This document shows positions 1 to 64,000 of a stretch of DNA of 64,000 bases, in pieces. Every line of letters starts with the position of its first letter. Within the stretch, counting starts at the first letter, position 1. The stretch covers positions 2,337,527-2,401,526 of the forward strand of contig OY762266.1 in NCBI GenBank assembly GCA_963665285.1, read 5' to 3'. The translations under genes were made by a program, and so were the position numbers. The notes under the pieces are model-generated. The model worked only from the letters and a program-made list of their open reading frames with translations. It did not search any database and was not told the DNA's origin. The DNA is from Candidatus Poribacteria bacterium (GTDB taxonomy: Bacteria; Poribacteria; WGA-4E; PCPOR2b).

Positions 1-194
1 CACCGATGGCGATACGCTTGCCACCTCCGCCCGACTTCACGGTGACTATCCTGCTGCGCGGATTACATGGACTGAGGGCGATATCGCCCAGTTCTTGGGG
101 CAAACTATCCACCTCCGCTTCACCTTGCGAAACGGACGGTTCTACTCCTACTGGTTCGATTCAACCTCGACTTAATCTTGAAAGGGGTACAGAG

Positions 195-1196
195 ATGAAA
201 GGTATTGTTTTTTTAGGTAACCGCCAATGCGCTGTCAAAGAGATTCCTACCCCGGAGCCGGGGAGTGGAGAAGTTCGGATTAAGATGAAGGTGTCGGGGA
301 TCTGTGGCAGCGATCTCCACGTGTATCGACCTGCGGAGCCAAGAGATTGGGTGCAAGGACATGAATCGTCCGGGGTGGTTGAAAAATTGGGACCGAATGT
401 AACTAACCTCAAAGTGGGGGATCGTGTGACCGTCCATCACCATCAGGGGTGCGGACAGTGCTACTACTGTTCGCTGGGCGATTTCGTCTGGTGCCCGGAT
501 GATAAGGTGGTCAGCGGGGCATTTGGCGAGTATGTTGTCGCAAACGAACGGAATTGTGTGGTACTCCCAGATCAGATCGACTTCATCGATGGTCCGTTTT
601 TCGCCTGTGTTGGAACTACAGCGTATGCAGCTTTGAGGCGGCTGGGAGTGGAACAGTATTTCCCGCAAACAATCGCCGTATACGGTCTAGGACCTGTCGG
701 ATTGAGCACCGTGCGCATTGCAAAGTCGATGGGAGCGCAAGTTATCGGCGTTGATGTCATGGAGGAACGCATCGAGGTCGCTAAAAGATGCGGAGCCGAT
801 GCTACCGTCAACGCTGCAACGCAAGATCCAGTGGAAGCCGTGGTTGCGTTCAGCGGGACAGAGGGCGTGGATTACGTTGTCGAGACCTCCGGCAGCACCG
901 GTGGTCGAAGTAGCATCATCCCGTCACTTCGCCGTGAGGGAAAAGCCGCACTTGTTGGTGTCGGAAGCGATGATAAGGTCATCAATCCGGGCGACATGGT
1001 TTATCGCCGAATCACACTGATGGGATCTGTCGTATTTCCAATTGGATGGCTAAAGGATTTCGTGCGATACTGCGCCCAAACGGGATTGACATTCGCGCCT
1101 GCAGTGACACACCATTTCCGCGTTGATGACGGCGTCGAGGCACTCCGTGTCGCCGACGAATCGAGATGCGGCAAAGTGGTATTTGATTGGGATTAG
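195..1196 (+). CDS. Zn-dependent alcohol dehydrogenase, MDR superfamily (threonine/sorbitol dehydrogenase-like)
   Basis: ATG at 195 preceded by AAAGGGG. The protein shows GroES-like catalytic-Zn motifs (CGSDLH...GHE), a structural-Zn cluster (CGQCYYC) and a Rossmann motif (GLGPVG). The 6-194 extension of the ORF track is unsupported. Confidence 0.8.
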   Translation: MKGIVFLGNRQCAVKEIPTPEPGSGEVRIKMKVSGICGSDLHVYRPAEPRDWVQGHESSGVVEKLGPNVTNLKVGDRVTVHHHQGCGQCYYCSLGDFVWCPDDKVVSGAFGEYVVANERNCVVLPDQIDFIDGPFFACVGTTAYAALRRLGVEQYFPQTIAVYGLGPVGLSTVRIAKSMGAQVIGVDVMEERIEVAKRCGADATVNAATQDPVEAVVAFSGTEGVDYVVETSGSTGGRSSIIPSLRREGKAALVGVGSDDKVINPGDMVYRRITLMGSVVFPIGWLKDFVRYCAQTGLTFAPAVTHHFRVDDGVEALRVADESRCGKVVFDWD

Positions 1197-1223
1197 TGAT
1201 TTTAAGAGACAGGGATAAATATA

Positions 1224-1592
1224 ATGGAAACTACAGTTAAACAGTGGCTGGACGAAAGTCGCAAAAAACTTCAAGCGGGTGAATTCACGACAGCGGACCT
1301 TCAACGGCTAGAGACGATTCTGACCGAACCAAGACAGATGGTGTTGTATCTCTATTCAAAGTCGACAAATATGCGTTCAGCGATTGCCAGTTGGGCATTG
1401 TATGATCCGACAGTGCCGTACGAGCCTACCCTGCCGTCACAGGACGTGCCATACGCCTCAGTTATTGAAGCGGTCAACGATGGATGGCGGATTGTTCAAT
1501 TTCCGAGGGCGGAACTCTACCAATTTTCGGACGTTGACAACACCTATCTAGGCTACGAATTCATCTTGGAAAAATCGACTTCAGACTTGTAA
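1224..1592 (+). CDS. hypothetical protein (acidic, 122 aa)
   Basis: Intact ORF lying 27 nt after the ADH gene and 12 nt before the PhyH gene, so operon context. I recognise no family. Confidence 0.45.
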   Translation: METTVKQWLDESRKKLQAGEFTTADLQRLETILTEPRQMVLYLYSKSTNMRSAIASWALYDPTVPYEPTLPSQDVPYASVIEAVNDGWRIVQFPRAELYQFSDVDNTYLGYEFILEKSTSDL

Positions 1593-1604
1593 CAGGAGGA
1601 AACG

Positions 1605-2399
1605 ATGAACGATATTCAACCCACTATGGACGACAGCCAAGTGATGGATTTTGTTTCGAGTGGTTCCGTGGTGCTGGAAGGGGTCGTCTCCGGCGAATTT
1701 AATCGTCAGTGCGAAACTTTGCCGGGCGGCAGCATAAACGAATTTGCTTGTTCTGCCGACTTTCGGAACGAAGTCCTTTTGCACCCGGAAGTCGCTGGTG
1801 TCCCCCGCTCTCTGCTCGGACGGAATTTCTTCATTCCGATAACCGCGCACCATCACCTATTTGAGGAAGCACACACCGGACAGACATGGCACTCCGATGG
1901 TCTGTCCGAATACGGTTACGGCGTCAATCATCTGCAATGCTACTACTATCCACAGGACGTTACACTTGAAGATGGTCCCACAATGGTGCTTCCCGGCTCC
2001 CATCATCGATTGGTTGATCGAGAGGCAATCGCCCATTACGGCGACATCTTGGGGCAGGTCTCCTTAACTGTCCCCGCCGGGACGGTTGTTTTGACCCACT
2101 ACGGCATCTGGCACAAAGCGGGACCTAAGTTGAACACAAAGCGTCGTGGGATGATTAAATTTTCGTACTTCCGAAATTCGCCGCCGAAGCGGGATTGGCT
2201 GATAGAGTCGAAGGAAATACCGCCTTACGCCAATCGTGAGCGGCATCCTTACGCCAACGAAGTCGAATCTTATCGCGACCTCGCACGTCGCCAACGCACA
2301 TGGAACTGGTTATGCGGGGTGGATACAACCCCAGATGTCAGCCACGGTGCCAAACTCTTCATCGACGCCCGCCCGCTCAGTGAGATTGCGAACGAATAG
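1605..2399 (+). CDS. phytanoyl-CoA dioxygenase (PhyH) family Fe(II)/2-oxoglutarate dioxygenase
   Basis: 2-His-1-carboxylate facial triad pattern (WHSDG ... H) typical of PhyH-like enzymes. GGAGGAAACG RBS precedes the ATG. Confidence 0.7.
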   Translation: MNDIQPTMDDSQVMDFVSSGSVVLEGVVSGEFNRQCETLPGGSINEFACSADFRNEVLLHPEVAGVPRSLLGRNFFIPITAHHHLFEEAHTGQTWHSDGLSEYGYGVNHLQCYYYPQDVTLEDGPTMVLPGSHHRLVDREAIAHYGDILGQVSLTVPAGTVVLTHYGIWHKAGPKLNTKRRGMIKFSYFRNSPPKRDWLIESKEIPPYANRERHPYANEVESYRDLARRQRTWNWLCGVDTTPDVSHGAKLFIDARPLSEIANE

Positions 2400-2412
2400 G
2401 AGAAGACTCGCC

Positions 2413-3159
2413 ATGAAAGTGCTAATTGTCGGAGGCGCAGGACATGTCGGAACCATGACGCTGCCCTACATGAAACCGCATCACCAGTTTCGCGTCCTCG
2501 ACCTCTCCCCACCCAAAGATCCAACCGTCGAATATATCGAAGGTTCGGTAACTGACCCGGAGGTTGTCCAACGTGCGGTCAAGGGTATGGACGCATTCAT
2601 CTACATGGTCATGCAGCGTCCCACCAATCACGCTTCGTCAGCAGCGGATTTTGACGATGTCATCGCCAACTATCAAGTCAACACGATGGGGCTCCACATT
2701 CTGCTGCACGCAGCGAAGGCAGAGGGCATCACGCACGGTGTATACACAAGCACGTTCACCGTCCATGAACGGACGCGTAATAAATACCCATCTGAGGAGG
2801 AGGTTCCGCTTGATAACCCCGGAGTATACGGCTTGACTAAAGGGTTTGGGGAGCGAATTTGTAAATACTTCTGTCGAGAACACGGTATGTCGATCATCGC
2901 CCTACGAATCACCGGTCCCAGGACCCGCCAGCAGTGGATTGAACAACGCGGGCAGCCTAGGTCCGATCAGGTCCATCTCTGGGTAACCGATGAGGAAGAC
3001 CTTGCGCGGGCTTACCTTGCGGGACTTTCCGTCGAACATACAGGTTTTGACGCCGTATTCATTGCCGGTGACGAGAAACAGCAAGAGATTAATCTGTCAA
3101 AAGCTAAGCGAGTGCTCGGTTGGGAGCCGTTGACACATACTTATGTGAAAACTGATTAA
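2413..3159 (+). CDS. NAD-dependent epimerase/dehydratase (extended SDR)
   Basis: N-terminal GGAGHVG Rossmann motif. ATG at 2413 preceded by AGGAGAAG. The longer 2236 start in the ORF track overlaps the PhyH gene and lacks an RBS. Confidence 0.75.
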   Translation: MKVLIVGGAGHVGTMTLPYMKPHHQFRVLDLSPPKDPTVEYIEGSVTDPEVVQRAVKGMDAFIYMVMQRPTNHASSAADFDDVIANYQVNTMGLHILLHAAKAEGITHGVYTSTFTVHERTRNKYPSEEEVPLDNPGVYGLTKGFGERICKYFCREHGMSIIALRITGPRTRQQWIEQRGQPRSDQVHLWVTDEEDLARAYLAGLSVEHTGFDAVFIAGDEKQQEINLSKAKRVLGWEPLTHTYVKTD

Positions 3160-3321
3160 CCCCATAGCAGTAGGCATATTCCGTATGCCGTAACTCTTGC
3201 GCAAGTTACGCTACAGTAGAGTATGCTTACATATTGTCCTCACGCCTATTGGTCATATAGTTCTATCGCCACGGCCACCTGCATAACCATTGCCGCCTAC
3301 CTCCCCAACTGTCTAAACAGC

Positions 3322-4983
3322 ATGAAATCTATTTTTCCGGCATGTGTCCTACTTCTCATCAGTAGCCCTTCCATTGCAGACTCGTCGAAGTTTATATCAG
3401 TCACAAAAGAAGCGGGCATCCACTTCAAACACCATGATGGGACGAGCGGACAACGATACTTCATCGAACCCCTCGGTGGTGGCGCAGCATTTCTGGACTA
3501 CAACAACGACGGATTCCAAGACATATACCTCGTCAACAGCGCAGCCCTCTCTCCGCCTCCAAAGGAACAATCAGATAGAAGCGAACCATCACGAAACGCG
3601 CTCTATCGCAACAACGGTGATGGCACGTTTACCGATGTCGCAGTAACAGCAGGGGTCGCCGATACAGGCTACGGTATGGGGTGTGCGGTTGGCGACTACG
3701 ACAACGACGGGTTTCCCGACCTATACGTGACAAACTTCGGGGCAAACGTTTTTTTCCATAACAACGGTGATGGCACCTTTACCGATGTCACGACGCAGAC
3801 AGGTGCCGGGGACACGCGCTGTGGGGCAAGCTGCGCCTTCGTAGATTACAATAACGACGGTTTTTTAGACCTCTATGTGACAAACTATGTGAAGTATGAC
3901 ATCGAATCCGATTCGGTGTGCATGAATAAAGGGGTGCGTGTTTACTGCGATCCGCGCCTCTATGAGGGGGAATTGGATATCCTCTACCATAACAACGGTG
4001 ACGGCACTTTTACCGATGTGACGGTATCCGCAGGCTTTTCTGAGGCAACGGGACGGGGACTTGCCATCGCTTGGGGCGATTACGATGACGATGGTGATAT
4101 GGATATCTATATCGCGAACGATGCCGACCCAAATTTCCTCTACCGCAACAACGGCGACAGTACCTTTACCGATGTCAGCCTGACCGCAGGCGTCGGGTTC
4201 AGTGAAGATGGGGAAGCGGAGAACGGCATGGGCGCTGACTTCGGGGATTACGATAACGATGGCTACTTGGACCTTGTCGTTACCAACTTCCAAGATCAGA
4301 CAAACACCCTCTACCACAACGAAGGGAATGGACTATTCTCGGATGTAAGCTATGCGTCAAAAATCGGGACAATAAGTTTGCCTTACTTGGCGTGGGGGAT
4401 AAGCTTCTTCGATTACGATAATAACGGCTATCAAGATCTGTTCATCGCCAACGGACATCTGGACGAAAATGTTCAGGCGTTCGACCCCACTGGATTTTAT
4501 GAACAGCCCAATCTGCTCTTCCGCAACAATCGAGATGGCACCTTTGACGAAGTCGGTGTTGATTTAGGATCTGGAATGCGCTTGGAAAAGGTCAGCCGTG
4601 GTTTCGCGTACGCTGACTACGACAACGACGGCGATCTCGACCTGCTCGTGACAAACCTGAAGGGGTCTCCAGACCTACTGGAGAATAGGGGAGGACAGAA
4701 TGCGTGGTTGACTCTCAAACTGATTGGTACACGCAGCAATCGGGATGCAATTGGGGCACGGGTTAAAGTAACAACCGGGGACCTAACACAGATTCGGGCG
4801 GTTCGGAGCGGTTCAAGCTACCTTTCGCAGAATGACATGCGTTTGCATTTTGGACTGGGAAAACATCGTCAAGTCGACCGGATAGAGATCCGATGGCCCA
4901 GCGGTCTACAGGAGCACCTTGAAGGAGTTAAAGCGAATCAAATTCTTACGTTGATCGAGGGAACCGTAAAATCGAGCCAGTAG
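3322..4983 (+). CDS. secreted FG-GAP/VCBS-repeat protein with ASPIC/UnbV C-terminal domain (CRTAC1-like)
   Basis: Signal peptide MKSIFPACVLLLISSPSIA. At least 7 repeats of the YRNNGDGTFTDV / GDYDNDG(F/Y)xDL calcium-binding FG-GAP type. C-terminal NAWLxLKLxG...G(A)RVKV UnbV_ASPIC signature. Confidence 0.8.
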   Translation: MKSIFPACVLLLISSPSIADSSKFISVTKEAGIHFKHHDGTSGQRYFIEPLGGGAAFLDYNNDGFQDIYLVNSAALSPPPKEQSDRSEPSRNALYRNNGDGTFTDVAVTAGVADTGYGMGCAVGDYDNDGFPDLYVTNFGANVFFHNNGDGTFTDVTTQTGAGDTRCGASCAFVDYNNDGFLDLYVTNYVKYDIESDSVCMNKGVRVYCDPRLYEGELDILYHNNGDGTFTDVTVSAGFSEATGRGLAIAWGDYDDDGDMDIYIANDADPNFLYRNNGDSTFTDVSLTAGVGFSEDGEAENGMGADFGDYDNDGYLDLVVTNFQDQTNTLYHNEGNGLFSDVSYASKIGTISLPYLAWGISFFDYDNNGYQDLFIANGHLDENVQAFDPTGFYEQPNLLFRNNRDGTFDEVGVDLGSGMRLEKVSRGFAYADYDNDGDLDLLVTNLKGSPDLLENRGGQNAWLTLKLIGTRSNRDAIGARVKVTTGDLTQIRAVRSGSSYLSQNDMRLHFGLGKHRQVDRIEIRWPSGLQEHLEGVKANQILTLIEGTVKSSQ

Positions 4984-5002
4984 GGGCGGGGTATCCCCGC
5001 CC
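4983..5002. terminator. GC-rich hairpin GGGGCGGGG-TAT-CCCCGCCC between convergent genes (bidirectional terminator candidate)
   Basis: Perfect 8-9 bp G/C stem seen directly. It sits between the stop of the + gene (4983) and the stop of the - gene (5047). The same stem sequence recurs at 30175. Confidence 0.5.
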
Positions 5003-5046
5003 ACACAACGTCAGGGAATCAGATGCGATGGCTCCCTGACAACCTC

Positions 5047-7548
5047 CTATTTGACAATCACCATCCGCCGTGACGCAGAATAATCCCCCGTCCGCAGTTG
5101 ATAGAAATAGACACCGCTTGCTACCGATTCCCCACTTGTGTTGCGACCATCCCAATAGGCTGCTTTTGACCGATCTGTGTAGTACCCCGCAGGCTGATGC
5201 CCCAGATCTAATTGACGCACTATTGCACCTTTGGTGTCATAAATGATGATTTGGACATCGGCAGCATGAGCGAGATGGTACGGTATCCATGTTTCTGGAT
5301 TGAACGGATTTGGGTAGTTAGGCAATAAGGAATTCTCTTTCGGAGTCAACGCGGCGAGGAGTTGTTCCAACACAGCGATGCCGCGCAGATAGACAGGATC
5401 CCTCAATGCCATTTGCTGTGCTTGCGTCAGCCAACCCTCGACCTTGACGGCGGTGAGTTTCGCAAGTGCTTGTGGATGCGCGGAGGGCGCAGCTGCTACA
5501 TTGCCAAGCATACTAGCAACTGTGACGAGATCGAAAATATTGACAACCCCATCCCCGTTGACATCGGCACTATTCTGTCCTATTCGTCCGAAGTTTGAGC
5601 CAACAATCGCCAAATCGGAGATGTCCACCACGCCATCATGGTTGACATCTCCGAGCGGTGATGGTTCTGTTGTGGGGATAATCTCCCACAGAAGCACCGT
5701 GCCGTCCGCACTTCCACTTGCTAGTGTGGTGCCATCCGGACTGAACGCAATGCTCCTAACCACCCTCGTATATCCAGTGAAGGTCTCCTTGTGTGCACCT
5801 GTCGTGGCATCCCACAAGCGGATAGTTCCGTCCGCACTTCCACTTGCGAGCGTGTTCCCATCCGGGCTGAAAGCAACGCTCAAGATCAAGCTTGTATGCC
5901 CGGTAAGTGTCTGCTTATGTTCACCCGTGACGGCATCCCACAGACGGAGGGTATCATCCCCACTCCCACTGGCGAGTGTATTTCCATCCGGACTGAACGC
6001 TACACTGTAGACCCGACTCGTATGCTCAGTAAATGTTTGTTTGTGTTCCCCCGTGACGGCATCCCACAGACGGAGGGTATCATCCCCACTCCCACTTGCG
6101 AGCGTCGCTCCATCCGGGCTGAACGCCACGCTATAGACAAAATAGGTGTGCCCGGTAAGTATCTGCTTGTGTGTGTCCGCCATGATGTCCCACAGCCGTG
6201 CCGTTCCATCTTGACTTCCACTGGCAAGGGTGTTCCCATCCGGGCTGAACGCAACGCTATAGATTGGAGACCTATGCACATTGAGTATCTGCTTGCGTTC
6301 ACCCGCGATGATATCCCACAACCAGATGGTAGAATCCACACCAGCACTTGCGAGTGTGTCCCCATCCGGGCTAAACACAACACTATAAACCTCCGACCCA
6401 TACCCTGTGAGTGTCTGTTTGTGTTCACTCGTAACGACATCCCACAGATCTACTGTGCTGTCCACATGCCCACTTGCGAGCGTGTTTCCATCCGGGCTGA
6501 ATGCGACACTCCAGACATCATTCGTATGTCCGGTGAGTACCTTCTTGTGTGCACCTGTGACGGCATCCCACAGACGAATAGTTCCATCCACACTTCCACT
6601 TGCGAGTGTGTTTCCATCCGGGCTAAATGCGACGCCATAGACCTCAGCCGTATGCTTGGTGAGCATCTGCTTGTGTGCACCCGTCACAGCATCCCACAGA
6701 TGGACAGTTCCATCCGGCGCACCCCCACCACTAGCAAGCGTCCGTCCATCCGGGCTAAACGCGACGCTATAGACAAAAGACTTGTGCCTGTCAAGCGTTT
6801 GCTTGCGTTCGCCTGTTACGGCATCCCACAGATAGATAATCCCGTTCGACCAACCCACACCACCGGTCCCACCACCGGCCAGTGTTTCCCCATCCGGGCT
6901 GAAGGCAACGGTAAGAAATGCAATCTTACGCTCGATTGTCCCCTTGTGTTTACCCGTCACAGCATCCCACAGGCGGATGGTCCTGTCGTCACTCCCACTT
7001 GCGAGCGTGTTCCCATCCGGACTGAATGCGACGCTCCAGACCGAATCCGTATGCCCTGTAAGGGTCTGCTTGTGTTCACCCGTGAGGACATCCCACAGGC
7101 GAATTTCCCCATAACTCCCACTGGCAAGCGTGTTTCCATCCGGGCTGAAGGCAACGCTATTGACCTCCCACTCGTGTCCGGTGAGTATCTCCTTGTGTTC
7201 ACCCGTGACGGCATCCCATAGCCAGATGGTTTTGTCATAACCCCCACCGGCAAGCGTGTTTCCATCCGGGCTAAACGCAACGCTCCGGACCAAATCTGTA
7301 TGCCCCGTGAGCACGGCAACCTCTTGATAGGCTTCCGTATCATAGAGCCAAATACCAATACCACTAGCAACAGCGAGCAGAGTGCCATCAGGAGAATACA
7401 CAATATTACCAGATATACGTCCTTTACCAAGGCGGGCTTTGGCACCATCAGGTAACCCCCATCGCGCGTAATCTTGGGCGAAGGTGTCTGGTAAAAACAG
7501 GAGCATCACAAAGATAAGTGTGAGTATAGAAAATTGCGTTGCTTTCAT
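5047..7548 (-). CDS. WD40-repeat protein with dockerin-type repeats and T9SS (Por) C-terminal sorting domain
   Basis: Signal peptide MKATQFSILTLIFVMLLFLP. About 14 WD40 units (GHTxxVxSVAFSPDGxTLASGSxDxTIRLWD). DVNxDGVVxIxDL dockerin repeats. C-terminal PNYPNPFNPETWI...GVYFYQLRTGDY...K resembles the TIGR04183-type sorting tail. Start moved to the internal ATG at 7548. Confidence 0.8.
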   Translation of the reverse strand: MKATQFSILTLIFVMLLFLPDTFAQDYARWGLPDGAKARLGKGRISGNIVYSPDGTLLAVASGIGIWLYDTEAYQEVAVLTGHTDLVRSVAFSPDGNTLAGGGYDKTIWLWDAVTGEHKEILTGHEWEVNSVAFSPDGNTLASGSYGEIRLWDVLTGEHKQTLTGHTDSVWSVAFSPDGNTLASGSDDRTIRLWDAVTGKHKGTIERKIAFLTVAFSPDGETLAGGGTGGVGWSNGIIYLWDAVTGERKQTLDRHKSFVYSVAFSPDGRTLASGGGAPDGTVHLWDAVTGAHKQMLTKHTAEVYGVAFSPDGNTLASGSVDGTIRLWDAVTGAHKKVLTGHTNDVWSVAFSPDGNTLASGHVDSTVDLWDVVTSEHKQTLTGYGSEVYSVVFSPDGDTLASAGVDSTIWLWDIIAGERKQILNVHRSPIYSVAFSPDGNTLASGSQDGTARLWDIMADTHKQILTGHTYFVYSVAFSPDGATLASGSGDDTLRLWDAVTGEHKQTFTEHTSRVYSVAFSPDGNTLASGSGDDTLRLWDAVTGEHKQTLTGHTSLILSVAFSPDGNTLASGSADGTIRLWDATTGAHKETFTGYTRVVRSIAFSPDGTTLASGSADGTVLLWEIIPTTEPSPLGDVNHDGVVDISDLAIVGSNFGRIGQNSADVNGDGVVNIFDLVTVASMLGNVAAAPSAHPQALAKLTAVKVEGWLTQAQQMALRDPVYLRGIAVLEQLLAALTPKENSLLPNYPNPFNPETWIPYHLAHAADVQIIIYDTKGAIVRQLDLGHQPAGYYTDRSKAAYWDGRNTSGESVASGVYFYQLRTGDYSASRRMVIVK

Positions 7549-7967
7549 TAGATTCTGTTGACATCTCCTTTCATTAGGTTCTGTTGATATTTCAACGGAG
7601 CTATATAGGATCTGACATGAATCGTTCCCGAACAAAATTCACTTGCCTCATCGGCTGCAAGCAATTTAGATACCACAATTATCTTGAATCATGCGAAGCG
7701 CATTTTGAAAAAGCCAGATTTGCCGGTAAATGCGTTCTCCGGGCGGGCTTTGCATCTGCTTTTGACATGAGGTATGATTTCAAAAGGACGGGCTGTATTC
7801 ACAAAGAAGATGTTCAAACTATGAACACTCCCGTTGCAAAAATGATACATGGGTACATGGAATGGGTGAGCCAACTTCAATTGTGCTAAATGGATTATCA
7901 ATGGGTGTAGGTATTATATCTCCGACGGACGATGAATTGCACTAATACGAACGGGCGTTTGTAGTAG

Positions 7968-7998
7968 CGCAATTCATTGCGCGTCTTGAACATAGGTA
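7968..7998. repeat. REP-like palindromic repeat GTTTGTAGTAGCGCAATTCATTGCGCGTCTT (copy 1)
   Basis: 31-nt identity with 31196-31226. A variant lies at 55714-55734. It contains the hairpin GCGCAA-TTCA-TTGCGC. Confidence 0.5.
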
Positions 7999-8065
7999 AA
8001 TGCTTCTGATTTGCAGAAATTGTTGAGGTTGTTGATTCTCCTAGCGTCTATGGGTCTTTTCAATG

Positions 8066-9076
8066 CTATTTCCCAGCCGGCTTGCCTTCCTGCAATTTTG
8101 CGTTGTTTTCTCGGACTAGTTCAGCGACCGCCGGTTCAAGGGCGTGTCCCCGCACATCCGACTTGCGAACCACGCCTTCGCCATCAATGAGGTACATGTG
8201 CGGAATGGCACTGATACCGTACATCTGCGCCACCCGATTCTGCCAACCGTTTCCATCAAAAACCTGGGGCCAAGTAATTCCTTCCTTTTCTAGGTAACCC
8301 ACCAGTTTATCTCGACTCTGATCGAGGCTAATTCCAATGATCTGGAAGTTCTGATCCTTATATTTATCGTAGGCCTGCTTCACGTTGGGCATTTCAGCGA
8401 TACACGGTGCACACCAAACCGCCCAGAAGTCTAGCAAGATTACATTGCCGCGATATTGCTCCAGCGATAGGTCGTTGCCGTTGAGGTCTTTCACGTTGAA
8501 ATCGATTGCCTTTTTGCCAACCAGCGCATCTGGTCGACCTCTGTGCGAGGATCTTGTAGGGATTTCGCCGGTGCGGTTCCCCTTTTCTAGTGCCAGTAAC
8601 CGCTTCGCCGTCTTCGCAGATGCGCGCGAACCGTACTTTGGGTGTTCAATTAGTTGATGATATGCTGCATCCGCTTTGTCGTGCTGACCGAGCCGGTCAT
8701 AGGCTAACCCCATCTCCAGCAGCGCAAGCGCGAAATAGGTGGCTTTCGGATGATTATCCACAAGCTGTTGATAAGCCTTAACCGCCTCCTCGGCATTGCC
8801 TGTTTTGGTCAGTGCATTGCCAAAAATATAGTAAACCTGATCGATCCGTTTATATTTCGGGTGCTCTGCGATAAACGCACGCGATTTCTGAATCAGCATC
8901 TTGAGTCCTGCCGGTTCACTGTCTTGGAGGACCATTTTATGGAGTCGCTTGATCTCTTGATACTTGTAGCTGGCTTTGATTGAAGCCGCATCGACGGAAG
9001 AGATGCAAAACGTTGTGATTACACAGCCAACCATGGCAAGTAACAGATAGCGGCGGAAATCATTGTAAGAACGCAT
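8066..9076 (-). CDS. TPR-repeat thiol-disulfide oxidoreductase, TlpA/ResA-like thioredoxin family
   Basis: N-terminal TM/signal plus TPR region. C-terminal thioredoxin fold with active site WAVWCAPC. Strong RBS AGGAGGT 7 nt upstream. Confidence 0.75.
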   Translation of the reverse strand: MRSYNDFRRYLLLAMVGCVITTFCISSVDAASIKASYKYQEIKRLHKMVLQDSEPAGLKMLIQKSRAFIAEHPKYKRIDQVYYIFGNALTKTGNAEEAVKAYQQLVDNHPKATYFALALLEMGLAYDRLGQHDKADAAYHQLIEHPKYGSRASAKTAKRLLALEKGNRTGEIPTRSSHRGRPDALVGKKAIDFNVKDLNGNDLSLEQYRGNVILLDFWAVWCAPCIAEMPNVKQAYDKYKDQNFQIIGISLDQSRDKLVGYLEKEGITWPQVFDGNGWQNRVAQMYGISAIPHMYLIDGEGVVRKSDVRGHALEPAVAELVRENNAKLQEGKPAGK

Positions 9077-9151
9077 GGTGATACCTCCTGTTCGGTTTGA
9101 TGGGGTATGGGACCTGTCCTATTCCGATAGCATGACGTAACTGCGTCACTC

Positions 9152-9754
9152 TTATTGAGTGAGTGCCTGCTGATAGGAGTAATTCAGCAATAGTTTAATC
9201 TCTTCAACTTGTACGGCTTGTAGAAACGTTTTCACAGCTTCCGGCGTTGACCTATCCCCATCCGCAGCCTGACACCAATCAACAAATCGAAAAGCATCCC
9301 AGTCTTCTATTTCCCCAATCGCCTCAATATAATCTGCGAGCGAGTCCGATTCCACTGAACCCGATTGAAGCAGCGCTAACGCCTGTTCACGGAGAGCAGG
9401 AAAGGTGGGATGACCTCCAACGCGCCTAAACCAGTACTTCGCGTTGCTATAATCTGGTTCGCGGCGGTGCATAATGCCGTGCCAATAGCTGCCCGTTCTG
9501 CTTTCAAGTCCTTGTGAGATTGTGTGTGATGCGTCAAGCGCATCGTTCCAGAGCAACAACCCGCTCTGCAAAGCGTGTCCCATTATTGAATCCTTAATGG
9601 ATTGACCATCAAAAAGATTCTCTAGCGAAATGTCGTTAATTTGATCGGTGAGTTCGCTGTTCCATTCTGCGCTTGGGGCAAGTGGCGGCAGTGGGTCACG
9701 GGTTTCTAACTTCTTTACAATACCTGCAATTGTCAATGAATATTCTAAACTCAT
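9152..9754 (-). CDS. hypothetical protein (200 aa)
   Basis: Intact ORF 24 nt downstream of the VOC gene on the same strand. No family recognised. Confidence 0.45.
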   Translation of the reverse strand: MSLEYSLTIAGIVKKLETRDPLPPLAPSAEWNSELTDQINDISLENLFDGQSIKDSIMGHALQSGLLLWNDALDASHTISQGLESRTGSYWHGIMHRREPDYSNAKYWFRRVGGHPTFPALREQALALLQSGSVESDSLADYIEAIGEIEDWDAFRFVDWCQAADGDRSTPEAVKTFLQAVQVEEIKLLLNYSYQQALTQ

Positions 9755-9778
9755 GACACCCTCCTTTTCGTAGCGGTA

Positions 9779-10249
9779 CTACGACTGTGCGCCCCCTTCT
9801 GCGATGGCGAGCAACTCCTCGTCTGACAGTTCGAGATCGACCGGCTCAGACAGCGGTTGCGCTACCTTGTATGGTGTTTTCGCATAGATCTCAACAACGT
9901 TGTCATCGGGATCATAGCAGTAAATGGCAAGGGCGATGCCGTGGCTGACGATACTGCGGAAACGCACGCCTTCCTCCTTCAGCCGATGATAAAATTGCTT
10001 CAGCGCTGGCAAATCTTCTACAATAAAAGACACCTGTTGAATAACCTTTGCCCCCGCTGGTACGTCCCTACCCGGACAGAGGGCAACTTCATGATGTTCC
10101 TCGTCTGGCTGTGCACTGAGGAAGGTGATATTACCATCAGGGTCTTCATCGGTAACTGTGAGCCCTAAGATACGGGTGTAAAAATCTTTGGACCGTTGCA
10201 GGTCGGTGCAGTAAATTCCTACGTGTCCTAGCTCTTTGACTGCTAGCAT
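9779..10249 (-). CDS. VOC family protein (glyoxalase/bleomycin resistance/extradiol dioxygenase fold)
   Basis: VKELGHVGIYCTDL ... two beta-alpha-beta-beta-beta modules typical of VOC proteins. Start moved to the ATG at 10249, which has a perfect GGAGGAG RBS. Confidence 0.7.
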   Translation of the reverse strand: MLAVKELGHVGIYCTDLQRSKDFYTRILGLTVTDEDPDGNITFLSAQPDEEHHEVALCPGRDVPAGAKVIQQVSFIVEDLPALKQFYHRLKEEGVRFRSIVSHGIALAIYCYDPDDNVVEIYAKTPYKVAQPLSEPVDLELSDEELLAIAEGGAQS

Positions 10250-10316
10250 ATTTTTCTCCTCCTGTTCTGAAAACAACAAATTAGCAAGGGATGCGCCTCG
10301 ATAAGATCGGGAGCCT

Positions 10317-10344
10317 GTAGGGAAAAACGGTCGTTGTTCCCTGC
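10317..10344. repeat. REP-like hairpin, GTAGGGAA...TTCCCT family (copy 1)
   Basis: GTAGGGAAAAACGGTCGTTGTTCCCTGC. Near-identical to 33165-33192 and related to 11338-11365 and 62643-62670. Confidence 0.45.
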
Positions 10345-10491
10345 TTCTAAACGGGATTTACATCCACTCATCCTAAATAGCGCGAATCCAGAATAGACAT
10401 CTTTAATTTAGCACACCATCCCCGAATAAGTCAACCTGCACAATATCTGCCGCAAGTTCTCAGTTTTTCACTGGATCAACTGGTCAAGAAC

Positions 10492-10500
10492 TGATATAAT
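10492..10500 (+). promoter_or_regulatory. extended -10 promoter candidate (TGaTATAAT) for the TauE/SafE gene
   Basis: Perfect TATAAT with upstream TG, about 65 nt before the ATG at 10566. No good -35. Confidence 0.3.
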
Positions 10501-10565
10501 CGTGGTTATAGTCTTTCGATCCAACCTCTTTCAATTCAACCAACGAGGAGTTGCAAAAACAATAT

Positions 10566-11324
10566 ATGGAAAATCTTTGGGAAATCCCGTTAATTCTCGT
10601 TACCGGTGTCTTCGCCGGCTTCCTGAACACCGTTGCCGGCGGCGGTTCATTACTCGCCCTACCTGTTCTGATTTTTCTCGGTTTATCCCCGGCGACAGCA
10701 GCAAACGGCACCAACAGAGTCGCGGTGTTCGTGCAGAATGCCAGCGCAATTTTGGGATTCCGTCGCAAAGGCGTTTCTGATTTCGGCTATAGTGTGCTCC
10801 TTACCCTGCCCGCGCTTGTTGGGGCATGGTTCGGTGCACGGATTGCTGTTGAAACGGATGATGTTATCTTCAACCGCGTTCTCGCTGGCATCATGGTCGC
10901 GGTGCTGATTGTGACCCTTTTTAACCCAACTAAGAGATGGGAAAGTGAAACTGCAAATCTCAGCGTATCCCGTAAAATTATCGGAATGATTGTCTTCTTT
11001 TTCGTGGGTGTTTACGGTGGATTTATTCAGGCAGGAGTGGGGTTCATTATCATTGCATCCCTGACGCTGACAAACGGCTTCGATCTGGTTCGCACCAATG
11101 CAATCAAGGTGTTCGTAATATTCTTTTACACCATCATTGCATTAATTGCTTTCTATAAACACGTTGATTTGCGCCTTGGATTAACCCTTGCTGTCGGAAA
11201 TGCCACGGGTGCCTGGATCGGCAGTCATTGGGCGGTCGAGAAAGGGGATAAATGGATTCGGGTCGTTCTTATTGTCGCGGTAGTTGGGTTTGCAATCGAG
11301 CTTGTTCGGAGGACGTTCGCATAG
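10566..11324 (+). CDS. TauE/SafE (TSUP) family sulfite/anion exporter membrane protein
   Basis: Two repeated 4-TM halves with the GxGGG signature (VAGGGSLLALPVLIF ... GVGFIIIASLTL). ATG at 10566 preceded by GAGGAG. Confidence 0.8.
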   Translation: MENLWEIPLILVTGVFAGFLNTVAGGGSLLALPVLIFLGLSPATAANGTNRVAVFVQNASAILGFRRKGVSDFGYSVLLTLPALVGAWFGARIAVETDDVIFNRVLAGIMVAVLIVTLFNPTKRWESETANLSVSRKIIGMIVFFFVGVYGGFIQAGVGFIIIASLTLTNGFDLVRTNAIKVFVIFFYTIIALIAFYKHVDLRLGLTLAVGNATGAWIGSHWAVEKGDKWIRVVLIVAVVGFAIELVRRTFA

Positions 11325-11337
11325 GGTAACATGCCCG

Positions 11338-11365
11338 GTAGGGAATGTAGATCTGCGTTCCTTAC
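11338..11365. repeat. REP-like hairpin, GTAGGGAA...TTCC(T/C)TAC family (copy 2)
   Basis: GTAGGGAATGTAGATCTGCGTTCCTTAC. Same loop type as 62643-62670 (GTAAGGAACGTAGACCTGCGTTCCCTAC). Confidence 0.45.
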
Positions 11366-11404
11366 CATAAGTCGCGAACGAACCAAACGTACCGGCACCT
11401 GCGT

Positions 11405-14400
11405 CTACATACCTCCACTCTCTCCGTCAATCTGCGTCAACAATTGCTCAACAGCAACATCAAGTTGACTGTCTATCCCTTGTGCAGCTTCACCAAGCGG
11501 GCGATCAACTTGAACATCGACCGGACGGGCGGTGCCTTCCGTATTCTCACCCTCCAAAGTTGTGACCCTTAACCGGGGTAAACGGAAAACTGTGCCATCA
11601 AGTAAACTCCAACCCCAAGTCCAGATGACCGCACCGGCTGTGGGCATACCTACCACTTTGCCAAGCCCCAATTTTCGGAATCCCTCGCTGAACATCTCTG
11701 CATTGCTCCCTGAATGTTCATTAGTAATAAGGATAACAGGTTGTTCCAAGATGCGATTGCCTGCGAGATTGGTGTCTGTTGTACTGACTAAACCACGATA
11801 ATTCGATTGGGTATAGGCTCTCCGGTGCAAAACATCGAGGATGAAAGGGGCGATATGTCCACCGGGGTTAAATCGGACATCGATCACAACCCCCTCTCTG
11901 CCGTGGGTTTCAGTATCAAGATCGGCGATGAACCGGAGATAGGCTTCGTAAGACATCTCGCGGATGTGAACATATCCAAGCCGTCGATTGCTCTTTTCGT
12001 GGACGTATGCCTCATTCCAACGCACCCATTCCTTGTAGCGGAGGTTTCGGTGCTGATTGTCTTCAATAGGCTGGACGGCGAGTTCGCGGGCACCCTCAAG
12101 CTGAGGCGTATCGTTGAGTTTCACGGTTACCCGTTTCCCCTGTTTTCGCTGGAGTTGTTCAGGTAGGTTGATCTGTCCGTTGAGGACGACCTCATCGACG
12201 GCAACCAGATACTCCCCAACTTGTGCGGGTTCTGCTATAAGCGTTAACGGAGATTCGGGGATAAGTCTGGAAATCTTGAAGTGCCCATCCCTTTCCAATG
12301 TCTCTCGATCGAAATCCGCACCGAGAAAGCTATCCGGTGCGCTGTCGGTCCGGCCACCGGCACCGAGATGGGAAGCGTTCAATTCCCCAACCATGAGATT
12401 CAAAAGTTCGCGGAATTCCGTCTGCGTTTGCACTCCCTCTACCATCGGACGAAACATCCGGTGTACCTGTTCCCAATCACAACCGTGGAATTGTGGATCG
12501 TAAAATCCATCCCGAATTAACCGCCACGCTTCGTCAAAGGCTTGCATCTTTTCGAGATGAAAGTTGACTTCAATTTCTGCTCTAGTATCTAGTGCTTTCG
12601 CCTCCCCCTCCTTCGCGCCATCTTCGCCCATCCCCACAAAATGGATCCGTCCGCCATCGGTGTAGTAGAATCTTTTGCCATTAGGTATGAAATGCACGTT
12701 ACCTTTTCCGCTGGCGGTCCCTGTCAATTGCTTGGGAAGTTCACCGCGCTTATCCTCCTCAAGTGACAGGCTCCACAGGTTCAGCTGCCCTGTCATAGCA
12801 GCGCGGAAGATGAGCGTTTTGCTGTTGGGACGAATACTTTCAGCGGCAGCATTAAGCTTGAAGTCAGTGAGGAAACGGAGGCGGTGTTTAATCCCTTCAA
12901 ACTCTATTTCAACCGGCTCAATCTTCTTTTCGGGCTTCTTATCCTTTCCGTTTTTGCTTTCGGCATCCCCTTCTTTCTCTGATTCGTCCGATCCCGCGGT
13001 CACCGGATCGGCTTCCTCCGTCTCGCCGGACTCGGCTTCAGACGGCTGCGGCTTGTCCCGCTTTTCCTCCCGAAATAGCCGATCAAAATCTTCTTCCTTG
13101 AAAACCGGTCGAATCGGCTTTAGATCTACCCGCGCAATTTGTGATTCAGAGCGGTACTGTCCCGTGTTAAATATGATAAAATTTCCATCGGGAGACCATA
13201 GGATGCTATCTGTGCCAATGTTGCTCAAAAAGGTTAATTGTTTGGGAACATCCGCTTCGCGATGCTGTACATAGAGGTTGTTGAAGAAGTTGGTATCCGT
13301 TGCGATAAAGGCTATCCATTGGCTATCCGGCGACCACTCGAACTCTGTTGGCTCGGGTACACCTATAAAAGCCTGACCGGTAATGAAAGACCGCTTTTCC
13401 TCCGTTTCGGTATCCATCAGCCAGATTTCACCTTCAGCCTCCGCTGCATCGGGATTCAAAGGAACTTGAATATAAGCAAGCCACTTCCCATCGGGTGAGA
13501 ACTTTGGCGCGTATTTCTGCTCCGGTGAATCTGTCAGTTGGGTTTCCACCCGCTCTTTGAAGCAATATTGAAAGACCTCGTTGTGCCCCGTCCGATCCGA
13601 GATGTACACGACGCGATCACTTTCAGGGTGCCACTGCAACTGACTCTCGCGGAAAGGGGTGTCTGTAACCTTGAACGAATCCCCTCCCTTTTTGACCTTA
13701 TCCCCCTTGTCTGCCAAATCCGCAAAGACCTCGCCATGAACAATGAAGGCGATCTTCTTACCGTCAGGGGAGAGTTCAAACTCGTTGATGCCGGAAGCGT
13801 AACTATGATGCCGGATTGGGGTCGATTTTTCATCCGTCTGAAGAGTAATATCCACCGGCTCAGAGGCGCGATTTTCAAGGTTCAGACACCAAATCTGAAA
13901 ATCGCGTTCAAAGGTAATCCATTTCCCATCAGCAGAAATAGAGGGACGCACCACTCGTCCGTCGGTGAAGTGAGTAAACGGTTCGGTCTCCTCATCACCG
14001 TCCAGCGTCATATACCATATATTTTCCTCACCATCACGATCGCTCAGGTAGTAAAGCCCAGTACCATCAGCGTTCCACATCGGTCTTAGGTTTTTGCCGA
14101 GGTATTGTGTCAATCGACGGTGGTCGTCCGCTCCAACTGCTTCACTGACTATCCAGATGTCGGAATGCCCGGAGGGATGCTGCCCACGTCGCCACCATGG
14201 AGATCCATTGTTGTTAAAAGCTAACGTTTTCCCATCGGGCGAGATTGCTAGATTGTAGTGCATTTCCCGCGGATCACCGGCAACTTGGATTGGTGTACCT
14301 CCATTGACATGAATCTTATAACTCGCGCTTTGAAGTCCATCATAATCGGAGGTAAAGTAAAGCCACTGCCCATCCGGGGACCAGCAGGCTGGTGGCACAG

Positions 14401-14698
14401 ATTCGTCGTGATAGGTCAAACGTTTCGGTGGATAGTTTGATCGGAGGGAGATAGTGTAGATATTTCCACCACCTGTACGCTGAGATGCAAACGCCAATTG
14501 CGTTCCGTCGGGAGAGAAGATTGGATCTGAATCGTTGCTTGCGTGAGACGTTATGCGGCTTGCTTCTCCGCCGCCTGCGGGTACAATCCAAACATCCCCT
14601 GCGTAGCAAAAGGCAATTTTACTGCCGTCCGGCGAGAGGGAGGGCTGCCGCAAATACGGGAGATTTCCGCTTGTGCTCTTTTCATCGGATTTCATCAA
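11405..14698 (-). CDS. tricorn protease homologue (TolB-like beta-propellers + PDZ + C-terminal S41 peptidase domain)
   Basis: 1097 aa. N-terminal propeller repeats (SPDGxxIAF, WxxSPDGK). C-terminal S41 core with GGHIAPF...TNEHSGSNAEMF architecture. Size and domain order match tricorn proteases. Confidence 0.8.
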   Translation of the reverse strand: MMKSDEKSTSGNLPYLRQPSLSPDGSKIAFCYAGDVWIVPAGGGEASRITSHASNDSDPIFSPDGTQLAFASQRTGGGNIYTISLRSNYPPKRLTYHDESVPPACWSPDGQWLYFTSDYDGLQSASYKIHVNGGTPIQVAGDPREMHYNLAISPDGKTLAFNNNGSPWWRRGQHPSGHSDIWIVSEAVGADDHRRLTQYLGKNLRPMWNADGTGLYYLSDRDGEENIWYMTLDGDEETEPFTHFTDGRVVRPSISADGKWITFERDFQIWCLNLENRASEPVDITLQTDEKSTPIRHHSYASGINEFELSPDGKKIAFIVHGEVFADLADKGDKVKKGGDSFKVTDTPFRESQLQWHPESDRVVYISDRTGHNEVFQYCFKERVETQLTDSPEQKYAPKFSPDGKWLAYIQVPLNPDAAEAEGEIWLMDTETEEKRSFITGQAFIGVPEPTEFEWSPDSQWIAFIATDTNFFNNLYVQHREADVPKQLTFLSNIGTDSILWSPDGNFIIFNTGQYRSESQIARVDLKPIRPVFKEEDFDRLFREEKRDKPQPSEAESGETEEADPVTAGSDESEKEGDAESKNGKDKKPEKKIEPVEIEFEGIKHRLRFLTDFKLNAAAESIRPNSKTLIFRAAMTGQLNLWSLSLEEDKRGELPKQLTGTASGKGNVHFIPNGKRFYYTDGGRIHFVGMGEDGAKEGEAKALDTRAEIEVNFHLEKMQAFDEAWRLIRDGFYDPQFHGCDWEQVHRMFRPMVEGVQTQTEFRELLNLMVGELNASHLGAGGRTDSAPDSFLGADFDRETLERDGHFKISRLIPESPLTLIAEPAQVGEYLVAVDEVVLNGQINLPEQLQRKQGKRVTVKLNDTPQLEGARELAVQPIEDNQHRNLRYKEWVRWNEAYVHEKSNRRLGYVHIREMSYEAYLRFIADLDTETHGREGVVIDVRFNPGGHIAPFILDVLHRRAYTQSNYRGLVSTTDTNLAGNRILEQPVILITNEHSGSNAEMFSEGFRKLGLGKVVGMPTAGAVIWTWGWSLLDGTVFRLPRLRVTTLEGENTEGTARPVDVQVDRPLGEAAQGIDSQLDVAVEQLLTQIDGESGGM

Positions 14699-14853
14699 TA
14701 TGCTTTCGTCTTCTTCTGCTTGAACTTATGCCGTTTTCAGGTGACGGTGAGAAGTCAGAGCTGCGCTTTGAAGGGGACACCCCCTACCGTGCGTTTCGTG
14801 TAGGAGGGAATTCCAATTCCCGACTATTGCGTCGGTTTCTCACTTACGTTAGA

Positions 14854-15945
14854 TTAATCAAAATCCTGCTCCGTAACCAGATATTTTTTAACCGCATCGT
14901 GATTCAGAGTGTATCCCAATCCGGGGCGATCCGGCACAAGAAAACAGCCATCTTCAAAAGGAAAATCCTCATTGACTAGGGTATCCTCCCAAGCCATAGG
15001 GCCAACCATATCATACGGCTGCGTCAGGTGGGGCATGCAAGCAGCCACATGCAATCCCATAGCCGCGCCCGGTCCGTACGCCACCGTTTGTGACCAACCA
15101 CCCATCCCCAATTCATGGGCGAGACGTGACTGACTAATCGCTTCAAAGGCAGTGGAGCCACCTACAATCGCGTAATCAAGTGCTTCTGCCTGAAACCGCT
15201 GGATGAGATCTTCGCTGTTATAGACGTGATCACCCACAGGGAGGTGGATGGTCTGCCGGAGACGACGCCACTCCGAAAAGGTGCCACCCGCAGCGCGTTT
15301 AGTTATCGGGCTTTCTAGACTATCCACCCGGTGCCCCTGCAAACGGCGGGCAAGTTCTTGAGCCACCCAGACCTCCTCAAGTCGCCAGCGAATATCGGGG
15401 CGTACTGCCATATCTGGTAGAACTTTGTGGATGGCTTCGATGCGGTCAGCGACATAGCGGATGCGTTCCTCTGGTGTTGTTTCTCTGCTGGTGATGCACT
15501 TCATCTTGTAGGCGCGAAAGCCGTGCTCCCATCCCCACTGTGCATCCTCTGCTGTGTGCTGCGGTGTTTTGTAGCCGGTACATTGGGTGACAAAAACACG
15601 ATCCCGGAGTCTACCGCCAAGCAAACTCCAGATCGGAACGCCGAGTGCCTGACCGCGCAGATCGAGTATCGCCTGTTCAAAAGCACCCACCATCGGCATT
15701 GTCGGGACAGTGAAATTAATCTCTAGCACATCCTGCCCCAGCCAGCCATTTAGCGTTGCCTCCATAGTTTCCAGCGGCGTATCACGCCCTACTTGGGTGA
15801 GCCCTGTTAGGCCTTCACTGGTTTCGACTTCCGCGATACCGTGTTCCGATCGTTGGTGTGTTGGCTGACCATAAAAGTCGTCAGACCACCACCACTTTCG
15901 TTCAGGTACGTTGACAATATAGAGTTTGATATGGGTGATTTTCAT
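14854..15945 (-). CDS. enolase-superfamily enzyme (mandelate racemase/muconate-lactonizing family, probable sugar-acid dehydratase)
   Basis: MKITHIKLYIV N-terminal capping domain plus TIM-barrel region with the metal-ligand pattern of MR/MLE family members. RBS ACGGAGG. Confidence 0.75.
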   Translation of the reverse strand: MKITHIKLYIVNVPERKWWWSDDFYGQPTHQRSEHGIAEVETSEGLTGLTQVGRDTPLETMEATLNGWLGQDVLEINFTVPTMPMVGAFEQAILDLRGQALGVPIWSLLGGRLRDRVFVTQCTGYKTPQHTAEDAQWGWEHGFRAYKMKCITSRETTPEERIRYVADRIEAIHKVLPDMAVRPDIRWRLEEVWVAQELARRLQGHRVDSLESPITKRAAGGTFSEWRRLRQTIHLPVGDHVYNSEDLIQRFQAEALDYAIVGGSTAFEAISQSRLAHELGMGGWSQTVAYGPGAAMGLHVAACMPHLTQPYDMVGPMAWEDTLVNEDFPFEDGCFLVPDRPGLGYTLNHDAVKKYLVTEQDFD

Positions 15946-15976
15946 AACCGGCGGTGTCCTCCGTTATTTGACTGCT

Positions 15977-17271
15977 CCCAATGTTGAAACATTGGGATTC
16001 TTAATAGACTGATTGGTAGACATTAGCATCTCCATGCTATTTTCTTGTTTCGACGAGACAAGCCACGTATTGCTGGTGTGGTCTTACTATCTCTCCACCC
16101 TGATAAATCGGGATCCTTTCGGACAAGCGTTTTACGTCTCCGTGTGTCCCCCGGCGACGTTTCTGAGGTTTATCGCAGCGTTAAGGTCTCTGTCTTGTGT
16201 ATGCCCACAATCGCTGCAATGGTAAGTCCTATCCGATAGTGACAGGTCTTTGTCTTTTGCCCCACAAGCCGAGCAAGTCTTACTGGACGGGTAGAAATTT
16301 TAACGCCTATCCGTTCTGCTTTGTAGGCAAGCATAGTGAGAAAACTGGATAGGGAAGTGTCCGATAATACCTTTGCAAGCCTGTGGTTTTTTAACATACC
16401 TGCAACATTCAGTGACTCAATTCCAATACGACTCGCACCATGGACGATAGCCGTTGTTGCTTGGTGTTGAGCGTCCTGTCGAATGCAGGTGATACGGTAG
16501 TGTAGTTTGGCAAGTTTCGCTTTCGTCTTATGCCAATTCCGACTCCCTTTTTTCCGACGGCTTAACTGACGTTGCAGCCGTTTTAGCTTGCGCTCGTAAC
16601 GCTTTAAGGCTTTGGGGTTTTCGTGATATATACCTTCGGACGTGACAGCTAAGTGCTTGATACCTACGTCAACACCAACAACAGGCAGATGTCGATTGTC
16701 AGCAATAGTATCGTTATCGAAAGTATCAACAGTGATAGAAGCAAACCAACGGTGCACCGTTTTACAAATAACAACCTTAACGATAGTGCCGAGGTGTCGA
16801 AGTTTTTGGAACATGCGAACCCAACCCATCTTGGGTAGTTTTATACGCTGTCCTTCGACGATAGTTGTGCCTCGACCCGCATCCGCTTGGAAACTTTGAC
16901 CCCGTGAACGCTTCTTGAACTTTGGAAAACGACTCTGACCTGACTGCCAACGTTTGACTGCACGCTGAAAGTTGAAGTAAATCGCATTATGAGCAGCGCG
17001 CTGATTGAGTGCTTTACACCAATCGTATTGCTCATGTTTGGTAGCGTTGAATCGCTTGTTTAATTCTATATGTGAACGCCATTGTCCTTCGTCCAAGCTA
17101 GCCTTAAAATCAGCAAGGACATGGTTATACGCAACACGAGCATAGCCACAGTGTTGAGCGAATTGTGTCGATTGAATGTTGTTGGGATCTAAAGCGATTT
17201 TGTGAGTTTTTAACATTGGAAGTGGCTTTAGAAAAAAGGTTCGCTGTCTGACCCAACGCTAAAGCATTGGG
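15977..17271 (-). mobile_element. IS200/IS605-family tnpB-only element (IS1341-type), approximate bounds set by subterminal hairpins
   Basis: Hairpins CCCAATG-TTGAAA-CATTGGG (15977-15996) and CCCAACGC-TAAA-GCATTGGG (17252-17271) flank the tnpB ORF. Both are followed by the shared CATTGGGATT. No tnpA present. Confidence 0.5.
16132..17216 (-). pseudogene. tnpB: TnpB (IS605 OrfB, RuvC-like RNA-guided nuclease family), frameshifted near the C-terminus
   Basis: RuvC-I (VGVDVGIKHLAV) and RuvC-II (IGIESLN) are in the annotated frame. The zinc finger and RuvC-III (NFYPSSKTCSACG...YHCSDCGHTQDRDLNAAINL) are encoded intact in another frame and end at the TAA at 16132-16134. The switch maps to the A4/T4 run at about 16296-16308. 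Confidence 0.75.
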
Positions 17272-17310
17272 ATTGTTTCCAGAATTTTCAAAAACTGATT
17301 GTCAGCCCTT

Positions 17311-17859
17311 TTATCGGCTGATCGGTTCCAAGCCGTGCTCCCAATCGCAGTCAAGGCAAAAACTTATCTCCTGTGCGAGGTGCTGGATCTTGCCGTCACA
17401 GATAGGACAGGTTGTGATTTCCGAGACAACAGACGGTACAGGAGACGCTTCACCTTCATCTCGTTTACCGATTCGGAGATGTGTACATTCGTAAATGTGC
17501 CCGTTGCATTCGGAGCAACGGTAGAAGAAATTGGAGTGCAATCCGGTAATGTCCGGCGGAATGATGCAATCTAACTCGTAGATAACCGTATTATCACGGA
17601 TAAGTCGGGCTTTCCCTGAATCTTCAATAGCGATTGCGTCCACCTCGTCAAGATTGGGTTCTAGCTGTACAACCAACCCATCAATCCGATAAGCGGCAAC
17701 AGCCCACGGCAGCTCTGTTACCCCGAAGATGATGCTGGTCCGCTGCGGCGCAAGTCTCTCAAAAATATGGTTACCGGCGAGTATCTTCACCGGAGCAAAA
17801 TCGTCCTGAAAAGTAAAATAGGGATTCGCCTGATTCAGGTCGTTCATAATTGACACCAC
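17311..17859 (-). CDS. hypothetical protein with C-terminal Cys-rich zinc-ribbon (CxxC...CxxC...CxxC)
   Basis: CSECNGH...CTH...CPICDG...CLDCDWEH cluster. Start ambiguous between 17859 and 17844. Confidence 0.45.
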   Translation of the reverse strand: MVSIMNDLNQANPYFTFQDDFAPVKILAGNHIFERLAPQRTSIIFGVTELPWAVAAYRIDGLVVQLEPNLDEVDAIAIEDSGKARLIRDNTVIYELDCIIPPDITGLHSNFFYRCSECNGHIYECTHLRIGKRDEGEASPVPSVVSEITTCPICDGKIQHLAQEISFCLDCDWEHGLEPISR

Positions 17860-17974
17860 TCAATCCCTGAGGTTGAATTGACAGATTCACTCAAATTATG
17901 GAAAATATGCAGCTTAACTGACCACTCTCCCTCAATTGCCCTTTACACTTTTCAATTCAGAGGGATATATCGGC

Positions 17975-18730
17975 TTACGCATCAACGACAGCGTTTTTCA
18001 GGACGCCAATCCCTTCAAGCTCTACCTCTACCACATCCCCAGTTCTTAGAGCTGACGTTGTTCCGGGAGTTCCGGTGAAGATAACATCTCCCGGTTCAAG
18101 CGTCATTGCCTGCGAAACAAAACTGACAACTGCCTCCACGGGGAAAATCAGATCGGCGGTAGTCTGAGACTGGACAACCTCGCCGTTGATTCGTGTCTCC
18201 AATTGGAGCGCGTTATAGTTGAGATCGGTCACAATGGCGGGACCGATGGGACCAAATGTATCGGAGGCTTTTGCACGCCACCACTGCATGTCGTTGCTTT
18301 GCCATGTTCTCGCACTTACGTCGTTACCGCAGGTAACACCCAAGATATTTGCGGCGGCTTCTTCGGGAGTCGCCCCTTTCGTGCGATTCTTGATTACGAC
18401 GACCAATTCACCCTCTGCGTGAACGTCATCGTCGCCATCAGGTAGCACAATGTTTCCCTCTGGATCGTTTAGGCAAGTAGGCGTCTTGATAAAGATCTCC
18501 GGATTCGCTGGCTCCGGCGCACCGCCGAGATGGCTTCTATAGTTCAGCCCAACCGCCAGAACTTTTCCCGGCGTGACCGGTGCAAGCAGTTCTACATCCC
18601 CCAATGCGACCGTATTTCCGGTTTCACTATATCCGGCGATTGGATCGCCATCTATTTCGTTAATAGTGTCGTCCGAAAGCATCCCGTAACTGACATTTCC
18701 ATTAGATTGGTATCGAACAAATCTCATCAA
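17975..18730 (-). CDS. fumarylacetoacetate hydrolase (FAH) family protein (HpcE/YcgM-like hydratase/decarboxylase)
   Basis: FAH-fold signatures including GTPxG and EGE metal-ligand regions (ELVVVIK, FTGTPGT). Confidence 0.8.
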   Translation of the reverse strand: MMRFVRYQSNGNVSYGMLSDDTINEIDGDPIAGYSETGNTVALGDVELLAPVTPGKVLAVGLNYRSHLGGAPEPANPEIFIKTPTCLNDPEGNIVLPDGDDDVHAEGELVVVIKNRTKGATPEEAAANILGVTCGNDVSARTWQSNDMQWWRAKASDTFGPIGPAIVTDLNYNALQLETRINGEVVQSQTTADLIFPVEAVVSFVSQAMTLEPGDVIFTGTPGTTSALRTGDVVEVELEGIGVLKNAVVDA

Positions 18731-18971
18731 AATCCCCCAGTATTTTCCCCATAAATGGTAACAAATTTTTGAGTTAGTAAGGATAAATTTCCTTGTAAAC
18801 AGCGAACAATTTATCTTAATTCGGTGATATTGTCAAGGGATAATTGATAGGTAACCATGATAAAATGTTGCTAAAATTAAGTAAAGTGTGCTAAAGTTAG
18901 GCGCAGCAATTCTAAGACTTACTATGCACCTTAAACGCTTTAAATTTTATCTGATTCATAAAGGAGAACTC

Positions 18972-20009
18972 ATGCCCTACGAACAATTGCTTCCTACGAC
19001 GGTAATCGGTTCCCATGCGATGCCGGGTTGGTTTTGGACAGCGATGGAGGCAGAAAAACGCGGCGAGTACGGACCGACCGACATAAAAGAGGTTTATGAT
19101 GACGCTGTCAGGCTAGCAATCTTGGACCAGAAGGAGGCGGGCCTTGATACCATCACGGACGGCGAAATGCGCCGTTGGTATTTTGTGCAAAATTTCTACG
19201 GACGGATGGAGGGATTAATTGAACGACCAGTTCTCCGCCAAACCGGATTGTATGCCTACGATAGCGTACCGCGGTACGATATCGTAGATCAGGTGAGTAT
19301 CCCGCAAGGTTTGGGTATTGTGGAGGAATTCCAGTTCCTGAAAGCAAACGTTGGTGAAGGGCAGCGGATCAAGGCGTGTTGTCCAGGTCCTCTGACGCTG
19401 ACCATGCACATCCGAATCCGGGAAGGCGATCGGTACAAGGATCGCGTCGAACTTGGATGGGAATTTGCTGAAGTCATCAACCGAGAATTGAAAGCTCTTG
19501 AGGCGGAAGGGTGTACCGAAATCCAACTTGACGAGCCGAGTTTCGGCATCATCCCCGGCAAACTCGAAGATTGGGTGGCACTGCTCAATCACGCCCTTGA
19601 TGGGGTCTCAGTGCGAAAGAATCTGCACATCTGCTTCGGCAATTTGGGATCACGCCCCCGCGGCAAACGTCGGTACGACTGGATGTTCCCCGCATTGCTG
19701 GATATGAACGTCGACTGTCTGTCGATGGAGTTTGCCAACCGCGAAATGATCGAGCACGACATCTACAGCCGATTCGAGGGGAAGTTTGACTTTATAGCAG
19801 GTGTCGTGGACATCAAGAGTTTTTGGCAGGAACCGCCTGAAGAGATCGCTGACCGCATCCGCCAAATTTTACAGCACTGTCCCCCTGAACGATTGAGCAT
19901 TTCGCCTGACTGTGGTTTCTTTCAACTCCCACGCTGGCTGTGCTGTTTGAAGCTGCAAAATCTTGTCGCCGGGACCCGTATCGTCCGCACTGAATTAGAG
20001 GGCAAATAG
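18972..20009 (+). CDS. cobalamin-independent methionine synthase (MetE) C-terminal domain-like / UROD-like methyltransferase
   Basis: VIGSHAMPGWFW N-terminus, the homocysteine-binding D-E pair region, and the Zn-ligand ISPDCGF motif. ATG at 18972 preceded by AAAGGAGAA. Confidence 0.7.
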   Translation: MPYEQLLPTTVIGSHAMPGWFWTAMEAEKRGEYGPTDIKEVYDDAVRLAILDQKEAGLDTITDGEMRRWYFVQNFYGRMEGLIERPVLRQTGLYAYDSVPRYDIVDQVSIPQGLGIVEEFQFLKANVGEGQRIKACCPGPLTLTMHIRIREGDRYKDRVELGWEFAEVINRELKALEAEGCTEIQLDEPSFGIIPGKLEDWVALLNHALDGVSVRKNLHICFGNLGSRPRGKRRYDWMFPALLDMNVDCLSMEFANREMIEHDIYSRFEGKFDFIAGVVDIKSFWQEPPEEIADRIRQILQHCPPERLSISPDCGFFQLPRWLCCLKLQNLVAGTRIVRTELEGK

Positions 20010-20040
20010 CAACCAAAGAAAACCGTTGGGAAAAAGGATT

Positions 20041-23000
20041 ATGGGACTCTCTGTACGCAAAGTACACAATCTACAACACATCGTTCTTTCCGTTTTCCGT
20101 TTCACGCTTCACGTTTTGCTTCTCGTCTACATTCCAATTGCCAACTCCCAACAGACGGCAGACGAAATTGTTTCGGCTGCGATGCGTCACCAAAGCCTTG
20201 GATTAGCTTATCTCGAAGAATCTCAACCGCATCAAGCGATTGAACAATTTCAAGGGTTGGTCAACTTAGCACCGGATGAATCAATCGGTTACGGCAATCT
20301 CGCCGTTGCACACTTACGTTTCAAGCAAAACGAAGAAGCGGAAACGTGGGTCAAACGTGGGCTTGAAGTTGAACCGATGGACAGCCAGTTACATTTCATT
20401 TTGGCGGAGATTTATCAATCGCAGAGTAGAACTGCGGAAGCGATCACATCAATTCAGGAGGCGGTGAAACTCGCACCTGATGACCTCGAAGCGCGATATA
20501 AACTGACACGCCACTATCTAAGTCAGCGGAACAACTTAGAGGCGACGGATCAGGCAATTGTCCACCTGTGGGCGTTGCGTGAGCGAACCCCAGCGAATGT
20601 GGTGGTACTGCTCAAGTTAGCGAACGCGCTTTTGCGACGAGAGCAAGTTGAGGAAGCGAAGCGGGTCTGCATGGAGTTAAATGCTCTGCTGTGGGATGCC
20701 GATGAAGAATTCCTCAAATATCTGAAACAGGGACTACTTTTGATTGACCAAGACGACGCCAAAGGGGCAGCCCGATATATTCAGATTTTTGAGAACGTTC
20801 AAAAGCGAAGTCCCCGGTATCAACAAGGGATTGGAGAGTTGGTGACGAACATCTTGGGGCATCCGATCGAGGAATTTAGCCCCGGGTTCAAAGCACGGAT
20901 AAAAGCAAAGCAAACACCATCGATTGAGATCAGTTTTGCCGATATAACTCAGGAGATCGGGCTTGGCGACTTGAACGGAAAACGCTCCAAAATTCTGCTG
21001 GTAGATTACGATAACGACGGCGATTTCGACCTGTATACCACCCCCGCTGATTCAAACGCTGAACCCAACCTCTTTCGGAATAACGGTGGAAAATTTATCC
21101 CCGCCGCCACAGTCGGAAGCCGCGGAGATGCCGCTGCCTTTGCTGATATTGATAAGGACGGCGATCCAGATCTCTATCTGTCCGGAGACGCGGGAGTTGT
21201 CCTCTTTCGCAATGATGGGACGGGTAACTTTACCAAAATAATGGGCTTCGGAGACACACGATCCGATCAGGACTCACAGCAACAGGACAGAAGAGTGATT
21301 CTATCCGTTGACTATGACCATGACGGCGATCTGGATCTGTTTACAACGGGGGACCGGGTAGAGATGTACCGCAACAATGGCGATGGCGTTTTCAGCGATG
21401 TCAGCGATCAGACTTTCATCCCATCGGAACGCCCTAGAGCACAGGACGCAGCACTCGGTGATTTCGACGATGATGGCGATATTGATCTACTAATCGTAAA
21501 TAACGGAAGTGGCTGTACGCTCTACACAAACCTGCGCCAAGGAAAGATGCAGGCGATAACCGATGAAATAGGTATATCTCAAAACCACGCTTTCACAGCG
21601 GTCGCAGCCGGTGATTACGACAACGATGGCGATATTGACCTGTTTATAGCAACCGATGGTAAAACACCTCATCAACTCTATCGAAACCGCGGCGACGGGA
21701 CCTATGCCCCCGATGGGCGTTCACACGAAGAGACGCTCAACGCTGCAAAAGGTGTGCACGGTTTAGACGCCCATTTCCTCGATTATGACAACGACGGTTT
21801 CTTGGATCTATGGCTTATCGGCACACCGAAAGAGGGGGATGGACGTGGCGTTTTCCTGTTTCGGAACGATGGGACAGGACGCTTCACCGATGCCTCCAAT
21901 GTCTTGCCCAATACGATTCGGAGTGGAGGTGACGGCACCGTTGGCGATTACGACAACGATGGAGACTTCGATCTTTTCCTGACCGACTCCGATGGCAGAG
22001 TAGTTGCACTACGCAACGAGGGTGGGAACCAAAACAGTTGGCTGCAAGTGAAGCTGGAGGGTGTTAACGCAGGTAATAATAAGAACAACATTGACGGTAT
22101 CGGCGCAAAAGTGGAGCTCAAGGCCGGCGAACTCTACCAGATGAAATATGTTACCGACCCGATAACACATTTCGGTCTGGGGAAAGAGAAACAGGCGGAT
22201 GTACTACGGGTTGTCTGGACAAACGGCGTTCCACAAAATGTCATCATCCCCAAATCAAACCAGCGCATCCTCGAAAAGCAGGTGTTGAAGGGCTCGTGCC
22301 CATTCCTCTACGTCTACGACGGTGCTGGTTATCAATTCGTAACAGACCTCCTATGGCGCAGCCCACTTGGAATGGTTACACCGGGGGGATTTCTCGCCGC
22401 TGCTGAAACCGCAGATTATGTCAAAATTTCTGGTGAACTCATGAAGCCAAAAGCGGGTGTCTATTCGCTTCAGATTACGGAGGAGCTATGGGAGACCGCC
22501 TATTTCGATATGGTCAAGCTGCTAGCCGTAGACCACCCCGCAGGCACCCGAATCTTCGTTGATGAGAAATATACACCGCCACCGTTTCCAGAGTTCAAAA
22601 TCTACACGGCGAAAGAGATTTACCACCCGCGCACCGCACTCGACCACCATGGATACGATGTTTCCGAAACACTCAAGGCAGTTGACTATCGCTATGCAAT
22701 AGAACACGAACCGGGACCGTTTCAAGGTGTCGTTGATTCCCATTTCATCGTTCTCGATCTAGGGGACGTACCTGATGATTTAGGACTTACCCTGTTTCTC
22801 ACCGGCTGGATCTTCCCAACAGATACCAGTATCAATATCGCGCTCTCACAGAATCCGTTAATTAACCCAACTTTCCCCTACCTTCAAGTGCGTGATAAGG
22901 GTGGAGAGTGGCAGACAGTCATCGATCCCATTGGCATACCCGCAGGCAAAAATAAGACTATCTGCATCGATCTGACGGGCAAATTCCTTTCGGAAGATCG

Positions 23001-23562
23001 GAGTGTAAAAATTGCGACCAATATGCAGATTTACTGGGATTCAGCATTTTTCACGATTGACGGGGAGGACGTGCCGACCCGTATCACAGAGCTATCTCCG
23101 AATCACACAGATCTCCACTACCGCGGCTTTTCCAAGATGTATCGCCCAACCTCCCACGCGCCGCACCTGTTTGACTACAATGAAGTTGAAACAGAAGAGC
23201 AGTGGCGAGATTTGGCGGGGCATTATACACGGTACGGAGAAGTGACAGCCTTGCTAGAGGAGATTGATGATATGTATGTCATCTTGAATGCCGGGGACGA
23301 GATGACCGTCGAGTTTGATGCGACTGGATTGCCACCATTGAAAGAGGGATGGGAACGGGATTTTATCCTCTACAGCGATGGGTGGGACAAGGATGGCGAT
23401 ATCAATACGCTGTCTTCGCAGACGGTTGCGCCGCTGCCATTCCACGACATGTCCGCCTATCCGTATCCTGATGCGGAAAAATACCCACAGACCCTAGAGC
23501 ACCTCCGCTATCAACTAGAATACAACACACGCCGTGTGACACATGAGCTGCCACGTTTCTAA
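20041..23562 (+). CDS. large secreted TPR + FG-GAP/VCBS + ASPIC/UnbV-domain protein with about 400-aa uncharacterised C-terminal region
   Basis: N-terminal hydrophobic anchor, TPR block (aa about 50-230), six or more FG-GAP Ca-binding repeats (DYDNDGDxDL), then the UnbV_ASPIC motif (NSWLQVKLEG...GAKVELK). The start could be the TTG at 20026 used by the ORF track. Confidence 0.75.
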   Translation: MGLSVRKVHNLQHIVLSVFRFTLHVLLLVYIPIANSQQTADEIVSAAMRHQSLGLAYLEESQPHQAIEQFQGLVNLAPDESIGYGNLAVAHLRFKQNEEAETWVKRGLEVEPMDSQLHFILAEIYQSQSRTAEAITSIQEAVKLAPDDLEARYKLTRHYLSQRNNLEATDQAIVHLWALRERTPANVVVLLKLANALLRREQVEEAKRVCMELNALLWDADEEFLKYLKQGLLLIDQDDAKGAARYIQIFENVQKRSPRYQQGIGELVTNILGHPIEEFSPGFKARIKAKQTPSIEISFADITQEIGLGDLNGKRSKILLVDYDNDGDFDLYTTPADSNAEPNLFRNNGGKFIPAATVGSRGDAAAFADIDKDGDPDLYLSGDAGVVLFRNDGTGNFTKIMGFGDTRSDQDSQQQDRRVILSVDYDHDGDLDLFTTGDRVEMYRNNGDGVFSDVSDQTFIPSERPRAQDAALGDFDDDGDIDLLIVNNGSGCTLYTNLRQGKMQAITDEIGISQNHAFTAVAAGDYDNDGDIDLFIATDGKTPHQLYRNRGDGTYAPDGRSHEETLNAAKGVHGLDAHFLDYDNDGFLDLWLIGTPKEGDGRGVFLFRNDGTGRFTDASNVLPNTIRSGGDGTVGDYDNDGDFDLFLTDSDGRVVALRNEGGNQNSWLQVKLEGVNAGNNKNNIDGIGAKVELKAGELYQMKYVTDPITHFGLGKEKQADVLRVVWTNGVPQNVIIPKSNQRILEKQVLKGSCPFLYVYDGAGYQFVTDLLWRSPLGMVTPGGFLAAAETADYVKISGELMKPKAGVYSLQITEELWETAYFDMVKLLAVDHPAGTRIFVDEKYTPPPFPEFKIYTAKEIYHPRTALDHHGYDVSETLKAVDYRYAIEHEPGPFQGVVDSHFIVLDLGDVPDDLGLTLFLTGWIFPTDTSINIALSQNPLINPTFPYLQVRDKGGEWQTVIDPIGIPAGKNKTICIDLTGKFLSEDRSVKIATNMQIYWDSAFFTIDGEDVPTRITELSPNHTDLHYRGFSKMYRPTSHAPHLFDYNEVETEEQWRDLAGHYTRYGEVTALLEEIDDMYVILNAGDEMTVEFDATGLPPLKEGWERDFILYSDGWDKDGDINTLSSQTVAPLPFHDMSAYPYPDAEKYPQTLEHLRYQLEYNTRRVTHELPRF

Positions 23563-23612
23563 GGAGGTCGAGATTCATATCTCGACAAAATATCTACATG
23601 AGGTGTTAAAAA

Positions 23613-24629
23613 ATGCACGCCAAAGCACTTGTCTCTGACGAAAATCAGAATTTTAGCTACGCTGATGTCACCTTGTCTGATCCAGGACCGGAACACATCC
23701 TGATACGGGCACTGTACAGCGGGGTTAGCATTGGAACGGAGTTCGCCCTGATCCGTAACAAGATATCTACTTGGGGACAGTATCCAATATGCACCGGCTA
23801 TCAGGGGGTCGGTGTTATTGAGTATGCCGGCGAGAAGGTTGATACCTTCAACGTCGGTGATAAGATCTATTACCGCGATAACCGGGAGGGGATGCATCTG
23901 TCCGATGGGCAGGAGGTTTCAGCCGCAGCCGGTGTTCATTGCTCTGCCGCAATCGTCAATCCACAAACGACGCACGGCTTGGAACTACTGCCCGACGGTA
24001 TCCCCGAAGATGCTGCAAGCCTGTTTGTGATGCCAGCGGTCGGCTTGAACGGCGTCGATACAGCAAACCCTCGGATGGGGGATGTCGTGGCGGTTTACGG
24101 TGCTGGGTTGGTCGGATTGGGAGTTATGGCTGCTTGTAGTCATCGGGGTTGCGTTGTCGTTGCCATTGACCTTGATCAGAACAGGCTAAAGGTCGCGCAA
24201 AAACTCGGCGCGGATCACCTAATCAACGGTTCCACTCAGAACGTGGTGGAGGAACTACAAAAGATCGCGCCTGAAGGTGCGGACGTTGTTTTTGAATCCA
24301 CCGGCGTGCCTGCGTGTGTTGATCCGGCAATCGAGCTGTGTAAACGGCACGGCAAGTTCGTGTATCAGGGGCATTACGGCACAGAACCACTTTCCTATCA
24401 ATTTGCACCGCCCCACGGCAAACGGCTGACAATGTTTTATCCGTGTGACGATGGCTTTGAGCCTTGCCGACGCGCGGTACTCAAGAACATGGCGACAGGT
24501 GTCCTGCCGTGGCATCATACGATTACACATCGCGTCGAATCGGAAGAATCACCTGCCTTTTACGACGCTATCAACAAAGATAACGCCAAAGACGTAGTCG
24601 GCGCGGTCATACGATGGTCGGACGATTGA
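23613..24629 (+). CDS. MDR-superfamily zinc-binding dehydrogenase (paralogue class of the first gene)
   Basis: GroES-like N-domain plus Rossmann domain (VAVYGAGLVGLG). GAGGTG RBS upstream. Confidence 0.75.
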   Translation: MHAKALVSDENQNFSYADVTLSDPGPEHILIRALYSGVSIGTEFALIRNKISTWGQYPICTGYQGVGVIEYAGEKVDTFNVGDKIYYRDNREGMHLSDGQEVSAAAGVHCSAAIVNPQTTHGLELLPDGIPEDAASLFVMPAVGLNGVDTANPRMGDVVAVYGAGLVGLGVMAACSHRGCVVVAIDLDQNRLKVAQKLGADHLINGSTQNVVEELQKIAPEGADVVFESTGVPACVDPAIELCKRHGKFVYQGHYGTEPLSYQFAPPHGKRLTMFYPCDDGFEPCRRAVLKNMATGVLPWHHTITHRVESEESPAFYDAINKDNAKDVVGAVIRWSDD

Positions 24630-24652
24630 TTATCACGTTAAGCTAAGTTGCT

Positions 24653-24745
24653 ACCTAAAGCCCCAGAGGGGCGATATGTGTATAGAAAACATGGTAAAGC
24701 TAACCCTAAAGCCCCAGCGGGGCGACATATGTGTCGTATTGAGTT
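24653..24745. repeat. pair of direct repeats, consensus AAAGCCCCAGCGGGGCGACATGTGTATAGAAAAC (locus A)
   Basis: Two units about 51 nt apart in the ADH-epimerase intergenic region. The same unit pair recurs at 42170-42246. Confidence 0.45.
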
Positions 24746-24815
24746 GATGCATGATAAATCGAGAAAAATCCTTTGGATTATACTACACGAATAAGTTCAG
24801 AAGAAGGGGTGTAAA

Positions 24816-25670
24816 ATGGGCGGAATACTAATCACCGGCACCAGCGGATTTATCGGGCGCACACTCGCTGAATCAATGGCGAAAGACCACGAGGTTTTCT
24901 GTATATCTAGGCAGCCGACAGAAGTAGAAGGCGTAACAACGATCCAAGGGGACTTTACGTCGCTAGACGACCTGCAAAAGTTAGATCGAAACCAAATTGA
25001 TGTCGTGGTTCATCTCGCAGCAGTAACAGGGGGAGGGAGTGAGGAGGAACAACTTCGAGTCAATGTTATGGGATCATATCAACTCGTGCGATACTTCGTG
25101 GATGGTGGATGCAAGAAGTTTGTGCTCGCTAGCTCAATCGCGGCGGTCGGCTTTCAGTCTCCCCTGTTCAGACCGTTGCAGCTGCCGATGCCCGACGAAC
25201 ACCCATGTCTTGATCGGGTAGGATACGGCTTCTCAAAGTATGTGATGGAGGAGGTATCGCGTTATCTAGCGCGTCAGAATGAGGATCTCGACTTCATTAA
25301 CATCCGCCTAGCGAGCATCGCTCCCGATGACCGTGAATTAACGCCCAGAAAGGCAGGACCGGTAGGGCAGTGGGCGATGGGGTCGATTTCATACATGTAC
25401 CTCAGCGATACAGTGCGCTGTTTGACGCTTGCCGCCGAAGCCTCGCATAAACCGGGGGTTCGCATCCTGAACGCGGTGGGGACACAAGCCTGCGCCGAGG
25501 ATACTGTCCCCGAAATTATCCGTGGGTGGTACGGTGCGGATGCCGACAGGATAGACCTCTCCCACTACACACGCCCCGGACATGAAAGAGATCCCGTATA
25601 CGAGATCCACCGCATCGAGGAAGAGTTAGGCTTTGTGCCTGAACGGAGTGTGGTTGGAAATGAGGAATAA
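24816..25670 (+). CDS. NAD-dependent epimerase/dehydratase (extended SDR)
   Basis: ITGTSGFIG Rossmann motif with a YxxxK region. RBS AAGGGGTG. Confidence 0.75.
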   Translation: MGGILITGTSGFIGRTLAESMAKDHEVFCISRQPTEVEGVTTIQGDFTSLDDLQKLDRNQIDVVVHLAAVTGGGSEEEQLRVNVMGSYQLVRYFVDGGCKKFVLASSIAAVGFQSPLFRPLQLPMPDEHPCLDRVGYGFSKYVMEEVSRYLARQNEDLDFINIRLASIAPDDRELTPRKAGPVGQWAMGSISYMYLSDTVRCLTLAAEASHKPGVRILNAVGTQACAEDTVPEIIRGWYGADADRIDLSHYTRPGHERDPVYEIHRIEEELGFVPERSVVGNEE

Positions 25671-25844
25671 TACGTAAAGCGTGATGCGTAAGCAAAGCAG
25701 CCTTGAGTCCGTTGAATGCGTAGGGGTTGGGTCTCCCAACCCGTTTGGTGAGGAAACCACGCCCCTACGATTGAGTGCTTATCAACGAATTACGGATACG
25801 CTTCACATAAATACCAACACTCTCTAGCAACTTGGTCGCTACAG

Positions 25845-26717
25845 CTAGCGTTTCCAGCGATAACGCACAGCGTCCTTCCCTGCCATCAACGCAAACTCCC
25901 ACCGTTGACACCACGTCTCATAATCGGTCTGCAACGCATCTGGACGGAACTTGCTGCGCATGAGGAACGTCGGATAGAAGGGACGTCCTGACGGTTGATA
26001 GGCGTCATGATAGCGCAGGTCAAAACTCCAGCGAACCTCGTCTGACTCGTTGGCGAGCGCGTGATGCAGCGTGTAGTTGTGGAACAGGATAAGCCCACCT
26101 GCGGGCACAGGTAGCGGCTTGGATTTGATGGGTGGTCGTTCTTCCTCGGGCACGTCCAATCCGGGCGTATACGCATGTTGCCGGAGACCGTATTTATGGC
26201 TGCCGGGTAGCACCGCAAGACAACCGTTCTCCAACGTTGCGTCTACGACAGGAACCCAGACGGTCAGCATAAAGTGTTGATCTGTATCGGGCCAACACAC
26301 ACCGACGTCCTGATGGAAGTGGGTCGGAGACCCACCGGTCGCACGATGCGGCAAAACCGCCCGAATGTGCTGAATGGGGTTGCACACAATCTCCGAACCG
26401 CAGAGCGACTCCGCCACGTCCAGAATCTTTGGGTTTTTCAGGAAGTTGAAGGTTGCTTCGCCACGCGCCTGCATAATATCCAAATTACCAGCGACTTCCG
26501 GAACTTCCTTCGCTAGAAGCAGCAACCGCCGCGTAAATGGTTCGTCCTCATGCAGCGAACTCACCTTTCCCTCGGCGTACAACTTCTGTGCGCGTCCGTC
26601 AATAAGATCGGAATACTCGTCAATGACCGGCTGCAGGTCCTCCGTATCTAACACATTTTCCAACCGTAAATAACCGTCCTCGTGGAACGAGGAAATTTGA
26701 GCCTCTGTCAAGTGCAT
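25845..26717 (-). CDS. phytanoyl-CoA dioxygenase (PhyH) family protein
   Basis: HFHQD ... H triad region and the PhyH-like jelly-roll pattern. RBS AAGGAG. Confidence 0.75.
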   Translation of the reverse strand: MHLTEAQISSFHEDGYLRLENVLDTEDLQPVIDEYSDLIDGRAQKLYAEGKVSSLHEDEPFTRRLLLLAKEVPEVAGNLDIMQARGEATFNFLKNPKILDVAESLCGSEIVCNPIQHIRAVLPHRATGGSPTHFHQDVGVCWPDTDQHFMLTVWVPVVDATLENGCLAVLPGSHKYGLRQHAYTPGLDVPEEERPPIKSKPLPVPAGGLILFHNYTLHHALANESDEVRWSFDLRYHDAYQPSGRPFYPTFLMRSKFRPDALQTDYETWCQRWEFALMAGKDAVRYRWKR

Positions 26718-26932
26718 AGTGGTTATCTCCTTGTAATTTATGGTGAACTAGAATTTACCAATAACTCTGACCCAAGGAAGTTTTCAAAGTCCCCCTGATA
26801 AGGGGGATTTAGGGGGTTGACTGTACATTGGAAGTGTCTAACTGATTCTAAAATCTACCATAGCAAGCCTGATGCTTGTGGGAGCATCCCCGCTCGTTCA
26901 AAACCTGTTATCGAAAAACTACTGAACATAAA

Positions 26933-27196
26933 CTACGCCTGTGAGGCAGGCAACAACGCCCTTTCAACAGCGTCAGGCAGTTGCATTAGGTGAAAGCGGC
27001 TCGCTGTATAGGCATAGTCTTCTCCACTTTCATCTATAACGCGAATGTAGCCATGAGCCGCAGCGTCATCATCAGGGAACACACGATACAATTTCCCCAC
27101 CTCCAGAGAAGCAGGGTATCCTTCATTATTGAGACATAGACCAAATTGCGGAAACTGGTTTTCTCTTTTCGCCATTGCTAAGACGCACTGAGCCAT
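26933..27196 (-). CDS. hypothetical small protein (87 aa)
   Basis: ORF only. The hairpin TCCCCCT-GATA-AGGGGGA at 26790-26807 lies downstream. Confidence 0.35.
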   Translation of the reverse strand: MAQCVLAMAKRENQFPQFGLCLNNEGYPASLEVGKLYRVFPDDDAAAHGYIRVIDESGEDYAYTASRFHLMQLPDAVERALLPASQA

Positions 27197-27239
27197 TAAT
27201 CAGGCTGATGTAGATTACCCTTTCGCAAAAACTTTCCAG

Positions 27240-27268
27240 TTGAAACCGCCGGAAAAACCTGATAGAAT
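27240..27268 (+). promoter_or_regulatory. sigma-70-like promoter candidate TTGAAA-N17-TAGAAT upstream of the multihaem cytochrome gene
   Basis: Hexamers and 17-nt spacer read directly from the sequence. The ATG follows at 27329. Confidence 0.35.
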
Positions 27269-27328
27269 TATACAATCCTTCCAAACACTTGTCAAACCCA
27301 AAACTACGGTCAAGAGGAAGCCCCAGCC

Positions 27329-30169
27329 ATGCGACTTTGGACAAAATTCCTACTTCTTGGTTTCCTGATCTTGCTGATTAACAGCGCATACCTGATCAGC
27401 TGCGGAGAACCGACCCTATTTTACATCGGGAACGTCCTGATCCACATCGTCCTCGGTGTCGCCCTGATCGTCCCGTTTATCGTCTATGTCTGCAAGCGTT
27501 TCGATGGCATGTCAATTGTCGGCAAAGGCGGAGTGATTTCTCTAGGAATCGGGATAATTTCCGGCGTGTACCTGATGTTTGTCGGTGCCACCACCCCCAA
27601 CCGTTGGCTGCTCGTCATGCACATCGTTACCATGACACTCGGCGCGATCCTATTTGTCGGACATCTGTTGATTTTGGCACGACGAGCGGAGACCGAGTTT
27701 TCACGCAAAGCGGCACGAGTCACAGGGATTGTTCTCCTTATTAGCCTGCTGTTTCCCGTCGGGGCAAGGCTGATTCAGCACTATCGACCCAACCCGGACT
27801 ATCTGGTGAAAAACCCACTCTCTCCACCCACCAGTATGTATGAGGAGGGCGGCGGCACCGATGGACCGTTCTTTCCCGCCTCCGTCGAAACCTATACCGG
27901 CGACCTGATCCCCACCGACTTCTTTTTGACCTCCCAAACCTGCGCTGAAAGCGGATGCCACCCGGACATCTACAAACAGTGGAACGAATCGGCGCATCAC
28001 TTCGCCTCCTTCAACAATCAGTGGTATCGCAAATCAGTTATGTATATGCAGGATGTCAACGGGATTCAACCGTCCAAATGGTGCGGTGGATGCCACGACC
28101 CCGCAATCTTGCTGAATGGCGTGATGGATCGACCGATTCGGGAGAATCTGCACACACCCGCCGCCCAAGCCGGACTCGCGTGTACGGCGTGCCATTCGAT
28201 GGAGCAGGTCAAGGATACGATGGGCAACAGCGGATATATAATCAAGTACCCGCCCCTGCACGAAATGGCAGCCAGCGAAAATACCGTGATCCGCAAACTC
28301 CACAATTACCTCATCCGTCTCGATCCAGAACCCCATAAAAAGAGTTTCCTCAAGCCGTTTCACCGTCAGAACACAGCGGAGTTCTGCTCGACCTGTCACA
28401 AAGTGCATCTCGATGTGCCGGTCAACAATTTCCGATGGTTCCGTGGCTTTGACGACTACGATCAGTGGCAGACCAGCGGTGTCTCCCATCAGGGGGCGTT
28501 GTCTTTCTACTACCCCGAAGAACCGAAAAAGTGTGTTGACTGCCACATGCCGTTGGTTCCCTCAAAAGACGCGGCGAACATCGATGGAAAGGTGCACAGC
28601 CACCGCTTTCCTGCGGCGAATACGGCACTCCCTTTCGTGAACAAACACGATGAACAGCTCAAGACGACAATCGAATTCCTCCAGAACAATCAGGTAAGTG
28701 TGGATATCTTCGCGCTAAGTCCCGCGACACCGATCCAATCCCAATCGCATGGAATCAGTACCTCCCGCCCTAACTCTCAACTCCGCTCCTTCAGTATGAT
28801 GGAGGGCGAAAGTCAGGGACACGCTATCGGCACAGTAACGGACATAACGAAGCTTGTCGCACCCATCAACGGTTCCAGCGCAACGGTTCAGCGAGGTGAG
28901 GAGGTTCGGATCGATGTGGTGGTTCGTACAAGGAACGTGGGACACCGATTCCCCGCCGGCACAATCGATGCCTTCGATATCTGGTTGGAGTTGAAGGCAA
29001 CGGACGAAAACGGAAAGGTCATTTTCTGGAGCGGACGGATCGAAGCGGAAGATGGAAATGGCCCCGTCGATCCGGGGGCGCATTTCTATCGGGCGTATAT
29101 GCTCGACGAACACGGAAACCTTATCAACAAACGCAATGCGTGGGCAGCGCGGACGGTCCTCTATGCGAACACCATTCCCCCCGGCGCTGCGGATACCGTT
29201 CACTACCGACTCCTCATCCCGCCGGATTGTGGGGATGAGATTCAGCTGCACGCAAAATTGAATTACCGCAAATTCAACTGGTGGCATACACAGTGGGCTT
29301 ATGCAGGCGTGCGAGATCCGGAGGACACCGATTTTCAGGTCGATAAAGGCTACGACAACGGGCGCTGGGTCTTCACAGGGGACACATCGGACGTCGCGGG
29401 GCAGATCAAGGCAATTCCCAACCTGCCAATCGTCCCCATGGCAGAGGATAAAGCAACGTTACGGGTGATAGATCAGGCTGAACCGAGCGAGCCGGTAATC
29501 GGGGGTTCAGGGGAGAATCCGAAATCGGACCTCCGTGAGCGCTGGAATGACTACGGTATCGGGTTACTCCTTCAGGGGGATCTCAAAGGTGCCGAGGCAG
29601 TATTTCTGAGAGTTACGGAGATTGAGCCGGACTATATGGACGGCTGGGTCAATGTCGCACGGTGTCGGGTTCAGGAGGGCGATATGCGAGGGGCGGAGGA
29701 GATGCTTGACAAGGCGATGGCACTCCAGAAAGAACTGCCTCCCGACAGTCCGCACCGAGCGAAGGTGCACTACTTCTATGCGCTGGTTCAGAAGGCGTAC
29801 GGAAAATATGACGACGCACTCGAACATCTGCGGATCGCTGCCCGCCAATTTCCGCGGGATCGGCGGGTTCTGAATGAGATGGGCAGGCTGCTCTACCTGC
29901 AGCGAAAGTATGAAGCGGCGCTGGCAGAGTTTCAGAAAACGTTGGCGGTTGACCCAGAGGATCTGGATGCCCACTACAACATGATGCTGTGCTACCGTGC
30001 GCTCAAAAATGAGGTGATGGCAGCGAAGGAGCAGAAGCTTTATCTGCGGTTCAAGGCGGACGAATCCGTTGACGCTATCACCGGGATCACCCGTCGTGCC
30101 GACCCGTACGCAAATATCGAACGTCAACGCATCCACGAACACACATCCGCATTGAGCGAACCAAAATAA
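27329..30169 (+). CDS. membrane-anchored multihaem c-type cytochrome (NrfA/ONR-like haem-1 context) with C-terminal TPR domain
   Basis: Four or five N-terminal TM helices. Haem-binding motifs CAESGCH (CX4CH, aa about 205), CGGCH (252), CTACH (285), CSTCH (353) and CVDCH (402). The first is followed by the W-x2-S-x-H pattern of the cytochrome c552/NrfA superfamily. TPR repeats occupy the last about 250 aa. Confidence 0.75.
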   Translation: MRLWTKFLLLGFLILLINSAYLISCGEPTLFYIGNVLIHIVLGVALIVPFIVYVCKRFDGMSIVGKGGVISLGIGIISGVYLMFVGATTPNRWLLVMHIVTMTLGAILFVGHLLILARRAETEFSRKAARVTGIVLLISLLFPVGARLIQHYRPNPDYLVKNPLSPPTSMYEEGGGTDGPFFPASVETYTGDLIPTDFFLTSQTCAESGCHPDIYKQWNESAHHFASFNNQWYRKSVMYMQDVNGIQPSKWCGGCHDPAILLNGVMDRPIRENLHTPAAQAGLACTACHSMEQVKDTMGNSGYIIKYPPLHEMAASENTVIRKLHNYLIRLDPEPHKKSFLKPFHRQNTAEFCSTCHKVHLDVPVNNFRWFRGFDDYDQWQTSGVSHQGALSFYYPEEPKKCVDCHMPLVPSKDAANIDGKVHSHRFPAANTALPFVNKHDEQLKTTIEFLQNNQVSVDIFALSPATPIQSQSHGISTSRPNSQLRSFSMMEGESQGHAIGTVTDITKLVAPINGSSATVQRGEEVRIDVVVRTRNVGHRFPAGTIDAFDIWLELKATDENGKVIFWSGRIEAEDGNGPVDPGAHFYRAYMLDEHGNLINKRNAWAARTVLYANTIPPGAADTVHYRLLIPPDCGDEIQLHAKLNYRKFNWWHTQWAYAGVRDPEDTDFQVDKGYDNGRWVFTGDTSDVAGQIKAIPNLPIVPMAEDKATLRVIDQAEPSEPVIGGSGENPKSDLRERWNDYGIGLLLQGDLKGAEAVFLRVTEIEPDYMDGWVNVARCRVQEGDMRGAEEMLDKAMALQKELPPDSPHRAKVHYFYALVQKAYGKYDDALEHLRIAARQFPRDRRVLNEMGRLLYLQRKYEAALAEFQKTLAVDPEDLDAHYNMMLCYRALKNEVMAAKEQKLYLRFKADESVDAITGITRRADPYANIERQRIHEHTSALSEPK

Positions 30170-30174
30170 GCGTA

Positions 30175-30204
30175 GGGGCGGGGTCTCCCCGCCCAAATAT
30201 TTTG
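30175..30204 (+). terminator. rho-independent terminator GGGGCGGGG-TCT-CCCCGCCC + AAATATTTT
   Basis: Perfect G/C stem followed by a T-rich tract 5 nt after the cytochrome gene stop. The stem is identical to the hairpin at 4983-5002. Confidence 0.55.
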
Positions 30205-30272
30205 GACTGTAGGGGCAACCCTCGTGGTTACCCTCTTTGTAAACTTAATCCCAAAAAAGGAGATAATCAACA

Positions 30273-31100
30273 ATGGCTTACACACTTGAAGATGAATTTG
30301 GAGATATTATTGGCAAGGCGAGGCGTGGGAACGGTTTGAGCGTGGGTGAAGTTGCTGCCAGTGCAGGACTTACGGAGGCGCAGGTGTCCCAGATGGAAGA
30401 CTACACACTGAAACCGACTGAGGACCAGGTTCACAGCATCGCAGCGTGCCTTAATCTCAACGGTGCACGGTTGGCGGACATTGCGATGGAACGCTGGGGA
30501 CCCGAACCGATCCCATCGGGATACGACACCGCTTTGGAGGTTGTTACTATCACGGCGGATGTCGGTGGATGGCCCGTCCATGCATACCTATTGGTATGCA
30601 AAGCGACCAATAAAGCTGCTATTATCGACACAGCGGCGCACCCGGACGATGTGTTGCAAAAGGTGACGGAAACCGGCGTCGAGCCGACCCTGATTCTGCT
30701 GACGCACGCGCACGGCGACCATGCGAACGGTCTAATGGATATCGAACGGGCGACGGGCTGCCCGACATACATCCACGCACAGGAACCACAGCCGCGTAGC
30801 ACCCAACAACTCCGACTCCTCAACCATGGAGATGACGTGGCGGTCGGCAACCTCTCCGTGAAAACGCTCGATACACCCGGACACACGCCCGGTGGTTGCA
30901 GCTTCCATACTCGTTCCACAGTGATTGTCGGCGACGCGCTATTTGCGGGATCAGTCGGCGGTGCGAATATTTCATATACTGATCTACTCTCCGGGGTCAG
31001 GAATTACCTGCTTTCGCTCCCCGACGATACGAAACTCTTCCCCGGACACGGTCCCGCCACAACTGTCGGCGAAGAAAAAGCACATAATCCTTTTTTCTAA
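30273..31100 (+). CDS. HTH (XRE/Cro-C1-type) domain fused to an MBL-fold metallo-hydrolase (glyoxalase II-like)
   Basis: N-terminal LSVGEVAASAGLTEAQVSQME helix-turn-helix. THAHGDH (HxHxDH), followed by GHTPG and the conserved Asp/His of the metallo-beta-lactamase fold. RBS AAGGAG. Confidence 0.75.
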   Translation: MAYTLEDEFGDIIGKARRGNGLSVGEVAASAGLTEAQVSQMEDYTLKPTEDQVHSIAACLNLNGARLADIAMERWGPEPIPSGYDTALEVVTITADVGGWPVHAYLLVCKATNKAAIIDTAAHPDDVLQKVTETGVEPTLILLTHAHGDHANGLMDIERATGCPTYIHAQEPQPRSTQQLRLLNHGDDVAVGNLSVKTLDTPGHTPGGCSFHTRSTVIVGDALFAGSVGGANISYTDLLSGVRNYLLSLPDDTKLFPGHGPATTVGEEKAHNPFF

Positions 31101-31195
31101 GGTTCGATAATCACCGTTAAGGAGACTTATGACCCTGTTTTTTCTTAGGCAGAATTCAGGATAAAAGTATTATTGATAGGAGTTACGCACTTGAG

Positions 31196-31257
31196 TTTGT
31201 AGTAGCGCAATTCATTGCGCGTCTTTAAGGTAGTAGGCATACGCTGTATGCCGTAAC
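31196..31257. repeat. composite REP-like element: GTTTGTAGTAGCGCAATTCATTGCGCGTCTT (copy 2) + GTAGGCATACGCTGTATGCCGTAAC
   Basis: The first module is identical to 7968-7998. The second module (hairpin GGCATA-N5-TATGCC + GTAAC) matches 3170-3194. Confidence 0.5.
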
Positions 31258-31520
31258 CAAGCCCATCGACTGCATCCTCCACACGCAGCTTAAACAGGAC
31301 GGCAAACTTACGGCTTAGTGCACACAGCATGACGGGAAAACGCTTGAGCCGGCGTGGGCGCGTTTCTACGAGATTGGACAGGAACGCCGCGGTGGCTACG
31401 ATTACTACGGTACCTGGGCTGCCAACCTGCTCGTCAAGGATTACCCGTGGTGGAGATCGAAGCACAAGCTCCCGACGGAATGACCGGCTCACAAATCTCA
31501 TCCGGTAAGGAGATCAGCCG

Positions 31521-32597
31521 ATGTTAAGAGAAATGAAGAGTTGTAAATTCTATTTCACAGTAACAACCCTGCTTCTGTTTACTGCTATCGCTTTCGCACA
31601 AGAGGTGAATATGGAACACAAAGAAAATGAGCACCATTCAACGAATAGACTGCGTGTAATCATGACATCGGATTTTCCACCGATTGGCGTCGTCAAGGGT
31701 GGCAACGTACCCAACGATCAAAAGAGCGACCCGGATGATATGCAGTCGATAGTCCGCTTCCTGTTGTATGCCAATGAGTTTGACATCGAAGCACTGATAG
31801 CTTCAGCGGGCACCTTTGCCAACATAGCCAAGAAACAGAACATACTGGATGTGATCGACCACTACGAAACGGTATACGAGAACCTGAAAAAACATGATCC
31901 CTTGTATCCCACCCCGGACTATCTGCGTTCGGTTACTTTCCAAGGCAATAGCGGCACCTGGGGCAAAAACGGTGCTGTTAATATTGGTGAAGGCAAAGAC
32001 AGTGAGGCTTCGGAGGCAATCATCAGCGTCGTGGACAAGCCCGATCCGCGTCCGGTCTATATTGGCATCTGGGGCGACTGCAGCGTTGTAGCGCAAGCGG
32101 TCTGGAAGGTACAGAATACACGCAGTGCTGCCGACCTAGAAACGTTCCTAAGCAAATTACGGATCCATCAAATCGCGACCCAAGATGGCACGATTGGCTG
32201 GTTGCGCGATAACTTCCCAAAATTGTTCATCATTCACTCGCAAAAGACTTACCGGGGGATGTTCGGCGGACGGGATCCGATTTCAAACCTCGCCTGGGTC
32301 AACGAGAACATTCGCAATAACCACGGATCTCTCTGCGATGTGTATCCGCACGAAGGGATGGGCTGCACCGGGGTGTGTGAAGGGGATTCGCCTTCGTTCC
32401 TGTGGCTGGTGAGTGCGAACCGCGGGTTGAACGATCCCGACGACCCCACCCAAGAAAGCTGGGGCGGACAATTCAAGCGCGACGGGAATACCAATCACTA
32501 TGTTGATGGACCCGGTCCGTCGAGTATCTCCAAGTGGCGTTCAGACTATCAGGCAGAGTTCCAACAGCGCGCAGACTGGTGTATAAGTTCCCCCTAG
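31521..32597 (+). CDS. DUF1593-like (nucleoside-hydrolase-like fold) secreted protein, possibly C-terminally truncated
   Basis: Signal peptide. The N-terminal motif SDFPPIG...DPDDMQSIVRFLLYANEFDIEALIAS resembles DUF1593 proteins as I recall them. The ORF ends at the edge of a decayed region. RBS AAGGAG. Confidence 0.55.
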   Translation: MLREMKSCKFYFTVTTLLLFTAIAFAQEVNMEHKENEHHSTNRLRVIMTSDFPPIGVVKGGNVPNDQKSDPDDMQSIVRFLLYANEFDIEALIASAGTFANIAKKQNILDVIDHYETVYENLKKHDPLYPTPDYLRSVTFQGNSGTWGKNGAVNIGEGKDSEASEAIISVVDKPDPRPVYIGIWGDCSVVAQAVWKVQNTRSAADLETFLSKLRIHQIATQDGTIGWLRDNFPKLFIIHSQKTYRGMFGGRDPISNLAWVNENIRNNHGSLCDVYPHEGMGCTGVCEGDSPSFLWLVSANRGLNDPDDPTQESWGGQFKRDGNTNHYVDGPGPSSISKWRSDYQAEFQQRADWCISSP

Positions 32598-32737
32598 CCA
32601 CACCAATTTATACGCTTACGCTTCGTCTGAACACGCTTTGTTCTTAAAGTAGTAGGCTGTACTGCCATCGGAAATTTGGGCCACCATCTAAACCAAGATT
32701 GTGATACAATGCCAATCCAATTGAAAGGAGCTTTCCG

Positions 32738-32869
32738 ATGGCAAAACGAAGAAGATTCACTCCCCAATTTAAGGCGGAAGTGGTTATTGAAGCCCTTATA
32801 GGTCAAAGTTCGCAAGCCGAACTCTGTCGAAGGCACAACCTCAGTGCTGAACAACAATACTTGTCTTAA
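32738..32869 (+). pseudogene. remnant of IS3-family transposase orfA (first 43 codons only)
   Basis: MAKRRRFTPQFKAEVVIEALIGQSSQAELCRRHNLSAEQQ is the canonical IS3/IS911 OrfA HTH N-terminus. It is preceded by AAAGGAG and terminated prematurely. No orfB follows. Confidence 0.7.
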
Positions 32870-32895
32870 CTTCACTGATTTGTGGCCCAAATTAA

Positions 32896-33150
32896 CGGTG
32901 GCACTTCAAAGACTTTAACAAAGCAATAGAACTAAATCCTAATTTCGCGCAAACTTATTGCAACCGAAGTGCTATATGGCTGCGTTTGGAAGAATGGAAA
33001 AAAGCTATATCCGATTTGACAACTGCCAAAGAAAAGGGAGCAAATATCGTCAATATGTTTCGTAAAGACTACGAAAGCGTTGCGGACTTCCAGAAGAAAT
33101 ATAGCATTCAACTTCCACCGAACATCGCCGAAATGCTGACCCCCGCATAA
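32896..33150 (+). pseudogene. 3' fragment of a TPR-repeat protein gene (no start codon)
   Basis: The open frame encodes ...FKDFNKAIELNPNFAQTYCNRSAIWLRLEEWKKAISDLTTAKEKGANIV... with a TPR-like AxxxxxxA pattern. It begins directly after an in-frame stop. Confidence 0.45.
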
Positions 33151-33164
33151 CCATAGTAGCAGTT

Positions 33165-33192
33165 GTAGGGAATAACGATCGTTGTTCCCTAC
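33165..33192. repeat. REP-like hairpin GTAGGGAATAACGATCGTTGTTCCCTAC (copy 3)
   Basis: Perfect 8-bp stem GTAGGGAA/TTCCCTAC. The loop is nearly identical to the copy at 10317-10344. Confidence 0.5.
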
Positions 33193-33228
33193 TTTACCAA
33201 ACCGGCAATTTAGGTTATAATAAGCCGT

Positions 33229-34278
33229 ATGACACAAAAACCCCAAATCGACCCCACCGAATCCCAAAAAGGCAAAATCTACCTATGGCTCGCGATCCTG
33301 ATATTCGGTGCCGCCTCAGCCGTAGTCGCCAAGCTAATCATGATCGGCGAAAACGCGCTGCTAGATGGACGGAATCCGATAGCGTTCTGCAACCTGCTGT
33401 TTGCCGGAAACGTCGTCGCTGGGGTTACGCTATTAGCAATCTTCCACAGAGACTGGAAACCTTCCAAACTCAAAGAACTGACCCCCAAGCAGTGGCTTAT
33501 CCAGCTTGTCTTGGCGGCGACATCGGGCGCGTTGGCACCCTCACTAATGTTTCTCGCCATTGAGCAGACCTCGGTCACAAACATCGTGCTAATCGAAACG
33601 ATCGAAATCCCACTGGGTCTGTTCTTGGCGTGGCTGCTCTACCGGGAGAAATCGAGTTGGAGTGCGGTCATCGGTGCGTTGCTGGCTTTGGGTGGTGTCG
33701 CAACGACCCTCTGGTTAGAATCGGGTCAACCCAGTGAAATGATGCAGCAAGGTCAGATGAGCGGTGGTATTGGGCCCGGCGAAATCTACGCGACGGCTGG
33801 CACATTTTTTCTGGTGCTTGGGGCAGAACTCGGTCGCAAGCAACTTCAATCAATCCCTTTGGGCGTCTTCAGTGTCTTCCGAAATTTTGTCGGCTCAATT
33901 ATCTTTCTGATCGTCGTGCTCATTATGCTCGGGCCGGGACACTTTATGGATCTTTTCAGACCCGTCCTCTGGGGTTGGATGGCGTTGTACGGGAGCGTCA
34001 TTGTGGTCGGCGGTCAGATTTGCTGGTTTTCAGGAATCAAACGGGTAACGCCCGCGGATATTTCGTTAGCTGCCGCATTTTCACCGATCGCTGGGGTCAT
34101 CTTCGCATTCCTGATACTTGGCGAAACCCCGATGAGCGCGCAGATCATCGGCGGCGCAATCATACTCTGTGGTATTGGGGTAGGGCTTGCTGGAGACCTG
34201 AAATTCCCACAGCGGGAAGCAAAACGGACCCGATCCGTCAAATCGGAAGACAAACCCAAGGCATTTACAGGCATTTAG
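33229..34278 (+). CDS. DMT-superfamily (EamA-like) transporter, about 10 TM segments
   Basis: Two EamA-type halves of hydrophobic helices. Hydrophobicity pattern throughout. Confidence 0.7.
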   Translation: MTQKPQIDPTESQKGKIYLWLAILIFGAASAVVAKLIMIGENALLDGRNPIAFCNLLFAGNVVAGVTLLAIFHRDWKPSKLKELTPKQWLIQLVLAATSGALAPSLMFLAIEQTSVTNIVLIETIEIPLGLFLAWLLYREKSSWSAVIGALLALGGVATTLWLESGQPSEMMQQGQMSGGIGPGEIYATAGTFFLVLGAELGRKQLQSIPLGVFSVFRNFVGSIIFLIVVLIMLGPGHFMDLFRPVLWGWMALYGSVIVVGGQICWFSGIKRVTPADISLAAAFSPIAGVIFAFLILGETPMSAQIIGGAIILCGIGVGLAGDLKFPQREAKRTRSVKSEDKPKAFTGI

Positions 34279-34302
34279 AACAGAATTCACTGAGGAAAAA
34301 AT

Positions 34303-35451
34303 ATGCCCAACTCCAAAGATCCCAAATATCGCGTTGGCATCATCGGTTGCGGAAGAGCGGGGACAGGCCGCGCTCGCGCCTTCGATCTCCATCCGTTGTG
34401 CGAGGTCGTTGCCATCGCCGACACCGATCCCGAAAATCTGGCGTTAGGTTGCCGACATTTCAATGCTCCGGGCTACAACACTTTTGACGATCTGTTCAAG
34501 CACGAACAGATCGATATTGCGATGCCGGTCCTGCCGGTACGCCCCAACGCCGATGCCGTCGTCGCTTCAGCGGAAGCGGGTGTCAAGGCGATTTTCTGCG
34601 AAAAGCCGCTCACCGCTAGCCTCGAAGATGCCGACCGTATGGTAGAAGCGTGTCGCTCCCGTGGTATACATTTCGCCGCAGGGCTTGTCATATCAAGCCA
34701 TCCAGATTACCAGAAGGCTTACGAATTGGTCGCAGCAGGCGAGATCGGCGACATCCAGCGGATTGACCTGTATAGCCCTAACAATCAGGGTGGGTGTCAC
34801 GGGCTTAACCTCGTCCGCAAGTTCGCAGGGAAGGCACCCGTCGATTGGGTGCTCGGCTGGGTAGACGGCGATCCCTTCAGCGACCACGAACATCCGTACG
34901 ATGAGGCTAAGACCGGATTTGGAAAAATCGGTGGCTACATCCGCTTCTCCAACGGGGTTGAGTGCTTCAGCAACTACAAGGAAATCGGATGGAAGGGGAT
35001 CGAGATCATCGGTTCCAAGGGAATGATATATAACTGGAACAACACCGGCTTAGGGCTACATCTCCTGAAGAACGATAATACCCAACGAGGTCCCGCCAAA
35101 CTCAGAGAGGTTAAGGGCGTGTTTGAGGAATACAGGGAGGCGGATCGGGGGTACGATGACGAGGGCTGGCTCGATCCGGGGACCCCGATGAAGGGGATTG
35201 TTCAGGCGATTGTCGATTCACTGGAAACGGGTGACCCGCTCAAAATAACCACCGGGGACGATCTACGTCACGCGTTAGAGATCGCAATCGGCTTGAGGGA
35301 ATCTCACCGGCGGGGGCACACCCCTGTGAAGTTTCCGATCGAGGATCGAAGCCTTGTCATGCATCCACAGAGGTCACGATGGCACTATAAGAAAGATATT
35401 TTGGGTAGGGAGTGGTACATGGAACAGATGCGACAACAGAGGAGAGATTAA
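34303..35451 (+). CDS. Gfo/Idh/MocA family NAD(P)-dependent oxidoreductase
   Basis: N-terminal VGIIGCGRAG Rossmann motif plus the EKP motif (FCEKPL) characteristic of the family. Confidence 0.8.
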   Translation: MPNSKDPKYRVGIIGCGRAGTGRARAFDLHPLCEVVAIADTDPENLALGCRHFNAPGYNTFDDLFKHEQIDIAMPVLPVRPNADAVVASAEAGVKAIFCEKPLTASLEDADRMVEACRSRGIHFAAGLVISSHPDYQKAYELVAAGEIGDIQRIDLYSPNNQGGCHGLNLVRKFAGKAPVDWVLGWVDGDPFSDHEHPYDEAKTGFGKIGGYIRFSNGVECFSNYKEIGWKGIEIIGSKGMIYNWNNTGLGLHLLKNDNTQRGPAKLREVKGVFEEYREADRGYDDEGWLDPGTPMKGIVQAIVDSLETGDPLKITTGDDLRHALEIAIGLRESHRRGHTPVKFPIEDRSLVMHPQRSRWHYKKDILGREWYMEQMRQQRRD

Positions 35452-36689
35452 TGGACATTGAGGAAATTCAACGTTTTCTCACCGAGAAGCGGGATGGATC
35501 TCAGCGAAATTCAAAGACTTCTCGACGCAAGGATCGGGAATCAAAGGGGCTCGACGGCTGGTTACTGTACGATTTTCGGGGGTCAAATCCAATTGCCCGA
35601 AACGTCGCTGCCATCAATGATCCCGGTATCACCCGGCGTTGGTTCTGTTACATCCCACTGGGGGGAACGCCGATATGGCTTGTCCACCGGATTGAAGTTT
35701 CCCACTTCACCAACGTCCTCGGCGAAGTCAGGACCTACACCCATTGGGGTGAACTGCAACGTGAGATGGAAATCATCCTCAAGGGTAGCAATCGGGTTGC
35801 GATGGAATATTCTCCCTTTGCCGCTATCCCTTACGTTTCAAGGGTGGACGCCGGCACAGTTGAGTTGATCCGTTCCTTAGGGGTTGAAGTGGTCTCCTCC
35901 GCGGATCTGGTGCAACAGTCCGAGGCACGCTGGACCGCCGATCAGTTTGCCGGACATCTGAAATCGGCACATTTGATACTGGAGATCAAAGACGAAGCGT
36001 TTGCTTGGTTGGGGGTACAGCTGCGTGATGGGATCCCCGTCACGGAGTATGATGTGCAAAGCCTCATCATGGAACGCTTTGACGCCGAGGATTTGATACC
36101 GGGACACCCCCCAATTGTGGCGGTCAACGCAAAAGCCAGTGATCCACACTATTACCCAACGGCGGACCAACATCAGCCGATCCAACCGGGAGATTTCGTC
36201 CTGATTGATCTATGGGCAAAGCAGAAGGCGTCGGACGCCGTCTATGCGGATACAACGTGGGTAGCCTACGCCGGCGAGGTCGCCCCCCAACGTTACATTG
36301 AGGTATTCGAGGTTGTTCGCGATGCACGGGATCTGGCGGTCAGCTTCATCCGTGAGAGCTTCGCGGTGGGTGAGATGGTTTACGGCTATGCCGTCGATGA
36401 TCTGGTGCGAAGCTACATAACGGAGAGGGGGTATGGCGAGTTTTTTATCCACCGGACCGGACATAGCATCGGGACAGAGATACACGGCAACGGCGTCAAT
36501 ATCGACAATCTGGAAACGAGAGACGAACGCGCGCTAATCCCCGGTGTCTGCTTCTCAATTGAGCCGGGAGTCTACCTTCCTAAGTTCGGTGTCAGGAGTG
36601 AGATTAATGTCTTTATAGCAGATCTCACACCTGAAGGCGTGGTTGTGACAACCCTGCCCGCCCAAGAAGAGGTCATAATGCTGTTGTAG
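35451..36689 (+). CDS. M24-family metallopeptidase (Xaa-Pro aminopeptidase/creatinase-like)
   Basis: Pita-bread fold metal ligands (HRTGHSIG, FSIEPG). ATG at 35451 overlaps the stop of the upstream gene (TAATG) and is preceded by GAGGAGAG. Confidence 0.8.
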   Translation: MDIEEIQRFLTEKRDGSQRNSKTSRRKDRESKGLDGWLLYDFRGSNPIARNVAAINDPGITRRWFCYIPLGGTPIWLVHRIEVSHFTNVLGEVRTYTHWGELQREMEIILKGSNRVAMEYSPFAAIPYVSRVDAGTVELIRSLGVEVVSSADLVQQSEARWTADQFAGHLKSAHLILEIKDEAFAWLGVQLRDGIPVTEYDVQSLIMERFDAEDLIPGHPPIVAVNAKASDPHYYPTADQHQPIQPGDFVLIDLWAKQKASDAVYADTTWVAYAGEVAPQRYIEVFEVVRDARDLAVSFIRESFAVGEMVYGYAVDDLVRSYITERGYGEFFIHRTGHSIGTEIHGNGVNIDNLETRDERALIPGVCFSIEPGVYLPKFGVRSEINVFIADLTPEGVVVTTLPAQEEVIMLL

Positions 36690-36718
36690 ATTTGGTCAGG
36701 TTGCAAAGAAGGTAAGAT

Positions 36719-37723
36719 TTACTCCCCGCCTCCCCCATCTATCGTCACGGAGGCACTTTCGCTGCCAGATTCTGGGACAGGGGTTTCAGACTTCAGATCT
36801 GCTGACTTCTTGATCAGCTTGTCCACGTTCCCTTTGTTTAGTTCAAAGATCTGGGCTTTGTCTTCGTGCTTCACGTAGTACGCACCGCTCTCCTCGTTGC
36901 CAATCAGGAGTGTCCTCGCTGACCCATCCTTGAGCGTAGCAGTGATCAACATCTTCGGTGCGTCAAGTCCATACTCTGAGAGCTCTTTCGGCTCTACAAA
37001 ATCATCGGTTTCCAACGAACTCATCAGCTCCGTGATTGCTTCGACCTCCGTTCCATCGGCAGCCGAGACGATCGGTTTAAGCATCTGCCACGCGCCCACA
37101 GCGTCGATCTGAAGTTCAACCTCTTCCTCCTCCGATCTGATTATCAGGTGGGTCACATCTTCCTTAAGAAACGAAAAAATCGTCCTATCTCGCCACGAGC
37201 GATACCCTTTATCAAAGGTAGATTTAAGATGACCGTTGACGATGTAGACATCATTAGAATCTGCAGCGCGAACATAGCTATAAAATATTCCTGGGGTCGT
37301 CTTCCCGGCAAACAGGTGTGCTAGGACGTTGCCACTCGCGTCGGTGAGTTTAGCTTCGACGCCGGAACTGTCGACTTGGAAGACAGCTTGCTTCTCCGGG
37401 TTTGAGGATGCGCGTTGAACCGTTTTCATCTCGGCAACCTTATCAAGCAATTCCCCAACAGCCGTCTGATCAGCAGGATAGTTATCCATCGATTCCACAA
37501 GCCACTGATCATCCTGCTTGACAAGCATCGTGGTTGTCAGCCCAAATGCAGCGATGATCTCGATTTTCGCCACATTCTCCTTGTTAAAGTAGGGGAACAG
37601 CAGTCCCGCCTCCTCAACCTTCTTCTGCTCCTCACTCTTGCCAAATGGATTTTCAAGAATCAAGACCAGTAAACCTAAGACAACAAGCACACCAACTAAG
37701 ACTAAAAGTTGTTTCGTTTTCAT
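36719..37723 (-). CDS. DUF4340-like periplasmic protein (accessory to GldG-type ABC systems)
   Basis: N-terminal TM anchor and position immediately downstream of the GldG-like gene. This gene order (ATPase, permease, GldG, DUF4340) is a recurrent arrangement. RBS AGGTGAG. Confidence 0.55.
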   Translation of the reverse strand: MKTKQLLVLVGVLVVLGLLVLILENPFGKSEEQKKVEEAGLLFPYFNKENVAKIEIIAAFGLTTTMLVKQDDQWLVESMDNYPADQTAVGELLDKVAEMKTVQRASSNPEKQAVFQVDSSGVEAKLTDASGNVLAHLFAGKTTPGIFYSYVRAADSNDVYIVNGHLKSTFDKGYRSWRDRTIFSFLKEDVTHLIIRSEEEEVELQIDAVGAWQMLKPIVSAADGTEVEAITELMSSLETDDFVEPKELSEYGLDAPKMLITATLKDGSARTLLIGNEESGAYYVKHEDKAQIFELNKGNVDKLIKKSADLKSETPVPESGSESASVTIDGGGGE

Positions 37724-37755
37724 AATCTCACCTAAATCGACGATGAAGCGGGACC

Positions 37756-39405
37756 TTATGACGTGGATCCATACGCTTCAACCAAACGTTTCGCCCTCCT
37801 TCTCAAGAAAAATCGAACCAATCCAAAAGCGATAACAAGAAGTGGCACACCGGCAATGCTTATAAACTTGAGGAAGAATTTTTCACTTTCAGAAACCTCT
37901 TTCAATGGACGGTTTGTGGCACCGTGAGATCTTATGTTAATCAGTTCTTCGCCGAGGGTAAGCCAGTCTACCGTATTCAGGAAAAACAGTTGACCATCCC
38001 GTTGACCCTGTTGTAAAAATTGAGAGTTTCCAACCACAACGATTTGGGTCGCTTCACTGTCGGTCTTTGTCGTTCGCTCTTCCTCCGCCGGTTTAGCTGT
38101 TATTGATTCGTCAGATTCGCTAGATTCGCCGGGTGGGATAGCCTTACCTGTATAAAAACTCTTGAACGTTCCTGAGAGCGACACCGCAACGGCATGCGCC
38201 TGCTGCATAGAAGCCGGTGGTTGGAATTGGCGGTTTGTCGGGCTGATATTGTAAGGACTTTCCGCCGTCCAACCTCCCCTGCTGGTCTTGGCGAGCGCGA
38301 TGGCTTCGACGGAGGTGTCCTCTTGAGGCAACAGTTCGAGTGAACCTGCCCAATTCAATGTCAAACTTTCCAACTGATTCGTGATAATACTGTCCTGCGA
38401 TAACCCGTCTGAGGTCTCCCCTGTGCGGTATTGGTACTGCTTTAGCACCTTGATGAAATACGCATAGCCTGTCGTTACCGTCATGAAACCCTGTGAATAG
38501 ACGAGCTGCCCCATCGAGACATCGAGCACAAGGTTATCGTTGAGTTTGACGCCGTAGTGTTCCAACAGATCGTTCAACCCTGTTTTCAGGGGATTTACGT
38601 TTAGACCTTCGTATTGGATAAGGATCGGATCGATTAGAAAAAATGCCCGTCCGCCCCGCATGATGAACTGATCGATTTCATATTTTTCACGCTCCGTTAG
38701 CTCTTTTTTCGGCCCCGCGATAACTAGCGTTGCGACATCGGGGTCAATCTCTTTGCCAGCGTCAATTGGTACTTTTCTCACATCGTACTGTTTGCTCAAC
38801 TCTTGACGCAGCGGACCAAACGCCTGATCGAAAACATCGATTTCATCATGTCCTGTGAGGAAGCCGATTGTTTTGACCTCTTTGCTTGTTACTTTGAGAA
38901 TAGCAGAGGTCAGATCGTACTCAAGATTGGCGGTTGTTTGGACGACTGGAAGAACCTCTTTTTTATCGGCATAGAGGATTGCGATCCCCATATAAACGTT
39001 GGCGACTTCCGCTTTGTCCTTCTCAATAACGTTCACCTGCACTTCAGGAATCCCCATAAACCGAAGTTTCTGCTTCTCGGCTTCGTCCTCTGCCGCAGGG
39101 TCAATAAAGTTAATCTGCAAATTTTTGGAAAAGGCACGATATTCCTCAAGCATATCGCGGACAGATTGACGAATCTGTGCAACACGCGCTGGCTGCCGTG
39201 AGAAATAGGCATCAATTGTCACAATGTCGTCTAGCCGCTTGAGGACTTTTTTCGTCGATTGTGAAATTGTGTATCGCTTCTCCGCTGTGAGATCTGCGCG
39301 AATAAAACGACGGCTTGATAGAAAATTGATTAACGCGACAATGCCGAATACAACGAGAATAAAAGCAAGTGTATTGCCGCCATATTTTAATGTTTTTGCA
39401 GCCAT
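37756..39405 (-). CDS. GldG-like ABC-transporter auxiliary component (gliding-motility-associated ABC system family)
   Basis: N- and C-terminal TM helices bracket a large periplasmic domain. Located 4 nt after the ABC-2 permease gene. RBS GGAGG. Confidence 0.7.
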   Translation of the reverse strand: MAAKTLKYGGNTLAFILVVFGIVALINFLSSRRFIRADLTAEKRYTISQSTKKVLKRLDDIVTIDAYFSRQPARVAQIRQSVRDMLEEYRAFSKNLQINFIDPAAEDEAEKQKLRFMGIPEVQVNVIEKDKAEVANVYMGIAILYADKKEVLPVVQTTANLEYDLTSAILKVTSKEVKTIGFLTGHDEIDVFDQAFGPLRQELSKQYDVRKVPIDAGKEIDPDVATLVIAGPKKELTEREKYEIDQFIMRGGRAFFLIDPILIQYEGLNVNPLKTGLNDLLEHYGVKLNDNLVLDVSMGQLVYSQGFMTVTTGYAYFIKVLKQYQYRTGETSDGLSQDSIITNQLESLTLNWAGSLELLPQEDTSVEAIALAKTSRGGWTAESPYNISPTNRQFQPPASMQQAHAVAVSLSGTFKSFYTGKAIPPGESSESDESITAKPAEEERTTKTDSEATQIVVVGNSQFLQQGQRDGQLFFLNTVDWLTLGEELINIRSHGATNRPLKEVSESEKFFLKFISIAGVPLLVIAFGLVRFFLRRRAKRLVEAYGSTS

Positions 39406-39409
39406 AGAT

Positions 39410-40126
39410 CTACCTCCACTTCTGAACTGTAACCATCAAAACACTCAAATAAAGGAAAAAACCGATAACGGAAAAGTAATAGATGAGATCCCGAGAATCG
39501 ATAACGCCTCTCAGAATGCTGCTAAAATGGGCACCCAAGCCGAGATAACTGAAAATCGGGACAATCCAGTTCGGCGCATTGAAAAGCACAATGTCTTCAC
39601 CGATGATAAGCAACCCAAAGCACATCACAATTCCAAGGATGAAGGCGATAATCTGATTTTCCGTAATGGTAGAGGCAAACATCCCAATGGAAAGGTAAGC
39701 CGCTCCCATCAGGAAAAGCCCAATGTAGCCGCCGAAGATGGGACCCCCATCAGGCTCCCCAAGGTAGGCGACAGTAATGGGTATGGAAAGGGAGAGCAGA
39801 ATGGTTACCCCAAGCAGGCAAAAGCCAGCGAGATATTTCCCGATAACCACCTCATAATCCTTAATGGGCAGGGTCATCAAAATTTCAACTGTGCCTATCT
39901 TCTTTTCCTCTGCCCAAAGTTTCATAGTGACCGCCGGAATGAACAGAAGGAATATCCACGGCACCCAACTGAAGAAACCTCGCATTACGGCTTGACCTAC
40001 GAGGAAAAAGCCCCGAAAGAAAAACCAAGCGGAAAGCGCGAGAAAAAATGTGATAAAGATATACGCGATAGGCGAATTAAAGTAGCTTCTAAACTCCTTC
40101 TTGAAAATTGCTGCGATGTTGTTCAT
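39410..40126 (-). CDS. ABC-2 type transporter permease (GldF-like)
   Basis: Six TM helices, ABC-2 family pattern. RBS AGGAGG. Confidence 0.7.
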   Translation of the reverse strand: MNNIAAIFKKEFRSYFNSPIAYIFITFFLALSAWFFFRGFFLVGQAVMRGFFSWVPWIFLLFIPAVTMKLWAEEKKIGTVEILMTLPIKDYEVVIGKYLAGFCLLGVTILLSLSIPITVAYLGEPDGGPIFGGYIGLFLMGAAYLSIGMFASTITENQIIAFILGIVMCFGLLIIGEDIVLFNAPNWIVPIFSYLGLGAHFSSILRGVIDSRDLIYYFSVIGFFLYLSVLMVTVQKWR

Positions 40127-40254
40127 TTTCTTTTTGTGGTATTACCTCCTTGAAAATCGCCACAGTTTAATTCGATAGCGAGATTTTCAGTCTTTGCTTC
40201 ACATTTGGCTGACTGAGACAGCGGAGAACAAATTTGCTAGCGCGTCAGTTCTGT

Positions 40255-40911
40255 TTAATAGCTTACCGCCACCCTTTTCCATTCAATATTTCCCTTGCAC
40301 TTCCCACACCTTGATGTTCTTATGCGTTGACTCAGGCGTTGTCGTTCCCACTGCTGACCACATCCACACTGTCCGTGCCAACGCGGGGGTGTATGTTGGA
40401 GGCGGTGGCACCGTTCAGCCGTGCATCCAATCTGCCGAGCTGCTGCTTTCCATGTTGCGTTGTGCCCATGTTTCGGTCCGACTATCGCATGTGCAATCTC
40501 GTGCAGAATCGTATCAGCAATTTCCGCTTTAGATGCTTTCAGGCAGTATGTGACCGAGAGTGTGATCTGCTGATCACTGTATCGGCATGCCCCCCCACGC
40601 ACAGGAGCGAGATCGAAGGCGAACTGCCAACCTGCTTTGAGCCCACTGTTATCTTCGTGTTCCCGTATTAACCGCTTTCCCAGCGTTGCAATCTCGGTGA
40701 GCGGCATCACAGGTTCTTGCGTAGGCTCTATTACCGTTAGGAGGCTGTACGGAACTCTCCACAGCGTTCCTTGCTGCGTTGCCACTTGTGCACGCTGATG
40801 GAGTAATCCTTGCACAGTGCCGTGCAGCGTACCGCCCGTCTTAGTTGTAAATAATACTTTTGTCCCCGGTGGGTACGCCGCTCCAGCAAAATTAGCTGTC
40901 ACGATTCTCAT
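40255..40911 (-). CDS. SprT-like zinc metalloprotease domain protein
   Basis: HEIAHAIV (HExxH) followed by a Cys-rich zinc-ribbon (CxxC...CxC...CGKC). Confidence 0.65.
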   Translation of the reverse strand: MRIVTANFAGAAYPPGTKVLFTTKTGGTLHGTVQGLLHQRAQVATQQGTLWRVPYSLLTVIEPTQEPVMPLTEIATLGKRLIREHEDNSGLKAGWQFAFDLAPVRGGACRYSDQQITLSVTYCLKASKAEIADTILHEIAHAIVGPKHGHNATWKAAARQIGCTAERCHRLQHTPPRWHGQCGCGQQWERQRLSQRIRTSRCGKCKGNIEWKRVAVSY

Positions 40912-40976
40912 GTTAGGAGCCCGTTAAGTCAGGAAGCTGTACATCGTGTCGGAGGCGAAACGAAAACCAACTGATT

Positions 40977-41942
40977 TTACGCGGCGGTTGGCTGAGTCGC
41001 AGATTCGTTGCCGGTCAGTTGCAGGAAGACATCTTCAAGGCTAATTGCTTCTTGACGCAATTCTGTCAGACTCCAGTGATTCTGTACTACAAAATGGAAG
41101 AGCTCTTCCGCTGTATTCTTCCCTTTTTGGGACACAATCTGATAGCCACACACGCCATCATCGGATTTGACCCGTTTGAAGTCTGAAACTAGGCTCAATT
41201 CTTCAAGTTTTGCCTCGATCTCTTCGCGTGGACCTCGGATGGAGATGTGGACAACCTCTTCCCCTTGCGCCCGTCCAGCTAACTCGCCCGGTGTACCGTT
41301 TGCAACGATCTGTCCATCATTAATAATCAAAATTCGGCTACAGGTCGCCGAGACTTCAGACAGGATATGTGTACTGAAGATAATCATCTTCTCTTTGCCG
41401 ATCTCCCGGATCAGATTGCGAATTTCGATAATTTGGTTGGGGTCAAGCCCGGAGGTTGGCTCATCAAGCACAAGGATCGGTGGATCATGAATCAGGCTTT
41501 GCGCCAAGCCTAGGCGTTGGCGATAGCCCTTGGACAGCTCACCGACATCCTTCTGGATCATCTTCTCAAGCCCGCAGATGTCGACGACATCTTTAATACG
41601 CTGGGAGCGTTGACTCTTTGGAATATCCCGGATTTGGGCGATAAATTTAAGATAGTCAATAACTCCCATATCTGTATAGAGAGGCGCACTTTCGGGCAGG
41701 TAGCCGATCCGTTTACGGACTTCAAAGGACTCCTCAAAAACATCATAGCCAGCGACTTTCGCAGTTCCCTCGTCTGCTGAGAGGTAGCAGGTTAAGATAC
41801 GCATCGTTGTGGTTTTGCCCGCTCCGTTCGGACCTAGAAAACCTAGGACTTCTCCCGCTTTCGCATCGAAGGAGACATTATCTACCGCAACGGTTGGACC
41901 ATACCGTTTCGTCAAATTTATCACTTCAATCATGCTCGACAA
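40977..41942 (-). CDS. ABC transporter ATP-binding protein (GldA-like)
   Basis: Walker A GPNGAGKTT, signature LSKGYRQRL, Walker B ILVLDEP and H-loop. RBS AGAGGTGAT. Confidence 0.85.
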   Translation of the reverse strand: MSSMIEVINLTKRYGPTVAVDNVSFDAKAGEVLGFLGPNGAGKTTTMRILTCYLSADEGTAKVAGYDVFEESFEVRKRIGYLPESAPLYTDMGVIDYLKFIAQIRDIPKSQRSQRIKDVVDICGLEKMIQKDVGELSKGYRQRLGLAQSLIHDPPILVLDEPTSGLDPNQIIEIRNLIREIGKEKMIIFSTHILSEVSATCSRILIINDGQIVANGTPGELAGRAQGEEVVHISIRGPREEIEAKLEELSLVSDFKRVKSDDGVCGYQIVSQKGKNTAEELFHFVVQNHWSLTELRQEAISLEDVFLQLTGNESATQPTAA

Positions 41943-42169
41943 TCACCTCTATTCCTTTGAGTTTATAGGATTGATTAATGACAAGGCAAATAATAGCATT
42001 TCGATCGAAAAAACGTCAAGCAAAAATTGGAGTAATTTAGGGGCATTCAGTTTTACTGTAGAAGGAATCTCCGAATCCCGACACCTCACTTTCCCTCCAG
42101 TTGCTCTGAATCCCAACCTTATCGGGCGAAGTGGTATGTCTACAGCTATGTCGAATTAATCATATAGTC

Positions 42170-42246
42170 CTAGCGGGGCGACATGTGTATAGAAAACCGA
42201 ATCCGAATACACCAAAGCCCCAGCGGGGCAACATGTGTAATATGCG
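42170..42246. repeat. pair of direct repeats, consensus AGCGGGGCGACATGTGTATAGAAAAC / AAAGCCCCAGCGGGGCAACATGTGTAATATG (locus B)
   Basis: Same repeat unit as locus A (24653-24745). Two units about 46 nt apart. Confidence 0.45.
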
Positions 42247-42460
42247 TTTGCCGAATGGCAACTCGGATCAAATTAGGATATGAGGTTGTAGGGAAGGAGG
42301 TACTCCGTCCGAAAGTGGATCTGCCTCAATTTCGGAAGGGAAAGAACGGTGATAGGAAGGTGATGAATTGCTTCAGCGGGCACAAATATAGGGGACAACA
42401 CCCCTCTGATCAAGGAATTGCCCCCTATAATTGTGCTGTTGTATGAATTGAGGTTTGCGT

Positions 42461-42802
<342 letters not shown>

Positions 42803-42933
42803 TTATTTCTCCTTTATTCAAACAGTGATGCTCACAACCCCTCAACCCTGTGAATAGTGTAAAGCGTAGAAACGTAGGAAACCTGCCTAACAGTTTACGC
42901 TTTACGCTCATTGTTAGCTATAGATTCAACCGA

Positions 42934-44376
42934 TTAAATATCATAGTAGAGATGAAATTCGTGTGGATGCGGACGGAGGTTGACTGCATCGACCTCGTTT
43001 TCACGTTTATACTCTATCCATGTATCAATCACGTCCTGCGTGATTACATCGCCTTCGAGCAAGTAGTCATGGTCGTCCTCTAAGGCATCAAGTGCCTCAG
43101 CTAAAGAGCCTGGCGTCGATTCAATTTCTGCCAGTTCCTCCGGCTCCAGATCATACAGGTCTTTATCAAGCGGCTCACCGGGGTGAATCTGATTCCGGAT
43201 ACCGTCAAGACCCGCCATCAGCATTGCGCTAAAAGCGAGATATGCGTTACAGGAAGGATCTGGTGTACGGAGTTCCAGTCGCTTCCCTCCCTCGCTCTGA
43301 GAATAGACAGGAATGCGGATACACGCACTCCGGTTTCTTTGCGAGTATGCAAGATTCACCGGTGCCTCATAGCCCGGGACCAACCGCTTGTAAGAATTGG
43401 TTGTTGGTGCAATGATAGCACACAACGATGGCAGGTGCTTAAGGAGACCGCCGGCGTAGTATAACGCTGCCTCGCTCAACCCAGCATATCCCTGCGGATC
43501 ATAGAAGATGTTTTTTCCATCTTTCCATAAACTCTGATGGCAGTGCATGCCTGAGCCGTTGTCTTCAAAAAGCGGCTTGGGCATAAAGGTCGCTGTCATG
43601 TTGTGGGCGCGGGCTGTATTCTTGATAATATACTTGTACAGTGCCATCTTATCGCCCATCCGGGTCATGGTGTCAAATCGCACATCAATCTCACCCTGTC
43701 CACCGGTGCCGACCTCATGGTGGTGAAGCTCTACATCAACCCCGCAATCGATCATCTTGAGAATCATTTCAGATCGAATATCTTGTAGTGTATCCGATGG
43801 CGGAACGGGGAAATACCCTTCCTTGTAGCGCGGTTTGTATCCAAGGTTCGGTCCATCATAGTCGCCTGTATTTGGATTCCAAGTCCCTTTACCTGTATTC
43901 CAACTCCCTTCAACGGAGTCAACGGAATAAAAGCCTGAATGCTGGTTTTGACCATAGCGAACATCATTGAATACGAAAAATTCAGCTTCAGGTCCCCAAT
44001 AGCTGGTATCCGCAATTCCGGTGCTCTTGAGATACGCTTCCGCTTTTTGAGCGATATGCCGTACATCTCGACTATAGCTTTCTAGGGTGATTGGATCCTT
44101 AATGTTGCAAACGAGACTGAGTGTCGGAATTTTGCAAACCGGATCGACAATCGCTGTATCCGGATCCGGGAAAAGGAGCATGTCGCTTTCGTTAATCGCT
44201 TGGAAACCGCGAATACTTGAACCATCAAAACCGAGCCCATCTTCAAACAGATCTTCCTCAAACTCTGTTGCAGGAATCGAAAAGTGGTGCCACAAGCCAG
44301 GCAGATCCGTGAATTTAAAGTCAACAATTTTGATCTCTTTTTCTCTTGCAAATTCTACAACTTCACTTGGTGTCAT
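42934..44376 (-). CDS. glnA: glutamine synthetase, type I
   Basis: 480 aa. GS beta-grasp and catalytic-domain motifs ([20 protein letters not shown]). RBS TAAGGAG. Confidence 0.9.
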
Positions 44377-44819
44377 CTAAATTCTCCTTAAACATTAAAA
44401 TATTGAGCCAAGCAATGACGATTAAACTTAAGTAGGGTCGGCACTACCCAGCGAACTCACTAAGAACGCGTATGAGCAGCCTCCCAAGGAGAAACATTTT
44501 TACCACGTTTCATACACCCTACTCAACGAATTATTGGAAACAATGGAATTTGAAAACGGGACACCTCAAAGATATAGAGCAAGCGATATGCCAATAATCA
44601 AATCGCTGTCAAAATGAAAAACCAGCACCAATTTTTCTCTGCCCCGTCTTTTTCTTATTTGTAGCAGAGAGTTGGCTCTGATAGGCGGTTTGCCACTGAT
44701 TGTCTTATTATGTGAGGTATCCTTCTAGCAAAAAATTAGTGGTATAATATAAATGCCTTAATCCATAAATGCTGAATTATTGGGCAGATCACTGCTAAAG
44801 TTTTTAGCAATGTGATTAT

Positions 44820-45395
44820 CTACTGATTCAAATCCCTTACAAAACGACTGGCTTCCGGTTCAACTTGTCCCGCATACTTGTTACCCGGTTTTCGGCGATA
44901 GGGTACTTTTGCAGGCGAGGATAATTCTTCAAATGTAAACGCACAGATCCGCATACCGGGGTAGAGTTTAACAGGCATGCGCCCCAGATTTCCCAACTCC
45001 AATGTCGCAGTCCCAACCCAACCTGGATCAAAAAGCCCCGCTGTACTGTGGACAATAATACCCAACCTACCAAGGCTACTACGACCTTCGAGTCGTGCCA
45101 TCACATCGTCGGCGAGTTCGAGGGTTTCGAGGGTTGCCGCGAGGACAAATTCGCCCGGTTGCATGGTAAACGCCTCACCATTGGGAACTTCCACCTTGTG
45201 CATTAGTTCGTTGAGATCGATATCTTCGCGGAGATCGATATAAGGGTACTTACTGTGCTCAAACAACCGGAAGGTGTTCCCTAGCCGGAAATCAATGGAA
45301 CAGGAGCCGAGTTGTTTGGTGAGATCGGGGGTAGGAGCGATTTTGATTTTCCCCATCTCCTGATAACGAACAATATCCTGATCTGATAAAACCAT
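44820..45395 (-). CDS. dcd: dCTP deaminase
   Basis: MVLSDQDIVRYQEMGKIKI...GxxxLxxxR pattern of Dcd/dUTPase-fold enzymes, 191 aa. Start moved to the ATG at 45395, which has a GGGGAGG RBS. The longer ORF-track start has none. Confidence 0.8.
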   Translation of the reverse strand: MVLSDQDIVRYQEMGKIKIAPTPDLTKQLGSCSIDFRLGNTFRLFEHSKYPYIDLREDIDLNELMHKVEVPNGEAFTMQPGEFVLAATLETLELADDVMARLEGRSSLGRLGIIVHSTAGLFDPGWVGTATLELGNLGRMPVKLYPGMRICAFTFEELSSPAKVPYRRKPGNKYAGQVEPEASRFVRDLNQ

Positions 45396-45600
45396 CCGCC
45401 TCCCCTTTTCATTGCTGCTTAATTTGCTCTGTTCCGCAGCAGCGTATGATTCATTATATACTAAAGTCCCCAAAAATGTAAAGAGTAATTTCCTCGCAGT
45501 AGAATTTTGCACAGTAAGTGGAGAGTTGCTATATGTCAATCAGAACCATTTCTTCATATGGAAGTCTTTGATATGAATAGAAAATAGCCAGCAGCTTGGA

Positions 45601-46347
45601 TCACTTCGTAAATACGAGTTCTTCGGCATTCGTCCCCGCATCGGAAGCGAGATTCGTCAGTACCTCGGCGACCTCTTCCGGCTTGAATAGAGTGGACTGT
45701 GCAGCAGCAACAGCCGCTTCCGGTGATTCTCCACCCCTTTCTGCGATTTCGGCGATTGCTCTGAGTTTCAGGGGAGTATTAAGGTTCCCGGGACAAACGA
45801 CATGTACGCGGATACCTAACGGTTCGACTTGGTTCTTCAAGGTAAATCCCAACCCCCGCACACCGCCTTTGCTGGCACCGTAGGCGACAGATGCACTGGG
45901 ACCCGTCACCCCTGCTCCCGATGCGATCAGCACAATTACCCCGCCTCCACTCTTTTCCATCAATGGCACAGCATGTTTAGTGCACAGGAAGGTCCCCCTC
46001 AAGTTGACCCTGATGACTGCATCCCACGCTTCCGCATCGAACTGATCGATGCGTACCGCTGCACCTAGTAGGATGCCAGCACAGGTCACCAACGCATCAA
46101 GCCTTCCAAAGTCCTGTCTGACCGATCCCACCATTGCAGCAACGTCCGCCTCTTGAGAGACATCTGTCCGTATAAACTGGGCAGAGCCGCCCGCCGCTTC
46201 AATGGATTGGACAGTTGCCTTACCATCTGCCTCATTCAGATCGGCGATGATAACTTTTGCTCCCTCTCTTGCATACATCACGGCTGTAGCGGCACCGATG
46301 CCGGTCGCCCCACCAGTGACGAGGGCAATTTTATTTTGTAGTCGCAT
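45601..46347 (-). CDS. SDR-family oxidoreductase (FabG-like short-chain dehydrogenase)
   Basis: TGGATGIG cofactor motif, NAG, and the S...YxxxK catalytic triad. Confidence 0.85.
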   Translation of the reverse strand: MRLQNKIALVTGGATGIGAATAVMYAREGAKVIIADLNEADGKATVQSIEAAGGSAQFIRTDVSQEADVAAMVGSVRQDFGRLDALVTCAGILLGAAVRIDQFDAEAWDAVIRVNLRGTFLCTKHAVPLMEKSGGGVIVLIASGAGVTGPSASVAYGASKGGVRGLGFTLKNQVEPLGIRVHVVCPGNLNTPLKLRAIAEIAERGGESPEAAVAAAQSTLFKPEEVAEVLTNLASDAGTNAEELVFTK

Positions 46348-46422
46348 GGTCTTCCCCTTACACAGATTTGAACTATCTTTAATTATTGAATCTTCATCGT
46401 TTTCCGCTTGCCTCTTTTCCCA

Positions 46423-47526
46423 TTATCGCAATTTGAGGGTACTCAGTGCGACGAGCATCAAGATTAAACCAATAATCCAGAAACGGAGCACCACCTTCGG
46501 TTCGGGCCAACCGAGCTGCTCAAAATGGTGATGTAGCGGCGACATCCTGAACACCCGCTTTTTTCGCGTTTTATAAGAAACAACTTGGATGATGACCGAG
46601 AGTGCTTCCACCACAAAAATCCCACCGACAATCACAAGCAAGATCTCCTCTTTGATTAAGATAGCAATCGTTCCAAGTGCTGCGCCGAGAGCTAGTGAAC
46701 CCGTATCTCCCATGAAAACTTGTGCTGGGTGACAATTATACCATAAAAAACCCACACCGGCACCAATCAACGCAGCGCAGAAGATAGTCGCAGCCTCTCC
46801 ACTAGCAGGAAGGTGGGCGATGTCGAGATAATTTGCTAATTGTTGGTGGCTTGTAAGGTAGCCCAGTACGCCAAACGTGACTGCGACAAACAGAGTACAG
46901 CCAATTGCCAAGCCATCAAGCCCGTCCGTAAGATTCACTGCGTTCGACGCACTAACAATAACCAACGCTGCAAATGGAACGAAGAATATGCCGAGGTCCG
47001 GACGAAGTTGCTTAAAGAAAGGAATGATAATTGATGTCCTTTCGGTCAAACTGTCTTTGGGAACAGGTCCCCATTGGTAGAGGAAGTAGGCAATGGCGAG
47101 CGCGCCGACTGTTTGTAAACAGATCTTATGCCAACCTTTCAATCCGAGTGATTGTTGTTTGGTAATCTTCCGGTAATCGTCCAGAAAGCCGAGTCCGCCA
47201 AACCATACAAGGCTAAAGGTAAGAACAAGAATATAGGGCTGATCCAATCGCGCCCACAGAAAAATTGAAATCAGCACGGACGTGATAATCAGTACACCAC
47301 CCATTGTCGGCGTACCCTCCTTGCTGAAATGTGTTTCGGGACCATCATCCCGGACATGCTGACCAATCTTCAATTGTCTCAGATGTCGAATAACGAAGGG
47401 ACCTAAGATGAGGGCTATAAGTAGCGCAGTTACTGTTGCATAGATGGACCGAAAGCTGATGTAACGGAAAACATTCAGCGGCGAAAAAAACTCCGTTAAT
47501 TGTTCAAAAAATAGATAGTAGAGCAT
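46423..47526 (-). CDS. mraY: phospho-N-acetylmuramoyl-pentapeptide transferase
   Basis: Ten-TM MraY pattern with the conserved DD and HHH regions (SPLHHHFE). Confidence 0.9.
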   Translation of the reverse strand: MLYYLFFEQLTEFFSPLNVFRYISFRSIYATVTALLIALILGPFVIRHLRQLKIGQHVRDDGPETHFSKEGTPTMGGVLIITSVLISIFLWARLDQPYILVLTFSLVWFGGLGFLDDYRKITKQQSLGLKGWHKICLQTVGALAIAYFLYQWGPVPKDSLTERTSIIIPFFKQLRPDLGIFFVPFAALVIVSASNAVNLTDGLDGLAIGCTLFVAVTFGVLGYLTSHQQLANYLDIAHLPASGEAATIFCAALIGAGVGFLWYNCHPAQVFMGDTGSLALGAALGTIAILIKEEILLVIVGGIFVVEALSVIIQVVSYKTRKKRVFRMSPLHHHFEQLGWPEPKVVLRFWIIGLILMLVALSTLKLR

Positions 47527-47664
47527 AGGTAATTTTTGATACTAAGGTTTATCCTTTGGAAATTGGAAGCAATAAGAAGTGAGGAAGAAAAGAAAGTAAC
47601 TGCTTCCTTCCGCTTAACCGACAATTTCAAGCCAGATTCTGCCCGAAGTATTAAGTGCCAAATT

Positions 47665-49032
47665 TCAAGTTTCACGCATCAGTTCTTCCAAGACCTGCTC
47701 CAATTTTATCCCGCGCGACCCCTTGATAAGCACCGCATCGCCGGGTTGAGCGTATTGGATCAGTTCTTGTGCCGCTTGCTTCGGCGTATCACAGGAGATG
47801 ATGGACTCGATCCTGCCTTCTGCTCCATGAGCAATTGCGCGGCCCTGGGGACCAACGGTAATCAATAGATTGATGTTGGTCGGGATAACCTGTCCCGCTT
47901 TCAGGTGGAGCGTGCGAGAATGTTCACCAAGTTCAAGCATATCACCGAGGATTGCAATTCGCTTGCCAGCGATTTCGATATCGCTGAGAAATGTCAAAGC
48001 CGACTTGAGGGACTCCGGGTTTGAGTTATAGGCATCGTTGATAATGTGTAGGTCTTTGTGCAAAATCGGCTGCATCCGCATGTCTGCCGGTTGAAAACGC
48101 TCTAGCCCAGCACAGATCTCTGTCGGCGTTAAACCCGCCCAGAGACCAACGCCGGCGGCAGCGAGCGCGTTATAGATATTGTGTTTTCCCAGACAGGGTA
48201 AATGTACTCTGCCGATTTCGTCCCCACCAATCTTCAAAGTGAACGTAGGTTTCCCGAAACTGTCGATCTCAATTTCGCTTGCAGAAATATCTGCATCATT
48301 TTGCCAACCAAATGTGGTGATTTGACCACACACACGGACGGCAAGTCTCGGTGTCATCGGATCATCGGCGTTAAGGATGGCATGTTCGACATGCGTCAGC
48401 AACGCCCCTTTCTCCTCCACAACCCCTTCAATTGAACCGAGCAACTCCAAGTGCGCTGGTCCGATGTTGGTGATCACACCGACGGTCGGTGTGGTTATCT
48501 GCGACAACCGCTCAATCTCTCCGGGCCAACTGGTGCCAATCTCTAACACAGCAATCTCATCTGCTTCGCTAAGTTGCATCAATCGTGAAGGAATGCCAAT
48601 CTGGTTATTGTAACTTTTCTCGGATTTGAAAACGGAAAACCGCTGTGCCAACACAGAGGTTGTTATGTCCTTTGTCGTAGTTTTGCCGTTGCTGCCCGTG
48701 ATAGCGATGATCGGCAGATCGAACTTGCGGCGATGACAGTTGGCAATATCTCCCAAGGCAACGAGCGTGTCGTTTACCTGCACAATAATCGGCGGGGTAA
48801 GTTGGGATGCATCGGTTACCGGTTTTGAGACAACCGCCCCAATCGCGCCCTGCTGACACACGCCCTCTAGGAAGTTATGTCCATCGAATTTTTCACCGAC
48901 CAATGCGACAAAGAGGTCTCCCTTTTTAAGCGTCCGTGAATCCGTCGAAACCTGCGTTATCACGGTGCCGGGATTGCCTTGGATGAGATTACCCTGCGTT
49001 GCCTGTAGGATTTCAGTAATTGTGAGATTCAT
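47665..49032 (-). CDS. murF: UDP-N-acetylmuramoyl-tripeptide--D-alanyl-D-alanine ligase
   Basis: Mur ligase three-domain layout with P-loop ITGSNGKTTTKD. Confidence 0.9.
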   Translation of the reverse strand: MNLTITEILQATQGNLIQGNPGTVITQVSTDSRTLKKGDLFVALVGEKFDGHNFLEGVCQQGAIGAVVSKPVTDASQLTPPIIVQVNDTLVALGDIANCHRRKFDLPIIAITGSNGKTTTKDITTSVLAQRFSVFKSEKSYNNQIGIPSRLMQLSEADEIAVLEIGTSWPGEIERLSQITTPTVGVITNIGPAHLELLGSIEGVVEEKGALLTHVEHAILNADDPMTPRLAVRVCGQITTFGWQNDADISASEIEIDSFGKPTFTLKIGGDEIGRVHLPCLGKHNIYNALAAAGVGLWAGLTPTEICAGLERFQPADMRMQPILHKDLHIINDAYNSNPESLKSALTFLSDIEIAGKRIAILGDMLELGEHSRTLHLKAGQVIPTNINLLITVGPQGRAIAHGAEGRIESIISCDTPKQAAQELIQYAQPGDAVLIKGSRGIKLEQVLEELMRET

Positions 49033-49137
49033 GATGATGGGTGGGTTATAAGTAATTGTTTCCTGCGACCAGCCCGCTGGGACAGGTAATAATAGGAATC
49101 GCTATAGGGTGAAGCGGTTGAACAGATCGATTTGTCC

Positions 49138-49287
49138 CTATTCTCTGGTGTTTTCGTTGCCTGCGATTTTCTCAATTTTGTCTGCGATCCTTTCGATCGC
49201 ACGAACAGCTCGTAAAAGAAGCCAGACAGGAAGAATATACAAGGGTGCCATCAATAAGAGTGGGAAGAAAGCACTGACAAAGTCCAT
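49138..49287 (-). CDS. unannotated 49-aa small membrane protein between murE and murF
   Basis: ATG at 49287 preceded by GGGAGGTGA. MDFVSAFFPLLLMAPLYILPVWLLL (one TM helix) followed by a charged tail. Same strand as the dcw cluster. Missed by the 60-aa ORF cutoff. Confidence 0.4.
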   Translation of the reverse strand: MDFVSAFFPLLLMAPLYILPVWLLLRAVRAIERIADKIEKIAGNENTRE

Positions 49288-49338
49288 ATTGAGTCTCACC
49301 TCCCGGCACTGTGGTTGAGTCGAATTATTGCTCTAGCA

Positions 49339-50805
49339 CTACTTCAACTGCTCAAGAAATTCTCCTGCGATTTCTCGATCATCGAAATCAAATCGGACAC
49401 CATTGATTTCTTGATACGGCTCATGCCCCTTGCCCGCAATGGCGACGAGATCGCCCGCTTTTGCCCGCTCAATTGCATGACCGATCGCAGTCCGACGGTC
49501 CTGAATGAGGCCGTAACTTGCGCCGTCGGGTAAGCCTTCCACAATATCGGCGAGAATCGTATCTGGTTCTTCCGTGCGTGGGTTATCGGAGGTGATCACG
49601 CTGTGATCGGCGATGGCCGCCGAGATATTGCCCATCTTCGGACGTTTACCACGGTCTCGGTCTCCGCCGCAGCCAAAGACGGAGATTAAACTGCCCTGCG
49701 TAATCTTTCGTGCAGCGGTCAACAGGTTTTCCAAACCGTCAGGTGTATGCGCATAGTCTACGACAACGGCGAAAGGTTGTCCTCGGTCAACTAACTCAAA
49801 TCGTCCCGGTACAACTGTGGATTCCAGTCCTGCTTGGATCGCCTCAAGCGGGCAGTCGTGGTGTACCCCTATCCCAATCGCAGCGAGAGCGTTATATAGG
49901 TTGTAATCTCCCAGCAGACGCAGATTTGCTGAGATTTTTCCCTTCGGTGTGTTTGCAACGAATGAGAGCCGTTTGAGTGTTGATTCGACATTGGAGACCG
50001 ACAGATCCGCCGGCCCCTCAACCCCAAAGGTAAGGCATGGGGAATTGGTTTGATGTCGGATTGAATCGGAGGCGGGGTCGTCTGTGTTAAGGATTGCCAG
50101 ACCGTTGTCAAGATTGAGTTGCTGAAACAACATCATCTTGGCGTTCAGATACTCCTCCATCGTCTCATGGTAGTCGAGATGATCTTGTGTCAGATTGGTG
50201 AAAACCGCTGTTTCAAAGGTGAGTCCAGCCAAGCGGTGCTGTGCGAGCCCTTGCGATGAGGTTTCCATGATGACATAATCTACCCCAGCATCCGCAATGT
50301 CTCGGAACAGTTCGTGAAGCGTCAATGGCTCAAGTGTCGTAATCGTCGGCTCCACGAAGACATCTGCGTAATGGGTTCCAACCGTGCCCATGAACCCCGA
50401 CTTCAGTCCCGCAGCGTTGAAGATCGAATGCGCTAAATGTGCTGTTGAAGTCTTGCCGTTTGTACCGGTAATGCCAATCAGTTTCAGCCGATCCGCCGGA
50501 TTCCCGTACCAGTTTGCTGCGATGAGTGAGAACGCGATGCGTCCGTTTGACGTTTGGATATAGGTAACGTCGGGCGGCATTGACTCCGGTTTCTCCCCAA
50601 CAATCGTCGTTGCACCGTTTTGGATGGCTTGTGGAATAAAGGTGTGTCCATCAACATTGACGCCTTCATAGCAGACAAAGGCGTACCCCGGCTCCACCGC
50701 CCGACTATCGCTTGCAACGCCGGTAATCTCTTTATCAAGCCCTCCAGTTGATGAGAGGATATTTACTCCTTGGAGTAAGCGATGTAAGTTCACAACCTTG
50801 TCCAC
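49339..50805 (-). CDS. murE: UDP-N-acetylmuramoyl-L-alanyl-D-glutamate--2,6-diaminopimelate ligase
   Basis: P-loop ITGTNGKTST plus a DNPR motif region (SDNPRTE) that indicates meso-DAP specificity. Confidence 0.9.
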   Translation of the reverse strand: MDKVVNLHRLLQGVNILSSTGGLDKEITGVASDSRAVEPGYAFVCYEGVNVDGHTFIPQAIQNGATTIVGEKPESMPPDVTYIQTSNGRIAFSLIAANWYGNPADRLKLIGITGTNGKTSTAHLAHSIFNAAGLKSGFMGTVGTHYADVFVEPTITTLEPLTLHELFRDIADAGVDYVIMETSSQGLAQHRLAGLTFETAVFTNLTQDHLDYHETMEEYLNAKMMLFQQLNLDNGLAILNTDDPASDSIRHQTNSPCLTFGVEGPADLSVSNVESTLKRLSFVANTPKGKISANLRLLGDYNLYNALAAIGIGVHHDCPLEAIQAGLESTVVPGRFELVDRGQPFAVVVDYAHTPDGLENLLTAARKITQGSLISVFGCGGDRDRGKRPKMGNISAAIADHSVITSDNPRTEEPDTILADIVEGLPDGASYGLIQDRRTAIGHAIERAKAGDLVAIAGKGHEPYQEINGVRFDFDDREIAGEFLEQLK

Positions 50806-50850
50806 CTCCGACCTTCAGAAAATCTTATAACAATAGTCTTATAGTCTCAA

Positions 50851-52620
50851 TTAATGTAGTGCTGATTGAGTTTCCACATAGCTTGGGTCTGAGTCCTGAA
50901 CAAAGAGATTCTTTTGACTCAAATAGCGCATCGCTTCACTCGCAATCTTTTGGAAAATTGGGGCTGTGACATGGCTGCTCAACGGAGCACCCGCTGGCTC
51001 ATCAACGACAACAATAATTGAGAGTAGCGCATCCTCCGCCGGAAGAAACCCTGCAAAAGTAGCGACCACTTTGCCTTCGACGTATCCCTTTCCTCGCTCC
51101 GCTTTCTGTGCTGTGCCGGTTTTGCCAGCAACAGCATATCCTTCGACACGCGCTCTCAGTCCACCGCCAACTTCCGTCACCCCGACAAGCATTTGTGTCA
51201 TTGCTTGTGCAGTTTCTACAGAAATGACGCGACGAATCGGCTGAGGCGAGGATTGCTCTATCAGATTTCCATCCTTATCAATAATTTGTCGAGTGATATA
51301 CGGTTGCAGCAGTACGCCTTTGGTAGCAATAACGTTGATGGCATTTAACATCTGTATGGGTGTCACAGAAATCCCCTGCCCAAACGGAACAGCGGCAATC
51401 GTGTAGTCATCCCATTTCTGGATACCCCTCAGGCTGCCGATACGTTCGTAAGGCAGATCGATACCGGTTTTTTCACCGAATCCAAACCGGCGCGTATAGC
51501 CCTCCAACTGCTCTTTATCAAGATATCTTGCAGCCTTAAGGATACCGATATTACTGGATTTTGCGATAATTTCACTGAGTGTTAGCCACGCATTGGGTTT
51601 AATGTCGTGAACAACATGCCCATTGGACAAACGATATTCCCCCATCTCGCAATACTCACGCGAGTACGGAGACATCAGTTTCTCGTTGAGGAGTGCAGCA
51701 GCGGTAACAATCTTAAACACAGAACCGGGTTCGTATTGCATCCAGATAGCGCGATTTCGCTTGGCTGATTCTTCGCTCCTTGAGTAGTGATTGAGATTGT
51801 AGTTCGGATAATTTGCTAATGCCAAAATTTCGCCGCTTTTGGAGTGCATGACGATTGCACTCCCCGACCTCGCTTGCCACTCCTCACAACCGGCAATCAG
51901 TTCCCTTTCTGTGATATGTTGGATGTACTCATCAAGCGTAAGGACAACGCTACGTCCGTGTTGCCCGCCTTGCTGATAAAGTTGGGGTGGACGAATCGGG
52001 CGTCTCTTACCATCGGCAGTGATCCGATTACTTGTTGATTGTGATTCTCGGAGGTTGTTATTGTTACTGGTACTTAGGTAGGCATTATATTGATGTTCGA
52101 TCCCATCAATACCTCTATTTTCAAAATTGGTATATCCAATAATATGGGACGCTAGTTCGTCTTTTGGGTAGGAGCGTTTTCCATGGGTCCGATATCCGAT
52201 CCCATAAATGCTTTTAGTGATTTGGCGGATATCGTTAAGCCGTTCATAATCTAAGTTCCGTTTCAGCCAAACAAAACGCCTTTTCTTTTTCTGCAGTACC
52301 GACAAGAGTCTATCTTCCGAGACATCGAGTAGCGGCGCAAGTTTACTAGCAATCTCATCAGGCTTATCTCTCAGCACTTTTGGATCTGCATAGACCGAGA
52401 TTAAGTCCTGATTGATTGCAAAGACGCTTCCGTGCCGATCCAAAATCGTAGCGCGCTTTGTCTGAGAGCCCACTTGCGTGTTACGCTGATTTTCAGAACG
52501 TTTGCGCAGCTCCTGACCGTGTACATACTGGATTAGAAATAAGCGTCCTATCAATAATCCTAAGCAGAGTTCCAAACCGACCCATACGATTGTAATCCGG
52601 GACAAAGGTATATTGTTCAT
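50851..52620 (-). CDS. ftsI: peptidoglycan D,D-transpeptidase (class B PBP, FtsI-like)
   Basis: N-terminal TM anchor, PBP dimerisation domain, and a transpeptidase domain with SxxK (SVFK), SxN and KTG (KTGT) motifs. Confidence 0.85.
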   Translation of the reverse strand: MNNIPLSRITIVWVGLELCLGLLIGRLFLIQYVHGQELRKRSENQRNTQVGSQTKRATILDRHGSVFAINQDLISVYADPKVLRDKPDEIASKLAPLLDVSEDRLLSVLQKKKRRFVWLKRNLDYERLNDIRQITKSIYGIGYRTHGKRSYPKDELASHIIGYTNFENRGIDGIEHQYNAYLSTSNNNNLRESQSTSNRITADGKRRPIRPPQLYQQGGQHGRSVVLTLDEYIQHITERELIAGCEEWQARSGSAIVMHSKSGEILALANYPNYNLNHYSRSEESAKRNRAIWMQYEPGSVFKIVTAAALLNEKLMSPYSREYCEMGEYRLSNGHVVHDIKPNAWLTLSEIIAKSSNIGILKAARYLDKEQLEGYTRRFGFGEKTGIDLPYERIGSLRGIQKWDDYTIAAVPFGQGISVTPIQMLNAINVIATKGVLLQPYITRQIIDKDGNLIEQSSPQPIRRVISVETAQAMTQMLVGVTEVGGGLRARVEGYAVAGKTGTAQKAERGKGYVEGKVVATFAGFLPAEDALLSIIVVVDEPAGAPLSSHVTAPIFQKIASEAMRYLSQKNLFVQDSDPSYVETQSALH

Positions 52621-52739
52621 AGGGTATTATGCAGAAGTGTAACAGTGTGCACTACTGAGGAGATTCTTCAAGGAAGTAGGTATTCCAGAATACCTCAAAG
52701 GTTAAGGGACTGCACAATTAAACGCTCGACTCACAGATC

Positions 52740-53033
52740 CTAATCAGCGTGCAGCTCACGGGCTGACTCGGAGGGTTGAACCATCTGGAGATCTTTCGCG
52801 ATTTCGTGAATCCGTTCAATCGAAGTGAGCCTTGTTTCCTGTATTTTGAGCCTATTGATTTCGTTGTGGAGCTGATCTCTTCGCTGCTCAAAGTCCTCAC
52901 GCATTTGCAGCGCAACCTTGTGCTGGCTTGACGCAAACCATGCACTCAGAAAAAAGATACCGATGTAAATGGCGAGTGCGAAGTATGCAAAGGGATGAAA
53001 TTTTGACGATGGAGCTGGTTTTTGGTATTTCAT
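52740..53033 (-). CDS. ftsL: cell division protein FtsL-like
   Basis: 97 aa with a single TM helix and a coiled-coil segment, positioned between rsmH and ftsI. Confidence 0.65.
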   Translation of the reverse strand: MKYQKPAPSSKFHPFAYFALAIYIGIFFLSAWFASSQHKVALQMREDFEQRRDQLHNEINRLKIQETRLTSIERIHEIAKDLQMVQPSESARELHAD

Positions 53034-53093
53034 GGTTAAAATAGTCTCTAATTGTTCCTTTGTAAACCATCTCGTCCGGTTTTTAAGAAACGT

Positions 53094-54110
53094 TTAATCT
53101 GGCGTTTTAGATTCGTGGATCTTCATCGCAACCCGTAATTTCGCACTTCGGGACCGAGGATTGCGTCGAATTTCATCGGGGGTTGGAACTATTGGACGCT
53201 TGGTCAGTATTTCAAGAGTAGGTGTATGCTGACATATACAGATAGGAGTCTTCGGCGGGCAGATGCAAGCACGTGAGAGGGCGCGGAATTGTTCTTTAAC
53301 AATTCGATCTTCGAGAGAATGGAAAGAGATGATGCATAAGCGTCCACCGGGCTTCAAAGCGGCAGAGGCACAATGTATCCCGGAATGCAGGTTTTTAAGT
53401 TCATCGTTAATATAAATTCTTAACGCCTGAAAAACCCTTGTCGCGGGATGGATGCGCCAACCCGTTGATTTGTGGGGAATCGCATCCAGAACGAGTTCAG
53501 CCAGTTGACCCGTTGTTGAGATTGGCTTGCGTTTTCGAGCGCGAACAATCTGGCGCGCAATCTTTTTAGACCAACGCTCTTCACCGAATTGTGTAAAAAT
53601 CGTTGCGAGCGCGTCCTCTGGATGGCGGTTCACGACGCGCGCTGCTGATAGAGATTGGCTGGCATCCATCCGCATATCTAAGGGACCAGAGCGATTGAAA
53701 CTAAACCCTCTTGCCGGCGTATCAAGCTGCAAAGATGACACCCCTAGGTCTAGTAAAATGCCATCAACTTGCGGAATCGTGGCTTCCTGCGAATCTCCAC
53801 TGCAATGCAGTTGAGGTAGCTGATCTAAGTGAGCAAAATTATCACTAACAAATGCTACCCGCTCCTCATATTCGCGCAGCCTTTCCTCGGCAATAGCCAA
53901 CGCCTCCGCGTCCAAATCAATCCCAAGTAGGAACCCTTTCGGCGCAGATTTTTGTAAAACGACAGCGGCATGCCCACCTAATCCAACCGTGCCATCCACA
54001 TAAAAACCGTGGTTTTTCGGTTGTAAAAACTGAATCACTTCATCAACTAGAACAGGTATGTGGTCCTCACCCATCTCTTTCTGAGTCTCCCTCGTTTTCG
54101 TTCTGCTCAA
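53094..54110 (-). CDS. rsmH: 16S rRNA (cytosine1402-N4)-methyltransferase
   Basis: HIPVLVDEV...DGTVGLGGH...SAM-binding motifs of MraW/RsmH. The start could instead be the internal ATG at 54074. Confidence 0.9.
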   Translation of the reverse strand: MSRTKTRETQKEMGEDHIPVLVDEVIQFLQPKNHGFYVDGTVGLGGHAAVVLQKSAPKGFLLGIDLDAEALAIAEERLREYEERVAFVSDNFAHLDQLPQLHCSGDSQEATIPQVDGILLDLGVSSLQLDTPARGFSFNRSGPLDMRMDASQSLSAARVVNRHPEDALATIFTQFGEERWSKKIARQIVRARKRKPISTTGQLAELVLDAIPHKSTGWRIHPATRVFQALRIYINDELKNLHSGIHCASAALKPGGRLCIISFHSLEDRIVKEQFRALSRACICPPKTPICICQHTPTLEILTKRPIVPTPDEIRRNPRSRSAKLRVAMKIHESKTPD

Positions 54111-54171
54111 TCAGGCATACACCCCTTTCCCGCGTTGATTTGGGAGGTGCTTACCAATCTTGCGTGCAATG

Positions 54172-55556
54172 CCCCATCCCTTTAGGGTGGGGATGTAGCA
54201 CGCCCAAGTGCGTTGTTAGTCAAAAAACGGTTGAGATTGCAGGTAAAAGATGCTACAGTTACCTTGGCTTTCGTGAGAGGGCGCAACTTCGCTGCTTAGT
54301 GGCACCTCTCACCTCCAATTGCGTGGACATGAAATCCAGATAGCCAATTGCATAATGAAAACCTACAAGTTCAAAATGTATAGCAACCACAATAATCGTG
54401 AGTTGCAAAAAACGATTGACAGCCATGCTCATGTGTGGAATCACTTTGTGGCGTTGTGTCGCCGATACTATGCTATCTACGGGACATATCCGGGTAAGAA
54501 AGCACTGATGCGCCACTTAACCAAGTTGAAGCGGCTTCCCCGCTTTGCCCATTGGAATCAGTTGCCGAGTCAATCGTTGCAAGACGTAATAGACCGACTT
54601 GATAAAGCGTACTCTAAACTGTTTACTGACCGCAAAAGCGGCAAACGTTCCGGTCGTCCCCGTTTCAAGAGACGTAAACTATACAAGTCCTACACGCTCA
54701 AGCAAGCGGGTTGGAAACTGCTACAAGACAACTATATCCGTATCGGCAAACGGATATACCGATATTTCAAAAGTCGGAAAGTCTTAGGCACGCCGAGACG
54801 CTGTACGATTAAGCGGGACAGCGTAGGGGACGTATGGCTAATCATTCTGACAGATCATGTAGAGATGCCCTTGAATCGACCCACGACGGGTAACAGCGCG
54901 GGGTTCGATTTTGGACTCAAGCGGTATCTCACCGGGTCCGACTCCAATGACTACGACTCTCCACAATTCTTCAAACGGAGTCTCAACGCTATCAAACGTG
55001 CAAACCGCAACCGCTCACGAAAGGTTAAAGGTTCAAACAACCGTGAACGTGCGAGACTCAATGTTGCACGGAAACACCGACGTATTGCCAATCAAAGAGC
55101 CGACTTCCATTGGCAGCTAGCGCATGAGCTAACAGACCGGTATGATTGGATTTCACTGGAGACCCTCACCATTAAGGGCATGAAAAGCCTTTGGGGTCGT
55201 AAGGTCTCTGATTTGGGGTTCTATGACTTCGTCCAGAAACTGAAGTATATTAACTCTAAGAAACAGCATCGTGAAGTCCGATTCATTGATAAGTGGTATC
55301 CATCAAGCCGAACCTGTCACGTCTGTGGCGCAATTAATCAAGATCTGAACCTTCGTGACAGAACATGGCAATGTCCAAATTGCCACACAGAGTTGGATAG
55401 AGACCGTAACGCTGCGGTCAATATTCATAGGGTAGGGGCATCTACCCTCTCAGAAGAGGTCGTAAGTCCCAGTTCACCGGGCTAACTTCGTTGATAGAGC
55501 AATTCGACACCTTAAAAGGGAACGGGTGAGAATACCCACCCTTTAGGGTGTGGGAG
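54172..55556 (+). mobile_element. IS200/IS605-family tnpB-only element (IS1341-type), approximate bounds set by subterminal hairpins
   Basis: CCCCATCCC-TTTA-GGGTGGGG (54172-54192) upstream and CCCACCC-TTTA-GGGTGTGGG (55535-55556) downstream of tnpB share the CCCTTTAGGGTG core. No tnpA. Confidence 0.5.
54355..55485 (+). CDS. tnpB: TnpB (IS605 OrfB family RuvC-like, putatively RNA-guided, endonuclease), apparently intact
   Basis: MKTYKFKMYSNHNN N-terminus. RuvC-I (AGFDFGLKRYL), RuvC-II (ISLETLTIKGM), zinc finger (CHVCG...CPNCH) and RuvC-III (DRDRNAAVNI) all present in one frame. Confidence 0.85.
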   Translation: MKTYKFKMYSNHNNRELQKTIDSHAHVWNHFVALCRRYYAIYGTYPGKKALMRHLTKLKRLPRFAHWNQLPSQSLQDVIDRLDKAYSKLFTDRKSGKRSGRPRFKRRKLYKSYTLKQAGWKLLQDNYIRIGKRIYRYFKSRKVLGTPRRCTIKRDSVGDVWLIILTDHVEMPLNRPTTGNSAGFDFGLKRYLTGSDSNDYDSPQFFKRSLNAIKRANRNRSRKVKGSNNRERARLNVARKHRRIANQRADFHWQLAHELTDRYDWISLETLTIKGMKSLWGRKVSDLGFYDFVQKLKYINSKKQHREVRFIDKWYPSSRTCHVCGAINQDLNLRDRTWQCPNCHTELDRDRNAAVNIHRVGASTLSEEVVSPSSPG

Positions 55557-55713
55557 TATGTCAATAAACAGCCCAGACCACTCACCTCAAACAGGAGGAT
55601 TATAGCACAGGCGCATCCCATGTCAAGCGTAAAATTGGCATAGAAGGCGAGGCACAAAAACGTAGGTAGACACGTTCAAGCAATCCTCCACAGATAGAAG
55701 TTACACACTTCAG

Positions 55714-55734
55714 TCTGTAGTAGCGCGTTCATTG
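55714..55734. repeat. variant copy of the GTAGTAGCGC...CATTGC REP-like repeat
   Basis: CTGTAGTAGCGCGTTCATTGC compared with GTTTGTAGTAGCGCAATTCATTGCGCG at 7968 and 31196. Confidence 0.35.
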
Positions 55735-55866
55735 CTTTCTCCTCTCCCCTGCTTTCGGGGGAATAAAGGGGGACAGGGGAGTTAGAGGGGGTGCGGTTCA
55801 ACGCAGCGCAAGACTGTGAACGTTCAACTGCGTCAGTCCTAACAGATTAGAAATCGTCAACAAATA

Positions 55867-56433
55867 TCACATGCCCTCTGTGAGGATCTGGTGGAGAGGA
55901 ACGTCCCAAGTCTGCGGATAGGTATCTGTCACAATTTGCGCTTCGTAAGCTAATCCAATCCAAACTGCTTGCGGACATTGCGGCAGGAATCGATCATAGA
56001 AGCCAGCACCGTATCCGATCCGATAGCCCTTGGGGTCGAAAGCAACACCGGGAACAAAGATTAAATCGATCTGGTTCAAAGGAAAAGGAGGACAGGTTTC
56101 CCTATTCGGCTGGTACACACCGTATGGATGGAGAACAAGATCTTTTTTCGCATCTACGATACGGTGTGGTGTAAGGGTTCGCTGTTTCATACGCATCACA
56201 GGGGCAAGCGCAATCTTATTCCGAACCAACAGATAATCAAGCAGACCACCGGTCTCTACCTCACTTCGCATACTGAGGTAGACTAGGACTGCATTGGCTC
56301 GGTTCGCCTCAATCAGGTTGATTGCATGGTCAACAATCCGTCGGCTCAACTTAGCTCTTACACTTGGTGGGAGGCTGTCTCGTTTGCGGAGGACTTCCGT
56401 CCGAAGCCGCTCGCGCTCCTGTCTCTGGTTCAT
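55867..56433 (-). CDS. 5-formyltetrahydrofolate cyclo-ligase
   Basis: MTHFS family pattern (VLVYLSMRSEVET...GYGAGFYDRFL). Start moved to the ATG at 56433, which has GAGGGGA upstream. Confidence 0.8.
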   Translation of the reverse strand: MNQRQERERLRTEVLRKRDSLPPSVRAKLSRRIVDHAINLIEANRANAVLVYLSMRSEVETGGLLDYLLVRNKIALAPVMRMKQRTLTPHRIVDAKKDLVLHPYGVYQPNRETCPPFPLNQIDLIFVPGVAFDPKGYRIGYGAGFYDRFLPQCPQAVWIGLAYEAQIVTDTYPQTWDVPLHQILTEGM

Positions 56434-56453
56434 TTGGTTGGTATCCCGTCCCC

Positions 56454-57773
56454 TCACGCCTGCCATTCGATCTGGTCAATATACTTGGCAAGGGTATCGC
56501 GGAAGGTTGATGGCTTCATTTTGAGCAGTTTTGCGGCTTGCGTTTTGTTTCCCTGTGCTTTTTTCATTGCCCAACCAATGAGTTCACGCTCGGTCGACCG
56601 GATAATCTCTTGGAAGGAGATCTCACTCAACGCCTCATCTAAGCTGACCTGTGCTGGCAGTTTCAACTCAAGCGGAATATCATCGGCGGTAATATCTGCT
56701 CCGTCTCCAACCGTTACAAGTCGTTCGATCACGTTTTCTAATTCGCGGATGTTGCCGGGCCATGGATATACTGTGAGCACCTCGACAGCTTCGGGAGCGA
56801 TGTGGATGGCGGCATTGGGCGAGAATAGATCTAAAAAGTGATTAATCAAGAGAGGAATATCCTCGACCCGTTCACGTAACGGTGGCAGAAAAATCGGGAC
56901 AACGTTTAGGCGGTAGAAGAGATCGTCCCGAAATTCTCCATTCTGAACTTTCGTACGCAAATTCTTGGTTGTCGCAGCGATAATCCGCACGTCCCTCCTT
57001 TGTGTGTTTCTGTCTAGGTTTAGCTGCTGCCCCTCTAGTGCCGGTAGAAATTTGGCCTGCAGTGCATCGGGAAGGGCATCAATATCTTTAAGAAAAAGCG
57101 TCCCTTTACGCCCAAACTCGTCTTCCGTCTGCTTGTCTCCGAATAACTCTCGATCTAATGTTTCGGTAAGTACTCCTGAACAGTTTACGATCCTAAAGGG
57201 ATGGAGTCTGCGCGCGCTGTTAAAATGAATTGATTTTGCAACGAGCGTTTTTCCTGTGCCATGTTCCCCATAGATTAGCACAGTACTCTGGGTGTCGGAG
57301 ACATTTTCAAGCAGGTCAAAGAGGTCTTGTATCGCTTGACTTTTCCCGATAATATGATGGTATGGAGAGCGTCCTTTCATGGGAACTTTTAGCTGTGAAC
57401 GCTGTTTACCTCTGCCGTGGAGCATTTTCAGTTTATCCAGCATCTGAATCAGTTCTTCGCTGGAAAAAGGTTTCTTGATATAGTTATACGCCCCAAATTT
57501 CATTGCTTCTACAGCGGTTTCAACACTCGCATAGGCAGTCATGACAATCACAACAATATGGGGCTGCTCTTTCTGGACGCGCTTGAGAAATTCAATTCCG
57601 TGCATCTTTGGCAGGCGCAGATCGGTAACAAGAACATCGAAATGTTCGTTCTGAACAAGTTGTAGTCCAATCGCTGGAGACTCAACCGCGATGGTATCGT
57701 AGTTAGCCTCGCGCAAATCATCACGTAGTGTAATTAGTTTGATTTTTTCATCATCAACAACCAGTACTTTCAA
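56454..57773 (-). CDS. sigma-54-dependent response regulator (NtrC/Fis family: REC + AAA+ + HTH)
   Basis: REC domain (VVDDE...D...K), AAA+ sigma-54 interaction domain (GEHGTGKTLVAKSIH, plus a GAFTGA-like region) and a C-terminal Fis-type HTH. It starts with TTG overlapping the HK stop (TTGA). Confidence 0.85.
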   Translation of the reverse strand: MKVLVVDDEKIKLITLRDDLREANYDTIAVESPAIGLQLVQNEHFDVLVTDLRLPKMHGIEFLKRVQKEQPHIVVIVMTAYASVETAVEAMKFGAYNYIKKPFSSEELIQMLDKLKMLHGRGKQRSQLKVPMKGRSPYHHIIGKSQAIQDLFDLLENVSDTQSTVLIYGEHGTGKTLVAKSIHFNSARRLHPFRIVNCSGVLTETLDRELFGDKQTEDEFGRKGTLFLKDIDALPDALQAKFLPALEGQQLNLDRNTQRRDVRIIAATTKNLRTKVQNGEFRDDLFYRLNVVPIFLPPLRERVEDIPLLINHFLDLFSPNAAIHIAPEAVEVLTVYPWPGNIRELENVIERLVTVGDGADITADDIPLELKLPAQVSLDEALSEISFQEIIRSTERELIGWAMKKAQGNKTQAAKLLKMKPSTFRDTLAKYIDQIEWQA

Positions 57774-59512
57774 TCCTGTTCCACCCCTCTCCTAGCCGGT
57801 AATTTGACGGTGAACACGGAGCCCTGTTCAATCTTGCTATCGAATTCGATGACACCTTCATGTTGTCTGATGATTCGGTTGGATACCGAAAGCCCAAGTC
57901 CTGTCCCTTTCTCAGTAATCTTTGTGGTATAAAACGGGTCAAAAATCCGATCTTGGACGGATCTGGGGATGCCGATTCCTGTATCCGTTACTTGAACGAA
58001 AACTGTCGCTTTGCCAAGTAACGCATCAAACTCGATCTCCCCAGTTTTGAAGGTTAACGCACCACCATCAGGCATAGCGGCAATCGCATTTAGGGCAAGG
58101 TTTAAGACAACTTGCTCTAATAGGTGTTTGTCCCCAAGGATTAGATCTAGCTCTTCTTGGAAATGCTTCTTAATCTGAATACCTTTCTCGTCAGCACTGT
58201 ACGCAATCAGGCCAACGACTTCGTTAACAACCTCATTGAGAGAGACTGACGTGAGTTCCAAATCACGTTGGCGTGAGAAATTGAGAAGCTGCCCAACGGT
58301 CGATTCAATCCGCCTGAGGGCTTCCTCCATGAGTCCCAAGTATTCTTTGGTCTGTCGCTCATTCTGCGGATCACGCTTTATCCGAAGGATACAATTGAGT
58401 AGACCGTCAAGGGGGTTATTGATCTCATGTGCAACCCCTGATGCCAACTCACCTATCGCCGCCATCTTCTCTGATTGGACCATCTGCTGTTCCATCCGTT
58501 TCCGATCGGTCACGTCACGGCAAACCAAAACCGTGCCTAAGTAGTTGTCATCCCTGTCCCGCACAGCGGCATAAGTGTTTTCAAAGAATTTATCCTTAAT
58601 TTCTAGACTCTGCTGTTCAATCACCGCGTGCCCCTTCGATAAATCCTCTGCAATTTGCAGGAATACCCCGTCAGCCTCTGGGGATTGGATGGCATCTGTA
58701 TCGAGTCCGAACTGCTCTTTTTGAATCTGCTGTCCCACTTTGTTAAAGAGTGATACATGGTTCTTATCGTCAACAAAGATAACCCCTTCCTGCATACACT
58801 CAATAATTGACGTAAGCTTATTCCGCTCGAAAAGCACCGCTCCTCTTGCCTCTTCTAACTCAACGACCTTTTCCTCAAGATTGTCTTTCAATTCGCGGGT
58901 TTCCGCCTCACGCGCTCTCGCGGTGTCCATAATCGATGTCGCAAGATAAACGGAGAAAAACAGGGTACTGGTAAACACGAACAGCACACTTGAGATGTAA
59001 ATCGGATTTCGCCAGAGTGTCGCAGGTAGAAAATTCTGCAGATGGGAATGAGGCAGGATATGGTAATATTCCAAGAAAATCAGAGCACTTAAAAGAATCG
59101 TATTGAGTGCGGCGAGGATGTAACTGACTTTTTTAGAGAGAAGTATGCTCGCAATAACGAGATGAAAAATAAAGTAAAAAATAAACGGGTTTTCGACACC
59201 ACCGCTAAAGTGGATGAGTGCGGTCAAAGAGAACAAATCTAGGATAATATGTCTACCCGCATGCCGCTGAACTGATACAAGCGGCTTTTCCGTAAGATGC
59301 CTAGGATAGATTTGCGGTTCAAAGTTGTAAAGGGTCATCAATGCCGCGATGATATACAACGGCGTCGGATTATTAATGATGTGGAGTCCCCAACTTGCAA
59401 TGCTTACAGTCAGCAAGACCCCCGTTATGGCGATCCAGCGGAGCTTGACAAGCCAGCGGATTCGCTTGATGAGTTCAATTTTAAGAGGTAAATCTGTTGA
59501 AGTTGTAACCAT
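57770..59512 (-). CDS. membrane-bound PAS-domain sensor histidine kinase
   Basis: About six N-terminal TM helices, a PAS region, the HisKA H-box (HEINNPLDG) and HATPase_c N, G1 and G2 boxes (DTGIGIP, GTGLGLS). Confidence 0.85.
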   Translation of the reverse strand: MVTTSTDLPLKIELIKRIRWLVKLRWIAITGVLLTVSIASWGLHIINNPTPLYIIAALMTLYNFEPQIYPRHLTEKPLVSVQRHAGRHIILDLFSLTALIHFSGGVENPFIFYFIFHLVIASILLSKKVSYILAALNTILLSALIFLEYYHILPHSHLQNFLPATLWRNPIYISSVLFVFTSTLFFSVYLATSIMDTARAREAETRELKDNLEEKVVELEEARGAVLFERNKLTSIIECMQEGVIFVDDKNHVSLFNKVGQQIQKEQFGLDTDAIQSPEADGVFLQIAEDLSKGHAVIEQQSLEIKDKFFENTYAAVRDRDDNYLGTVLVCRDVTDRKRMEQQMVQSEKMAAIGELASGVAHEINNPLDGLLNCILRIKRDPQNERQTKEYLGLMEEALRRIESTVGQLLNFSRQRDLELTSVSLNEVVNEVVGLIAYSADEKGIQIKKHFQEELDLILGDKHLLEQVVLNLALNAIAAMPDGGALTFKTGEIEFDALLGKATVFVQVTDTGIGIPRSVQDRIFDPFYTTKITEKGTGLGLSVSNRIIRQHEGVIEFDSKIEQGSVFTVKLPARRGVEQD

Positions 59513-59556
59513 GTTGATATAGACAACTGGTGTCCCCTAAAGAAGTGTGTCAATTG

Positions 59557-59844
59557 CTACTTCTGGAACTGGACTTCCCCATGCACCTCAATCGAATCGA
59601 CAATCGCCATAATCACTGCATCAACAGGCTTGTTCTTGGTAACATCGGTTTGGCGGGCTGAACTTCCTGCTGCGGTGAGTACCAACTCACCGACGCCCGC
59701 ACCAACAGCATCAACAGCAACTGTATATCGACTGAGGAGCGTTCCATCTAGCTCAGTATCCTGTACAATCAGCAACTTACTACCGATGAGCTTTTGATCT
59801 TTTCGTGTGGCAACGACAGTACCCACAACTTTTCCAACCGTCAT
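59557..59844 (-). CDS. bacterial microcompartment vertex protein (BMC-P; EutN/CcmL/PduN family)
   Basis: [28 protein letters not shown]...[24 protein letters not shown]...[14 protein letters not shown] matches the conserved CcmL/EutN pattern along its whole 95-aa length. Start at the ATG at 59844 (AGGAAAAG upstream). The longer ORF-track N-terminus runs into the IS4 end. Confidence 0.8.
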
Positions 59845-59893
59845 GCGAAATCTTTTCCTGTTTGTTGTTAGTCCGAGAAACGCAAATCGTCTA

Positions 59894-61275
59894 AAATATA
59901 CTGTAGTTTGGACAATTTGTTTTGGCTTCATGCGTCTGTGTCACAGGTTTGTTGAATATTGGGCGATTTACTTTTTTGCGAAGTTGTCGCAGAAAATAGT
60001 CGTCTACCAATTAAATCGCGTAGATAGCGCACCATCAATCCGCGTGTCAACTTCTTAGGTCGATACCAATCAATGCCCAATTCCTGACACACCCACTCGA
60101 CGGTTATTGGCTGGCTTGTGTTAGCAATGATGGTAAAGACCAATTGGGTCAGACAAACAGCGACAAAACTGAGTTGTACCCATCGACCGATGCTTTTTTT
60201 GGATTTGACCCGATATTGGTCAAACCCGAAGTGTTGTTTAACGTCCCGAAAAGCGGTCTCAATGGTCCATCTTTTCTGATAATATCGCACAATCTGAGAT
60301 AACTCCAGAGTCAAGTCAGTGGTGTACACACAGAAGTATCGAAACGACTTAGCTTTTTTGGGTCGGGTTCGTATCACCACCAGACGCACCGGCTGTGGAC
60401 ACATTTTAGTAAGTGCTTCTACCGATGCGATGGCGTACCGTTTGTTGTCAATGTCAATCGTTGCATACCGTAGATATGGCAGGTGTAAGCGTTTGCCATA
60501 CTTCTTGGGACGTCCCCGTTTGGAACCCTTCGTTACATCAGCCAATCGATAGAAGACCGCATTGGACTTGGCACGACACAACAGATGATGCCCGGCTTTA
60601 AGCACACAGGCAAACACTTTGCGCCGATTGAACCCCCGGTCAAAGATAATCAGTCCACGGGGAATGTGAGCGCATATCCGCTTCAGAACAGCGTTGCTGC
60701 TATCTCGCTTTGTCTTGGGACATATCAGGTTCACCCAAACGGGAAACAGTATCGTCTCCGTAACCGTGCTACAAAGCAACCCCAATGCGCCAAACTGATG
60801 TCCTGAGTGAAACTTCGATTGATTTCTGTTGCGCTTGTGGTAGCGATGATTTCTAAAAAAGTGAAGTCCAAATTGCTTGTCTGATGTCTTTATCGCTTGG
60901 GTCTCATCGTAAACGTAGACCCAGTTGGCAAAGCACCCTTGCAGCAACTTAATCAGATGTTTAGCAACCACATCGGCGTCCCACTTGCCACGGGAGAGGA
61001 ACTTCACCAAAGAGTGGTAACCGCTTGGCGGTCGAACCGCTTGATAAATGTCAGTCACCGTCGCACTGCGGGGGGCAGTGATAAACCCTACAATAAATGT
61101 GCTAAACAGGGTGAAACTTTGACTGTTGAATAACGGACGAAAATCGGTTAAAATACTCGCGAGGCAGAATATGAGGTACATTAACTTCTCCTTTCAAAAT
61201 TGTGATGGATTTCTGAAAGGATAACCTCTTTTCTGCCTCTTTGCACTTAAAATTGTCTAAACTTTAGTAAAATAT
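59894..61275 (-). mobile_element. IS4/IS701-like insertion sequence with imperfect 26-bp terminal inverted repeats
   Basis: IRs AAAATATACTGTAGTTTGGACAATTT (59894-59919) and AAATTGTCTAAACTTTAGTAAAATAT (61250-61275) match at 19 of 26 positions in inverted orientation. They enclose a single DDE transposase gene. Confidence 0.65.
59928..61181 (-). CDS. DDE transposase, IS4/IS701-like (DDE_Tnp_1)
   Basis: 417 aa with the YYxxRWxIExxFRDxKQxxG C-terminal signature of IS4-superfamily transposases. Confidence 0.85.
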
Positions 61276-61401
61276 AATGTGTTATCAAAACATCATTGAC
61301 AAAATTGTCTGAGCATAGGTATAGTAAACTGAAGCTGTCAAAAAGTCAAGATTTTATTCCAAACCTGTTGGGAAAGGTTCATCAATTCTAGGGGGAAAAC
61401 T

Positions 61402-62604
61402 GTGTCAGATAAAGTTCGTTTAGCGGTCATTGGTTGTGGTGGAATCGCAAATGCGCATCTGCGAGGATATCAAGCGTTAGTGGAAAAAGGGGTTAACACC
61501 TTTTCAATTGAGGCAACGTGTGATGTGCGTAGAGAAGCAGCGCAAAATTATGCGGAACAGGTTGCAGAATTGCAAGAGACCATGCCCCGCGTTTACAATG
61601 ATGTTGAGGAAATGCTGAAAGCCGAGGATTTGAATGGGGCAGATATCTGTACATCGCATGCCTATCACCACATTTCCGCCATCCCGTGTCTTGAATCGGG
61701 CGTTGATATTATGACGGAGAAGCCGTTTGGGGTAACAATCAAAGCAAGCCAGAAGATGATCGAAGTCGCGGAGAAACACGGACGACTGACTGCTACGGCA
61801 GAGAATTGTCGCAGGACGCCCGGACAACGAACTGTCAGATGGGCACTCAATGAAGGAAACATTGTCGGGACACCTCGAATGTTCTTCGCACAATCCGCAG
61901 CGTGGAACGATCCGGCGAATATCGGCGATTGGCATTGGCGATTAGGGAAAGAGTTTAGCGGGGGTGGTATGGTGATGGACAGCGGCGCACACATGATGGA
62001 CACCATCCGATACTTCTTCGGTGATGTCGAAAAAGTTTACGCCGAAGTCCGTCAGATTGATGGACGATTCGCCAATCATGCCGAAAAAGGGAAGGTGCCT
62101 ACCTGCCATGAAGATACTTGGGTCGCGGTCATTACGTTCAAGAGTGGTGTCGTTGGAACGTGGAGTTGGACGGTTGCTGCGCCATGCGCTAACCATCTGA
62201 ATGTCGCTTTCTATGGTGCCGAAGGCGTCATCCGTGATAGCGGCGATGTCTTTCATCCGTTTACAGCTAAGGATCGAGGGGAAGCGGAGAGACTTGATGG
62301 AACAAGCTACAGCATGCAGGAACTCCGCGAGATGTACCTTGAAACGTTAAGCGATGGCGAGGAAGCACGACTTTTCCCACATGGGATTGAGGACGGTTTC
62401 GCTTTGGAGCTCTACGATTTTATCGACGCAATTCGGAATCGACGCTCCCCGGAAGTGGACGGTTGGACCGGTTTGCAAGCCAAAGCCATATCAATCGCAA
62501 TCTATGAGTCAGGATATTCTGGAGAGGTGGTGACTATCGCTGATGTGATTGATGGGAAAGTTAGCGGATACCAGCAAGAGATTGATGAGCATTGGGGGCT
62601 TTAA
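61402..62604 (+). CDS. Gfo/Idh/MocA family oxidoreductase
   Basis: GTG start preceded by AGGGGGA. N-terminal LAVIGCGGIANAH Rossmann motif and EKP motif (TEKPF). Confidence 0.8.
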   Translation: MSDKVRLAVIGCGGIANAHLRGYQALVEKGVNTFSIEATCDVRREAAQNYAEQVAELQETMPRVYNDVEEMLKAEDLNGADICTSHAYHHISAIPCLESGVDIMTEKPFGVTIKASQKMIEVAEKHGRLTATAENCRRTPGQRTVRWALNEGNIVGTPRMFFAQSAAWNDPANIGDWHWRLGKEFSGGGMVMDSGAHMMDTIRYFFGDVEKVYAEVRQIDGRFANHAEKGKVPTCHEDTWVAVITFKSGVVGTWSWTVAAPCANHLNVAFYGAEGVIRDSGDVFHPFTAKDRGEAERLDGTSYSMQELREMYLETLSDGEEARLFPHGIEDGFALELYDFIDAIRNRRSPEVDGWTGLQAKAISIAIYESGYSGEVVTIADVIDGKVSGYQQEIDEHWGL

Positions 62605-62642
62605 GCAAAAAGGAGATTCATATCAGGCTTAGATTTGTCGGT

Positions 62643-62670
62643 GTAAGGAACGTAGACCTGCGTTCCCTAC
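62643..62670. repeat. REP-like hairpin GTAAGGAACGTAGACCTGCGTTCCCTAC (copy 4)
   Basis: Stem with one mismatch and the same loop type as 11338-11365. Confidence 0.45.
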
Positions 62671-62707
62671 TGATAGCGGATACAGTCGGGATATGACCCC
62701 GCCGCTA

Positions 62708-64000
62708 CTACCTAAGAACGGCATCTAATCTGCGAAGATCAGCATTTTTCAATGTAGCATCCTTCTTGTATTGATAGTAGCTATCGAGGACTTTGCCAAC
62801 GTGCCGTTCTGCTGAACGACTGAGCTTTCCGTTTTTCCGCACGTTTCCCGGTCCCACATTATAAGCGGCAAGTGAGAGACTGTAATCTCCATCATACCTT
62901 TCAAGCATGTCGTCCAGATATTTAACTCCCGCATCTAGGTTCTTAAGCGGGTGAAAGCGTTCATCGACACTGGGATTTGGTGTCGGTTTTCTTACGTTCT
63001 CATAGGAAGGCACCTTGAGGCCGAGCCCCCGTGCTGTCGGTGGCATCAGTTGTAGCAATCCAGCGGCACCATTGCGGGATATTGCTTTGGGATTGAAGGT
63101 TGACTCCCTTTTGACCAGAGCAAGGATGAGATCAATCTCGACGCCGTACTGCTTCGCAATCTGCTCAGTTGGAGATTTTGCATTTTTAGTAGCTTCTGTA
63201 TCACTGGCGATCTGCTTCGTATTGTCGGGTGCACGCTTGGGAGGGCTTTTCGTTTCGATTTTCTCCCTTCTCTGCACCGAGGTTTCCCTTTTATTTATTG
63301 TGGAAGTCGTCATTCTCACCACGGAAGTCGTCACTCTCGGCGCGGACGTCCCCTCTTTACTCACAGAAGTCGAGACTGCCCGGTCCGATAAATCGAATGT
63401 CAAACCAACGGCGAGAAGATGTTTATATGCCACATCTGGCTGGCTTAAGTAGGCGTAATGGAGATGCTTTCCGTGGACATCGACAGAAAACCCCATACTC
63501 CAGTCAGGTTCTGGTTGTACTCCTATAAGGTCAATTGCTGTGCCTAACCGGAGCGCGAGCCCATACGCACCGACTTCACCGCCCACTCTGAGTTGCCACA
63601 GTGCTGTATCCAATACACTGTTCAACTGAAGCGGTTGAACCGGTTTCCATGCGACCCCAAGGGCAAATGTCTGATCAAACTGCTTCAGGAGCCTTCCCTC
63701 CCGGTCAGGAATGGTCACTCCAGATATATCTATCAACCTTGCCCCTAGGATTAGATGGGGCGGTAGCTTAACAATAGCACCAAGGTCGTAACTTGGTCTC
63801 CATTGACTGTCGGAACTCGGAGCACGATTATATCCAAGATTCCCACCAAGCTGGAATCGGCTGCCAATTGATCGGGCATAAGACAGGAGAACTTGATTAT
63901 AGCCCCTCTCGAATGTTCCGACCGGGTTGTTCCGATGGTCGTGGAAGAAGCGATCTTCGCCGTTCAAATCTAAGGCACTGAAGCCAAGTGTTCCCACGTA
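62708..64000 (-). CDS. lytic transglycosylase (SLT domain) protein with N-terminal beta-rich domain, 5' end beyond the window
   Basis: C-terminal SLT motifs (ESTFNPKAISRNGAAGLLQLMPPTA...AYNVGPGN). The frame stays open to the window edge. Confidence 0.7.
   Translation of the reverse strand, partial: YVGTLGFSALDLNGEDRFFHDHRNNPVGTFERGYNQVLLSYARSIGSRFQLGGNLGYNRAPSSDSQWRPSYDLGAIVKLPPHLILGARLIDISGVTIPDREGRLLKQFDQTFALGVAWKPVQPLQLNSVLDTALWQLRVGGEVGAYGLALRLGTAIDLIGVQPEPDWSMGFSVDVHGKHLHYAYLSQPDVAYKHLLAVGLTFDLSDRAVSTSVSKEGTSAPRVTTSVVRMTTSTINKRETSVQRREKIETKSPPKRAPDNTKQIASDTEATKNAKSPTEQIAKQYGVEIDLILALVKRESTFNPKAISRNGAAGLLQLMPPTARGLGLKVPSYENVRKPTPNPSVDERFHPLKNLDAGVKYLDDMLERYDGDYSLSLAAYNVGPGNVRKNGKLSRSAERHVGKVLDSYYQYKKDATLKNADLRRLDAVLR

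What the first reader, a model, noticed from the sequence alone, without database searches (positions are those of the whole stretch)
59557..61275. Orphan microcompartment vertex (EutN/CcmL) gene fused to a PAS-HK/sigma-54 regulator operon and abutted by an IS4-like insertion
A full-length BMC-P gene (59557-59844) sits 44 nt upstream of a PAS histidine kinase / NtrC-type regulator pair on the same strand. No shell hexamer (BMC-H), aldehyde dehydrogenase or other BMC core gene occurs anywhere in the 64 kb. An IS4/IS701-like element with recognisable IRs ends about 50 nt upstream of the BMC-P start, so the gene may have been severed from its locus or captured as a satellite. A vertex gene wired to a sigma-54 two-component system is an unusual arrangement and could mark a regulated satellite BMC locus.
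Basis: partly seen in the sequence, partly recalled or inferred. Interest (0 to 1): 0.7.

Follow-up and report, generated by a model that had tools for sequence, protein, structure and literature searches.

The report
Poribacterial satellite microcompartment vertex gene
The lone microcompartment vertex gene ahead of a sensor kinase and regulator is real, but this is the conserved, already published layout of sponge-symbiont Poribacteria, and the neighbouring insertion sequence arrived recently and did not cause it.

Summary
A full-length 95-aa EutN/CcmL (BMC-P) gene lies at 59557-59844 on the minus strand. A PilS-like PAS histidine kinase starts 44 nt downstream, followed by an NtrC-family response regulator and a 5-formyl-THF cyclo-ligase. 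No BMC-H, aldehyde dehydrogenase or PduL gene occurs in the 64 kb. A 1,367-bp IS701-family element ends 56 nt upstream of the BMC-P start.

A close relative has the same neighbours and an empty insertion site, so the IS severed nothing. It is one of at least 8 copies encoding the identical transposase in this genome. The layout is already published. Kamke et al. 2014 called it poribacterial "BMC group C". Sutter et al. 2021 list such poribacterial genes as satellites of the dispersed FRAG2 microcompartment type.

The gene is under strong purifying selection (dN/dS 0.04-0.11). It is 60% identical to the solved Haliangium vertex pentamer. Its SAG 3G orthologue is transcribed in sponges.

The regulator is probably not sigma-54-dependent. 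All orthologues lack the GAFTGA loop and have a degenerate Walker B motif. A conserved sigma-70-type promoter precedes the gene across Poribacteria, whether or not the kinase-regulator pair is present.

Verdict: real, ordinary for this phylum, low novelty.

The parts
59557..59844 (-). BMC-P (EutN/CcmL) vertex-protein gene, 95 aa
   Evidence: PF03319 E=9.6e-29, full length. It is 60% identical over 95/95 residues to H. ochraceum BMC-P, PDB 5V74. dN/dS is 0.035-0.11 against orthologues.
57770..59512 (-). Sensor histidine kinase with a PilS-like 6-TM domain, PAS_10, HisKA and HATPase_c
   Evidence: Pfam. No NCBIfam equivalog reaches its cut-off. All ten loci with an orthologous HK have EutN directly upstream.
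56454..57773 (-). NtrC-family response regulator (REC, AAA+, Fis-type HTH) lacking the GAFTGA loop and the Walker B DE pair
   Evidence: Pfam. Alignment to Aquifex NtrC1 shows the L1 loop deleted. The deletion is conserved in 5 orthologues and in L090/L091.
55867..56466 (-). 5-formyltetrahydrofolate cyclo-ligase, last gene of the unit and the most constant neighbour of this BMC-P in Poribacteria
   Evidence: PF01812 E=1.2e-39. Synteny in L001-4, L081/82, L087, L088, L090/91.
59901..61267 (-). IS701-family insertion sequence, 1,367 bp, a recent insertion
   Evidence: Empty site in L001. Seven of the eight copies found are 1,367 bp with 0 mismatches to each other.
59928..61181 (-). DDE transposase, 417 aa
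   Evidence: NF049999 transpos_IS701_3, 210.7 bits against cut-off 170. Also DDE_5 and DDE_Tnp_1.
59901..59918 (.). IS terminal inverted repeat (CTGTAGTTTGGACAATTT)
61250..61267 (.). IS terminal inverted repeat (reverse complement CTAAAGTTTAGACAATTT)
59892..59900 (.). Target-site duplication TAAAATATA, copy next to EutN
61268..61276 (.). Target-site duplication TAAAATATA, copy next to the promoter
61321..61349 (-). Conserved sigma-70-type promoter of the BMC-P unit (TTGACT-N17-TACTAT inside the motif TTGACTTT-N11/12-AGTTTAyyAT), now cut off from the gene by the IS
   Evidence: Consensus scan. The motif occurs 11 times in 1.9 Mb of fetched DNA, always upstream of a poribacterial EutN, including loci without the kinase-regulator pair.
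61296..61325 (+). Divergent promoter-like site towards the GFO/IDH/MocA oxidoreductase gene (61402-62604)
   Evidence: 11/12 consensus match.

Best explanation
This is one of the dispersed shell-gene loci of the poribacterial FRAG2-type bacterial microcompartment.

The 95-aa protein is a canonical BMC-P. I infer that it forms the pentamers capping the vertices of a shell whose hexamer (BMC-H) and PduL genes lie elsewhere in the genome.

It is the first gene of a small transcription unit driven by a conserved sigma-70-type promoter. In this lineage the unit also carries a PilS-like PAS histidine kinase, an NtrC-family response regulator and 5-formyl-THF cyclo-ligase. The regulator has lost the sigma-54-contacting GAFTGA loop and the Walker B acidic pair. 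I therefore infer that it acts as a phosphorylation-controlled, sigma-54-independent DNA-binding regulator.

The IS701-family element is a recent, incidental insertion of a multi-copy IS between the promoter and the gene. It is co-oriented with the operon and no terminator is predicted. The operon is therefore most likely still expressed by read-through from the native promoter or from the transposase gene.

Shown: gene identities, synteny, empty site, target duplication, IS copy number, purifying selection, motif loss. Inferred: pentamer and shell role, co-transcription, read-through, and what the regulator controls.
For: - Identity: PF03319 full-length hit. 60% identity to the H. ochraceum vertex pentamer of a solved shell. 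20 of 22 positions invariant in BMC-P genes of intact loci are retained.
- Selection: dN/dS 0.035-0.11.
- Synteny: EutN-HK-RR-5FTHF is conserved in divergent Poribacteria. It is identical to Kamke 2014 group C on SAG 4E.
- Classification: Sutter 2021 lists a 95-aa poribacterial BMC-P as 'FRAG2 (sat)', with a BMC-P triplet plus two BMC-H per genome.
- Origin: the closest non-poribacterial relatives sit directly after BMC-H in full loci.
- Expression: the SAG 3G orthologue is transcribed at 0.38x the housekeeping level, and the adjacent cyclo-ligase at 0.39x.
- IS: empty site and 9-bp duplication. At least 8 copies encoding the identical transposase, one of them between ftsA and ftsZ.
- Regulator: GAFTGA is absent.
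- Promoter: conserved sigma-70-like motif.
Against: - I could not show BMC-H or PduL in this genome or its close relatives. Both searches returned only Eisenbacteria-like proteins. The shell role therefore rests on homology and on the literature for the phylum.
- Co-transcription and read-through are inferred from spacing and from the absence of predicted terminators.
- The structure model was too poor (pLDDT 59.5) to test the fold.
Confidence: 0.75

Rival explanations
1. Regulated satellite. The kinase-regulator pair is functionally wired to the microcompartment. It senses a signal through its PAS or membrane domain and controls this operon, and perhaps the other shell loci. Vertex-protein supply would then be signal-dependent.
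For: - All ten loci with an orthologous kinase have EutN directly upstream, with gaps of 8-44 nt. The exception is L002-L004, where two small ORFs open a 555-nt gap.
- Kamke 2014 report a second, unrelated HK/NtrC-type pair next to the tandem BMC-P genes of 'group B'.
Against: - Several poribacterial lineages keep the BMC-P and its promoter motif or cyclo-ligase neighbour but have no kinase-regulator pair (L079-L082, L087).
- The promoter motif is conserved in L079/80, which lack the pair.
- No operator or sigma-54 promoter was found.
Confidence: 0.2
2. First reader's model. The IS4/IS701 element cut the BMC-P away from a complete BMC locus, or captured it as a mobile satellite.
For: The IS lies 56 nt from the gene, and no other BMC gene is in the window.
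Against: - L001 has identical flanks without the IS and one copy of the 9-bp target.
- The same synteny is found in lineages whose BMC-P is only 69% identical.
- The IS carries only a transposase gene. At least 8 copies encoding the identical transposase sit at unrelated sites.
Confidence: 0.02
3. Moonlighting. The BMC-P has been co-opted as a shell-independent partner of the kinase, for example as an accessory signalling or ligand-binding pentamer.
For: - The EutN-HK linkage is tight and conserved.
- BMC-P genes outnumber BMC-H genes in poribacterial single-cell genomes (Kamke 2014).
Against: - The sequence stays canonical and close to a structurally proven vertex protein.
- The gene persists under similar constraint where the kinase is absent.
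Confidence: 0.06
4. Decaying remnant. The gene is a non-functional leftover of a lost microcompartment.
For: It is isolated from other BMC genes, and mobile elements flank the unit.
Against: - The ORF is intact, with dN/dS 0.035-0.11.
- More than 100 conserved 95-aa homologue clusters exist, most of them apparently poribacterial.
- The orthologue is transcribed in situ.
Confidence: 0.02

Closest known systems
Poribacterial 'BMC group C' (Kamke et al. 2014, PMC3909097), classed as a FRAG2 satellite locus by Sutter et al. 2021 (PMC8217296)
   Same: Same gene order as SAG 4E or0690-or0693: EutN, then a PAS_10/HisKA/HATPase kinase, then an NtrC-family regulator, then 5-FTHF cyclo-ligase. It is a 95-aa BMC-P remote from BMC-H.
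   Different: This genome adds an IS701-family insertion upstream and a TnpB element downstream. In this clade the unit abuts the dcw cluster. The published descriptions did not note the missing GAFTGA loop or the conserved promoter.
Haliangium ochraceum BMC-P (PDB 5V74, 6MZX)
   Same: 60% identical over the whole 95 residues, and of the same length. That protein is the pentameric vertex of a solved intact shell.
   Different: The HO gene sits in a locus with BMC-H, BMC-T and enzymes. This one stands alone with regulators.
Eisenbacteria-type main locus (L083-L086): PTAC, BMC-H, BMC-H, BMC-P, AldDH, RnfC/PduS-like, BMC-T, BMC-P, class II aldolase
   Same: Its first BMC-P is 64-65% identical to the window protein, among the closest non-poribacterial relatives found. 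The Eisenbacteria assignment comes from the names of related BMC-H and PduL hits. Sutter's tree also places an Eisenbacteria MIC7 BMC-P next to the poribacterial one.
   Different: There the gene is embedded in a complete metabolosome locus. In Poribacteria the locus is fragmented.
GAFTGA-less enhancer-binding proteins (R. capsulatus NtrC, Caulobacter NtrC, NtrX, VpsR)
   Same: NtrC domain architecture with the L1 loop deleted. Such proteins are reported to act at sigma-70 promoters. Brucella NtrX aligns with the same gap.
   Different: It is not an orthologue: the NtrX model scores 265 bits against a cut-off of 600. Here Walker B is also degenerate, and in some orthologues the arginine fingers are lost too.
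IS701 / IS4 superfamily insertion sequences
   Same: DDE transposase above the NCBIfam IS701 cut-off, terminal inverted repeats, a single ORF and many copies.
   Different: Target duplications are 8-9 bp and TA-rich. From memory, IS701 elements usually make 4-5 bp duplications and IS4 elements 8-13 bp.

Membership tests
BMC-P (EutN/CcmL, PF03319) vertex protein | Full-length PF03319 domain in a single-domain protein of about 90-100 aa | tested here: met
   E=9.6e-29, profile 1-83/83, 95 aa.
BMC-P (EutN/CcmL, PF03319) vertex protein | Family-invariant residues retained | tested here: met
   20 of 22 positions that are at least 90% conserved in BMC-P genes of intact loci are kept. The other two changes are conservative. 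60% identity to 5V74.
BMC-P (EutN/CcmL, PF03319) vertex protein | BMC-P fold | tested here: inconclusive
   The AlphaFold model has mean pLDDT 59.5. The top Foldseek hits are BMC-P chains but with TM 0.29, so they are driven by sequence.
BMC-P (EutN/CcmL, PF03319) vertex protein | Forms pentamers that cap a BMC-H shell | not testable with these tools
   Needs biochemistry or imaging.
FRAG2-type fragmented BMC (Sutter 2021) | Shell genes dispersed, with this gene away from BMC-H and enzymes | tested here: met
   No PF00936, PF00171 or PF06130 in the 64 kb.
FRAG2-type fragmented BMC (Sutter 2021) | The genome carries a BMC-P triplet plus two BMC-H genes | not testable with these tools
   Only the window and 10-kb flanks can be read. 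Searches for poribacterial BMC-H and PduL failed. The literature reports these genes for the phylum.
FRAG2-type fragmented BMC (Sutter 2021) | Poribacterial host (21 of the 33 catalogued FRAG2 loci) | tested here: met
   The closest homologues that carry a source name are annotated Candidatus Poribacteria. Gene content is rich in PhyH, WD40 and FG-GAP domains.
Sigma-54-dependent enhancer-binding protein | AAA+ Sigma54_activat domain plus a Fis-type HTH | tested here: met
   PF00158 E=3.7e-37 and PF02954.
Sigma-54-dependent enhancer-binding protein | GAFTGA loop that contacts sigma-54 | tested here: not met
   Deleted relative to Aquifex NtrC1. Absent in the window, L001, L002, L088-L091.
Sigma-54-dependent enhancer-binding protein | Walker B hhhhDE motif for ATP hydrolysis | tested here: not met
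   TLFLKDID in the window and TLFIANVD in L088/L089, against the consensus TLFLDEI.
Sigma-54-dependent enhancer-binding protein | A -24/-12 promoter at a linked target | tested here: not met
   No site near the operon, and window-wide counts equal chance.
IS701-family insertion sequence | Family transposase above the curated cut-off | tested here: met
   NF049999, 210.7 bits against 170.
IS701-family insertion sequence | Terminal inverted repeats, target duplication, and an empty site in a relative | tested here: met
   18-bp inverted repeats (15/18). Matching 8-9-bp duplications at 5 of the 7 copies whose ends were found. L001 has the empty site.

The most novel reading that the evidence does not exclude
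In Poribacteria the vertex protein may have become part of a signalling module. It could be a direct partner of the PilS-like kinase. Alternatively, its supply could be set by an autoregulated, sigma-54-independent NtrC-like regulator, so that capping and closure of the dispersed FRAG2 shells responds to an environmental signal. The strict EutN-kinase adjacency, and the second kinase-regulator pair beside the other BMC-P genes, do not exclude this.
Probability: 0.1. Interest if true: 0.6.

Novelty: already known. Interest (0 to 1): 0.2.

Why it matters
The lone vertex gene is not an IS-made accident or a new kind of locus. It is a conserved, expressed piece of the fragmented microcompartment that characterises Poribacteria.

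The small additions could guide anyone studying how FRAG-type microcompartments are regulated:
- the regulator lacks GAFTGA and is probably sigma-54-independent;
- a conserved sigma-70-type promoter precedes the gene;
- the kinase-regulator pair is dispensable in some lineages;
- an active IS has landed between the promoter and the gene.

The function of FRAG microcompartments is still unknown.

Tried and rejected
It was still useful for outgroup contexts.
2. I searched for poribacterial BMC-H and PduL, starting from the Eisenbacteria-type locus L083. Both searches returned only Eisenbacteria-like proteins. BMC-H in this genome therefore remains unshown.
3. I looked in the Jahn 2016 supplements for antibody peptide sequences of the poribacterial BMC-H, to build a query. 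None are given.
4. AlphaFold on a 35-sequence alignment gave pLDDT 59.5 and Foldseek TM 0.29. This is not usable as a fold test.
5. The sigma-54 promoter search found nothing near the operon, and overall counts equalled chance.
6. Rfam found no RNA family in the window.
7. I looked for a conserved operator upstream of the gene. Only the promoter motif and a loosely conserved TGTCAAT stretch appeared, and I do not interpret the latter.
8. The 152-nt extra segment after the cyclo-ligase gene is not repeated in the window.
9. The BMC/dcw proximity in Acidobacteriota proved to be two clusters separated by four opposite-strand genes. I did not pursue it.

Full report
**What is there.**
All genes of the finding lie on the minus strand.
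- 59557-59844 encodes a 95-aa protein that matches PF03319 (EutN_CcmL) over the whole profile (E=9.6e-29).
- A 580-aa histidine kinase starts 44 nt downstream (57770-59512). It has a PilS-like 6-TM domain, PAS_10, HisKA and HATPase_c.
- A 439-aa NtrC-family response regulator (56454-57773) overlaps the kinase by 4 nt.
- A 5-formyl-THF cyclo-ligase follows (55867-56466).
- Beyond that lie a TnpB gene (plus strand) and the dcw cluster: rsmH, ftsL, a PBP, Mur ligases and mraY.
- Upstream is a 417-aa DDE transposase (59928-61181), then a divergent GFO/IDH/MocA oxidoreductase and an SLT transglycosylase.

No BMC-H was found when PduA was run against every stop-to-stop ORF of the window. Pfam scans of about 48 ORFs found no BMC-H, aldehyde dehydrogenase or PduL.

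**Organism.**
The closest homologues of the BMC-P that carry a source name are annotated Candidatus Poribacteria. The window is rich in PhyH, WD40, FG-GAP/ASPIC and TPR genes. An identity look-up of the transposase places the window on contig ctg36534l (2.196 Mb) of ENA assembly ERZ25084387, where locus L168 contains the same sequence.

**The IS did not make this arrangement.**
- L001 carries a BMC-P 96% identical to the window's. Its gene order is the same: SLT, GFO | EutN-HK-RR-5FTHF-rsmH-ftsL-PBP-Mur. It has no IS.
- Aligning the two intergenic regions gives exact boundaries. The IS is 59901-61267 (1,367 bp) with 18-bp imperfect inverted repeats.
- TAAAATATA flanks the IS on both sides and is present once in L001.
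- The transposase passes the NCBIfam IS701 cut-off.
- The identical transposase occurs at 8 or more places on the two contigs of this assembly. Seven of those copies are 1,367 bp with no mismatch. Five of them have matching 8-9-bp TA-rich target duplications.
- The insertion sites are unrelated to one another. One lies between ftsA and ftsZ.

This is a recently active IS that happened to land 56 nt upstream of the BMC-P start.

**The arrangement is conserved and already published.**
- EutN-HK-RR-5FTHF recurs in poribacterial lineages whose BMC-P is only 69-83% identical (L002-4, L088, L090, L091). L089 has EutN-HK-RR.
- Other lineages have EutN-5FTHF without the kinase-regulator pair (L081/82, L087), or EutN alone (L079/80).
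- Seen from the kinase side, all ten loci with an orthologous kinase have EutN directly upstream. More distant kinases (35-48% identity) have none.
- Kamke et al. 2014 describe exactly this as 'BMC group C': or0690-or0693 on SAG 4E, and EutN followed directly by the cyclo-ligase on SAG 3G.
- The same paper describes 'group A' (BMC-H plus PduL) and 'group B' (tandem BMC-P plus another HK/NtrC-type pair).
- Axen et al. 2014 call all poribacterial loci satellite-like.
- Sutter et al. [quoted passage not shown] They list a 95-aa poribacterial BMC-P as 'FRAG2 (sat)'.

**Is the gene functional?**
- dN/dS against orthologues is 0.035 (L001), 0.096 (L002), 0.098 (L088) and 0.112 (L089).
- The nearest solved structure is the H. 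ochraceum BMC-P in the intact shell (5V74). It aligns over all 95 residues with 60% identity.
- 20 of 22 positions invariant in BMC-P genes of intact loci are retained.
- In the Jahn et al. 2016 sponge metatranscriptomes, the SAG 3G orthologue (gene 2265145161) has FPKM 335/261/302, or 0.38x the housekeeping mean.
- The adjacent cyclo-ligase is at 0.39x, and the BMC-H gene at 1.34x.
- A structure prediction was too poor to add anything.

**Where it came from.**
Outside Poribacteria, the closest relatives (46-65% identity) almost always sit directly after a BMC-H gene in full loci. In the Eisenbacteria-type loci L083-L086 the order is PTAC, BMC-H, BMC-H, BMC-P, AldDH, RnfC/PduS-like, BMC-T, BMC-P, class II aldolase. 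The poribacterial gene therefore looks like the first BMC-P of such a locus that has been separated from its partners. This is an inference.

**The regulator is probably not sigma-54-dependent.**
- Aligned to Aquifex NtrC1, the query reads 'FGDKQ--------TED---EFGRKGTLFLKDI' against '[32 protein letters not shown]'. The GAFTGA loop is deleted, and the Walker B DE pair is KD.
- All five aligned orthologues lack GAFTGA. L088 and L089 also lack the Walker B acidic residues and the arginine fingers.
- L090 and L091 lack GAFTGA as well. The regulator next to a distant kinase (L092) has it.
- No NCBIfam equivalog cut-off is reached by the kinase or the regulator.
- GAFTGA-less NtrC relatives are reported to act at sigma-70 promoters.
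- No -24/-12 site lies near the operon.

**Promoter.**
A sigma-70-type site, TTGACT-N17-TACTAT, lies at 61349-61321 on the minus strand. It is part of the motif TTGACTTT-N11/12-AGTTTAyyAT. The motif occurs 11 times in 1.9 Mb of fetched DNA, always upstream of a poribacterial EutN, and also in L079/80, which lack the kinase-regulator pair.

The IS now separates this promoter from the gene. The transposase is co-oriented with the operon, and no terminator-like site is predicted in 59400-61500. Read-through is therefore the likely route of expression. The identical IS copy between ftsA and ftsZ argues the same way, because ftsZ must still be expressed. This is an inference.

**Verdict.**
The finding is real but ordinary for this phylum and already in the literature. 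The IS story is wrong, and the 'sigma-54' label is doubtful. Whether the kinase-regulator pair actually controls the microcompartment remains open. I could not verify BMC-H in this genome.

Noticed in passing
window 54319-55485 (+), element about 54180-55556: A TnpB-only IS200/605-type element (NF040570, 238 bits) sits between a perfect sigma-70 promoter (55626-55599, 12/12 with extended TG) and rsmH. The promoter is conserved in L001, which lacks the element. A mobile element therefore splits the promoter-gene junction of both the EutN unit and the dcw cluster.
   Followed up: partly
L166-L173 (assembly ERZ25084387): The IS701-family element is present in at least 8 copies encoding the identical transposase. 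Seven are 1,367 bp with 0 mismatches. One lies between ftsA and ftsZ (L170). The left flank of L166 equals the right flank of L172 (TAGTTTTTA), which suggests recombination between IS copies.
   Followed up: partly
window 59557-59931 (-): An ATG inside the IS end overlaps the transposase stop codon (ATGA) and is in frame with EutN. This gives a 124-aa ORF with 29 extra N-terminal residues. Translational coupling could produce an extended BMC-P. The native ATG and its AGGA are intact.
   Followed up: no
window 44578-44593 (-): TGGCATATCGCTTGCT, a near-consensus -24/-12 sigma-54 promoter, lies about 200 nt upstream of glnA (42934-44376). The P-II gene follows at 42461-42799. The organism therefore probably uses sigma-54 elsewhere.
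   Followed up: no
L002-L004, 10298-10843: In these relatives two small ORFs, one weakly CopG-like, are inserted between EutN and the kinase. The gap widens from 8-44 nt to 555 nt.
   Followed up: no
L057, L058, L061, L066, L067, L075 (Acidobacteriota): A BMC-H plus three BMC-P cluster lies about 4-5 kb upstream of rsmH/dcw in six species. In L057, four opposite-strand genes separate the two clusters. This is probably coincidental with the window's EutN-dcw proximity.
   Followed up: partly
L083-L085, 1-7900: In the Eisenbacteria-type locus, polysaccharide-biosynthesis genes directly precede PTAC and BMC-H. This echoes the Kamke 2014 description of poribacterial group A (BMC-H, PduL, exopolysaccharide genes) and hints at a shared ancestral layout.
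   Followed up: no
window 55696-55847: A 152-nt segment after the cyclo-ligase stop is absent from L001. It contains a C-rich/G-rich inverted stretch and is not repeated elsewhere in the window.
   Followed up: partly
window 16170-17216 (-): A second OrfB_IS605/TnpB-like ORF (348 aa) lies elsewhere in the window.
   Followed up: no
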